Translations under genes and position numbers: made by a program
DNA from: Carcharhinus amblyrhynchos
Lineage: Eukaryota
Direction: 5' to 3'
Assembly (NCBI GenBank): GCA_965287045.1
Contig: OZ336871.1
Location: 42,408,001 to 42,472,000, forward strand
DNA: 64,000 bases
Notes under the pieces: generated by a model
Database searches by the model: none
What the model was told of the DNA's origin: nothing
Seen by the model: the letters and a program-made list of their open reading frames with translations, nothing else
Part shown: positions 1-64,000 of the stretch, piece by piece
Layout: every line of letters starts with the position of its first letter
Position numbering within the stretch: the stretch's first letter is position 1

Positions 1-1361
1 AGCGCGACAGGAGTTCCTGTGGCCCAGTCCCTGCCTCTGAGCTAGAAGCTCTGGCTTTGAGTACCACTCCAGGACTTGATGGCTGGTAAGGTGTCTTCAT
101 AGAGTGGCCAGACAGCTACAGGTCCTTTCAATTTGCAGATGGGAAGAGCAGAAGAGCTTCCTGATCAATCATCTGCTGAAGACACAGCAAATGACTGCCA
201 ATGCAGACCATCCAGAATTTTCAATGCTTTTCCAGAACTTGGCATTCAAAGAGAGAGAGAGAGACTGGCTAATACTACCTTTTCAGTCAACTCAGCAAAA
301 GCCATGGATCAAAGATGAACTTTTATGTCTAACTTTAAACATTCACCAGAACCGTTTGTTCTGTTTTGCCTTTTATTGTGCTTAAGCTATTTTATACTGC
401 AGTGAAACTTAGTGAAATTATTTGATGGGCTCGCATTTACTTTTACTTTACTTTCCAGTGTTAGTGCGCACAGTGTCTGGAGTAGTGCTCTGCTAATGTT
501 TGTACTTTTAGCTGGGTATTTGAAGTTGAACTTCAGCTTTGTGGCTACCTAACTATTCTGGGAGCTGCAGATAAAGTGGGGAAAAGCTAACTGAAATAGA
601 TCGAGCGATCATTACTGGGGAGAGTATACCCTCATTTATTTGAAGTATAGAAACCAGGTCCTTGTAGAAATCTATGCCATGTTTTGCATCAGCTCATTTC
701 AATCCAGGGAGTTCACTTCCCTGGCTGTAAAAATGCTTTGCTTCAGAAGAGTTCCAATACTTTACGGTTGATAGCCACTGCATGTTGTTATTTCATCATC
801 ATTATTTCAACATCAAAACCCTTTGCACTCATAGTCTGTTTATTCAGATTCAGCTTAAATTAAATGTCAGGTCAAATCTAACTTTCCAGAGCTAACTCTA
901 ACAGAATCCTAATTTGAAGTGTATCTTTTATAATGCGGTTTATATCTGGTGTTGTACATGTTTTCTTTGGGATTTTGCATTTATAATCTGATCATATAAA
1001 CTGAGGCATATTTTTTAGAATGTATCAGAGGCACCTGGAATTTCCATAGGGGTCCTTCAAACCCCTGGAGTAACCAGAGTGGAATTCCTGAAGAAATAGC
1101 ATAAATAGCTAAAAATAAAGGACCATTCACATAACTTGTTCAGTGCTGCCATGGAATATCTGCTGAAATTAATGTGGAAGATTGGAGAATCCCACAGCAA
1201 TACTCTCTTATTCATGTATCAGCACAGGCATGGGACCTTTTGCCCATTAAATCAGTGCTGGCATTTTTCTGCACTATAAATCACCTAGATTAATTCCACT
1301 CTACTGCTTATTGACCATTTTTTTTAATGTTCTTCCACTGCAAGTCATTATCAGTCCATGT

Positions 1362-2374
1362 TCAAATGCAACAAGATCTGGACAATATCCAGGCTTGGGC
1401 TGACAAGTGGCAAGTAACATTCATGCCACACAAATACCAGGCAATGACCATCACCAATAAGAGACACTTTACCACTGCCCCTTGACATTCAATGGTGTAA
1501 CCATCACTAAATCCCCCACTGTCAACATCCTTGGGATTACCATTAACCAAAAACTCAACTGGACTCACCACATAAACACAGTGGCTACAAGAGCAGGTCA
1601 GAAGCTAGGAATACTGTTGTGAGTAACTCACCTCCTGACTCCCCAAAGCCTATCCACCATCTACAAGGCACAAGTCAGGAGTGTGACAGAATACTCCCCA
1701 CTTGCCTGCATGGATGCAGCTCCAACAACACTCAAGAAGCCTGACACCATCTAGGACAAAGCAGCCTGCTTGTTTGGCACCACATCTACAAACATTCAAC
1801 CCCTCCACCACCGACAGTCAGCAGCAGCAGTACATACTGTCTACAAGATGCACTGCAGCAATTCACCAAAGATCCTTAGACAACACCTTCCAAACCCACG
1901 ACCACTTCCATCTAAAAGGACAAGGGCAGCAGGTACATGGGAACATACCACTTGCAAATTTCTCTCCAAGCCACTCACCATCCTGACTGGGAAATATATC
2001 GCCATTCCTTCGAAGTCACTGGGTCAAAATCCTGGAATTCCCTCCCTAACTGCATTGTGGGTCAACCCACAGAACATGGACAGCAGCTGCGCACCAGCAC
2101 TTTCTCAGGGGAACTTAGAACATTACAGCGCAGTACAGGCCCTTCGGCCCTCGATGTCGCGCCGACCAGTGGAACCAATCTAATGACCCTCTAACCTAAA
2201 CTGTTCCAATGTTATCCATATGCCTATCCACTGACCATTTGAACACCCTTAAAGTTGGCGAGTCCACAACTGCTGCAGGCAGGGCATTCCATGCCCTTAC
2301 TACCATACTAAGGATGGGCAATAAATGCTGGCCAGCCAATGGCACCCATGTCCCACAAATAAATATAAAAAAAA
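1362..2374 (+). mobile_element. 5'-truncated non-LTR retrotransposon (CR1-group LINE), RT C-terminus and 3' tail
   Basis: Translates to QQDLDNIQAWADKWQVTFMPHKYQAMTI...ILGITINQKLNWTHHINTV with frameshifts. Ends in caataaatgctggcc...A-rich tail. Same family at 22630-22825 (+) and 48995-49720 (-). Confidence 0.85.
2116..2306 (-). mobile_element. Short CR1 3'-end nested in the LINE tail
   Basis: tagaacattacagcgcagtacaggcccttcggccc matches the 3' end of the CR1 at 8271-10215. The host sequence ggggaact...actaaggatggg is split around it. Confidence 0.85.
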
Positions 2375-2574
2375 TGATCTAATAGAATTCTTAGAAAATT
2401 TACAAATCAGCAAAGTCATTTAAAAGAATTTTATATAGACCTCCTCAACAATGATTCCTACATATTAACCACAGTATATCTTTCCAGTCTCCACAATCTG
2501 CTACATGTTTCACAATGACAGGAGGCAGCCTGTCCGCTATTGACCAGCCGTCATGTCCTCACTATGTTAGGTAT

Positions 2575-5500
2575 TGTGGGTGTTACACAAAAATAGAAAT
2601 ATGTATAATAACTCAGGAAGCCTGACCGCAAAGGAACATAGTTTATTTACAGAAGGTAAATTAAAACCGCTACCATGGTGTACACACATTGTCCTTGCCT
2701 GGGATTGCAGTTCAGCAGGCCCAGGCCTGAGCCTGCCTTATAAAAGCCTTAGGTAGTGAGCCACACAAGGAGACCAACCAATGATTCCCCATGGACCTCA
2801 TGGCAGTTATCACATCCCCTCTCCCCGAATGCAAAGGTTCGCCCCTTGCTCCCATGACAATGGGGCCTTCTCCGTCTCTTTGCCCATGGACTCATCTCTA
2901 TTGCTTGTAGGGTCTGGTCAGAGGGCATTCAAAGGGTCGGTGAATGCTTCTTCAGTCACTACAGGGAGGCTTGTCCTTGGTGGCAACTTCTGATTGGGTT
3001 TCCGCCACCTTATTTGTCTCCATATTGGAGCCAGAATCATCAGCGTCCTGAAGACTGGCTGTTGTGGTTTTAGTGGGTGGAATGGCCTGTCTGCAGGTTG
3101 GTGTGAAGGATGCCATTGATGGCATGTCCATAGAACCCATTGCTTCTGTGGAGGGTTCCCTGTGATAGAGGTGATCGGTGTGTTTTTTTTAAGGTCCTGT
3201 GCCTGTTTTACACCTTATAGGACACTGGTCCTATTTTCCTGAGAATAACTCCCAGAATCCATGGAGAGCCATCACCGAATTTCCTTACGTGGGAACATAT
3301 CTCCCAGTTTGAAGCCTCTATCTGGTCTCTGACTATCATGGCTCTGTCTTTTATCTCAACATTGCTGGCCGAATTTGGGAATGTCAGGCGAAACCTAGTC
3401 CGAAGGAGTCGGCCTGTTAATAACTCCACCGGGGCTATTCCCATTGTCATATGCGGCATAATCCTTGGTGGGGTTTTCGAGATGGCCAGGTACTGTCAGA
3501 AATGTTAGACAGTACAAGATTCACGAAACCAGTGTCTGAGTTTAAAGATGTAACCTTTATTTTAACCAGGGGCTCTTGGAGAAATCAGCTCCTAAGATGG
3601 AGCAACTAGACGTCTCCAATGATTTCTGACACATATAATTCAAAACAGACGAATTATAGATTTTCTTATCAATTACTTCCCTCTGTTATTAGCTTTAAAT
3701 CAATCATCTTCAGTATATATAAATCAACAAAAATACCTGTCATATACTTCAGCCAGTCACATCTTACCCTCTGGCATAATAGCATTTTATTAGAATGTGG
3801 ATGCTTTCTTCCCTTTTGGCTAACTCAGCTTCCTCTGTTGCTTAGTAACCTCAGATGCTAGCCACAAAGTTCAAAGTGAATGTTCCCATAAGTTCCCCAC
3901 AGGTCACTGCCAACCCTGGTTAACACATGATTCCACTTTTAGGCATGCAACCATCTTATCTGGGCAGTGAATAAACCCTAATCATGACGTTTGATTAAGT
4001 ATTCTGAATGTTCTTATCATTAGAAACTCTGCTGATTAAAAACTTGCGTATTTCCAAGGTTTCAGTATTCCCTTAGAATATGGCTTTCTCCTAATGCTCT
4101 TTACCATGATGCTTTGCAGCAATCTGCCTCAATGCTGGTAGTTCTGTCGGTGTCTTAATGTTGAATGGTTTAAAAATCTTTACTAACCTATGAGGATTTC
4201 TTCTCTTTACAAACCTATAGTTAAAAAGGAAATGTGCGAATTTAGTTTGCAGTGAACCTGTGGTTTGTTTCTTCATGCAACTTTTTAATGTCTGGACTAT
4301 CCGCTCAGCCAGGCCATTTGAGGATGGGTAGTTGGATGCCATGTGGATGTGCCTTATTCTGTTCACACTCATGTAGGTTGGAAATTCCCTGCTGGTAAAA
4401 GGGGTCCCTCTGTTGGTTATAAGAGTTTTGGGTATATTATGCATACTGAAGGATTGATGAAGTTTCTCTATGGCATTGAAAGAGGTAGTTGAGGACATTT
4501 GGTGCGTGTCAATCCATTTTGAATGGGCATCTATGAAACATAGAGGTTATAAATGTCCCTGCGAAGTCTGCATGGACTCCCCAGCTTGTCCCAAGGATGC
4601 AACAAGGGGCTTTCTGGTTTTCCTGGCAAGTTTTACACTGTTTGACCAGGTTTTTGATACACTGTCAATGCCAGGCCATCAGACATAGCTCCTTGCGAGC
4701 ATTTTCATCTTAGAAACTCCTGGGTGGCCAGTGTGCAATTCTAAAGTATTGGTCACTGATCTGGACATGGGACAACCACCCGGGCTCCCCACAAGATGAA
4801 GCCATTTTCCATACTCCTGATATTTTGAGAGATAGGGTTTCAAATCCTCTGTCAGATGTCTTGTGGTCCATCACTTAGGACGAAGTGATGTAGTTTTGCC
4901 AGCATAGGGTTATTTTGGGTAAATACCTGGATTTGCTTGGTGGATACTGGCAGAGAGTGCATGAAGTTCAAAGTCATGGCAACTTCATCCATACTCGGGG
5001 GGGAAGGTAGACAGATGGGTAAGTGGCAGGCAGCTCTTATATATGGCATATATAGGACGATGTTCTAAGGAACGTTTATAGGCACCAAATACCAATGCTC
5101 AGTGTTAGATCTGGGATGATGACATGGGAGGAATCGCCTTGTCTTCCTTGAAGAGGAAGACAAACCACAGAGGTTTGTGATCAGTTACTACGGTGAAATG
5201 CAGACTAGATATACTGGTGGAATTTTTTCACCACAAACGCCATGGCCAAATCTTTTTCAGTCTGGACATACTTCCTCACTGCATCTGCCAAGCTCTGTGA
5301 TGCCTACATGATTGGACATTCTGTTCCATCGCCCCAACGATGCAACAATACCATTCCTACCTCAGAGGGGGAGGTGTTTGCAGGTCACAATGCCTCATGT
5401 CAGTGGGACATAATGGGGCTAATATACTTTTTGAAAGCAATTGTTGTAGCAAAAGCTTCCTCTTCTGGCATTTGCCATGAACACTTCTGCTTTTTTTTAA

Positions 5501-5894
5501 CAGTAGATGGAGGAGAGCCAGCAAGGTCGTCAAGCTCGATATGAATTTCCATAGTAATTTATGAAATCTAGGAAAGATTTCAACTCTATTGTGTTCCTTG
5601 GAGTTGCAGTCCCTTATATGGCCTTCACCTTTTCTTTGACAGGGTGTAATCCATCCTGGTCAACTCTATACCTGAGGTGTATTACCTCGTTTACATGGAA
5701 CACGTTTTTCCCAGAAAAAACACAATAACACCTCCTCAAAACTCTTCAAATGTCCTGGGTTTGCATTATAAAAGGCTTAGGTAATGAGATCCAGCTGGGC
5801 AAGCCATTGTCTATTACCGGGGGAACTCATACTTGTCAAGACCCACAGGAAGATCAATCAGTCATTTCCTATGAATCTCATGGAGGTTATAACA
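2575..5894 (-). mobile_element. Degenerate Ty3/Gypsy LTR retrotransposon, internally deleted
   Basis: Integrase remnants (HMASNYPSSNGLAERIVQTLK; GIAPVELLTGRLLRTRF), RNase H and RT remnants up to about 5740. PPT at 2815-2826 abuts an LTR ending ttatcaca at 2814. A related partial LTR lies at about 5750-5894. Confidence 0.85.
3494..4211 (-). mobile_element. Non-coding insertion in the Gypsy integrase, possibly a solo LTR
   Basis: Splits the integrase between ...FLFNYR and PHMTMGIAP. TG...CA bounded, with a minus-strand AATAAA near 3557. No clean TSD seen. Confidence 0.45.
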
Positions 5895-5899
5895 ATATG

Positions 5900-8190
5900 G
5901 TTTGCACATATAAATTCAAACTAACAACAACAAGATTTACTGTAGGAGTTGTTGCCTGTACAGAGGTAGAAAATGAAACTAAGCAGGAGCCTATGAAACA
6001 CCCCAATGACATCACCAAATCATCAAATCATGTGACTGGCAGTTAAAGCAATCATACAAGTGCTTAAATATATAACATCCCTCCTTTTTTTCTCTGGTCA
6101 TGATGACAAATTACTAGACACAGTACTGTCCACACTGTCAATCATTATACACAGTCAATAAGAAAGTCAATCAGGAGGATTTGGTTTTATACAACATTCT
6201 TTCCTTAATGCTAAAAATATGATTGGGAACTTCAGTAGAGACTTCTCTTGGAACTAATTTGGCATCTTTCTCATGTGGTAGAGTAGGGTAGACACAATCA
6301 TCAGGCAGCTTGGATTCAACTAAAGAGGTTGGTACTTCTGGAGATGATTCTGCAAAATAATTTGAGATGAGAATAATTGGCCAACATGATGTTTAAACTG
6401 TGTAAGAAATTGGATTTTTTTTTGCTAAAACTGTGGCTGGTACCTATTTCTCACTTGTCGCATAATTACCCGTTAATACTCAATCTTGTTGAAATCAGTG
6501 TTGTTTTACCCTCACTTCTCGACTAGCAATTTGAGATTGCTGTTGATGTTTTACAACCTATGAAGTTTCTGGAGGTAATAACAAATCAAATGTCGTTCTC
6601 AACTTCCTCTTTAAGAGTAGTAATGCATTGAAGTAAGATGATGAACCTCTGCAGGGTGCTGCTAACACAACGTTGTAGTCACTCAGCAGACTGGATTGAA
6701 GGATGGGAGAGTCCTTCAATGTGAGGAGTGTGCCAAGATACTAAGATGCCAAAAAGCTATTCACACAATGGGATAACAAGCCATATCCTCTTGAAGCTTT
6801 TAAAGAATGTTTCAAGGATTGCCCCTCCAGCTAATCCACTGGTTGATGAATGATAAAGTGTGGATTTATTTACTTTGAGATAATCATGAACCTCTTCTGA
6901 GGTAAACTGTGAACAATTATCGCTTACAATTTGTTCTGGTTTACCAAACCTTGCAAAAAAATTCATCAAGTTTTTCAACACTTTGTTTGGAGGTAGTAGA
7001 TCTCATCATCACCACTTTTGACCAATTTGAATGTGCATCAATTATGACTTGTAACCCTCAAACGGACTAGTAAAATCTATAAGTAATCATTGCAATGACA
7101 TTTTAGGCCACCTGTATGATGTATTGGAGACAATGGTCTTGATTTTATTATTCATGCACAGAATAGACATTGTTCCACTTTCTCTTCAATCTGGGTATCC
7201 AGGCACCAAAAATAAGTGCGTGCTGATTCCTTCATCCAGACTATACCAGGGTGTCCTTCATGTAATTATTCAAGAACTCTTCCATGTAGATTAGGAGGAA
7301 TGATCACTTGGATTCCCCAAAATAGACATGCACCTTGGACAGTCAACTAAAGCTTTATTGACAGATAACAATCCAGCTATCACTCCTTTCAGTACCATAT
7401 CCATCACTTTCCTCATTATGGGATAATTTCTGGCATAGCTCTGAACTTGAGAAGCTGTCATTGTCTACTAGCAAAAAATAAAGAATATTAGCAAAACTTG
7501 TTGGTGATAACTACTCAATAAGTAGAGGTAAGCATGATAATGCATTAATATGGCACTCTGATAGTCAATACTTTACTTCATAACTGTGCAGATAAGAACA
7601 GTGGCCATATTTACAATTGGCTAGCAGTTAATGGTGGTATTCCTTTATATCGCACAAAAATAATAGTTAAGGGTGATGATGATCAGTCAATAATGTGAAA
7701 TGATGACCATATAAATAATAATGAAACCACCTTATGCCAAAAATTATACTCAATGCTTCTTTTTCCAGCTAAGCATTGTTAGATTTGGCACTAGTCAGAA
7801 TATGTGAAGCAAAAGCTATTGGTCATCCTTCTCCCCTGAAAGCACAGTATTTTAAACTGCTTGTCCCTACTCCAGAAGTTGATGCATCACAAGTAAACAG
7901 TAATGGTAGTTTTGGATTAAAATGAATTAACACTTCAGATTTCTGTAAAGGACCTCAAGTGCATCACATTTGTCAAAAATGCTGCTTCTAAAATGTGGCC
8001 AACTTTTAGGTGCTTTATATAAGCATTTACTATCAATAACGTGACCCAAATACTGGACATGACATCTGGGAAAAGTCACACCTTTCTTTCTTGATATGCG
8101 GACCATGTGTTTGAAGACAGTTCAATGTTGCTTATAAATTATTAAAGTGCTCTTGTTCGCTAGATCCTGTAATTAAAATGGCAAACCGAT
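5900..8190 (-). mobile_element. Second degenerate Gypsy element (RT end, RNase H, integrase, PPT, 3' LTR)
   Basis: FARFGKPEQIVSDNCSQFTSEE integrase core; ILITGSSEQEHFNNL...VQYLGHVID RT remnant near 8030-8180. LTR ends tataaca at 6077, followed by PPT tccctccttttttt. Confidence 0.85.
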
Positions 8191-8270
8191 AACATTGTAC
8201 AGAGGGTTTCAAAGAATTCAAATAGTTGGGAAGCCTCAGAAACTCCAAATCAAAACTGTGTGCATACATT

Positions 8271-10215
8271 AACATAGAACATAGAACATAGAACATTACA
8301 GCGCAGAACAGGCCCTTCGGCCCACGATGTTGCGCTGACCAGTTACAAAAACAATGACCCACTAGCCTATACCAATCCCTTTTCGTCCATAAACCTATCC
8401 AGAGATCTCTTAAACGCCCCCAAACTAGACGCATTTACAACTGCAGCAGGCAGGGCATTCCAATCCCTCACCACCCGCTGGGTAAAGAAACTACCCCTGA
8501 CATCCGTCCTGTAGCTACCCCCCCTTAATTTAAAGCCATGCCCCCTTGTGCTAGCTTTCTCCATCCGAGGAAAAAGGCTATCACTATCCACCCTATCTAA
8601 ACCTCTAATCATCTTATATGTTTCAATAAGATCCCCTCTTAGCCGCCTTCTTTCCAACGAAAACAACCCTAAATCCCTCAGTCTCTCCTCATAGGACCTC
8701 CCCACCATACCAGGCAACATCCTAGTAAACCTCCTCTGCACCCTCTCCAACGCCTCCACATCCTTCTTGTAATGCGGGGACCAGAACTGCACACAGTACT
8801 CCAAGTGCGGCCGCACCAGAGTTGTGTACAGTTGCAACATGACGCTGCGACTCCTAAATTCAATCCCCCTACCAATAAACGCCAAGACACCGTACGCCTT
8901 CTTAACAACCTTATCTACTTGATTCCCAACTTTCAGGGATCTATGTACACATACACCTAGATCCCTCTGTTCATCCACACTATTCAAAGTCCTCCCGTTA
9001 GCCCTATACTCGACACATCTGTTGCTCCTACCAAAGTGAATTACCTCACACTTCTCCGCATTAAATTCCATCCGCCACCTCTCGGCCCAGCTCTGCAACC
9101 TATCTAAGTCTCCCTGCAGACTATGACACCCTTCCTCACAATCTACCACACCTCCAACTTTGGTGTCATCAGCAAATTTACTAATCCACCCAACTATACC
9201 CTCATCCAGATCATTAATAAAAATTACAAACAACAGTGGCCCCAAAACAGATCCCTGAGGCACACCACTCGTAACTGAACTCCATGATGAATATTTACCA
9301 TCAACCACCACCCTCTGTCTCCTATCTGATAGCCAATTCCTGATCCAACTTCCTAGATTACCCACAATCCCATACATCTGCATTTTCTGCAGAAGCCTAC
9401 CATGGTGAACCTTATCGAACGCCTTACTAAAATCCATATATACCACGTCAACTGCCTTGCCCCCATCCACCTCTTTGGTCACCTTCTCAAAAAACTCAAT
9501 AAGGTTAGTAAGGCACGACCTACCCGCTACAAAACCATGCTGACTATTTCTAATCAATTCATTACACTCCAAATAACTATAAATCCTATCCCTAATAATT
9601 TTTTCTAAAACCTTGCCCACAACAGAAGTAAGACTCACCGGTCTATAATTCCTGGCAAAGTCTCTGTTCCCCTTCTTAAACAATGGGACAACATTCGCTA
9701 TCCTCCAATCCTCCGGGACTACACCAGAGACCAATGACGACCTGAAGATCAGAGCCAGAGGCTCTGCAATCACCTCTCTAGCCTCCCAGAGAATCCTAGG
9801 GTAGATCCCATCCGGACCAGGGGACTTATCTATTTTCAGCCCCTCAAGAATTTCCAGCACATCCCCCTTATCAACCGTAATACTGTCTATTTTACACCCC
9901 TGCAACCCAATGTCCTCCTCAGCTATATTCATGTCCCCCTGCGTGAACACTGAAGAGAAATATTGGTTCAATACTTCTCCAATCTCCTCCGGTTCCACAC
10001 ACAACTTCCCCCTGCTGTCTGTAACTGACCCTAATCTTGCCCTGACCAACCTTCTGTTCTTGACATACCTATAGAACGCCTTAGGATTCTCCTTAATCCT
10101 ATCAGCCAAAGTCTTCTCATGTCCTCTTTTAGCCCTTCTCAACTCACTCTTCAACTCCCTCCTAGCCAATCTAAAGCTTTCCAGTGCACTATCTGAGCCC
10201 TCAAATCTCATCATT
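8271..10215 (-). mobile_element. Young 5'-truncated CR1 LINE with an uninterrupted RT reading frame
   Basis: ORF 8367-10256 contains KSPGPDGIYP, NYRPVSLTS, DFSKAFD, GVPQGSVLGPLLF, FADD and WNALP. (atagaac)n microsatellite tail at 8271-8295. No endonuclease domain. Confidence 0.97.
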
Positions 10216-10879
10216 GGGGCTGAGTGCACAGGTGGGCAGACTGAAACCCCACCCATCCTAGTGAAATTGACATTTCCTCTCTGTCAGAGGAGTTTAGAAG
10301 GGTCTGCTCACACCTACAGCTTCTGGCAGGGAGAAAGGAAAATCTCTGCTGCAGAAAAGGTGCTGCAGTCATTTAAAATGCTATGACCGAGGCGGGCATG
10401 GAGATTAAAGTGACCTGGCCATTTCAGAATTTTCACAGCTAACAGGCAGGAATGCCTGAAATCACCATGCCAAGGGTGATCTTCATGTCTGACAGGGCTA
10501 AAAGGGGCAGTCCAGGGGTCTGAGGGACAAGGGGAGTTGAGTGAGGGGGGATCTGAGGGAGAAGGGGGCATGAGTGAGAAGATCTGAGGGAGAAGGGGGC
10601 TTGAGTTAAATATTTGGGTCAGTGATGGATCCCAGCAATGCCTACAGCCATGGAGTGCAGGTCTGAGCATAAACCTGGAGGATCTGCTGGACCAAGATTT
10701 GCATGGCAGTACCTACCTTCCCCTGATGACATTGAGGCGTTGACATGTTGGAGCTATGACATCAGACAGAACGAAAATGGACTCTCCCATCCTTCAATCC
10801 AGTCTGCTGAGTGACTACAACACTGTGTTAGCAGCACCCTGCAGAGGTTCATCATCTTAGACACAGTGGGTGGCTTTCT

Positions 10880-11338
10880 CTTTGGTTGTATCACAGGTTT
10901 GTATAGCTCCTGCTCCACCCAAAACTGCAAGAAACTACAAATGGTCATGATGTAGCCCAATCTATTCACACAAACCAACCTCCCATCCATTGACTTTGTC
11001 TACACTTCTTGCTGCCTCAGCAAAGCAGCCAGCATAATTAAGGACTCCACACCATCCTGGATATTTCCTCTTCCATCAGGAAAAAGATACAAAATTATGA
11101 GGTCATGTACCAATTGACGCAAGAACATCTTCTTCCCTGCTGCTGGACCTTTTGAATGGACCTACCTAGCATTAAGTTGAACTTTCCCTGCACCCTGGTC
11201 ATGACTGTAACAATATATCCTGCACTCTCTCATTTCCTTCTCTATGAACAGTATGCTTTGTCTGTATAGCATGTAAGAAACAATAGTTTTCACTGTATAC
11301 TAATACATGTGACAATAATAAATCAAATCCAATCAAAT
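10880..11338 (+). mobile_element. Rex1/Babar-type LINE 3' end
   Basis: Remnant reads CKKLQMV...LPSIDFVYTSCCLSKAASIIKD...LPSGKRY and ends gtgacaataataaatcaaatccaatcaaa. Confidence 0.75.
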
Positions 11339-14049
11339 GATCTCCAGTAATCCTCTGAGTTCACTGCAGAGCATCCTTCTCAAATTTGGAGATTTCGTTG
11401 CCAGAGAGGTGAGGCCGGTGGAGCCATTCTTTGGACTCAGCACATTCTGGGGTTTGTGTACTCCTCTTATCGAAGCCTCGAGGGAGTCAGGGGCTAAACC
11501 TCAGGGCAGCCTTCTCCCGTTGTTGCTGTGCAGACATTTCTGAAGGTCAGCTGGACTGGACAGAGTGAAATGTGTGAACTTGATGGCATTTAAATATGGT
11601 GCTCAGACCTTTGACCTTATTAGGTAACAGTGGGTGGACAAATCATTTCCTGATCCTCCATATGATTCAGAATAATTAATTAGCTTCTGACTAGCATGAA
11701 ATGTGCTATGGAACCCACCCAACACAGCATTCAGTTTTACAAATGGAAACGGTGAGAAATGGGCACAAGGTTGATATCTGGTACGATTGTGAGGCGAGAA
11801 ATCAAGTGCGAACTTGATTTCTCGGCTCTCACAATCTTACCAGCTCTCCCCATCCATGGGCTGGCGGAGAGTAATGATAAGATCACCCCAGTGTTACCAA
11901 TTATGGGGTGATCTCATATAAAGTTCAAAAATACAAGAATGTGGCTAATGAATCCAATATGGAATTCAGGAGAAATGACTGAGCGGAAGGTGAGAATGTG
12001 GTTCTCCCTACCACCTGGATTGGCTGAGGTAACTGGAATAAATGGATTTAAGGTAAGCTAGATAATTACAACGTGGGAGAGAGGAACACAGAAATCTGAC
12101 AGGATGAAATGGAGTAAGGTTGAAGGAGTGGAGTGTAAATATTGTAAAAAAATTCAGGATGGTAAAATTCTATATGCAAATGAGGTAACGATCTTTGCAG
12201 TTTTAAAGAGAAATGTAATAAATATTTGGAGCAGAGGCAGGCTATGAATCAAGCAGAGAAGTGGGATTAGTTTTAATTGTTGCAGCAAAGAGCGGGGGCA
12301 GACATAGTGGGCTGGAATTCAGCTGATATGATTCACTGGGAACTGCAAGGGTGTGGTCAGTGAGGTACAGGAAAACCAGAAGCCTGAAACTTGGCTTCCA
12401 CTTGGACAGAGAACAGATCAGTGGAGGCCACAGAACGATGAAGGTCTGTGGCAGAGTTGTGGGTGGGTGGTCTCACCTTGCCTCTCTTGGGTTGGAGGCA
12501 AGGGGTCGAGGCCAGGAGCATGGGTGAGGAAGTGCGTCAATTCAGGGGAAGAGAGAAACTGGATGACTGGGTGAATAGGATCCAACTGAAGTGCTAAGGG
12601 GGGGAAGGGGCGGGGGGGCATCCAGCGTCCTTTGGGTGAATCAGAACTTAGGGAAGAATTTGAGGCATAGGCTTGGGGAGGGGGGTCAGAAAAAGGTCAC
12701 AGAGGCCAGGCGAGGACAGGAAATTAGAGGCCTGGAGTTGGCTCAATGAACCTGAGGCAAAGGTTAGCGGTCATCTCGTTGGATGCTGTTTGACCAGCTA
12801 TTTCCAACTTTTTCTGTTTTTATTTCAGATCTCTCGTGTCTGCAGTATCTAGCATTAGATAGACTGGAAACCTCATCATTAATTTTAAAAATAAAGAGTA
12901 TCATTCCAATTCATGGCTCCACTTAAAGAAAATGTCCTTAAGAAAACCTCAGGGGATGGGAGTTGGTGAGGTTGAGGGCTAGCAGTGGGGTGTAAACTGA
13001 ATTCTGAGCTTCATCTCATTGGGGACTTTGTCATTGATCCTGCCAAATTTTTCATGGGTAAAGGCGGAGATTTCCTACGGCAGGTAGCCAGGGTATATCT
13101 AGGCCACCTGGTTTAGGAAGTCCAGTAAAGGCTGTCCCTGGTGAACATCCCATCCCAGTGATTTCCTTTGAAAGATTCCTTTTAAAATGGCAAAGCAGGA
13201 ACTCCTTAAGTTAGGGAGCTTGTAGTCTTGCCCCTACTCCCCACTCCTATATCGATGGCCTTGTTTGGAATGAATGGAGGCTTCAGGTAACTGTGAGGAA
13301 AGTTCTGGAACCTGGTATCATTAGGTCCTGGTTTGATTTGTAACTCTTTGGCTATACTCCCATATGGCAAGAGTTTGCTTTTTGGCCAAAATGTTCTAAT
13401 GTTATATTTAGTAACGTATTAACAAAATTTCAATTGTCAGTCAGAATCATTAAGCTGAAATTTTTGTTAAGAGGACTGAAAGGAGTCAGGTTTGACCCTG
13501 GGCAGTGTGGAGATAGGATGCAATATCTGGCTATGATACAGAGAATAGACAGATGTCAGAAAACACTAGACTGAATTGGAAGTTTTTATTCTAGCTTTTA
13601 GCAAGATTCACATACAGTTTACTCATTAAAGTCAGATCATGTCATACGTCCTCTTTGCAAGCCCTTCTTAAATCCTTTATTTAGCCAAAATAATATCATT
13701 TAATCAGAAACACATGGTGAACAAAATGTACAACTTGTGATTGTTCATGGAAAAATAAACCATTTGTTTCATTAACTGAAGCGTTCAGTGTCTAGGAGCT
13801 CAGTCAGTTGCTCCTTTTCATTTTTCTCACTGATCTCTGTCATGCATTCTCTGGGGGACAAAATTAGATAGCACCTGAAGCTGGGCTGGGGATCACGAGA
13901 ACACATCTGACACAGGCAGTAGAAATTTTAGTACTGCCTGCACATTACCATGACTGAATGACACGCCCAGCACTAAATGTGTTGTTTCGTGGTTGCACAG
14001 GCTGGCAGTGCATAAGCACCATTTAAAGTTAGTCTGCAATACTTAAGAA

Positions 14050-14177
14050 GTGGAGATGCCAGTGTTGGACGGGAGTGGGCACAGTAACATGTCTCAACAC
14101 CAGGCTAAAGGCCAACAGGCTTATTTGGAATTACGAGCTTTCAGAGCATTGCTCCTTCATCAGGCTCCTTCACCAGG
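14050..14177 (-). mobile_element. Penelope pseudo-LTR fragment containing a hammerhead motif
   Basis: Homologous to the pLTR ends at 15677-15810 and 45560-45690. Minus strand reads CTGATGA-aggagcaatgctct-GAAA-gc-TC at 14135-14163. Confidence 0.8.
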
Positions 14178-15100
14178 CAGCAGTGTTAACAGGAATGAGG
14201 GCATATTGCTTTGATACAACATTGTAGATACTGGTGCAGACATATGTAATTCATGTTGCCATGGAGATGGGTTTTAAGAACAGAAGGATTTCTAAGAAAT
14301 CTCTGAAAACTCACAGACACAGGCAGTCTGTCAGGATCCAGGAGAGACGGAGCAGGGAAAGGCTGAAAGACTTGATGGTTCAGCATGCAGGAATGTGGAT
14401 GGGAACACAGGCCTGCATTCAAAAGACCAAATCCATGAGGATTTGATGCGAGGCTGAAAGATTTATCTAGCACTGAAGGGAGAATCTCAGGAATAGCCCT
14501 CACTGTGAAAGACAGTTCTGGGATTTAAAGTTGTCCGGCTGGGAAAGGAACTGAAATAAACCTTCAGGAGTGAAGAATCAATTTGTGACCGAGTGCGGAG
14601 TATCAATGACTACTGAAGGGACAATGCAAATATACCTGAGAAGTGAGTTCTTTTGGTTGTGTTAAAAGTAAAACGGGAAAGTTCTGTTCAGTAGTTTAAA
14701 GTAAAATTGCCTCCAAAAATAGTGTTATTTAACAGTGTTTAGTCAAGAGTGTTTTAGTTTGCTTGTTCCAGTAAATGTCTTAAAACATGAAATCTTGTTG
14801 TATCTTCTTCTCAGCTATCAATTAGAAGTTCAAATATCTTTTTTAAAGTTTTGGGTCTCTACAAGGCTCATATGTGATCTCGAATCCACAGGCTGAGATG
14901 CATGTACTGGGTTTGAACAGCTTAAACGAGTAAGATTTCAGTTACTTTTGCAGTATGCAAAGTTAAAATCATATCTCAATTGCTGAAGATTTTTTTGAAA
15001 GAGAAGGCTGCCAAAATCTTTTGGTTTCTGATTGACAGACTGGATGTATGATGGAAGATGCACAACAAAACCCTTATGGAAGTCTTGATAGATCCTGATA

Positions 15101-15444
15101 GAGCGGCATGGTAGCACAGTGGTTAGCATTGCTGCTTCATAGCTCCAGGGACCTGGGTTCGATTGCCGGCTTGAGTCGCTGTCTGTGTGAAGTTTGGACA
15201 TTCTCCTTGCATCTGCGTAAGTTTCCTCTGGGTGCTCCGGTTTCCTCCCACAGTCCAAAGATGTGCCGGTTAGATTGATTGGCCATCTTAAAAATTGCCC
15301 TTAGTGTCGTGAGATGTGTAGGTTAGAGGGATTTGTGGGTAAATATGTAGGGATATGGGGTTAGGGCCTGGGTGGGATTGTGGTCGGTGCAGACTCGATG
15401 GGCTGAATGGCCTCTTTCTGTACTGTAGGATTCTATGATTTCTA
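15101..15444 (+). mobile_element. HE1-type V-SINE, full length
   Basis: tRNA-like head (ggtagcacagtggttagc...gggttcgatt), V-domain (gggtgctccggtttcctcccacagtccaaagatgtg), and CR1-derived tail ending gattctatgatttctat. Confidence 0.9.
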
Positions 15445-15676
15445 TCATCCATGTGGTTGAACACCTGGGTTACTTCACATTTGATCCCTCCAATTACCCC
15501 TTACACCCTCGAGTCCTACTGAATATCAAATTACTCCACAAACTGACCCAAATACTCCCTGACCATCCAATTACTGTCAAACATGATCCAAATACCCCAC
15601 AACCCAGCTACACTCTGACCCTACTTCTCCTCAACCTGATCCAACTACCCCCTGGCCATCTGACTAATCTGCTTCA

Positions 15677-17142
15677 TGATGTGGGGATGCCAGTGTTGGA
15701 CTGGGGTAAACACAGTAAGAAGTTTCACAGCACCACGTTAAAGTCCAACAGGTCTATTTGGTAGCAAAAGCCAGTAGCTTTCAGAGCGCTGCTCCTTCGT
15801 CAGATAAGTGGGAGTTCTGCTCACCAACAGGGCGTATAAAGACACAAACTTGATTTACAAAATAATGGTTGGAATGGAAAACTTTAAGACTTGATTACCT
15901 GTAAAGGTACAGACAGTGTGAGTGTACACAGGCACCTCCATCAAGGACAGTCACCTCAGCACTTCACTGTACCGCAAGCCCACGGATAGCCTCACAATGC
16001 TCCACTTCTCCAGTTTCCACCCTAAACATGTTAAAGAAGCCATCCCCTATGGACAGGTCCTCGGTATACACAGGATCTGCTCAGATGAGAAGGATTGCAA
16101 CAGACACCTCCAGACGCTGAAAGATGCCCTCATAAGAACAGGATATGGTGCTCAACTCATCGATCGACAGTTTCAACACTCCACAGTGAAAAAACACACC
16201 CACCTCCTCAGAAGGCAAACACGGGACATGGTGAACAGAGTACCCTTGGTCATCCAGTACTTCCCCGGAGTGGAGAAGCTATAACATCTTCTCCGGAGCC
16301 TTCAACATGTCATTGATGAAGACGAACATCTCGCCAAGGCCATCTCCACACCCCACTTCTTGCCTTCAAACAACCGCACAACCTCAAACAGACTATTGTC
16401 CGCACAAACTACCCAGCCTTTAGTGACCACGACACCACACAACTCTGCCACAGCAACCTCTGCACGACGTGCTGGATCATCAACACAGATGCCATCATCT
16501 CGCATGAGAACACCATCCACCAGGTACATGGTACATACACTTGCAAGTCAGCAAATGTTGTCTATCTGATATGCTGCAGGAAAGGATGTCCTGAGGCATG
16601 GCACATTGGGGACACCATGCAGACGCTATGACAACGGATGAATGAACACCACTCGACAATAACCGTGCAAGAGTGTTCTCTTCCTGTTGGGGAACACTTC
16701 AGCAATCACAGGCATTCAGCCTCTGATCTTTGGGTAAGCATTCTCCAAAGCAGCCTTCATGACACATGTCAACGCAGAATCGCTGAGCAGAAACTGATAG
16801 CCAAGTTCTGCACACAATGAAGGCGGCTTCAACCAGGATCTTGGGTTCATGTTACACTATCTGTAATTCCCACGACTTGCCTGGGCTTGCAAAATCTCAC
16901 TGACTGTCCTGGCTGGAGACAATACACACCTGTGCATAACCCTCTCCACTCACATTGTCCGTACCTTTCAGACCTGATTACCTGTAAAGGCTTGCATTCC
17001 AATCATGATTTTGTAAATATAATTTTTGTATTTATGAACAGAACTCCCACTCGCCTGATGAAGGAGCAGCACTCTGAAAGCTTGTGGCTTGTGCTACCAT
17101 ATAAACATGTTGGACTTTAACTTGTGTTGTGAGATTTATAAG
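15677..17142 (+). mobile_element. Penelope-like element: inverted 5' pLTR, RT-thumb/GIY-YIG remnant, 3' pLTR
   Basis: LSTSLYRKPTD...FHPKHVKEAIPYGQ; NVVYLICC...HIGDT...RMNEH...VGEHFS. 15677-15925 is the reverse complement of the pLTR. TSD ctgcttca at 15669-15676 and 17143-17150. Confidence 0.92.
17055..17083 (+). ncRNA. Minimal type I hammerhead ribozyme motif in a Penelope pLTR
   Basis: cgc-CTGATGA-a-ggagcagcactct-GAAA-gc-TT-gtg: conserved core, stem II, palindromic AGCU stem III and a 3-bp stem I. Activity untested. Confidence 0.7.
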
Positions 17143-20100
17143 CTGCTTCAAACAGATCTGACTAACCCCTGACCCAACAATCTCCCCTGACCACCTTCCA
17201 CACTGGGCCTGATTATCCACCTGGAAATGACTACACCCTTAACCAACTCAACTGCCCATCCCTCCCAAATATGCCGATAGCACACCACCAATCTGATCCA
17301 ACTACCTCCACAGCTACACTTGACTATTGTCCCAAAAAGTATCCCTATACCTAACTACCCACGTACCATCTGAGTACACACTGGCCCAACATGACAGCCC
17401 CATAATCACCAATCAACTATGCTCATAACATGATCTGATCACCCCCTTCACCCACCAACCCATTCACCCATTTATCCACTCACACACATACCCACATCAG
17501 CCATTCACACATTTAGCCACTAACTAACCCACACTCAAAGGCTGGACCTTTAAACTTACCTGATACAGCATCTGGTGTCATGAAAAGGGGGTATGTCCTC
17601 TCGTCCACTGACTCTATTCAGCTTCAGTAGACTTTTCTGTGTTGCATGGAAGCATCCAGTTAGAGAATCGTCGCATCATTACCTCTCCTCAGAAGATTCA
17701 GCTGACCTATCATTGAGCACCTTGCAACAGTTACCAACGCTTGATTTAAAGATGAAAACAGAAATGTTGGAAATAGATTCAAAAATTCATGTCAAGAAGG
17801 TAGATATAGTTGAGATACTGACTCAGCATTTTAACTTTAAGGAAGGTAAATGTAATCCAGATAAACTGCAGTTGAGTTCATTACAATTCAGTTAGAAATT
17901 AAACTAGTGGAATTGTAAGAAAGCCAGAAACTTGAACAAAGGGATGTGAAAACTTGCAGCTGAGTTTTGATAAGCATGATTCAAAGAGGCCAATGTTGCT
18001 TTGTCATAAGACAGGATACGGTAAAAGCAGACTGCTAGAAATTGAAAGCTAAGCCAATGGCATTGGTTGGACTGTCTAATACTTCTCCCGAAAAATGCTG
18101 TATCAGAGGATGAAGCTTGTGACAAACCAGTAGCATCTAATGTATTACAGTGGGAGCAAATCGAAATGTAAAAGGCTGTGAGTTTTATATCTGAACCAAC
18201 TCCAGTTTTGTCTAATAAAGAAACAAAATTATATTTATTGTTACAGACTTACACTCTAATGTTAGCAAAAAAAATGAATCTCTCTGTAGTAAGTGCATCA
18301 ATATGGAGCATTGATAGAAATTGTTTACCTGTTCCATTGTATAGAATGAAGTTAAACTGTGTGTTAGTCAGTTACCATGAGACTGGTGTCTAAATTGCCT
18401 TAAAATTGCACAAAAATGTTACTGTTATCTTAGGAAATGATCCAGCTGGAGATCATGTGCTCATCTAAATACTTCCATAAAAAGTTATTGAAATTATTAA
18501 AAGATAAGCACATATTCTAAAGTTCAATGCCTGTCTCTAAAACTATTGAAAAAAACAGTAGTTTTGGCTCAAGAAGTGTCCAGAATCAACAGTTCAGCCT
18601 TCAGCAATTATAAAGACACCAGGACCTCAAACTGACAACAAAGGGTTAATACACTGAAAGAAGAAAAACTGATTTTCTCTAAATCAGTTATCTGTAGATG
18701 CTAAACAAATGCTTTAAAATAAAATGGCTTGGCTCTGGCTAATGCTGTTACTGTGGAACTCTGGGGATCGATTAAAGTCCTGGGATACAAATTACACCTT
18801 TAAAATGAAGAAGCTGTTGCTCTTGCTGAGGAGAGACTGGACAAAAGTCACGTTAAGTGGGAGGATGAAAAACGGGGCGGAATTTTCTAATTTTTTTTCA
18901 AAGCATTGTCTCTGGCAGGAAAAGTGGAGGGCAGACCACCAGCTGCTATACCACGTTTTCCTAATATTTATAAACACTTTGAATAAAAAAGGTAGAGGAA
19001 AGTCCCATGATGTCTTGTTGGCAGGTTGCGCTCTGAATGAGCTCACCCTGCTAGCAACCCCAAAAGGGCACTCTGATCAAAAGAAATAGAGAAAGAATTC
19101 CCTACATGGTGGATAATACAACAGAGAGACCCACTAAGTATATGTTAATGTATTATAATAATGTTAATGTCATTGCATGGCAGGAAACCCATGATGTCAC
19201 TGGTGCTGGGCAGGGACAATCGAGTGGGGAAATCCTGCCAATATGAAAGCCATTTTCAAACACTCCATCAATTCTCTGCCCTTGCTGCCTTTCCCATCTG
19301 CTGAAAACGGGGTCAGAAAATACCCCAAAAAATGTAAAGAGAATTCAAGAGCTGACCAGAAAAGAATATCAGGATTTTATTAATTGGAGTATTGCAGCTG
19401 AAGTCTAAAAGTCTCCATGGTTCACCATGTGTAGGTAGAAACTTGCACAGGAATGAAAAGACTGAGTTTGTGAAGTATTTGAAATGAGACTGGAAGATTC
19501 TCCTAGCTTGTACTAGAGGGAGAATTACTTGGGGTTACAAGTTACCAAGATGAAAACGTAAACCGTCTGAAGAATCACTTTGGACTGGAAGAACTGAATG
19601 TCCACTTACAGGACTGTGAAATCTATCCCTGTAAAGTTGTTTTAAAAGAAATTTCTGTTTCACAGTTTAAAGTGTAAGCTGCCTACAAAAATCGTGTTTA
19701 GTCATGGTGCTTTTAATCTGTTTGTTACAGTAAATGTCCTAAAATGTGAAATCGTCATGTTGTTCTTTTCAATTATATTTTTAAAAGTTAAGAAACTGCA
19801 CAAGCATGACATCTTCCAAATAATCACTCATAGATTTCAGCACTCTTGTTTTCTTTTATATAAAGTAATTCTGTGATTGTACAAAATGTTTAGTATTTTT
19901 TACAAATTTACATTCACAAATAAAATGTACAAAAACATCCAATTACAATACTATTACAATACGCTATTTACTAGGGCAGTTGGTCAGGCATAAATATAAA
20001 AATACTTATTTTTTGTCTCAACTAAAAACTTAACAGACAGCTTCTTGTACATAAAATCAAAGTTGCCTTAAAATAATACTTTTAAATAGTTTCCACTCAA

Positions 20101-22849
20101 TTGTGATTGCAGAAGCTTTTTAAAAACCATACAATATAGTTAGTGTATGTGACAAACTACATAAGATGCATAGAGTTTTCCAATAGGTGACTAGATTAAA
20201 AAGTTGCATGGCACTTCAAAGTTTTAAAATGTTCATGAGTACTGAACAGAGTAAAATTGATCCCACATCTTAAATAAAAATGAAAATGATTACATTTTCA
20301 AAAATAGTATTTCAACCTACAGACATGAGTCATGAACTCTATACGGTGAACCGTTTCAAACCATGGTAACATACTGGCTGTATAGAATTTTGCTTGGTGT
20401 TGATTTGATGATAAATGTAGCAATTTTCACGATGCTTATCAATTCTGCAATCATTGATTAAAGTCCTTGCGATTTAAAGTTAGGTCACACTAGTTGTTGA
20501 GTCATGAGTTATGGGAGGTGTTTTCTTTAATGGGGCATAGATTATATCTGTTGATTATCACATTAGTCGTGATTCATTTTCTACTCATATTAACATTTTG
20601 AATGCCAGCCTTCAGTCACAACAGAAAACATGCTCCCTGAACCGTTGTTATTTTAAGCTGCACTGTTTTCTTTTGCTGGTGTGTTTTTCTACCCCCCCCC
20701 ACCCCTCAATTCTTTGATATTTTTAAACAGTTCATTTTGCATAGTTACAAGGATGTTGCGCCAATTTTTCATGCCAGCAAATAATAGGCAAAAAATTGGT
20801 TATTTTTATCTATTTTATTCTTTTTTTGATGGAGCAAGTGAGATTCAAAGCACCTGTTTGACTTTTTAGAATTTAAAATATTAAATTACATTTTTTTATT
20901 GATCATTTTTAATAATATTGATTACCACTGGTAAAGTTAAAGCTTACAAAATTTTTATTCTTAAACTGGCTCAAAATTCATAATTAGTCCATAAGATTAA
21001 CTAATGATTGTTCTCTTGGTTCCAATGATTTAGTGGGCCAGAATTTATCCATGTAATTATAGTGACTCCAGCGATTTTCAGTGTTATTTATGAACAAATC
21101 ATGCATTTAAGTCAGATGAAGGTAGATGTATACTTAAAGTCAATAATTAGATGGTTGTTGTCTAAGATGTGTCCTTCCTCTGACAGCTTCCTAAAACTGG
21201 CATCATGCTGCCTAGCTGCCCATTTAAATCCATTGAATTGTGTCAGTTTCCCATCTTTGCATCTCAGATGTAAACTAAACTTGCCACCTGAAGTGAACGC
21301 CCATTTCAGTCCAAGTACCCTTTTTAATGGTGTGATATGTCTTAATTACTGCCAAATAATCATCTCTCTGGTACAGAAAATTATATTCTATAAGTAGGCT
21401 TATTCCTTCAGCTTTTAATTTTTTCTAGAGAATTTTAGAATGGCATTTACATTCTATTTGACTTTTGCTTTCTGTCTGTTCTTCTTTCTCCATTCACTAC
21501 TGCCCCCACCCCCAGCCTTATCAAAGTTAACTTTAAATTATTTATTCCAATTTATACTTCTTGGTTTGGGCTATGAGCTGTTCATTGCAATTCTTCAATC
21601 TGATTGGTTAAATGTACACACATTTGCTAAACATGTTTATACACATTCCAGTTTCCACATTTTGATGTCCTGATGGCACCTACTTTCTGTACAAAATCTC
21701 ATGAAAATTAAATGGGCAAGTGCAAGTCTAGTGAATGGCAGTTGTTGTTCACTCCTCAACAACAATTATTTCTTGCCAAATCTCTAAGCAAGTGCTGAGT
21801 TTATGATATATTCCTGTTCCCTACAACCTTACCTGACCTCAGATCAAGCATGGAAGGGTTGCCCATGCCTGGCAAACAGAGGCCTACTATTCATGGAAAA
21901 GTCATAGTGGCAGACCTACACAACTTTAAACCTTATAGAACAACTTGTTGGGAGACAGCAGTGTGGTCAGAAGAGGCCAAGATGAATATTCAAATTTTAA
22001 GCTTTAAGGTTGGATTAAACATCATAAACTGAAAAGCATAATCCAATAGTTGTGATTCATAAAATAGCATTCTTTTTGTTTACATTTTCTGTTTGATTCC
22101 AGTAATCAAAAGTTTGATATGGAGATTTCCCAAGTTATAGGTAGTCCTACTGATTGAAAAATAAGTGATGTTCTGATGACAGGCTTAAGGCATGTTAGAT
22201 CATGTGATATGATTTGGCACTATAGCCAGGGTTTTAACAGGGAAAAACAAAAACATCTGTAATCATATGTATTTTAAAGTATTTCTTCTGTTGTTTTACT
22301 GTTGGAACACTTCAGTGGGAGATAAAAGATTACAATCAAACTAATACATTGAAAAGCAACATTTTGCAGAATTGCAAACGACCTGTTCAAGGATTTCTGC
22401 CAAATTCTGATGTATTTGACAGAACATTTTCAGGAGAAATTTGCAACAAACCTTGTTCTAATTTGTTCATGAATGCATGGCATGGTGATGATGTAAAGCT
22501 ATGTTACTTACAATGCTTTATTGCATTAAAAATGGAAGCAGAGCCTTAATGTATTTTTATGATATTAAGATTGGCTAATAGATTGCACATTTAAGGTTAA
22601 CCTTGTTTACCACTTTGTGAAGTTAATTAACCATCTCCCCTTGACATTTAATGACATTACTATCACTGAAACCCTACCGTCAACATCTAAGAGAAACCAA
22701 ACTAGACCAAACATAAACACTGTGGCTACAAGAGCAGGTCAGAGGCTGGGAATTCTGCAGTGGGTAACTCACCTCCTGGCTCCCCAGACTTTGTCCACCA
22801 TCTACAATGTGCAAGTTGGGAGTATTAAATGTTTCACGCGGGATTATAT

Positions 22850-23190
22850 AACAAAATATGACACTGAGCTACATAAAGAGATATTCGATCAGACCAGACT
22901 TGAGTGTTTTAAAGGAGGTAGCAAGATGGAGAGGTGTGAGGATATAATGCCAGAATTCATGGCATTGACAACTGAAGGCACAACTGCTAATGGTGGTGTG
23001 ATTAAAACTGAGGCTGCTCAAGAGCCAGAATAGATGAGCACAGAAAATTGGAGGATGTGAAAATTCGGAGGGGATTACAGGAATTGTAGGGAGGAGTGAG
23101 GCCATGGGCCCCATGGCCATTTGAAAACAAGGATGAGAATTTTAAAATCATGACATTGTTTGACTGAGAGCCAATTATGTAGTTCAGTGA
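22850..23190 (-). mobile_element. Old L2 LINE 3' fragment
   Basis: Reverse complement resembles the L2 end at 30000-31480 (cagttgtgccttcag...gaattc...tttaaaacact). Similar copy at 46580-46900. Confidence 0.6.
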
Positions 23191-23309
23191 GTACTAGGTG
23201 TAATTAGGACTGAGCAATAAATGCTGGACATGTTGGTGATACGCACATCTTATGTACAAATAAAAAATAAACTTATAATCAGAATTGAATCTAAATATTA
23301 TGAATGTTT

Positions 23310-23643
23310 GGGGTAGCACAGTGGTTAGCACTGCTGCTTCACAGCTCCAGGGTCCTGGGTTCGATTCTCGGCTCGGGTCAATGTCTGTGTGGAGTTTGCA
23401 CATTCTCTTCGTGTCTGCGTGGGTTTCCTCTGGGTGCTCCGGTTTCCTCCCACAGTCCAAAGATGTGCGGATTAGGTTGATTGGCCATGCTAAGAAATTG
23501 CCCCTTAGTCTCTAGGGATGTGTAGGCTAGAGGGATTAGTGGGCATAATGTGTAGGGATGTGGGGGTAGGGCCTGGGTGGGATTGTGTTCTGTACAAACT
23601 CGATGGGCCGAAGGGCCTCTTTCTGCACTGTAGGAATCTATGA
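23310..23643 (+). mobile_element. HE1-type V-SINE
   Basis: Colinear with and closely similar to 15101-15444. Confidence 0.9.
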
Positions 23644-26574
23644 TACCTTAGATTCTTGAACTATCAAATGCATAAAAAACTTGCGACTTGTTAAACATTA
23701 AGGGTTATTCTCCAGAGTTTATCTATTTGATATGTTAATGTCAACAATAATTGAAACTCAACACATTGATACAATGTTTGTTTCTGGAAGGCGAGGATAA
23801 TCAGTAGGCAGAAAGAATGTGCAATCAGAAGGGAGTAATGTGGAATAAAATGAGCAGGATGGAGGGGTAAGAGATTGTAGAGGGTTTAACATAGGCTGAC
23901 AAAAGTCTTCATTCTGATCTGTAGTCAGGACAAACATTTGCTTTTCCAGGACAACACTTAAATAATAATTACACAGTATTTACAGCACAGAGAATAACTG
24001 TTCAACAAATCTATGCTACTGTTTATGAAGTTTTTAAAAAATTTTTGGTGGCAGTTTTCAGTAGTTACTGGGAACTCAGCAGACCAAGTACTGGGTTCAA
24101 TAGTTCAAGCCAGCCAAATTTCTAGAAGGGGCCTGAAATGGGTCTTAGACCCTCTAATTAGAAATGCAAAGGACCTAACATCTATTCCAGACCTGGACCT
24201 GGAGACCGATATCAAGCCTTCTTGAATATGATGGACAATGCATTTCCAGCACGGTGTGAATGGGTATAATAGGCACTAGTTTTATGTCTGTTAATAGGCA
24301 GAGTGTTAATTATTTTCAAGGTCCAAGATTTGCAATTCTTCATAATTCTGGTTTCAGAAATGATTGAAATAAGTGCACAAATTAAACTACATATTCATAG
24401 GTATTCTGTGATATTCACTTTGGTCTTGTAAGTATAAATATCAAGTGTATAAAAGTACATATTAACTTTGTCAAAAGCAATAAAGACTGTCGTGATGTTT
24501 CAGAGAGGACAGGAGTGTAAGGTTTGGCACAAAGTAATTCAATGAGAAAGTTAAACCCATGGCATGTGACTCCCTTTCATAGCATGCAGAATGATAGAAA
24601 TTCCTAATCACATAAGATGCAATTCTGTCTGGAAATACATCTTGTTGTAAACACAAAAAAAAGTTGAAAGTAAGCTCAAGTTGTAACATCATTTGGCTTT
24701 TTTTTCTAGCTTTTCTCTGTAGCCAAACACATAACAGAATTGGCACATTTTCTCCATGCAAACAGTGCCTCATTCAATTAGAGAACTCCAAAGACAATTT
24801 GCACTGATATGAAAGGTTGTCTTTGACGAAACAAAAGTGTGTGTAATTTATCAATATAAATTGTTTTGTGATGAATATGACTGATGCCAACAAGCTTATC
24901 TAATAGTATAAGTTAGTATGGAACTTTAAAACTTTGATATTGTTCTGTGCTTTACATTCAGAAGGTAAGGGCAAGTTTCTTGAACTCTACTAATTAGTTT
25001 GAAAGATGTGACCCCTTCTGTCAGTCAATGCTCTGTAACTGCAATTTAATGAACATGAGCAACATTTGGACTGAGCAATCCCAATGAATGAAGTGCTTAT
25101 GCTTTACACTGAGAAAATGTAAATAACCGATCATTTTTTAAAAATGAAGTCTCGAAAGCATTGAAAGTAGTGGATGACAATTTAATTTTTGTGCCAAAAA
25201 TGATAAGTGACATAATGGAGAAAAAACTGGACTGATCTGTGCCAGTCTCTGAAGCATGCCCCACTCTGCAATTGTTCCACACACAGCCACTCTTTTGGAG
25301 AATGGTAAGTTGTGCTTCACTACCTGGGGGATGAAGGGAAGGCAGCAGGGCCTAAACGCGCCAGTGAGCCTAGCTTCAGAACGCTTGGGTGCTGTTTCAC
25401 ATGGGCACCCCAATCTCAAAGTGCACTGGGAAACCACCTCCCACCCACTGATGTCAATAGTATGTTCCTCCACCCCTTCTCCAACATGGATCACCGGTAT
25501 TGGGGCCATTCCAATGGGTCCCTGCTCATGACCACCTCCCCTCCCACTCCTCCCCTTCAACATGCCTCCCCATCAGCTAATCTCACTACCATCATTTGGC
25601 CCTATCAGGGCCCCCCACTTGATCCATTCCTGCATGACCCTCACCACATGACCTCCCCTTGCATAACCCTCCATCATAGCCCCCATTCAGGCCCCAACCT
25701 TGGCACAACTGTTGGCACACTGGTGGTGTCCAGCTGGCGTTGTCAGGATGCCAGATGGGCACCACCCAACCATGCCCCAACCACCGGGGGGCTTCATTTG
25801 CATTATAGCTCCTGGTATGGCCATTGAGGCGGGTCTCTGTCAGTAAGAACATGTACTGACATTGTGCCTGTGTGAGCTCTTGTTGGAGAGGTGAGAGCAT
25901 TCTTGGGGGGGTGGGGGGCGAAAATTATGTTCTGAATTTGCTAATGAGATTGAAATCCAGTCAATCTCATGCAAATCAGTTTTGTGCTCTTTCAAGGCCT
26001 ATTTGGTTTGCATCATTAGAAAGTGGCCAGAACGATTGCAAACTGTTCGGCATTAGGTACAAAAACTATTTTTAGGCCCATACATTATTCCCTGGAATCA
26101 GCATGATCTGTGCCAGATGTGGTGAGGTCAGAGAATCACCCCCATGATCTATTTGGGAATGATGTTATTCTTGAATAATGGCCTGGAAGTAAATTTAAAC
26201 AACTTTCAATTTTTTTAAAGGAAGTGTTTAGCAGAGTGATCTTTATTCACTCAATATCGGTATTTTGAGAACTCCCAAATTGGTGCAGCTAGGTCCCTCA
26301 CTCCTGTTCCTGTCTCAGGTCCAAGTTTGAAAGTTCAGCCTTGCTAAATCAGAATTCCATCTGTGCTCACTCTGAGTAAGATTATCGGTAACCTGTCACT
26401 GTTAAATTAAGGGTAATTGTGGCCTTGTAGTTTGGAGTTGTGGAAACATGACCACGAGAAATTGAATTCAAATACTCATTTCATATAAAACCCTTCCAGC
26501 CAACACACAGAGATTTTCATCCTATCAGCAAAGGTTAGGTTGGAACCCAGGTTCAAGATGAGAAGCAAAAGCAG

Positions 26575-27290
26575 AATACTGGAAATCTGAAATAAAGCCA
26601 GAAAATGTAGGAAACAATCAGCAGGTCAGGGTGCAACTGTGAGGAAAGAGTTAATGTTTTAGATCAATGGCCTTTCATCAGAACTGAGAGAAGTTCATAG
26701 AAATAGATTTCAATCAAGCGGAAGGAGAAGGAGTAATGGTGAAGGTCCAAAGGCAGGCTGATTGGACAAGGGCTGAAATAAAAAATTGTGCCCAGAGGAG
26801 ATGTGAATGGCAAAATGTCAACAGCTTTTGTCCAAAAGTAAAATTGGATGTCTCAAAGCATTCTTAGCCAGTTAAACTTTTGAAGTTTAGTCACGTTATT
26901 TTAATTCTCCGGTGTTCTTGCCCTGCCTGCTCTGTCTGTGTTCCAACGAAGCTCACCCCAACTTCTAATTTCAGACTGTAATTTATTCCCCATTTTGTTT
27001 TCTTCCACTTTCCAGATTTTGATTTTGTTTTGTTTTGTGACTTGTTTTTCTTTCTTTGCTTTATTCTGCCATTCACACTGCCTCTAGATACACATTTTTT
27101 CTTTACTTGCTCCATTGCCACTCCCTTTTGTTTTGTACCTTCAATCATTTGACATTTAAATCCTCCTGTCTTCCATCCTATCAATGATCTTTTGTTCTTT
27201 GTCCACCCTTCTCCCTTTCAATTGCTTAAATCCTCTAACATTTCTAACTTTTCCCAGTTCTTATGAAAGATCATTGATTGGAGATGTAAT
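26575..27290. mobile_element. Older Penelope-derived inverted structure (second family)
   Basis: ctggaaatctgaaataaagccagaaaatgtagg...cctttcatcagaac on the left and a degenerate inverse (ttcttatgaaagatcattga) on the right. Related tails near 12780-12850 and 51000-51090. Confidence 0.55.
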
Positions 27291-27399
27291 TTGAGGTAAA
27301 AGGTCACCATCCATATCCTTCCCAACCACAACACACTCTCTTGGGTCACTACATGAGTGGGCTTTTAGTAAAATTCACGTCACTGTAATGAAGCCTGCC

Positions 27400-28080
27400 A
27401 CTGGAAAGGTGAAGAGTCCTTGGTGTGCTGTAGTACAGGAAAAGGTGACAAGAGGTCTCAGAGTATCACACTAAAGACCAAACAAGGAACATCTTTCTCC
27501 TTAGGGTCTTGGATGGCATGAAAGACTTCAGTGAGTAAGCTTCTGGGGCTGCCTGGAGGGAGATAGGTCATGGCAATGCCCTTTACTTTCACTGCTTTCA
27601 CCTCTACTTTCCAGAGACCTATGGCCATATGTCCATATGACAAATGTATGATAACTAAGGCAGGAAGGAAGTATGGTTTGCTGGGGAAAGAAGACGTAGG
27701 AAATCCCAATTGAAACAATGAGGAGGTGGTGGGCCACACCACTGAAATTTTCTGACATTCTCCATTTGTAATCCCACCTCATTTTGAACAGATCAAGGAA
27801 GAGCAATCTCCCAATATTCTTGCTTGCCTGTGAAAAGGAATGTTACCTTGATTATAAAACTTTCGGCAAACTTTGTGACATGATGATTGCAAGACATTCT
27901 TTTGCCAAGGAAACTTCACTGAGGCCTATGGTTGTTCTCCTTTCCCATGATAAAGAGGCTACTAATGTCCAACAGAAGTTTCTGATTTGCTCTCTCTTGC
28001 ACGATCAAATCCTATCCATTTTTCCTATAGGTTATTTGTCAAAAATTAGCAAGTATTTGGGGCCATTTTTTACATCTCAT
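27400..28080 (-). mobile_element. Highly decayed retroviral/Gypsy-type integrase remnant
   Basis: Broken frames give GPKYLLIFD, IIMSQSLPKVL..NQGNIPF and HLSYGH, in the order expected of integrase motifs. Confidence 0.35.
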
Positions 28081-29160
28081 TAATTTCTCCAAATTAGCTA
28101 CTGAAAGGTATCCCTTTCAGCTGTGTGGTAATAGTGTTGCTTGTAATCCTATCAGAGTACTGAGAATGGGACCCCTTTTACTTTGAGGAACTTTGGAGTA
28201 AATTGCCAACTTTTTGTTTTTAAAGATTGAGGTCCTGCTGGGAGTACAAAGGTTGAAGGCCATTGTAATGTCAGCAAAAAATACTTGCAATCCAAATAAA
28301 GTACAAAGATCTGCAAAGTTGATTTTACTGTACAATGTCATGCACCAGCCCCAAATGTAGACTGAAAATATCCAATTTTGTGCCAAATTAGCTGTATTTT
28401 TGTGCAATGGGTCAAGACCAACTTGTTAATGGAATGGAACTAATTTCAAGGAGAATTAAGAGAGGGGTTTATACTCCTCAGTTTAGGCACCATTCAAGCC
28501 CAGGTGTCAGGTGAGGTGAACATGCTAATCCAGTACATTAACCTGTTCCTCCCTCACCAACAGCACAACAAAGGGGTCACTTCTAGCAGATCAGAGTACG
28601 TGTACAGTCAATAAGCTCTTAGTATTTTAGGATCATTACATTTCCCTTTATTAATTTAAAATGTGAAATAAAAACATGGAAATGCAATATTATTCAGAAT
28701 TTTCCACGTTATAACAAACAGAAAGTGACAGCATCTATCCACATCAGGATTAAACATTATGATGGGATATCAAATAAAACTTAACGGGTGCTCCGTTTAA
28801 AGGAAAATTGAAAAATGGGTGGCAAGTGGTTTACTGAATATTTCCGTTTTATGAGCCTGTGATGGATTTAAGTAATAATATGAAATCTGATCAATTCCTC
28901 CAGCAACTTAAAATGTTTCAATATATTTATTTTATGTCTCTGGACACTGGTTTCTGTGGGAGATTTGGTAATCAAAAATGTGCACATCATAGATGAAAAA
29001 AGAAAAATATTTTCATTAACATGACATTCAGTCATAACAGAGTAATAATTTTACAATGTGAAAATGAACTAAATATTTGAATTGAAGAGCAGAAATGAAG
29101 CAATTTAAATTTGAGTCTTTACAATCTATGGTCTGTTCTGTTTCACTGTTGAACATCCTG

Positions 29161-29897
29161 TCAGAAGAGGGCTGGATTGGTATGTTCTATAATACATCTT
29201 TTGCAATGGCGTTTCACAAACCGCAGTGCCTCAACAGAGATGTCACAGTCCTGCACATTCAACATCTGAAGCTCAAAGCAGTTGGCAGCAACAATTTTTA
29301 AACCACGGCCAGTGATGCTCTCGCATGACTTTAGACTCAGTCGCTTCAGGTTGTAACAGTTCAATGCTAAAAACTCCATGCCTGCATCAGAAACTAATGG
29401 ACACTTCCCAATATCTAGGGACTTCAGTTTTGTGCAATTTTTGGCAAGGTACTCAATCCCATGATCGGTTATTCCTTCGCAACCCCGAGCATTCAGATAG
29501 CGCAGTTTGCTGCAATACTTGGCAATGTAGCGGATACCCACGTCTGTGATCCGGCCACAGTGAGCAATGCTGAGATACTTCAGGTTTGCTTCCAATTTTG
29601 CCACCTCTCTCATCCCAAAATCACTTACTGCACGGCAGTCACTAACACTCAGTTCTTTGATTGTTGTGCAATAAAGCATCAGGTAACGGAGGCCCTCATC
29701 TGTGACACGTATACACCTGCGTAGGTAGAGATGGGTCAGCTGGGTGCAGTGAGCTGCTATCGTATGCAAACCCTCATCTTCAAGTACAAAGCAATCTGTC
29801 ATGTTCAGGTAGCGTATGGAGATTTGTTTTCCATGAAGTGGAGAGAGTTTGATGGAAGCTTCCCTTGTCAGACTAATGCAGGTTATCTTGGAACAAC
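29161..29897 (-). CDS. FBXL7: F-box/LRR-repeat protein 7, last coding exon (737 nt including TGA)
   Basis: Acceptor tttcttatctag|GTTGTTCC. Reads (G)CSKITCISLTREASIKLSPLHGKQISIRYLNMTDCFVLEDEGLHTIAAHC...RHCKRCIIEHTNPALF*, closely matching the vertebrate FBXL7 C-terminus. Confidence 0.97.
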
Positions 29898-30395
29898 CTA
29901 GATAAGAAATTGAAAATGGTGTTTTAAACTATTAACATGTAGGACTCATTAAAATAACTACATGGAAACTTCAAACACAAAAACAGTCTATTCAGTCCAT
30001 TTTGTCTATTGCATCTCTCCCACATACTATCCTACATGAACTTGAGGACATCCAAAACTCTGCTGCCTGTAGCATAAGTCACAGGAAGTCTCGGTCCACT
30101 ACCACCCCATGCTTGCTGACCTATGTGGCCTCCCAGTCAATCAATATTATGATTTTAAAATTCTCCATGTTTTCTCTCCATGACCTTGCCCCATGCAACT
30201 CTATAATTTTCTCTAAACTGTCAATCCTCCAAGATATTTGCATTCCTCTAATTCTGGCTTCTCCTGTATTCCCAATTATTAATACTTCACTATCAATGAT
30301 TGTGCCTTTAATTGTTCACACCCCCAAGCTCTGGAATTCTCTTCCTATACCTCTCTGCCTCGCTTTCTCATTTTAAAACACTTCTTAAAAACCAC

Positions 30396-31356
30396 AGGTT
30401 GTATTTTATTGGCTACCTGTGGGCAAGTAAATGGGCAGACAGACCCATGACTTGGGATGCTGTGCCATCAGCAGTGTACTTGCTGTTGGTCCACCTGTTC
30501 TGTCTGTGCCCAACTAAGTGCCTCATTGTGCTGCCGCTCAGATATTACAGGCAATAGGAGAGGTCTGCACCCAAAGGGTAGCCAGTATGTTCAATCCAGT
30601 GGGCTGCTGGCCACTGAAAGGGAGGAGCCTTTTTTCCTGGCCTGCTGTGTCAGAGGACCCCCTTTGACAGTTTTGCTTCACACATCTACCCCGCCCCCTG
30701 CCATGTCTAACATGCCCTATACCTCTCGTCACCAGGGCCTGTCAACTTAGCCTCAGTGGATCCTGACTTAATTGAATGTCTGGGCTCATTGTTGAATGAG
30801 GCCAGACACTGTAGGCCTTAAAGGCCTACCAGCACAGGTCAACATTTCTGTTTGGTGCTGCAGGTTCACAGAACTGCTGGCATCCAATTGGTTGGCAGAT
30901 TAGAATACATAGAAACCCTACAGTGCAGAAGGCGGCCATTTGGCCCACTGAGCCTGCACCAACAATAATCCCACCTAGACTCTATTCCCCCAACCTCATG
31001 CATTTACCCTAGCTAGTTCCCCCTGACACTAAGGGGCAATTTAGCATGGCCAATCCACCTAACCGGCACATCTTTGGAGTATGGAAGGAAACCCAAGCAG
31101 ACATGGGGAGAACATGCAAACTCCACACAGACAGGGACCTGAGGCAGCAGTGCTAATCACTGTGCTACTGTGTCACCCTATGCAGTTCTGAGGTTGGATG
31201 TCCTTCTCGAAATGGTTGGAAGCTCCCCTCGCCTCATTAACGGAAGTTGTTTCAATCAAAAAATTAAACTAGGGCAAGGTGGCTAAGTGGAGGTGGGCAT
31301 ACCCTGAAACTTACACTTGGATGTGAGGAGTCAACTCTCTCCACAAAATCCAGCCT
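30396..31356. mobile_element. PIF/Harbinger-like MITE
   Basis: Imperfect TIRs aggttgtatttt / aaaatccagcct with 3-bp flanks cac/tac. Removing it restores the L2. Confidence 0.65.
30902..31180 (-). mobile_element. HE1-type V-SINE nested in the MITE
   Basis: Reverse complement of the SINE (ggggcaatttagcatggccaatc...gcaaactccacacagacag...gaggcagcagtgcta) with internal deletions. Confidence 0.85.
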
Positions 31357-32785
31357 TACCTCTGACCAAGCCTCTGATCATCTGGTCTCACGTTCCTTTT
31401 GTGACGCAGCGGCACTTTGTTTTACAATGCTTCTGTGAAGTGTCTTGTGGCATTTCATAATATCAAAAACACTATATAAGTCACTGTTGAAGAGAAGCAA
31501 TCTGTCCACGACAGGGGTCTTATCCGCTTTGAGTTATTTAATATTTCTCCTCTATTTTAAATGCAGTAATATCATTTTGAATCTCATCTTCCAGTGTAAT
31601 GTCAACCTGATCTGTCCTCCTGCTAAACACTGAAATTATTGAATCTTTCTACAATGGGTGGAGATTAGGAATAACAAACAGCAGAATATACTGATTGGTG
31701 CAGTTTATAGGTCCTGAACAGTAGTTGTGGACAGGAAAAAACAAATTAGTAAACATACAGCAAGCAAATTAGGCCACTCAAATATTTTTTGTCATTTGTC
31801 TGATTGTGACCTGAATCTTAGTTTCCTGCCTACTCCCAATACCTTTCAATTCCTTTCTTAGTCAAGAATCTATTGAACTCAGCCACTAATATATTCAATG
31901 ACCCAGCCTCCACTGCTCCCCAGGCAAGAAATTGCAACAGACCCTCAGATAAAGCAAATTCTCATCTTTATCTCTGATAGGAGACCCATTATTTCTAAAC
32001 CATGTCCCCTACTAGTTCTAGTTTCTTTCAGCAATGGAAACATCCTTTCAGCATCTATTCTGTCATCCCTCAAGATCTTATATGTTTCAATAAGATCACA
32101 TCTCATTCTACATTTCAATTGTCCAACATAACACTACAACTACATCCCAGACATCAGTTGAGTGAACCTTCTCTGCTCTGTTTTTAATGCCACTGTATCC
32201 TTAAAGAAGAATAGAAGAGTACTCCAGATGTTGTTACCCAAAGCCCTGTACAAACATAGTAAAACTTGCTTACTTTTATATTCCATCTTCCTTATAATAA
32301 ATGCCAAAGATTCTACTTGCCTCCCAAATCACTTGCTGCACCTGTTTTTTTGTGATTCATGTATCCGACACCTGGGTCTTCTGTACAGAATTCTGAATTC
32401 CCTCTCCATTTAAATAATATGTTACTTTATTCTTATTCCTGCTTAGGTGGACAAATTCACGCTTTCCCACACGATAAACCATATGCCAAATTTTTCTCCT
32501 TCACTTAATCTATCCATATTCCTTTGAGATTTGGTATAATTTGGCCAGAACTTCTGATTTTTTGACTAATTGTCAACTTAGGCTGGAAAAGTGGTGTGTG
32601 GTCCAGCGCCTCCATACCAACTTTTCCTGCTTTTGTTTTGGTCAAAAGAAATACTGGAGGCAGGTCATATGATGTGAATTGATGTGGCGGGCTGTCAATG
32701 ACATTGAAAAAATAAACATAAAAAGAAACGCTCCCCCCATGGACGTGGGAATCACATTCTCTTCTCCTGGCCCCATGCACACGTT

Positions 32786-33770
32786 CCACAGAACCACTGA
32801 ATCCCTACACTAACGAAGGAGGCCATTCGGTCCATTGAGCATGCACCAAAACTCCGAAAGAGCACCATACCAGGTCCAACTCCTGCTATATTCCCAAAAC
32901 CACATGCATTTACCATGGCTAGTCCACCTAATCTACACATAATTTTGGACCCTGAGGGGCAATTTAGCTTGGTGAATTCAAGGAACAAAACGGCACAGGA
33001 AACAAGCCCTTTGGCCCTCCAAGCCTGCGCTGCTCATGCTTCCAACTAGACTATTCATTTGTATCCCTCCATTCCCAGACTGTTCATGTGGCTATACAGA
33101 TAAGTCTTAAACAATCCCAGCATGTCCACCTCTACCACCTTGCTTAGCAGTGCATTCCAGGCCTCCACCACCCTCTGTGTAAAATACATCCCTCTGACAT
33201 CTGTGTTAAACCTTGTCCCCCTCACCTTGAACCACTGATCCCTTGTGTTTGTCACTTCCAACCTGGGAAAAAGTTTCCCATTGTTCACTCTATCTATGCC
33301 CTTCATAATTTTATACACCTCTATCAGGTTGCCCCTCATCCTCCGTCTTTCCAGAGAGAACAACCCAAGTCTACCCAATCTCTCCTCATAGCTAAGATCC
33401 TCCATACTAGGCAACACCCTGGTAAACCTTCTCTGCACTCTCTCCAAAGCCTCCATGTCCTTCTGGTAGTGAGGTGACCAGAACTGGACCAGAAGCAGTA
33501 TTCCAAATGTGGCCTAACCAACGTTCTATATAGCTGCAACATCATGTGCCAACTTTTATACTCTATGCCCCATCCTCTAAAGGCAAGCATGCCATATCAC
33601 TTCTTCATATGGAAGAATTCACCCAATGTGCACATCTTTAGTCTGTTGGAGGAAACTGGAGCAGCTGGAGGAAACCCACACAGACACTTGAGAATGTGCA
33701 AACTCTACTCAGACCCAAGGCCGGAATTGACCCTGATTCCCTGGCACTGTAAAGCAGCAATGCTAGCCCT
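32786..33770 (-). mobile_element. HE1-type SINE split by a CR1 insertion
   Basis: SINE 3' part at 32786-32980 and 5' part at 33615-33770. gaattca is duplicated at 32974-32980 and 33615-33621. Confidence 0.75.
32981..33614 (-). mobile_element. 5'-truncated CR1
   Basis: MLQLYRTLVRPHLEY...ALERVQRRFTR...FTQRVVEAWNAL, with a 7-bp TSD. Same subfamily as 37157-39790. Confidence 0.92.
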
Positions 33771-34641
33771 AGTGCATTTCAGATTCTCACCATCCTCTGA
33801 GTGATTTTTTTTTGTCAAATCTCCTCTGAATCTCCTGCCCCTCACCCTAAAACTATGCCCCCTCGTGATTAATCCTTGGATCAGTGGGTACTGCTGCTTC
33901 CTATCCACTATGCCCATATCCTTCATTATCTTATATACCTCAAGCATGTTCTCCCCTTAGCCTTCTCTGAAGTTCCCAGAACTGATCCCTCAGCTTGCCA
34001 ACCTAAAGAAGACCCATTTATCCATACTCTGTTTCCTGTTAGTAAATCAATTCTTCATCCATGGTAATATGTTACTCCCTACACCATGACCTTTTGTTTT
34101 TTTGGTATCTTGTGAAATGCATTTTGGAAAATCCATAGGTTCTCCTTTTGCCGTGTTGGTTCTTGCTTCCACAAAGAGCATGCTAATAAATACAAACACA
34201 AGTTCCCTTCCCCAAAACAATGTTGGCACTGCCAAATTTCAAGGTGATTTTCCTGCTGCTCTGATTTAACCTCCTTGACGATAGTTTCCAGCATTTTCCC
34301 TATGACCGATATTAGGCTAACTGACCTGTAGCTTCCAGCTTTCTCTCTCACTCCTTTCTTAATATGGAAGTGACATTCACTATCTTCCAAACTGATGGAA
34401 CCTTTCTGGAAACTAGGAATTTTTGGCTAATTAAAACCAATGCATCTATTACCTCAGTTGCTGTCCTTTTCCAAACCTAGGATGAAGTCATTAGGACCTG
34501 GAGAGTTGTTTGAATTTTAGTTTTAGCCTTTAATACTAATTATTTTCTTAGCACCCTTTCCCTGGTGGTTGTAGTTATTTTAAGTTCTTTCACCTCTTGA
34601 TTTACAATTATTTCTTGGAAGTCGTTTGGGTCTTCAACAGT

Positions 34642-34863
34642 AAACAGTAAGAAGTCTCACAACACCAGGTTAAAATCCAACAGTTCATTTCAGAGTGCTG
34701 CTCCTTCATCAGTTGAGTGGAGAGGTAGGTTTCACACTCCATTCACTTAATGAAGGAGCAGCGCTCTGAAAGCTCATGATTCCAAATAAACCTGTTGGAC
34801 TTTAAACTGGTGGTGTGAGAATTCTTACTGTGCCCACCCCTGTCCAATGCTGGCATCTCCATA
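34642..34863. mobile_element. Palindromic mini-Penelope (two inverted pLTR ends)
   Basis: Arms are reverse complements around about 34730. 11-bp TSD tcttcaacagt at 34631-34641 and 34864-34874. Confidence 0.88.
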
Positions 34864-35650
34864 TCTTCAACAGTGAAGACAGATGGCTGGAACTTTCTAG
34901 CCATTCAGATGGGATCTTCTGGTGCTGCCAATGGCAAATTCCCATCATGGGTTTTATGATGGTGAGAGGTGTATTAAAGGGAAACCCTGCGCATAATGGC
35001 AGAATGTGAAGATTCTGCCACTGACCAATGGTGGTCTTCTCTTTCCACTGCAAAATCCTGCCTAATATCTGTCCAATGCACCTGCCATTTCCTTATTTCC
35101 CAATATTATTTCTCCAAAGTTAATCTCCAGATGAGAAATGCATACATTAGTTGTTGCTTTCCTTTTTAAGTACCTGTAGAAGATATTACTATCTGTTTAT
35201 ATTTCTAGCTAGCTTTCTCACATACTCTAATTTTTATTTCATTATTTTAAAAATCATTCTTTGCTGGTTTTTAATTTTATATGTAGTCTGGAATATTTTC
35301 ATGAACTTCTTGAACAGTATCTTTTCTAACCAACTAGGTATTTTAGATCTTCTATTGTGTAATGAGGCAAACATAGAGGATAAGACCCTCTGGCAAAAGG
35401 TGATTATAACATCAATTGAATTCCATATTAAATTTGAGAGCAACATACCAAACAAGAAACTTCACATTAAACAAATCCAATCATATAGGTATGAGAGGAG
35501 AAATGGCTAAGGTTGATTGAGTAAATAGGCCAATAGGAATGGCGAACAGTGAAAACATTTAAGGAAACAATTCAAAATGATGAGCAAGAAAGCATTCTAT
35601 TAAAAAACAAAATTCAGCAAGGAAGAGCCATTTGTGACTTACTAAGGAAG

Positions 35651-35931
35651 GGCACAACACCAGGTTAAAATCCAACAGGGTTTATTTGGAATCATAGACT
35701 TTCAGAGTGCTGCTCCTTCATCAGGTGAGTGACTCACCTGACGAAGGAGCAGCGCTCCTAAAATTCATGATTAAAGTTAAAGTTTATTTATTTGTCACAA
35801 GCAAGGCTTACATTAACATTGCAATGGATTTACTAAGAAATTCCCCTAAATATGAGATTCCAAATAAACCTGATGGACTTTAACCTGATGTTGTAAGACC
35901 ATCCCAGTCCAACATTGGCATCTCCACATCA
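35651..35931. mobile_element. Palindromic mini-Penelope with a SINE tail in its right arm
   Basis: Centre tcaggtgagt-g-actcacctga at 35721-35741. TSD ttactaagg at 35639-35647 and 35932-35940. 35772-35850 is the reverse complement of the SINE tail seen at 56273-56320. Confidence 0.88.
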
Positions 35932-36009
35932 TTACTAAGGTAGTTAAGGATAATACTGGATTACAAAAAGAGGCTAATAATATTGCAATGAATAATATTA
36001 AGCCAGGAA

Positions 36010-36345
36010 TCATAGAGTCATAGAGATATACAGCATGAAAACAGACCCTCTGGCCTGTTTCCCGAAACTGAACTAATCCCATTTGCATGCATTTGGCCTA
36101 CATCCTTCTAAACCTTTCCTTTCCATTTACTTGTCCAAATGTCTTTTAAATATTGTAGTTATACCTGTCTCTATCACCTCCTCTGGCAGCTCATTCCATA
36201 TATGCACCAACTTGTGTGTGAAAAAGTCGCCCCCAGATTTCTTTTAAATCTTTCCCCTTTCACCTTAAATTGATGCCCTCTAGTTTTGAACTCCCCAGCC
36301 CAGGAGAAAAAACCTTGGCTATTCATTTTTTCCATGTACCTCATG
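36010..36345 (-). mobile_element. CR1 3' end
   Basis: KTRGHQFKVKGERFK motif and (catagagt)n tail. Confidence 0.85.
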
Positions 36346-37156
36346 ATTGAGATTGGGAGTTTTATAAAAAAGTAAAGGAATGTACAATTGTAATTCCTGA
36401 CATACACCTCAGTTTGGGAATTGCCCATGTGACTTCAGGCTGCCATGGGAGTGAAACCTAAACAGAAACCCACTGAGTTGGGTGCCAGTTGTAGCACCTT
36501 TCACAGAATATTACAACTGTTGCAGAGATGCAGGCAGGAGAAGAATCAAAATTCTCCCAGAAACAGGCCTTTGCTGTGCTGTCAGAAATGATGGGATGCA
36601 GATGTAAAGTTCTCAATCGAGTAAACAAAACCAATAGAACATTTCAGAGGACAATTTGGAAATTCTAGATTATCAGGGCTATTATGACCTGAGGAAGAGG
36701 GGGTTTTGACTATCACCTAGTTGGTGACAACGATATCTGGGAAACTCAGGTAGAGTGGAAAGATTGTTGAAGGGCACTGGAAATTTTAACCTGCCTTAGT
36801 CGGCAGAGGTGAACATCAGCTGGAGAGCAGGAACCTTGTGACTGTGTCTTTAATATCACATATCTACAAGAGGCATGGCATAGAGGAAAATAATTTCATA
36901 AAATATACCTTGGTTGTGCTAATTAATGTGAAACTCCTTTTTTCTTTAATTTGATGTCAGTTATTTGGTAATTACTGTTTGAACTATGTTGATTTTCGTT
37001 TGTTTCTTCAGTTACAGTCTTAAAAAGTGAAACCTTGTCCATCATTATTGAAGTTGAGGGGGTTCCTTTCTTTCAAAAAGTTATTGCTCTCAGGGGGATC
37101 TTGAAAAAAAAATTAGCAAGCCCAGTCATGGCCCCTTTTCGCCTTTTAAATTACCC

Positions 37157-39790
37157 AAAGAACAAAGAACAATACAGCACAGGAACAGGCCCTTCTACCC
37201 TCTAAGCCTGTGCCGCTCATGCACCCAACTAGACCATTCGTTTGTATCCCTCTATTCCCAGTCTGTTCATGTGGCTACCTAGATAAGTCTTAAATGATCC
37301 CAGCATGTTCACCTCAACCACCTTGCTTGGCAGTGCATTTCAAGCACCCACAACCCTCTGTGTAAAATACGTCCCCCTTCGTTCCACATCTGTGTTGAAC
37401 CGTGCCCCCTCACCTTGAACTTGTGACCCCTTGTGTTCGTCACCTCCAACCTGGGAAAAAGTTTCCACTGTTCACCCTATTTATGCCCTTCATAATTTTA
37501 TACATCTCTATTAGGTCGCCCCTCATCCTCCGTCTTTCCAGGGAGAACAACCCCAGTTCACCCAATCTCTCCTCACAGCTACAACCCTCCATATCAGGCA
37601 ACATCCTGGTAAACCTTTTCTGCACTCTCTCCAAAGCCTCCACATCCTTCTGATAGTGTGGTGAACAGAACTGGACGCAGTATTCCAAATGTGGCCTAAC
37701 CAACGTTCTATATAGCTGCAACATCATATGCCAACTTTTATACTCTATGCCCTGTCCTATAAAGGCAAGCATGCCATATGCCTTCTTCACCACCCTCTCC
37801 ACCTGTGCTGCCACCTTTAAGGATCTGTGGACTTGCACAGTCAGGTCCCTCTGTGTGTCTATACTCCTGATGGTTCTGCCATTTATTGTATAGCTCCCCC
37901 CTACATTAGATCTACTGAAATGCATCACTTCGCATTTATCTGGATTAAATTCCATCTGCCATTTCTCTACCCAATTTTCCAGCCTATCTATATCCTGCTG
38001 TATTCTCTGACAATGTTCATCATTATCCGCAACTCAGCCATCTTTGTGTCGTCCTCAAACTTACTGATCACACCAGCTACATCTTCTTCCAAATCATATA
38101 TGTATATCACAAACAGCAGAGGTCCCAGTACAGAGCCCTGCTGAACACTTCTAGTCACAGACCTCCAACCAGAAAAAGACTGCTCCACTGCTACCCTCTG
38201 TCTTCTATGATCAAGCCAGTTCTCCACCCATCTAGCTAGCTCACCTTTTATCCAGTGAGATTTAACCTTTTGCACCAGCCTGCCATGAGGGACCTTGTCA
38301 AACACTTTACTAAAATCCATACAGACGACATCCATGGTCCTTCCCTCGTCAATTGTTTTTGTCACCTCCTCAAAAAACTCAACCAAACTTGTGAGGCATG
38401 ACCTCCCTTGTACAAAACCATGTTGTCCATCGCTAATGAGATTATTCAGTTCTAAATGTGCACATATCCTATCTCTAAGAATCTTCTCCAACAATTTCCC
38501 TACCACGGATGTTAAGCTCACCGGCCTATAATTACCCGGGTTATCCTTGCTACCCTTCTTAAATAACGGGACTACATTTGCTATCCTCCAATCCTCTGGG
38601 ACCTCACTTGTGTTGAGACAAAGATTTCTGTTAGAGGCCCAGCAATTTCATCTCTTGTCTCCCTGAGCAGTCTAGGATAGATGCCATCAGGCCCTGGGGA
38701 TTTGTCTGTCTTAATGTTTCCTAAAAAATATAACACTTCCTCCCTTGTAATTGAGATTTTTTCTAACGGGTCAACACATCCCTCTGAGACACTAGCAGTC
38801 AACATGTCCCTACATGTCCCTCTCCTTTGTGAATACTGATGCCAAGTATTCATTTAGGATCTCACCTACTTCGTTGGGTTCTAAGCATAATTCCCCTCCT
38901 TTGTCCCTGAGAGGTCCGACTCTTTTTCTGACAACCCTCTTGTTCCTAACATATGTATAAAATGCCTTAGGATTCTCCTTAATCCTGTCTGCCAAGGACA
39001 TTTTGTGTCCCCTTTTTGCCCTTCTAATTCCCTGTTTGAGTTCTACTTCCTCAGTATTCTTCCAATGCGCCATCTGTTTTTAGCTGTCTGGACCTTACAT
39101 AAGCCTCTTTTTTCTTTTTGATTAGACCCATAATTTCACTGGTTATCCATGGCTCTTGAATCCTACCTTTCCTATCCTTTTTTTATAGGCACATACCTGT
39201 CCTGCAGCCCTATCAACTGCTCCTTAAAAGACTCCCACATGCCAGATGTGGATTTACCCTCGAACAGCCTCTCCCAATCAACAGCCACCAAATCCTGCCT
39301 AATCTGGCTGTAGTTAGCCTTCCCCCAATTCAGCACCTTACCCATAGGACAACACTCATCTTTTTCCATTACTATCCTAAAGTTTACAGAATTGTGGTCA
39401 CTATTTGCCACATGTTCCCCTACTGAAACTTTGACAACCTCTCCGGGCTCATCCCCCAGTACTAGGTCCAGTGTAGCCCTCTCTCTAGTTGGACTATCAA
39501 CATATTGTTCCAAAGAACATTTTATAAATTCCTCCCTGTCCAGACCCCCAGCCCTAAGCGATTTCCAGACTATACTAGGGAAATTAAAGTCTCCCACTAT
39601 AACAACCCTATTTTTTCTGCACCTGTCCAGAATCTCCTTACATAGCCGTTCCTCCACTTCCCATGGGCTGTTGGGAGGCCTGTAGTATATATACCCCCAG
39701 CATAGTGACTGCACCCTTCCTGTTTCTGAGCTCCACAGTGACTCGTTACATGACTCTTCCAAATTGTCCACCCTCTGTTTATCCATCCAT
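37157..39790 (-). mobile_element. Long CR1 ORF2 pseudogene (APE endonuclease and RT, frameshifted)
   Basis: YYRPPNS..VGDFNFP..LDLVL..NSDHNSV endonuclease; DFSKVFDKVPH, QGSVLGPLLF and FEDD RT motifs; (caaagaa)n tail. Confidence 0.95.
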
Positions 39791-39899
39791 CTGTTTGCGG
39801 CTCCCACCTCCTATACAAATTTGCCTTCTGGCCAATTAGTAGCTAACATTTTGAATATTGCATTGTGTCACTGATGCTGACAAGGTGAGGGCTTGGGAC

Positions 39900-40568
39900 C
39901 CAGAATACAGGTGGCCAAGGTGATTAAGAAGGCATATGGCATGCTTGCCCCTATCAAACAGGGCACTGAGTATAAGAATTAGGAAATCATGTTGCAGCTA
40001 TATAAAACTTTGGTTAGGCTGCATTTGCAGTATTGTGTGCAGTTCTGGTCACCACATTATCTGAAGGATACAGAAGCTTTGGAGAGAATACAAAGAAGGT
40101 TCACCAGGATGTTGCCTGGTCTCAAGGGCGTTGGCTATGAGCAGAGATTGAATAAACTAAGATTGTTTTCACTAGAAAGACAAGAGGCTGAGGGGGGACC
40201 TGATAGAGGTCTACAAAATTATGAGGCATAGATAGGGTGGATAGTCAGAGGCTTTTTCCAAGAGTGGAAGCGTTAATTACAAGGGGGCACAGGTTCAAAG
40301 TGAGAGGGGGAAAGTTAAAGGGAGATGTGCGGGGGAAATTTTTCACACAGAGAGTAGTGAGTGCCTGGAATGCATTACCAGAAGATGTGGTGGAAGCAAA
40401 CACATTAGCAACATTTCAGAGGCATCTGGATGGGTACATGAATAGTGAGGGAATAGAGAGATACAGACCAAGTAAGAGCAGAAGGTTTTTTTAAGTTTAA
40501 TTAGGGCATCACGATCGGCACAGGCTTGAAGGGCTGAAGGACCTGTTCCTATGCTGTACTGTTCTTTG
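39900..40568 (+). mobile_element. 5'-truncated CR1
   Basis: MLQLYKTLVRLHLQYCVQFWSPHY...FFTQRVVSAWNALP, tail tgctgtactgttctttg. Confidence 0.92.
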
Positions 40569-41777
40569 CTGATTGTTCAGAAATTTTCTGGATATTTGAT
40601 TCCTGAGCCTAGAATGAAAATTTGACCCAAAGATTCTGAACTTCATTTTTTTTCCTATTTAATGATCTGTTAGCATTTTATTTGGTATAATAATTTTAAA
40701 AATAGCTGATGGGTTGATTTTCCAAGCCAGCATCCAAGGAACTCTTAACGTCCTAGGGCAATATGAAGGGAATAAAATTACCTGCGCCTGAATGTGAATT
40801 CCCACGGGCTGATCTCATGACTTGAGCAGAATTGTCAATGACATGATCCATAGGGAACTGATCTGTCAGAAGTGCCATTGTTTGGGATTCCTCCACATGT
40901 TGCAGAGTTTTTATTCCACAGCATGCTGTGGACATAAGTGATTACTTTCTCATCTGGAGGCCCAGTTTGATTGACAGCTGGGCCTTCAGTCAAACAGGCA
41001 ACTGGCCCTGACTACAGCGGCAGCAACATCAATGAATTGATTTGATCAGTGATGTGATGAGGAAGGATGCTTGATTGTTTTGGGGAATAGTGGAGGGATT
41101 GGCTGATTCTGGGTGTTGCAGGAAGCTAGGGAGAAGGTCGGAGCCTCAGGAGAAGGCCTGGAGATGGATGGTGAGGTGGGAGGGCAGCTCAGGAAACCCA
41201 GCTGACAACAGTAAATGTCCAAAAGCTGAATGATAATGAGATTTTTTTTCACATTTAAAGCTCTAGCCTGCCCACCTTCCAGCGTCAGTTAAAGCTGGAA
41301 TTAGGAAAATTGGAGGCAACTTTGAGTTAGGAAGCAGGTTTTCTAACTTTAAACTCCAATCCAACTCCAGCCCACCCATTCTCTGCCGTCAAACGATCCC
41401 CTTCCCTCCAGTTGTTTCTATTTACTCTATTTTGGTTAATTGGCAACACCTATTGGAAAGTAGGACTGTGTCATATTTGTGATGCCTGCCCATACACTAT
41501 GTTTTAGCAGTGCCATGCTATGATTTATTAGCAGGAACATTTTTGGGGTAATTTTGTCATTGATTTATATTTACTCAACCTCTCCAAGTACCTGCCTAAC
41601 CCAAGATGAAATGTGTCTTGTTGCAATAGTGAGCTGGATAGATGGATCATATTTACCCAACTGATGCACAGAGTTTGACAGACATTTTTATTTCTGCCTT
41701 GTAGCTAAGAGCCAAATATGCAGGTACTTGGATTATTGCCAACTTGGGTCAAGGATCTGCACTTACTGTACCATTAC

Positions 41778-42389
41778 CTGAAACATCCAAGTACTCCAGG
41801 TTAGGACACCGGGAAACAACATCATAGAGTGCTTCATTGGAGATGTTGTAACATCCTGGCACTTCTAGCTGCCGTAGCTCTGGACAGCACTGAGCAATGG
41901 TGTAGAGACCCCTATCAGTAAGCCGCCTGCAGCCTTGAACAATGACTGTTTCCAACATAAGGCATACATTAGGTGTATCCTGACACAATCTTCGGGTAAG
42001 TACTCGCAGAGCTCTGTCCACGTTCACTGTTTCGCCAGTCAGACGAATAGTCCTCCACAATCGTGCGTCCCAGCATAAGTTGTACCAGCGCCGGCACACT
42101 CTTGCACAACGGCAGAGCTGGTTGGTAGGGAGGTGTGAAAACATCTGGATCAAGGTTTGGTCTGGTAGCCTGTCAATCGGAGTCTGTTCTTTCTGTAGCC
42201 TCGATGCTGGCCTGATGGCACATTGCGGTATAAGGAACAAAGGCTGGGAGTGGATCATAGCGATGGTCTCCCCTGTGACTGAAGAGGATGAAGTGGAGGA
42301 TCCTTGGCCATTTTGAAAAGATTGCACATTCTGAGGACAGATAAATGCAGGGCTTGGTGTGCTCAATGTCCGCATACTCAAGTCTGAAT
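41778..42389 (-). CDS. FBXL7: F-box/LRR-repeat protein 7, penultimate coding exon (612 nt, F-box)
   Basis: Acceptor gtattccag|ATTCAGAC and donor TCAG|gtaatg. Reads (D)SDLSMRTLSTPSPA...IDRLPDQTLIQMFSHLPTNQLCRCARVCRRWYNLCWD...LEYLDVS(G). The phase-1 end joins the last exon in frame. Confidence 0.97.
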
Positions 42390-42572
42390 CTGGAATACAT
42401 ACAGAACATCTCTATTAGTGAACAATAATGTTGGAATTACAACTAATATGCAGCACAAAAACAAGATATTTATTCCCAACAAGTCAATGCTGGTGTTTGT
42501 GCTGCACACAAGCTTCGTCTCATGCTATTTCATCTAACCCTATCAGCGTAGCTTCTTAGAAAACACTACCCT

Positions 42573-44415
42573 TGTTGGAATGTAACCAGTAGCAACTTTG
42601 TATTGGATGTAATGTGACCAATGGTAACAACTGTGGGTCAGCTAATCCAGTAAACCATGGAACCAATTACAGAATGATGTAATAGTCAGCTGACCAGCTG
42701 ACTCACTCTAAATAAGAACCTGTTTGGAACTGTGGAGCACTTGGAGTGGCCCAGGATGAGCTCCCAAGTTTGGAGTAATGAAGTTTCTTTATTAAACGCT
42801 TTCTTTGATTTATAAGTTGGAGTAAGTTTTGTTATATTTTCATTATCTTCATTTGAAGAGTTCTTTCTGAAGAAACATTAGTAGAAGAAGAAAACCCATC
42901 GTAACTTGGTGTTTGTTTTTGAAGAAGTGCTACAACCATATCAGAAGGCAGAAGTAAGCTGACATCGTTTGATTGTTCCCCCAGTCTTTTCAGATGCCGA
43001 ACCATATCGGCAATGGAAGGCAAAGGTGGAAGTGTGGACCTTAGTCACCACAATACCAAAAAAAAAGCAAGGTATGAATTAGCTTTGTCACTTCCAATTA
43101 GGAGCAAGATAAGAAACAAAGTATTTTCTGATTGGACAGCAGATGCTCAAAATAGAGAAGAAGAGCTTCAGATTCTGCTACAATACTTAGATAAGTTTTA
43201 CCAAGAAGACGAGTTCTTGGAGAATTATGAAGGATGGGTGATTAGGAGACAAGATACCCAGTCCAGGAACAGTATATCATGGATTTAGATAGGGACCATA
43301 ACAGGCTAATGAAATTTAATTTGGAGATTCCAGATGCAGTACTGGCCTTTAGGTTGTTGGGCTGTGCATGTCTGTCACATATGGACACTCTTTTAGTAAT
43401 GACTGGAATACAATTAAGAGGAACAGAGCCCCTCTTTGATCAAATGGCAGCATCATTAAAAAAACTTTTCGGGAACCAATCCTTCCCCGCCACCTTGTTC
43501 AATACAGACTGGAATGCCATAACACCTAGAACGGAGGAGTCAATGGTAACTCAATCTCATGGTAGGCCAAATGGTACACAAAGACCCTTAAACAGAGGCA
43601 GTTACATTAATTACAGACATAGTGTTGAAAATGGTTATAACTGATTTGAAAATAAGGAAGGAAGACGTACATGGGAAACTAATAAAAGATGTTTAAATCA
43701 AAGGAATGCTAGAGAGATTGTGAATCGTTGTTTCCAATGTAACTCCCCGTACCACTACATTGTAAACTGTCTGAAAAGAAGAAATCATGTCTTTATTCTA
43801 TGTCACATGAAACCACATGTGACACAGAATACCTGAAAACCGACAATGATGGGATAAGGACCAGGAAAGCATTGTTTTGGTGGCAGATAAGTTGAGTTAC
43901 ATAATTAGTGTCCTGATGATAACTGTGGTGTTTTAGATAGTGGATGTACATCCACTGTCTGCAGCCAAGATTCGCTAAATTGTTATTTAGGATCCCTTGA
44001 TCATAAAGACCAAACAAAAGTAAAAGAACATGACAGTTCCACCTGTTTTGGAGATGACAACACTGTAGCCTCCTCTAAAAGGGTGATGCTTCCCTGTAGG
44101 ATTGTGAGAATCAGTTTATTTATAAATACAGATGTAGTTTCCAGTGATATACCTCTGTTGTTAAGCAGCCTCTGATAAAGAAAGCTCGTGACCATCGATT
44201 TGAAACAGGATAAAGCTGGAGTATTTGGGATAATAATGCACACTGCAGCAGAGAGCCGATTCAGCAATGGCCTCTGTGAAAAGAATCACGCAGTTATAGA
44301 TGACACGTTGCATAAAATTTTGACGGCTCAACTAGGCTGTAAATTGCAGGTTGCATTAGCATGGCCAGTACGTGTGAAAAATTCATTAGAAATAGTGGGG
44401 GGTTATAGCCCATAC
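42573..44415 (+). mobile_element. Degenerate Ty1/Copia element, GalEa-like (5' LTR, gag, protease, partial integrase)
   Basis: LTR tgtt(42573)...aaca(42877); gag PYRQWKAKVEVWTLVTTIPKKKQG..LALSLP; CCHC knuckle CFQCNSPYHYIVNC; protease VLDSGCTSTVC; integrase AAESRFSNGLCEKNHAVID..KNSLEIVGGYSPY. Confidence 0.8.
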
Positions 44416-45780
44416 CATTTAGCTACCTCACCCTCGATTCCATGAGATTTAACCTTATGCAAAAACCTACCATACAATACCTTGTCAAAGGCCTTGCCAA
44501 AGTCCACGTAGACAACATCATCTGCACTGCCCTCATTTACCTTCTTGGTTACCCCTTCAAAAAACTCGATCAAATTTGTGGGACATGATTTTCCACTCAA
44601 AGCCATGCTGGCTGTCCCTAATCAGATCTTGTGTCTCTAAATGCCTCTAAATCCTGTCTCTCAAAATATCATACAACAACTTACCCACCATGAGTCCAAA
44701 AGAAGAAAATGTAATCGATGAAGCTGCACCGACCTCCTCAGAAGACAAACATGGGACACGGCGGACAAATTAATCTTCGTTGTCCAGTACTTCCCCGGAG
44801 CGGAGAAGCTACCACATCTTCTCCGGAGCCTTCAACATGTCATTGGTGAAGACGATCATCTCATCAAAGCCCCACTCCCACTTCTTGCCTTCAAACAACC
44901 GCACAACCTCAAATGGACCATTGTCTGCAGCAAACTACCCAGCCTTCAGGAGAACAGTGACCATGACACAACACAATCCTTCCACAGCAACCTCTGCATG
45001 ATGTACCGGATCATTGACACAGATGCCATCATCTCACAGGTACACAGTACATACTCTTGCAACTCGGCCAACATTGTCTACCTGATACGCTGCAGGGTGT
45101 CCCGAGGCATGGTACATTGGGGAGACCATGCAGACACTACAACAACAGATGAATGAACTCTGCTTGACGATCACCAGGCAACAGTGTTCTCTCCCTGTTG
45201 GGGAACACTTCAGCGCTCATGGGCATTCGGCTTCTGATCTTCAGATAAGTGTCCTCCAATGCGGCCTTCACAACACACGACAACTCAAAGTCGCTGAGCA
45301 GAGACTGATAGTCAAGTTCCACATGCATGAAGACAGACTCAACAAGGATCTGGGGTACATGTCACACTATCTGTAACCCCCATGACTTGCCTAATCTTGC
45401 AAAATCTCACTAACTGTCCTGGCTGGAGACAATACACATCTCTCCACTCACATCGTCTGTACCTGTAAGACTTGATTAACTGTAAAGACTTGTATTCCAA
45501 CCATTATTTTGGAAACTGAGTTTGTGTTTTTATATGCCCTGTTTGTGAACAGAACGCCCACTTACCTGACAAAGGAGCTGTGCTCCGAAAGCTAGTGACT
45601 TTTGCTACCAGGTAAACCTGTTGGACTTTAACCTGGTGTTGTGAGACCTCTTACTGTGTTTACTCCAGCAATGCCAGCATCTCCACATCATGACCTCTCC
45701 AGTGGCCAGAGAGGATTTGAATATTAGCACCAGAGCCCCTACAATCTCTTCCTCTCTTGCCTCACACAGCAGCCCACTTA
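44410..45780 (-). mobile_element. CR1 RT fragment split by a Penelope insertion
   Basis: NLIEFFEGVTKKVNEGSADDVVYVDFGKAFDKV at 44403-44606, resuming after 45692. Confidence 0.8.
44694..45688 (+). mobile_element. 5'-truncated Penelope-like element (GIY-YIG remnant and pLTR)
   Basis: Colinear with 16190-17135: NIVYLIRC..WYIGETMQTL..VGEHFS. Hammerhead-like core at 45566-45594 with CTGACAA. catga occurs on both flanks. Confidence 0.9.
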
Positions 45781-47340
45781 CCTAATTTCTCCTTTTTGGA
45801 TTAAATAATCACATATTGGATATGTATTTGATATGTTTCATATCTGCACTTGTGCTTTGTTCAGATAAATAGTAGCAGATTTATCACTAGTGCAAGCGTG
45901 ATCTTACACGTGCAGTAAGTGTTGTTTATTTCCTGTGCTGTTCATTCATGCTGTGGTACAAAACAAGCAAGTGCACCCAAGGACAGAACATGAATTTATA
46001 ATAATGACAACACCAGGTGTCCAGGAAGGCAAAATAATCTACCATGATGAACATGAGCAACTTCAACAACTGACACATAATAATATTAATCTACCAACCA
46101 TATATCCATTGTATTAATTGCTATCCAAGCCCCTGGGGTTATGAGTGCTTGCTAATTATATTTGGCTACTGGATCCAAACACTATAAGGAGGAAAATCCC
46201 ATTCCCAAAGTGAATGCAACATTTGTTGGTAACTCACTGGCTCAACACTCAGAGATTTCTAGAATCAGTCCACAGCTTACATATTCATGACACAAGCTTT
46301 CAGCTTATTATTGGACCTGGAACTGGGAACTCACCAGAAGGAATTGAGAAATTGAAAGCGTTATTAGCCATTAAAAGACAAAAGTTAAAATGGAAAACAT
46401 ACAACAATAATAGCAGCTTCAGCGGGATTATCCAGCCATTTCAGCCAGTGAGATCTTCCAGTTCCGATGATGGAAACCCCCACTCCCTGCCACGAGTTCC
46501 CTGGAAGAGGAAGGCATGAACAATGGGAAATTCTGTTGACAGTGGTGGAACTGCAAGGTCCTGCTGCCAGCCAATTCACAGCAGCATTACAAAATAAAAT
46601 ATGACACTAAGCCACATGAAGAGATAATAGCTAAGATGTCCATAAGCTTGGCCAAAGTGGTAAGTTTTAAGGGGTGCCTTAAAGAAGGAGGTGAAAGGGT
46701 ACAGGAAAGAAATTCTAGAGCTTGTGGCCTAGGCAGCTGAAAGCATAGCCACCAATAATGGAATGATTAAAATTGGTGGCCAGAATTAGAGGAGTGCATC
46801 TAGAGGAAATTTAAGAAACTAGGAAGAAGGGGAGAGGCCAAGTTTTAAAAACAAGAATGGAAATATTAAAATCAAGACCATTGCTTGAGTGGGATGATTG
46901 GTGATTGGGACTTTTTGGGAATTAAGATGGTCAGTGGAGTTTTTGATTACCTCAAGCCTGCTGTTCCATGCAATACAAACAAGGCTGATCACACCTTGGC
47001 CTCCTCTCCACCTTTTTGCCCATGCCCCATAACCTTTCATCCTGTTACTAATTAAAAACCTACCCTTCTCCTTAAATTTGGTTAGTGATCTGGTGTCCAC
47101 TGCAATCTTGGGTAGAGAATTCCACAGGTTTACAAGCCTGAGTGAAGTAATTCCTCCTTATTTCTGTTTTAAATATGCCACCCCTTAGCCTAAAGCTCTG
47201 GCCTCTCATTACAGAAGGTTCAACAAGGGGAAACATCCACCCTACATCTACCCTATCAGTCCCCTTTCACATGTTTTTTTTTAAACCTCGATTAGGTCTC
47301 CTTTCAGTCTTCTAAACTGCTTAATCTCATTTCATAAGAC

Positions 47341-47536
47341 AAGGGTGGTGAGGGATTGGAATGCCCTGCCTGCTGCAGTTGTAAATGCGCCTAGTTTGGG
47401 GGCGTTTAAGAGATCCGTGGATAGGTTTATGGATGGAAAGGGATTGGTTTAGGTCAGAGGGTCATTGCTTTTTAACTGGTCGGCGCAACATCGTGGGCCG
47501 AAGGGCCTGTTCTGCACTGTAATGTTCTATGTTCTT
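47341..47536 (+). mobile_element. Short young CR1 3' end inside an older minus-strand CR1 (about 46975-48770)
   Basis: Near-identical to the reverse complement of 8285-8480; (atgttct)n tail. Confidence 0.9.
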
Positions 47537-47767
47537 TGTCCCAGAAATCAATCTAGTGAACTTACTCTAAACCATCTCTAATGAATTTACATATTTCCTC
47601 AAGTAAGGGGAACAAAACTATGCACAATACTTCAGATGGGGTCTTGCTAATGCCTATAAAGTTGAAACAGCACTTCCCTACTTTTATACTCCATTCCATG
47701 AGCAATGAATGCCAAAATTTCATTTGCCTTTCTTATTACATGCTGCACCTACTTTCTGCAATTCACA

Positions 47768-48709
47768 CAGACACAAAGATGAGTGGAAAAGCAAATTGTG
47801 CGGAGGGTGTGGAAAGTCTGCAGAGGGATCTGGATAGGCTGTGCAAGTGGGCGAGGACCTGGCAGATGGAGTACAATGTTAGCAAGTGTGAGGTTATACA
47901 CTTTGGCAGAAATAATAGTAGGAGGGATTACTATTTAAAGGGAGAAAAGCTGCAGTATGCTACGGTGCAGAGGGACCTGGGCGTCCTTGTGCTTGAGTCG
48001 CAAAAACCCAGTCTGCAGGTGCAGCAGGTGATCAAGAAGGTGAATGGGATACTGGCCTTTATAGCGAGGGGGATAGAATATAAAAGCAGGGAGGTCTTGC
48101 TGCAACTGTACAGGGCACTGGTGAGGCCGCAGCTGGAGTACTGTGTGCAGTTTTGGTCGCCGCACTTGCGCAAGGATATTTTGGCCTTGGAGGGAGTGCA
48201 GAGGAGGTTCACTAGGCTGATACCGGAGATGAGGGGGTTAGACTACGAAGAGAGGCTAAATAGACTGGGTCTGTATGCGTTGGAGTTTAGAAGGATGAGG
48301 GGGGATCTTATAGAGACGTATAAGATAATGAAAGGGATGGATAGGGTAGAGGTAGAGAGATTCTTCCCGCTCAGAAAGGACAGCAGGACTAGAGGGCACA
48401 GCCTCAAGATAAGGGGGGCGCGGGGGGGCAGTTTAGAACAGAGTTGAGGAGGAACTTCTTCACTCAAAGGGTGGTGAATCTCTGGAATTCTCTGCCCGTT
48501 GAAGTGGTGGAGGCTACCTCGCTAAATATATTTAAGTCACGGGTAGATAGGTTTTTGACAGACAAGGGAATTAAGGGTTATGGGGAGAAAGCGGGAAAGT
48601 GGAACTGATCCACTTCAGATCAGCCATGATCTTATTGAATGGCGGGGCAGGCTCGAGGGGCTAGATGGCCTACTCCTGCTCCTATTTCTTTTGTTCTTAT
48701 GTTCTTATG
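47768..48709 (+). mobile_element. 5'-truncated CR1, second young subfamily
   Basis: DTKMSG..LQRDLDRL..YCVQFWSP..FTQRVVNLWNSLP with one frameshift near 48420; (ttcttatg)n tail. Confidence 0.95.
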
Positions 48710-48994
48710 CACTAGGACACCCCGATCCCCCTACACTGAAACATTTTGAAGTTTCTCTTCATTTAAATTTTGGAAACATTGAAAACTTTCCTTATCTCCT
48801 TGTAGCTGACCTTTGGTGTTTCTTTAAGGACAATTGGTTAGGCAACACTAAAGTGTTGGAAGGATCTGAAGGCTTTGGGAATGTGCAGATGAGTATGATT
48901 TCAGGTATGGGGGATTACCGCTATATGGAGAAACTGCAGTTGTTTTACTTAATCCTGGGAAGGCTAAAAGGTTTAGTAGAGATGTGATCTTACT

Positions 48995-49720
48995 AATTCA
49001 CTCACAGTATCTGAGCGTCACTGACTAGGCTAGAAGTTATTGTGCATCCCTAATTGCCCTTGAAAAGATGGTTGTGAGCTGTCTTCTTGAACTACCATCA
49101 CATGTGTTGTGGGAACACACAGTGTGGTCAGGAAGAGAGTTCCAGGGATTTGATGCAGCAACAGTGAAGGAATGGCAGTAAAGTTCCAAATCAGGGTGAT
49201 GTGTAGCTTAAAGCAGAACTTGCAGTTAGTGCTGTTCCCAAGCATCTGCTGCCCTTGTCCTTCTAGGTGGTAGAGATCACAGGTTTGGAAGTGCTGTCGA
49301 GGGAGTCTTAGTGAGTTGCTGCACTGTATCTTGTAAATGGTACACATTGCTGCTGCTGTGTGTTGGTGATTGAGACAGTGAATGTTAAAGGTGATGGATG
49401 GGATGCCAATCAAGTGGACTGCTTTGTCGTGCATGGTGCTGAGCTTCTTGGAGCTGCACTCAACTAAGCAAGTGGATGGTACTCCATCACACTTTTAACT
49501 TGTGCCATGTTGGTAGTCTTTGGGGAGTTGACAGGTGAGTTACCCTCCGTAGAATTCCTGGCCTCTGACTTGCATTTGTAGCCTCAGTATTTATATGGCT
49601 GGTCCTGTTCAGTTTCTGGTCAATGGTAACTCCCAGGATGTTAACAAAAACAGATTCAGCCATGGTCATGCCATTGAATCTCATGGGGAGATGGTTAGAT
49701 TCTCTCTTGTTGAAGATGGT
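48995..49720 (-). mobile_element. LINE 3' part, same family as 1362-2374
   Basis: VNILGVTIDQKLNRTSHINT..QRPGILRRVTHL; reverse-complement homology to 1480-2340. Confidence 0.85.
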
Positions 49721-49766
49721 CTTAAAGGGATTAGATGGAAGAAATAAAGAGAAAATATTTCCAACT

Positions 49767-50082
49767 GGGCAGCAAGGTGGCACAGTGGTTAGCATTGCTG
49801 CCTCATAGCACCAGGGACATGGGTTCAATTCCAGCCTCAGGTCACTGTCTATGTGGAGTTTGCACATTTTCTCCATGTCTGCGTGGGTTTTTTCTGGGTG
49901 CTCCGGTTTTCTCACACAGTCCGAAGATATGCGGGTAAGTTGATTGGCCATGATAAAATTGTTCCTTAGTGTCAGGGGGATTAGCAGGATGTTACGAGAA
50001 TAGGGCCTGAATGGGATTGTTGTCAATGCAAGCTCGATGGACTGAATAGCTTCCTTCTGCATTGTAAGGATTCTACAATTCT
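49767..50082 (+). mobile_element. HE1-type V-SINE
   Basis: tRNA-like head, V-domain and gattctacaattct tail. Confidence 0.88.
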
Positions 50083-52468
50083 CTGATTGCTGAAGTGGTG
50101 AAATTCATAGGGCACAGGCGGGATTTTACGGCCTCGCTCGTCGTGAAACATCCTGCCCGAAGTCAATGGACATTTCCATGTTCTGCCCCACGCCCGCTCT
50201 GCTTCCCATTGGGGTGGGGCGGTAAAGTTCCAACCCACAGTTTTAATATGATAGGCAAATGTACCAGAGATTAAATTTTGGAATGGTTAGTACTTGTGCT
50301 GCTAATCCCCCAACACTAAGGCACAATTTTATCATGGCCAATCAAATTACCTGAATATCTTCGGACTGTGGGGGGAGTACCCAGAGAAAACCCATGAAGA
50401 CATGGGGAGAATGTGCAAACTCCATACAGACAGTGACCTTGTAAGACACTGCCTGATCTGTTGGTGGAATGGATTTGAGACTGGCTTTCAAAGGAAAATT
50501 GGATAGATACATGGAGAAAATGAAGCTTTCAAAATAAGTAAAGCATAATAACATCCATTTTGGATCAAAAAAGTGTCTCTCTAAATGGTGGAGAATTAGA
50601 AACAGTGGTGCTCCAAACAAAAACATAGGGGTCAATATACATTGATCTGATGTGTTAGGTACTGAGCACTACAATTCATGAAGGATGCATTGGCCTTGGA
50701 GGAAGTGCAAAGCAGATTTATCCTTCCTCCACCCCAGTACCACATACGTATAACAGTGGCCTAGCTGCTATATTTACCTTTCATTTAAAGTCACCTTGAA
50801 GCACCCACTTAATAACTTACTCTCTATTGCAGACTGTTGGAAGGCCTCTGATTGGCCCTGCAGCTTCAAGAGCTCACTGCCATCCTTAATTTGACAAGGG
50901 ACCTGTCATAATGCCAATTAAAGGGGCACTTCCATGATGTTCCTCAAGAGGGTCCCTAAAGAGAAACTCCTGTTTCCTGGTCTCAAAGTGAAAATTGAGC
51001 CTGTACACTCCATTGATGCCACCAGACCTGATGAATATTCCCACATTTTCTGTGCTTTTACAGATTTCCAGCATCCCCGGTATTTGGCTTTCAGGGTGAA
51101 GATGGGAAATACTTCTACAGACAAAGGATGGTCGAAGTTCAAAACTCTGTTCTGCAAAGGCAGTTGGTGCTAGGTCAGTTGTTAACTTCAAATCAGACAT
51201 TGGTAGATTTTTTTTGTTGTCTAAAGGTATTAAGAGATAGGGACAAAAGTGGATATGAAATTAGACAGATCAACGATGAACTTATTGAAAGCTGAACAGA
51301 TTAGAGGGTTTAATTAGCCTACTCATATTTGTATGTTTCTGTAGGAAGAATAATAACAATTGCTACTCCATTATTATTTCATTGCTTTAGACTGGAAAAT
51401 TACCAGAACAGTTAATAAATTTAAGAATATACCAGAGATGATTTACATTAAAAAAATGGCTATTACTGCTTGTAGAGCCAAGAAATGATGTGGAGTACAT
51501 TTTGTAATTTTACTGGAGATTTTCAATAGGTCCTGCATTTACAGTGCTTCAGGTATGCTTCCTGTTACTGTGCATTCCTCCATCTCCTACAATTTGCTCA
51601 AAGTCCCCTGTCAGGAAAGGAGAAAATTAAATATGCCAGGCCTTATGATAAGTAGGTAAAGTGAGTCATGTAATGAGGTTGAAATGAACTCCTGAACTGA
51701 CAGCTGTCAAAATGCTGAACTATAACTTGATATTATAAGGCCAAAGTGGGGTCTGTTGCTGCATTTACCTTTCGCCCTACAATTATTTTTAAATATGAGA
51801 GGAAATGTGGCACTGCTTTACTGCTGCAAGCCCTATGTAACGTGATGCCAGTACTACACCCACTGCTAAATAAAATCTGTCTTTCCTTTGGAGTGTGTAG
51901 TATGTTTTGTTGCAAAGATTCAGATTGTTCCAATATCATTCATTTGAACAATGTGTGACTTTTAAAAATGTAAATGAATTAAGTTATTTTAGACACAATT
52001 GGAAGAGCTTGTTCTCTAATGATATTAGAAGCATTCGTATCACTCCTTGAACAAATACATCATAGCAAGCAGTTTCACAGTCTTTCCAACTCGGTCTCTG
52101 AAATATAGGATCTTGCACATTACTCACCAAATGGATTTGACCCTCAAGTCATTTGCAACACAGTTCACTCCATCTGAGTCCACTAGAGAGAGCTGTCAGT
52201 CAAACCGCACACTTGTAGAACTTCCTAGGTTCCCAACAGTCTTGATGGCGCAGATTCCCTGGAGACTTATTTATTTATTTAATAAACCTTGCTAAACAGT
52301 CTAGTTGGATTTAGCAAAAATGAAGCAGAAGCGTGGAACTGTCGAATTCACAACCCTTCAATCTCTAGCCCTATCTTCAGTGGCCTGTCCTTTTAACTGC
52401 ATCATATATGCAGCTCCCTGTAAATATGTCTATCCGGTAGTTCTCCTTTGTGTCCTCGTTATCAGCAC

Positions 52469-53324
52469 TGTTTTGAGGTCAAGGGTTCCCAGGTCACATG
52501 GACTAGTATCTTTTAGCATCTAATTATGATTGATACTGTGGCCAAATGGACCACCTAAAATGGCGATTTGTAAAGCACTCTGGGACAATTGGGCAAGAAC
52601 TAAAACAGCATGCTGCCGCCTAAATGATAGAGATAAACAGGCTGCAACTCAGACGACTGAATACACAGGCTATGGGCCATCTCAAAGACAAGGGACACTC
52701 TCTGGTCAAACATACTTGTTTACCAGACGAACTGGAGCTAAACCCCTTATTTGGGAGGGAGGTATGTGACCTATGTGCCTCCAGCATCTACAGGCATGGC
52801 CATTGGTACACACCCAGAGATTGGTGTGGCAGCACCTGACTGCACTCTTATCGGTCAGGTGATCAAGCCCTGACTGATTGATTGACTAGAATCAGGAGAC
52901 CACCCAAAAGACACAAAACCAATGAGGGATAAAAGCTGCTGCACAACAGAAGCTCACACTTTCTCTGAGCCCATGAATGAGCTACAACAACAGTGACCGT
53001 CGCCAGCAACGACCAGCACGAGGAGAGCCAGCACACCTGAGAAGGAAGACCAGAGCCAGAGTGCCAGACCAGACCAAAGGATCAAAATATGCAGAGGACT
53101 ATCGAGACCAGTGCACAGATAAAGACCAATATCTGCTTAGATACTTGCCAGTCAAGCAAAGTTATGTCAAGGTATTGTATTGGAATTGAACTTAAGTATT
53201 TTCTGTAAGATAACTTATTGTTGGTTAGGTGGGTGATTATCGATTGTGTGTTCTAAATAAATATTGGTTGTACTAACAACAAGTCTACTCGCAGTTCTTT
53301 GCCCATTGTATAAGGGTTAAAACA
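52469..53324 (+). mobile_element. Solo LTR (about 856 bp)
   Basis: Terminal inverted tgtttt...aaaaca; CCAAT near 52919, TATA-like gataaaa near 52928, AATAAA near 53256. Flanks gcac/gact are not an exact TSD. Confidence 0.65.
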
Positions 53325-55013
53325 GACTGTGTGGCAGGCACAATACAAATTCTTAAAATTCCTTTGCAAATAACAATCACAATTCCTGAGACATTTTAAA
53401 GAAATTCCAAATTTGCCTTCTGTAGTGCTTCTGGGTCACATGTTGTTGGCACCTTTTATAACTGGATGTACTGCCAAGGATTACTTTGATCAACTGTCAC
53501 AGCACATTTTTAAAATTATGGAAAGTGTCCAAATACACACACGCACATGCACACACTCGATTGTGTTTAATGGACACACCTCAGTATAAATACAAATTCA
53601 GTGACAGCATATTGCATTAATTACTCAGGTAGCAATGAAAGTGAAAACCCAATGAAAGAAAGAAAATGAAAAGGGGATTGGTTAATTTTGGAACAGAACA
53701 AGTGAGTAGATTGAAAAATATGTATAACAGGTGCCAGACGTCGGGCGAGTTAAACACAAAAACCGACTAACATATAAAAGCAGCCATTTGTTAGGCTTAG
53801 CCCCTGTGATGAGTTTTTCCTTCCTCTTGTGAAGTTAAGTTCTGAGACAACATTCAGATTCTTAAAACTAATAAATTATTGGTGATAAGCAATCTGACAT
53901 GATCAAAATTACTGAACAACTATGTGGATCTGGTTAGCAGTGCGTTAAATGAATGATGGAGGGAATTGTGCATGTTACATTATTGTAATGTCCCAACTAA
54001 CTTCCCAAACATAATAACCAATAAAAGCAGGCACATGTTAAAAGCAAGTTTCAAAGGAGTGAAAATTAACCCCTATCATCTCCTTTTAAAAATAGATGTG
54101 AGGAGATAGGAAAGATCTGAGTTTAAGAAAGAAAAATAATTAAAATAGTTTTGCTGAGGGTATTTCTGGTGACTAGAGAAGATTGTTCCAGGAAATATAT
54201 CAGATTAGTAAGCTTTTCTTTTAACTGGCGAGAGACAAAGCCGTGCCACAACCAATTCTGACACTCCTTCATGTACTTTTATTTAAAGATGAGGATTATG
54301 TAATTTTTTTGGCTAACCCCTTAAAAATCCAAAAGGCCAGGGTTGGGTGGGCACAGGTCATTTGTTTAGGGTCCCTGCAGTATAGCATGTTACATGTTTG
54401 TATAATTATATAATAATGTAATTGTTATATATTTAATCAGATTTCAAGGTTGCCTTAAGAGCTGATCACATTTATTTGATGGTGATACCATTAGTCTGCG
54501 CGCTCAGGCTGCTGTTTTATTTTCAGTTTTGTATTCTGCAGTGCAGAGAGAGCAGCTCTTCAATAAAAATATTGTATGTTTGTTTGAATCAATATGTGCA
54601 AACTACAGCTTTTCTTTATGTGTAATACCCACAAACCCATAACGTAGTTAGGGCATTACAGTAACGTAACCATCTTGTTCTAGAAAGCTGACTGATGCCA
54701 ATGAGCCAAGCTGACATAATTTAGAAATTTACACTTTCTACCTCCGGTGCTCACTGCTCTTTGTTACAGATGCAAAAAGATCACAACAATACATGCATAT
54801 AAGCTCCTGAGCGGTCTTAACAGGGTGGATGTGGAGAGGATGCATCCACATGTGGAAGAATCTAGAACTAGGAGTCAGTGTTTAAAAATAAGGGGTCATC
54901 AATTTTAAAAAGAGGTAAGAGCCTGAGTTTTGTATCTATTGTGCATGTGCATTCAGTGGACTCAGATGTGGGCATAAACTGTGCTTCTGGCTGCAATCAG
55001 CCGTAGTGCGTTA

Positions 55014-56320
55014 TGGGTAGCATGGTGGCACAGCGGTCAACACTGCTGTCTCACAGTGCCAGGCACCTGGATTCTATTCCCAGCTTGGACCCTATTTGTA
55101 CTTTCTCCCTGTGTCTGTGTGAGTTTCCTCTAGAGCTCCTGTTTCCTCCCACAGTTCAAGAGATGTGCTGGTTGGGTGCATTGGCCACGCAAAATTCTCG
55201 CTTAGTGTAGCCAAACAGGTGCTGCAGTGTGAAGGCTAGAAGATTCTCACATAACTTCAGGTCCAATTCTCCCATTGTGACCCACAACTTTTTTTGGCAT
55301 GTTGGCCATTACACGGGATTAGCACATGCGTCGAGAACGCATGCCAGTCTCCCACAGCCAGAGAACTGTCACAGTCGAGACTGAAGGAAACTGGTGGGAA
55401 GAGAAGTAAGTCTTTTGAATCTTTATTTAATGTATTTTAAATATATATTTCGCATGTGATTAATCAGGCCCGGCATGGAAGTCGCTGGGCCGATAACACC
55501 TCCCACTCCACCAGGAATATTTCATTCTGGCAGGGCTTAGAGTAGCTCCTCACATTTGGGGAGCTAGTGGGGGACCCCCTCCCCCCTGGAATGAAGGGGG
55601 AAATTGAGGACCCTTGGGGGTCAGGCTGTGGGTAATGGTGCCCCTTGGGCTTGGGCACCCTGGCAGTGCCCATCAAGCATCGGGGAGTGCCAAGGGAGTG
55701 GGGCCTATTGTGGGAGGGGCCTAGGGGCAATTGGTGGGGTAGGGGGGTGCTGCTGCCACTCTGCATGGCGATTGGTCTGGGCAGGCGGGAGGGGCGTAGG
55801 TAGTCTGCCGGATGGGGCCTGCCTCCCGGTCTGCGTCTGACCCCAGAGTGAGGGGTGTGGGGGGAAATCGCCACTGCTGGGGGGGTGGGGGTTGGGGCTG
55901 GACATCGGGACACTCTTGAGCAGGGTGTCAGGGCTGGCCCAGCAATTGCTATGGGGGCCATGACTGGGCCATTGTTGGGGGGGCCAGCACTGCCGGAGTC
56001 TCGGGCTGGGCAGCAAACAGGGAGACTGCCAGATCATGACGACTGCGCACGCGCAGACTTCTGGAATTGTCAGACCCCAACGTGAATAGGCCCCCACTCC
56101 TACACACCCCCCCCACCCCCCACCGCCCCCCATCACCCCCACCACCGTCGTTTTTAATGATATTCATGATTGTGACCTCTGCATTGCATACAGTGGGGAA
56201 GCTGCATGGAAAAACCAGACATGATCTAGAACAGCTTTCCCACCACTTCAGCACTTTTGGGAGAATCGCTCCTTCACTGCATTGTTAATGTAAGCCTACT
56301 TGTGACACTACAAAATAAAC
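55014..56320 (+). mobile_element. V-SINE variant split by a GC-rich MITE
   Basis: Head and V-domain at 55014-55259; tail ttcactgcattgttaatgtaagcctacttgtgacac..aataaa at 56273-56320. Confidence 0.8.
55260..56272. mobile_element. GC-rich MITE (non-autonomous DNA transposon)
   Basis: TIRs ggtccaattctccca / tgggagaatcgctcc; ttca duplicated at 55256-55259 and 56273-56276. Confidence 0.78.
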
Positions 56321-58041
56321 CATGGGCAACCAGCGTGAAATGTGCTCTGGGAAAGATGCAGCGCTGCTGAGGAGTGTATGAAGAGGGTGGGCACCAAGAG
56401 AAGCGAGGGCGTAAGCTGGTGCATCTTATGTGTGCCCTAAGGAACACTTTGAAATTGTCTCAGGGAGCTTCAGACCTGTGGAAAATAAATCCTGATGGAA
56501 AAACAGCAAACAGTGCCTAGGCAGCACGATCAAACACAAAGCTCAGTTCCCAGACACCGTTTTAAATCTTATTTCAACGCTGATATTTCATTCTATCCTA
56601 GATTGAGGATGCAGCTAGAACGTAAGATATGCCTGACCAATCGGCCCATCCACCAACTGTAAAAGCAGACTTGCCACGTAAAATTGCTTCCAATTGGCCC
56701 TTTACTGGGCTAAATTACCTGCTGATTGCCAGCAGCCGGGTTTTCAACTTCATGAGTGCCTGCCAGCTGAAATGCTACCTGAGAGCTAGATTGTATCGGG
56801 ACAAGGGCTTGGCGTCTCCTAGCCTGATCTCACATGCTTCCAGGTTGGGTGCCTGCCCTCCCGATCAACAAAAATTCTGACTGAGAATAATTTTTTTCTC
56901 TCAGAGGATTTGGAACTCTGTTTCCACTGCCTTTTGAGGAATAGAGTCTTTGAATATTTTTAAAGCAGAGCTAAACAAATTCTTGATATGCACAGGGATG
57001 AAAGGTTATCAGGGGTAAACAGAAGGTTACCATCAGATCAGCCATGATCTTATTGAATGATGAAACAGGCTTGATGGGCTGACGGAGCTACTACTGCTCT
57101 GAATAGCTTCCTAACTGACTTTTTCTATAATAAAACTACAATATAAATGCAAGTTATTATCTTGGTTTTTAATAAGCCAAAACCAGAGAGCAGCCACATG
57201 ACCTCCAAGTAAACTCATGGGCTGAGTGCTTCCAGCCCATCAATGCAGGACACAGCATGAGGATACGGTGGGACAGGCTGTGGGGATGATAGGTGGTCAC
57301 TGCTCACAAACTACTACTTTAGCTGAAATAGTTGGTGCACCAGATTTGACCAACCCTCCTTTCTGAAATGTTAGCTTTGTTTCTATCTCAAGTATAACTT
57401 ATGTTGGTTCTGACTTGTGTTAAAGAGAAGTCATAAATCTGGAATCTGACAGGTCATTCAGTAAATTGGGTTTTTTTTCATTTAAGGTTCCACCAGAGGG
57501 ATTATAACAGTATGTAAGATATGATAATGACGCTCATAACTATATACTTGTCAGCAAATTTTTAAGCATTTCCATATGTAGTGTGGGATTTTCTGCTCAA
57601 CCACTGCATGTTTTGTGGTGGTGTAGGCAGCCTGCCATTGACCAATGACAGGATTGTCTGGCCCTCCTGTTGTCAAGGTTAAATGTGTCATTGGCAGGGC
57701 TGAAAGATCCCACCAGCATGAACGGCTGGAGAATTCCAGACATATTGAATGGTTTAGTGTAATTATTTAATTACGTAGATATAGTTAATTATATTAATAA
57801 CAGCATAAAATATTTATGAACACAAAAGACCTTTGGATGCAATAATGCATTCTTTTTTCATTGAATAAGTACAGTTATAGGTGAGGGATTGTAGCTTGCA
57901 GGGATTTGGTGGAGAAGTTGGAATAGAGAAGGTTAAGATGGATTTTGTTAGAACTGTTTCAAATTCAGAAGGGGTTCAATATTGTAAATATTGTTTTTTC
58001 CGATGGCTGAAGGGTTGATAACCAAGAAGGCACCCATATAT

Positions 58042-58172
58042 AGGGCGAGACTCTCTGGCCTCCTCTCAGGGGCACGTTGTTTGCTGGCAGTAGGCTCTTC
58101 CGCTCCTGCGAGTGTCAATGGAAATTATCATGTCAACTGGAAACCACCAGCAGGACTAGAGAATCCTGCCCT
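58042..58172. mobile_element. Small MITE inside a decayed plus-strand CR1 (about 57930-58450)
   Basis: TIRs agggcgagactctct / agagaatcctgccct. Similar small elements near 34887-35062, 50116-50236 and 57583-57740. Confidence 0.65.
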
Positions 58173-59077
58173 CCTGAATGGTCAGAGAATTCCAGTCAAA
58201 ATGATTGGCACAAGAACCAGAGGTGACACAAGATTTTATTTTTATGCAATGAGTGGTGAGGATTTAGAATGGTCAATATGGTGGTGAACACATTCAACTG
58301 GAACCTCCAAAAGAAATTTGGATGGTTGTAGGAACAAAAATTGCAGGGTTATATATAAAAAAAAGAGCGAGAGAGTGGAATTAACTGGATTGCTCTTTCA
58401 AAGAGCCACCACAGACACAATGGGCCTTTTGTACTCCATTACGTTATGATTCCCATTTCAGCACTTCCAAATTACTGGCACAGAACAACATCCAACATCG
58501 GTCGAGGGTGTGAGGATCATCAAGACCACGTAATCGCTGCCTGTTCAAGCAGAGTTAGAACTCTGGATAAACTAATGCTTCACAACAAAATATTTCAAAA
58601 GGAAATATTCATGTTGTATTTTTCTCTGCCAGTTAAGTTGTGACATAACAGAATTAACTTAGGTTACATTAATGAGTGCGATGCTACAGTACTTTCCACC
58701 TCACTTTTTCTTAAAATGTATTCTGGATAAAACAATGGAGCTGACACTAGCACCAAAAATGGAGGCTGTGGGTGGTCTATACATGGGAAAGTTCACGTTG
58801 TAGGAGATATCACTCACCAGGTGACCTCTGTGATATTAGCAATCTTAAGAAAAAGCCTGAGATTGAACTTTTAAAGGGTGACATGGTCCAACAAAAATAA
58901 GATGCTTAACACTAACTTTCCTTGTATTAAGTTATAATCTGCAAAATTGATGGTATGGCAAGTCTGATATACAGGCCAGGGAGAGTCCCTGCTATCTTTA
59001 GGTATTTACTGTAACAATATTTAAACGCACAGCCTTTTGTCTGTAATGCTTTACTTAATGACTGCTCAGGTACATCT

Positions 59078-59721
59078 GTAAGAAGTCTCACAACACCAGG
59101 TTAAAGTCCAACAGGTTTATTTGGTAGCAAAAGCCACCAGCTTTTGGAGCGCTGCTCCTTCATCAGGTGAGTGGGATTTCAGTTCACAAAGCAGGGCATA
59201 TAAAGAGACATAAACTCAATTTACAAAATAATGGTTGGAATGCGAGTCTTTACAGGTAATCAAGTCTTAAAGGTACAGGCAATGTGAGTGGAGAGAGGGT
59301 TAAGCACAGGTTAAAGAGATGCGTACTGTCTCCAGCCAGGACAGTTAGTGAGAATTTGCAAGCCCAGGCAAGTTGTGGGGGGTTACAGATAGTGTGACAT
59401 GAACCCAAGATCCTGGTTGAGGTTGTTGTCCTAGCTGGAGACAACACACATCTCTTTAACCTGTGCTTAACCCTCTCTCACTCACATTGTCTGTACCTTT
59501 AAGGCTTGATTACTTGTAAAGACTCGCATTCCAACTATTATTTTGTAAATTGAGTTTGTGTCTTTATATGCCCTGTTTGTGAACGGAACTCCCACTTACC
59601 TGTCGAAGGAGCAGCACTCAAAGCTCGTGGCTTTTGCTACCAAATAAACCTGTTGGACTTTAACCTGGTGTTGTGAGACTTCTTACTGTGTTTATCCTAG
59701 TCCATCGCTGGCATCTTCACA
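59078..59721. mobile_element. Palindromic Penelope insertion made of two inverted pLTRs
   Basis: 59078-59345 is the reverse complement of 59428-59687. Exact 12-bp TSD tcaggtacatct at 59066-59077 and 59722-59733. Confidence 0.93.
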
Positions 59722-61732
59722 TCAGGTACATCTACTTAGAGGACTTCCTAAAAAAAAAATCAGGTGTCTTGTTTTATAGTCAAAAACAACAAAATACTGT
59801 CTTATAGTGGTCAAAATCACACATGTAGCTGGATAATGTGAAGATTTTGCCAATCCAAATATTATAGAATATAAAATAGAATATACAGGTGTCAATCAGA
59901 TGCCAGTCAGTCATGTCAAATAAACATTGGCAGATGATTGCCTACATGTTGTGTTGAGGGACCAGTACCCTGGCATTGTGGAAGTGTAAGTTCTGCCACT
60001 CACATTACCTGTTACCGCTACAGGTTCTGGAATAAGTTTGCTTCTAAAACACTGCACAGAAGTAAGATGCATGCAAGTTAAAATAAATTGCATCAGAGCT
60101 ATTGCCTGACAGATAATCAGAAAATGCAATATATCAATCTAATTGACATAAATGTGTTTATTTTTCTCGAATGGATTGATACGAAAAGCTTATTGAACTC
60201 ATTTTGAACTAATTTGAACTAATTTCCTCAGGCTAAAGCTCAAGCGGTAAGAGAAAAGTCAATTTGAACAGTTTACAGTAGAAACACTTTTTGAGCACAA
60301 TTTTCTTGTGACACAAATAGTGGCATTATAAATCACAAAGTAATCTGAAATAAAATCTCATGTTTGCTCCAAAAATTACAACAAATTACAACATTATCAT
60401 GGTGGCTACCAGTGGACTTGCATCCAGTTTCTAGAAAATGAAAGGTTCATCTTCACTATGAATCAGTTAATGACAGCTCAGCTTAGTCATTTTGTTAGTC
60501 TACCTGCATGTACATTATGTATATATCGAGTCAAAACCCTCCTGATAGCCTACAGTTCTGTATTTCTGTTGGGGCAGGTGTTTTTCTCAAATTTAGATGG
60601 ATGTGTAGGACTGCGAGAAAACTGTCAGTCACTGTCATATTCAACCAGACAAATTTAATGTTCTACATTGATATAAAATAAATAAGAAATGATTTAAACC
60701 ATCTGCAGCAGTTAAACAAAAACATTCTCGCTTTGGCAATGTATTCTTTCAAATCTTTGCACATTAGATCCCAAGATCCAGTTACATCTCCAGGACAGTG
60801 AAAATAGAATTTGCAATACCAATAGATTTACGCAGATGGTAATATGCTAAAGTCTGGAGGATTCTATCTCACGGCTTAATCGTGGTTCTTTGAAAGGAAG
60901 CAAAATACTTTGTTTTCTGGCTGTTTTAATTTATTCCTTACATTCCTGTTCTAAAGTATAGTGGATTATTTTCAGTTCATTAATCAGTAAGCTGGGAATA
61001 ATGCTAAAGATATTACTTGACCAGTTGTCTGTCCAGACTATTAATTTATTTTGTTCCTGTACGATGAAAATTTGTATTGAATAAAAATTAATAAAGCAGA
61101 TATTGCAGAATACTGGAAACTTTCCACATGTGATGTTGGAAAATTTATGACATAATTTATTAGAATGGTTCCACGGATGGAGATCAGGTTGCAACCCTCT
61201 TGGGACAGCTAGGAGTCAACCGGAATTGGCATCAATGTCCCACAGGCCAAAGAAATCATTCCAGGAGATTGGAACATGATGGCTTCTTTGTCTGCCAGTA
61301 TCCAGTCTGCACATGTGCTCACAACATCAGCAGTGAAGAGAGGCAGGGAGAAGCTCCCTTCTGGGTTTGTTTGGTCTGTGACATGTTTTAGCAGGTAGCT
61401 GACACTACATGCAGAGGGCCTGCACGCTCAGTGTTTTGACAGATGCCAGGAAGAAAAAGCTCTTGACTGTTTCCAAACTAAAGTTATTGAGGCAATGGGG
61501 GTAGTTGTTTGAAAATAATTCCATTTACTGTGGTTCTGCCTATCTGACCAGCCCATGATAACTTCCTGCAGCTGATCGCTATTCTCCTCACTATTTACCA
61601 CCTTTGGTAGAATCTGCAAACTTCTTAATCATATCCCCTACATTTAAGTCCAAATCATTAATGTACACCACTGATAGCATGGGCTCCATCGTGGAGCCCT
61701 ACGGAACCCACTGAAAACACAACTATTAATCT

Positions 61733-61998
61733 ATCAAATCCCTATAGTACAAAAGAGGCCATTTGGCCCATCGAAACTGTACCAACCATATCCAATCCAG
61801 GCCCCATCACTGTAATCCTGCTAACCCCCTGACACTTGGGTCAATTTAACATGGCCACAATCTTTGGACTGTGGGAGGAAACCCACGCAGACATGGGGAG
61901 AATGTGCAAACTCCATACAGTGACCCGAAGCTGGAATTGAATCAGGATCCCTGGCGCTGTGAGGCAGCAGTACTAACTACTGTGCCACCATGCCACCT
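61733..61998 (-). mobile_element. HE1-type V-SINE
   Basis: catctttggactgtgggaggaaaccc...tgtgcaaactccatacag...gctgtgaggcagcag, the reverse complement of the SINE. Confidence 0.85.
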
Positions 61999-62261
61999 CA
62001 ACAAGAACATCACTTTTCAACTGTCACTAAAGCGAATATATTTAAAAGTGGTTTTGTGAAGGATCATTACATGGAAATAAGAAATTATGTAAAGCCAAAC
62101 ATGGATATGGAACACAAATATATTTAGGTCACAGCTCTGTAGTGAACATGTTGATAAGAACTAAATCATTTTAGCCAGTCACATGACATGATTCCACAAC
62201 CATGACTGATTTCATGCTTAATATGGAAATCAATGGAGAAAATTCTTTTCATAGAATTAAA

Positions 62262-62750
62262 GAATTATACAATGGTTACAGCACAGAAGGCAATCTGTGC
62301 CAGTTATCTGCAAGTGCAATTCATTGAGTGCCATTCCTTGCCTCTTCCCTGTAGCACTGCCAAGTTTCCTGCTCAGATAACAATCTAATTTTCTTTTGAA
62401 GGCCATGATTGAATTGGTCTCCATTACACTCTCATGCATTCCACATTCTAACCACTCATGAGCGTAGTTTTTCCTCATGTCACCATTACTTTTTTTGCCA
62501 ATCACCAATGATCCTTCCACCAATGGAAATAGTTTTGCCCTGTTTACTCAGTCCCTACCCGTCATGATTTTGAATAGCTCAATCAAATCCCTTCTCAACG
62601 TTCTTGCCTCCTAGTACTTCAGACCCAGCTTTTCCAATCCATCGATGTAACTGAAGTCCCTCATCCCCAGAACTATTTTAGTGTATCTTTTCTGCATCCA
62701 TTCTGATGTCTTTGCATCCACCCTATAGCGTAGCGTCCAGAACTGGATTC
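62262..62750 (-). mobile_element. Decayed CR1 3' end
   Basis: MAFKRKLDCYL remnant, and ggttacagcacagaaggc tail on the plus strand. Confidence 0.7.
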
Positions 62751-63439
62751 ATTAATTTAGTTGTGGAAAAATTAGTGGCCATAAAGGCTTATCAGAATTT
62801 AGTGGTTACAATGGCTTGCAATAGCTGTGGTATGATCCCACCTGGAATTACCTGTACAGGGAATTCCCACGATCCCATCAGATTTCACGGGGGAACAAAG
62901 AGGCAAGGATTGTAGGGTCGTTAGCATGCAGTTTGGGGCGCTGGCCTCTTTATTCCCTGTGGGATAGGATATCCTGATTGGCTTGTAAGGTATGCTGCTT
63001 GAAATCTGCTCTACATCTTCCATTTGTTGGTCCATTTGTGTAAAATAATTCTACCAAAACATAATCTTCTTCCTATTTAAATATCTAATCTGAAAAAAAA
63101 CACATCATGAACATACCAAAGAATGTGAAGCAGATAATAGAATGCCATGCACAACAGTTGCACAATTAAAATAATACATTAAAAAATACACCCACACCAT
63201 TCTTGGTTTTTACCACCATAATGCAAAGGGAAGTTAGATTAAGGGTCAGTCAAAACAAAGGTTTTATTTGGCTCAGGATTAGAAACCAAGCTTCATTTCT
63301 GTGCAGAGCCTTCCTTTCTTCATGTTTAGGTTGCAGGAGCAAAGTCAGTATGATTGCAGGCAACAAGTGGAAGTGAGTGCAATATAAAGTAGTAAAAAAT
63401 ATGCATGGTGCATTTAACCTAAATGTTGAACTCAAGCTT

Positions 63440-63855
63440 TCTGTGCCTCAGTGGGTAGCACTTTTGGCTCCAGGTTCAAGTCCCACTCCAGAGCTAAAGC
63501 ATAGACATCTAGCCATACTTTCCAGTGCTTGAGGGAGTGCTACACTGTTAGAGGTGTCATCTTTCAGAGAAGATATGAAAGTAAGGCCATATCTGCCTGT
63601 TAGGGTGGATGTAAAAACTCCATGACACTGAGTTATTCCTGGTGTCTTGACCAATATTTATTTCTCCATCAACATCACAAAAAGAGATTATCTGGTTGTT
63701 ATCACGTTGCTGCCTGTGAGAGTTTACTATGTGCAAATCAGCTGCTTCATTTCCTTCATTACAAAAGTGACTACACTTCAAAAGCACTGTGTCTGAAAAG
63801 CATTTTGAAATGTTTGATGATCATGAAAAGCAATATATAAATGCATGTCTTTTGT
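63440..63855 (+). mobile_element. Deu-domain SINE (SacSINE1/AmnSINE1-related)
   Basis: tRNA-like head (ctcagtgggtagcac..ggttcaagtcccact), Deu-like core (gagggagtgctacactgttagaggtgtcatctttc...cctggtgtcttgaccaatattta) and L2-like tail (aagcattttg...tatataaatgca). Confidence 0.8.
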
Positions 63856-64000
63856 CCTTCACTAAGTGTGGTCCCTTTTCACACCACTGTCCATAATCAG
63901 CTTCATTCCAGTTAAAATAATGCTGAGTGATGTGAAGGGCAGAATCTGCAGCTCTGGGACCAAGTCCTGTGGGAAGTTGGAGGGACTCCCGCTACAAGGT

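Follow-up and report, generated by a model that had tools for sequence, protein, structure and literature searches.

The window analyzed here is a 64,000-nt stretch of the Carcharhinus amblyrhynchos genome (contig OZ336871.1, positions 42,408,001 to 42,472,000), and all positions below are counted within it. Two minus-strand exons of an F-box/LRR gene that looks FBXL7-like lie at 29161–29928 (LRR) and 41749–42411 (F-box), and the intron between them contains two short inverted units that are the subject of this analysis (Table 1). The same intron holds a pair of LINE-type fragments (about 33000–33600 and 37180–38650). Elsewhere on the minus strand, the window carries an apparently young LINE-type reverse transcriptase, presumably CR1-like, in an open frame of 638 aa (8367–10283), and a fragment that by eye resembles the integrase core of LTR retrotransposons (4091–4546).

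Table 1. Positions within the window of the two units, their parts, and other copies of the same element family.
Feature	Positions	Strand	Remarks
Unit 1 left TSD	34631–34644	+	Exact 11 bp = 34631–34641; 14 bp if one mismatch is allowed
Unit 1 untailed pLTR arm	34644–34736	−	Reaches 18 nt upstream of putative start site
Unit 1 junction filler	34737–34738		2 nt
Unit 1 tailed pLTR arm	34739–34865	+	−2 to about +130
Unit 1 right TSD	34864–34877	+	2-nt overlap with tail end
Unit 2 left TSD	35639–35650	+	Exact 9 bp = 35639–35647; 12 bp with one mismatch
Unit 2 untailed arm	35651–35730	−	Ends at putative start site, +1 = 35730
Single G	35731	+	Position −1 of unit 2 tailed arm; long copies have C there
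Unit 2 tailed arm	35732–35931	+	Begins at +1; interrupted by later insertion
Insertion of 3′ end of another abundant repeat	35773–35855	−	~83 nt; 4-nt duplication at edges
Unit 2 right TSD	35932–35943	+	
Longer head-to-head pair	15676–17137		1.46 kb; 12-bp TSD with one mismatch; untailed arm enters broken thumb/endonuclease frame
Intermediate head-to-head pair	59077–59724		648 bp; 12-bp TSD
Single tailed arm with broken GIY-YIG endonuclease remnant	44720–45693	+	Served to find intact parents
Single tailed arm	14047–14164	−	Truncated just inside hammerhead

An earlier reading made from the letters of this stretch (the sequence-only reading) had described both units as inverted pLTR ends of a Penelope-like element (PLE), inserted as discrete units. 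This was verified: in each unit, two arms lie head to head at the coordinates it gave and are flanked by their own TSDs, exact over 11 bp in unit 1 and 9 bp in unit 2. The one-mismatch versions of 14 and 12 bp fit the 9–16 bp found at other copies. In both units, the right arm alone has a tail of ~35 nt, which in full-length copies ends at the ORF start codon. In unit 1, each arm has sequence that is missing from the other. Its arms, stopping at −2 and −18, are products of ordinary truncation. In unit 2, the two cores meet at a palindrome with a 1-nt center, as had been reported, and the center is a G. The 281-bp length of this unit is due to ~83 nt of foreign repeat inside its right arm; this piece had 93 matches in the 1.2 Mb that we sampled, and we take it to be SINE-like. 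The gene-sense strands of both units fold strongly, at −109.7 kcal/mol for unit 1 (z −11.7) and −119.3 kcal/mol for unit 2 (z −10.3), with 0 of 200 shuffles as good in either case. An Rfam search at unit 2 returned a microRNA-type match that was far below threshold and reflects a generic hairpin.

The hammerheads were identified by hand against the description of minimal hammerheads in the available text of PMC4209133, and an Rfam search over the units found no hammerhead at E ≤ 10. The core pattern matched nine times in the window vs. 0.00 expected. All four hammerheads of the two units are broken. The untailed arm of unit 1 retains the CUGAUGA core and stem II, and a ~17-nt deletion has taken out the 3′ side of stem I together with stem III and the cleavage site; its tailed arm is mutated at C3 and G5. 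In unit 2, the untailed arm has an intact core at 35724 with a scrambled stem III and cleavage triplet, and the tailed arm is mutated at G12 and in stem III. The earlier description of the cores as partly mutated was thus right about mutation and too mild about its extent, as every one of the four lacks a core or cleavage-site element. At 35724–35730, and across the family, the antisense of the 5′ flank of the hammerhead reads as a consensus splice donor (CAG/GTGAGT), so that intronic Penelope-like copies could supply cryptic splice donors.

To place the units in a family, we relied on parents outside the window. A Pfam search did not detect the broken frame remnants within it. A genome search with the window's endonuclease frame found near-intact parents; L141 and L142 have open frames of 995 and 917 aa that contain RVT_1 (E 9e-10). 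A GIY-YIG/CCHH motif with two internal Cys was read by eye in both (Pfam gave the endonuclease no score), and the RT–EN linker contains C-X4-C-xx-C in L142, with the first Cys replaced in L141. Both loci have the pLTR at the two ends of the ORF plus an inverted copy at the 5′ end, with the hammerhead in the leader and the AUG at the end of the tail. The RT with a C-terminal GIY-YIG, pLTRs at both ends, one-sided tail, and variable TSD are those of EN+ PLEs, and by its Cys linker the family is a Neptune/Nematis-type PLE. Of the two names, we prefer Neptune, on our assumption about its distribution in vertebrates. The group is defined by a CX2-5CxxC linker between RT and EN, according to the available part of PMC8557442. 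The parents carry the same pLTR, and the Penelope pLTR origin and the minimal hammerheads given in the sequence-only reading are both supported. Across the family, pair sizes grade from ~100 bp to 1.5 kb, with the largest reaching into the ORF. In long pairs at L143 (6000–6250), L144 (3900–4200), and L148 (5700–5830), the inversion junction fuses distant ORF positions with the same geometry as in the small units.

Although the copies in units 1 and 2 are broken, the motif of the family fits a minimal type I hammerhead, with the core, a bulged nucleotide, stem II, a palindromic 15.2–16.2, and a short stem I. Among 212 copies, stem II had at least 3 bp in 198 and GC occupied 15.2–16.2 in 196; excluding 88 copies of a variant that had been chosen by exact patterns, stem II had at least 3 bp in 110 of 124. 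Compensatory G-C/A-U swaps occur in stem II across the family, and all core bases were kept in 18 of the 53 sampled arms spanning the motif. In otherwise near-identical young copies (L121–L150, L301–L320), stem II and its loop are hypervariable with pairing kept.

It had also been proposed that such a unit presents a ribozyme whichever strand is transcribed, and the predicted folding speaks against this. In a transcript of an intact young unit from either strand, the antisense arm is made first and there is only one sense motif, with which that arm is predicted to pair; adopting the hammerhead fold is predicted to cost about 65 kcal/mol relative to the hairpin. The available text of PMC4209133 reports no cleavage for single motifs of the minimal class and a need for two sense copies. 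Arm ends did not pile up at the cleavage site (about +35): 5 of 116 fell within +34 to +38 vs. about 4 expected from neighboring positions, a comparison of low power. The hammerheads would be passengers, with the hairpin predicted to trap them.

We estimated abundance from 120 stretches of 10 kb taken at round positions on contigs C1–C35 (1.2 Mb), keeping arms that began at or before +70 and reached +55. This sample contained 102 arms and 30 head-to-head pairs, which extrapolates genome-wide to roughly 250,000 arms, about 70,000–73,000 pairs, and about 50,000 short pairs (330 bp or less). Units 1 and 2 are therefore ordinary members of a very abundant family. Among 34 close neighbors, 30 were head to head and 2 were on the same strand in tandem. 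Of the 30 pairs, 26 had one tail, 4 had none, and none had two. Outer ends clustered at +80 to +99 (49 of 102 arms) and +120 to +139 (44 of 102), about 35 nt apart, whereas inner ends were scattered from +60 to beyond −200. Arms within a pair were only slightly more alike than arms of different loci (0.90 vs. 0.85), and the partner was the best match in 3 of 30 pairs.

The central proposal of the sequence-only reading was that the units belong to a self-propagating, non-coding hairpin or retrozyme-like family. In such a family, a palindromic RNA would be transcribed, undergo processing by its own hammerheads, and be inserted anew as a whole. It had suggested counting copies of the two junctions, and this count gave a mixed result. 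The unit 1 junction had a single match in the genome (2.9 Gb searched, one mismatch allowed), while an exact search with the unit 2 junction found 15 loci, a recurrence that would be expected of such a family. However, these loci comprise at least 4 subfamily variants, in both polarities, and among the 13 in which a tail was found, 8 have G at the center and 5 have C. We also searched with a pattern for short junctions, which matched 175 loci; among the 50 listed, nearly all centers differed and 4 matched unit 2. In the sample, no junction was repeated among the 21 short pairs, both hammerheads were spanned in only 4 of these, and both cores were intact, by our own pattern, in none.

Young copies gave a similar picture. 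Ten loci with one identical perfect-palindrome junction carry 7 stem II variants in their tailed arms, and the variant was common to both arms in 6 of the 10. A second junction of the same subfamily, present at 10 loci (about 11 rows among 100 matches listed), behaved in the same way. Two loci, L301 and L302, share both junction and arm variant, which together with the covarying stem II and the very high copy number would agree with copying of whole units; the covariation can also be explained by selection in autonomous parents. In three insertions (L307, L309, and L315), stem II differs between the arms, which might mean two different template RNAs. No shared junction was found to be inherited within one subfamily. 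Because the unit 2 junction recurs across subfamilies, we read it as a preferred stop rather than a sign of descent. Likewise, loci that share a junction differ in subfamily while arms within a locus usually match, which indicates repeated formation at a fixed stop and not copying of units. The size series into the ORF, the lack of a promoter in either unit, the predicted sequestering of the hammerhead, and the scarcity of tandems, unlike the retrozymes in the available text of PMC7229834, also count against the hairpin family, which we regard as largely refuted and as very improbable for these units.

Instead, we think it likely that the units are decayed, promoterless insertion stumps of the Neptune/Nematis-type PLE, remade at each landing by priming from two ends, with unit 2 keeping the G of the cap. 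In this model, the PLE protein would cut both target strands and RNA would be copied from both cut ends, with one of them primed next to the AUG, where the tail ends, and its partner ~35 nt upstream. Each cDNA would then stop independently, and the two would be joined by end-joining with microhomology or filler. Most arms would be random 5′ truncations, as in unit 1, whereas a minority (about 4–6%) would run off the capped 5′ end of a transcript whose start would lie just before the hammerhead, 30 nt downstream of a TATA motif, and would retain the G, as in unit 2. Priming one target end at each RNA site yields a single tailed arm and a single untailed arm, head to head within a TSD; end-joining gives the fillers and microhomologies observed at junctions; and a fixed stop at a capped start would make the same palindromic junction recur without inheritance. 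Precedents come from the available portions of two papers: with an anole PLE in vitro, two RT start sites flank the tail, both strands are cut and extended, and uncleaved RNA is used (PMC11167929), and twin priming is described for L1 (PMC11702581).

Alternatively, a single cDNA could fold back and copy itself, or an antisense template could be used for self-priming (the proposal in the available text of PMC3846280), with endonuclease resolution leaving the one-sided tail. Near-perfect palindromes with 0–1-nt centers, identical arms at many young loci, and fillers copied from nearby element sequence are all compatible with this. Yet no arm made by fold-back can contain sequence absent from its template, and the untailed arm reached further upstream in 13 of the 21 short pairs (tailed arm 7, tie 1; in the 4 tail-less sampled pairs, the arm with the longer 3′ end was labeled tailed), as well as in unit 1; in the longer pair of the window it did so by hundreds of bases. 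From this, we infer that both arms need an RNA template. The extra G described below also occurs on tailed and untailed arms alike. We therefore consider fold-back an unlikely explanation and favor priming from both cut ends.

If some arms run off a capped RNA, their ends should mark a start site. Of 42 long arms, 31 have a TATA motif followed by an A at a spacing of 30 nt (the filter allowed about 26–37), which is the usual distance from TATA to a Pol II start. This A, taken as +1, is two bases upstream of stem I, and units 1 and 2 both lack the TATA motif. We counted the bases at junctions from exact-match patterns, which are biased toward well-preserved copies. At −1, where long copies have C, the 59 non-C bases counted by eye comprised 43 G, 11 A, and 5 T, and a script count on 30 fetched loci gave 25 G and 5 A. 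As controls, G made up 5 of 33 at −2 (by eye, 100 matches listed of 121) and 13 of 56 at +2 (by eye), so that the excess at −1 was significant against each (Fisher p about 1e-7). A second subfamily showed the same pattern, with G at 36 of 58 true ends (p 7e-6; by eye, 100 rows listed of 366), after 33 long-arm substitutions were dropped and 19 palindrome rows were counted as their 10 loci. Non-template bases at +1 included G in 4 of 9 (by eye, among the matches listed). G at −1 occurred in 6 of 100 listed of 385, a rough rate from a count that also took in the template base.

In the available text of PMC11702581, an extra G at complete 5′ ends of L1 is a cap signature, and a copied mRNA cap is likewise the likely source of the G at −1 in arms ending 30 nt after TATA. 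The G often equals the templated base of the partner arm, which leaves individual loci ambiguous, unit 2 among them. The G at the center of unit 2 is thus likely a copy of the cap, and it could alternatively be the templated −1 base of the partner arm. At L328–L333, L338, L163, and L167, the G has no template in the partner; these loci were hand-picked and give no rate. Among other Penelope-like elements, a TATA-less internal promoter was reported for D. virilis Penelope (PMC2377424) and a putative TATA and Inr for an Adineta element (PMC3846280, available text).

These data could also arise if the stumps form independently, as above, but the −1 G is a joining artifact and the recurrent stop is a pause that structure imposes at the base of stem I of the hammerhead, rather than the capped start. 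The frequent agreement of the G with the partner's sequence would favor an artifact, and the distance of only 2 nt between +1 and stem I would favor a pause. Moreover, the unbiased sample showed no visible peak at +1 and had G at −1 in just 1 of 23 informative arms. Still, the G is specific to −1, is found there again in the second subfamily, appears at loci whose partner arm gives no template for it, and has a conserved TATA motif exactly 30 nt upstream, and microhomology to the template would favor C rather than G. On balance, an artifact or pause seems improbable.

Outside the arm ends, T was enriched, at 27 of 43 positions before the extra G and 27 of 33 with non-C at −2, possibly through untemplated A addition to cDNA ends or through microhomology. 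A spliced 5′ exon was considered as the source of the G and rejected, because the template has CC rather than AG at −2/−1 and there is no common sequence upstream of −2. None of 24 tailed arms with G at −1 extended into the ORF, so that an origin of the leader in ORF-bearing mRNA is only a possibility. Loci L305 and L309 were rejected as full-length copies, as they reach only 12–17 nt into the ORF. Similarly, some tailed arms run 12–17 nt beyond the usual tail end into the ORF (L321 6819–6963, L322 967–1107, L325, and L326), which suggests that a template bearing the ORF is, more rarely, primed at a third site.

Taken one step further, the stumps may well serve as a genomic 5′-RACE of a vertebrate Penelope-like element, and we lean toward this reading, with somewhat less assurance than for two-end priming itself. 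Tens of thousands of insertions would then record copying of the cap by the RT, a transcription start two bases ahead of the hammerhead under an upstream TATA promoter, the use of uncleaved template, and priming of both target ends at two fixed RNA sites. If this is true, a single model would account for the inverted pLTR, for the tail on one side only, and for the requirement of tandem copies. Provided that the start site is placed correctly, run-off copies from capped RNA have no promoter, which would explain why active copies must be partial tandems. The origin of inverted pLTRs and tails is named as an open question in the available parts of PMC8557442 and PMC3846280, and the arm ends give a precise model for it, with two priming sites, both target ends, and cap run-off. 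In addition, the extrapolated ~70,000 pairs would add many long hairpins to intronic RNA.

Several known systems share parts of this architecture, and we compare them here as described in the available portions of the cited papers. L1 insertions (PMC11702581) share the inverted segment, the intact TSD, joins with microhomology or filler, and the extra G at complete 5′ ends. However, the second primer of L1 lands near the first cDNA end and yields adjacent pieces, whereas the two arms here both begin close to one end, so that a single sequence is present twice. The Anolis Poseidon element PAc (Frangieh et al. 2024, PMC11167929) is from another clade and has its tail about 110 nt within the ORF rather than ending at the AUG, and inverted arms and a cap G are not addressed in the portion of that paper available. 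Our literature search turned up no paper that treats twin priming in Penelope-like elements or a cap G in them (in main texts, with few subscription journals) and none on Neptune elements in sharks (also with few subscription journals covered).

The family hammerhead shares with the minimal PLE hammerheads (Cervera and De la Pena 2014, PMC4209133) an extra nucleotide between 9 and 10.1, G10.1-C11.1, a palindromic 15.2–16.2 without loop 3, and a 4-bp stem I. In Schistosoma, the same study describes dual motifs 100–700 bp apart on opposite strands, with most dispersed motifs tied to truncated PLEs. Cartilaginous fish are not named in its available text, and the four copies in our two units are broken. 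Non-LTR retrozymes (PMC7229834; bioRxiv 10.64898/2026.07.22.740005) are also small, non-coding, PLE-derived, and equipped with a type I hammerhead. Yet retrozymes are head-to-tail tandems with same-strand hammerheads and circular RNA, whereas our copies form inverted pairs in which each transcript has a single sense motif, and head-to-tail same-strand units were nearly absent among the 34 neighbors (2 vs. 30 head to head).

The layout also matches insertions of EN+ PLEs (Pen2a_Av in PMC3846280; scheme in PMC8557442, both in the parts available), which share the inverted, 5′-truncated pLTR, a one-sided tail of 30–40 bp, a TSD of about 9–14 bp, a palindrome at the junction, and a TATA/Inr-like motif in the pLTR. 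The head-to-head layout is therefore already published, and the element itself is an ordinary product of a known class. By contrast with those insertions, both arms here are cut to about 100 bp, there is no ORF, and about 70,000 pairs are extrapolated. Whereas those papers propose self-priming or endonuclease resolution, our data favor two RNA-templated arms.
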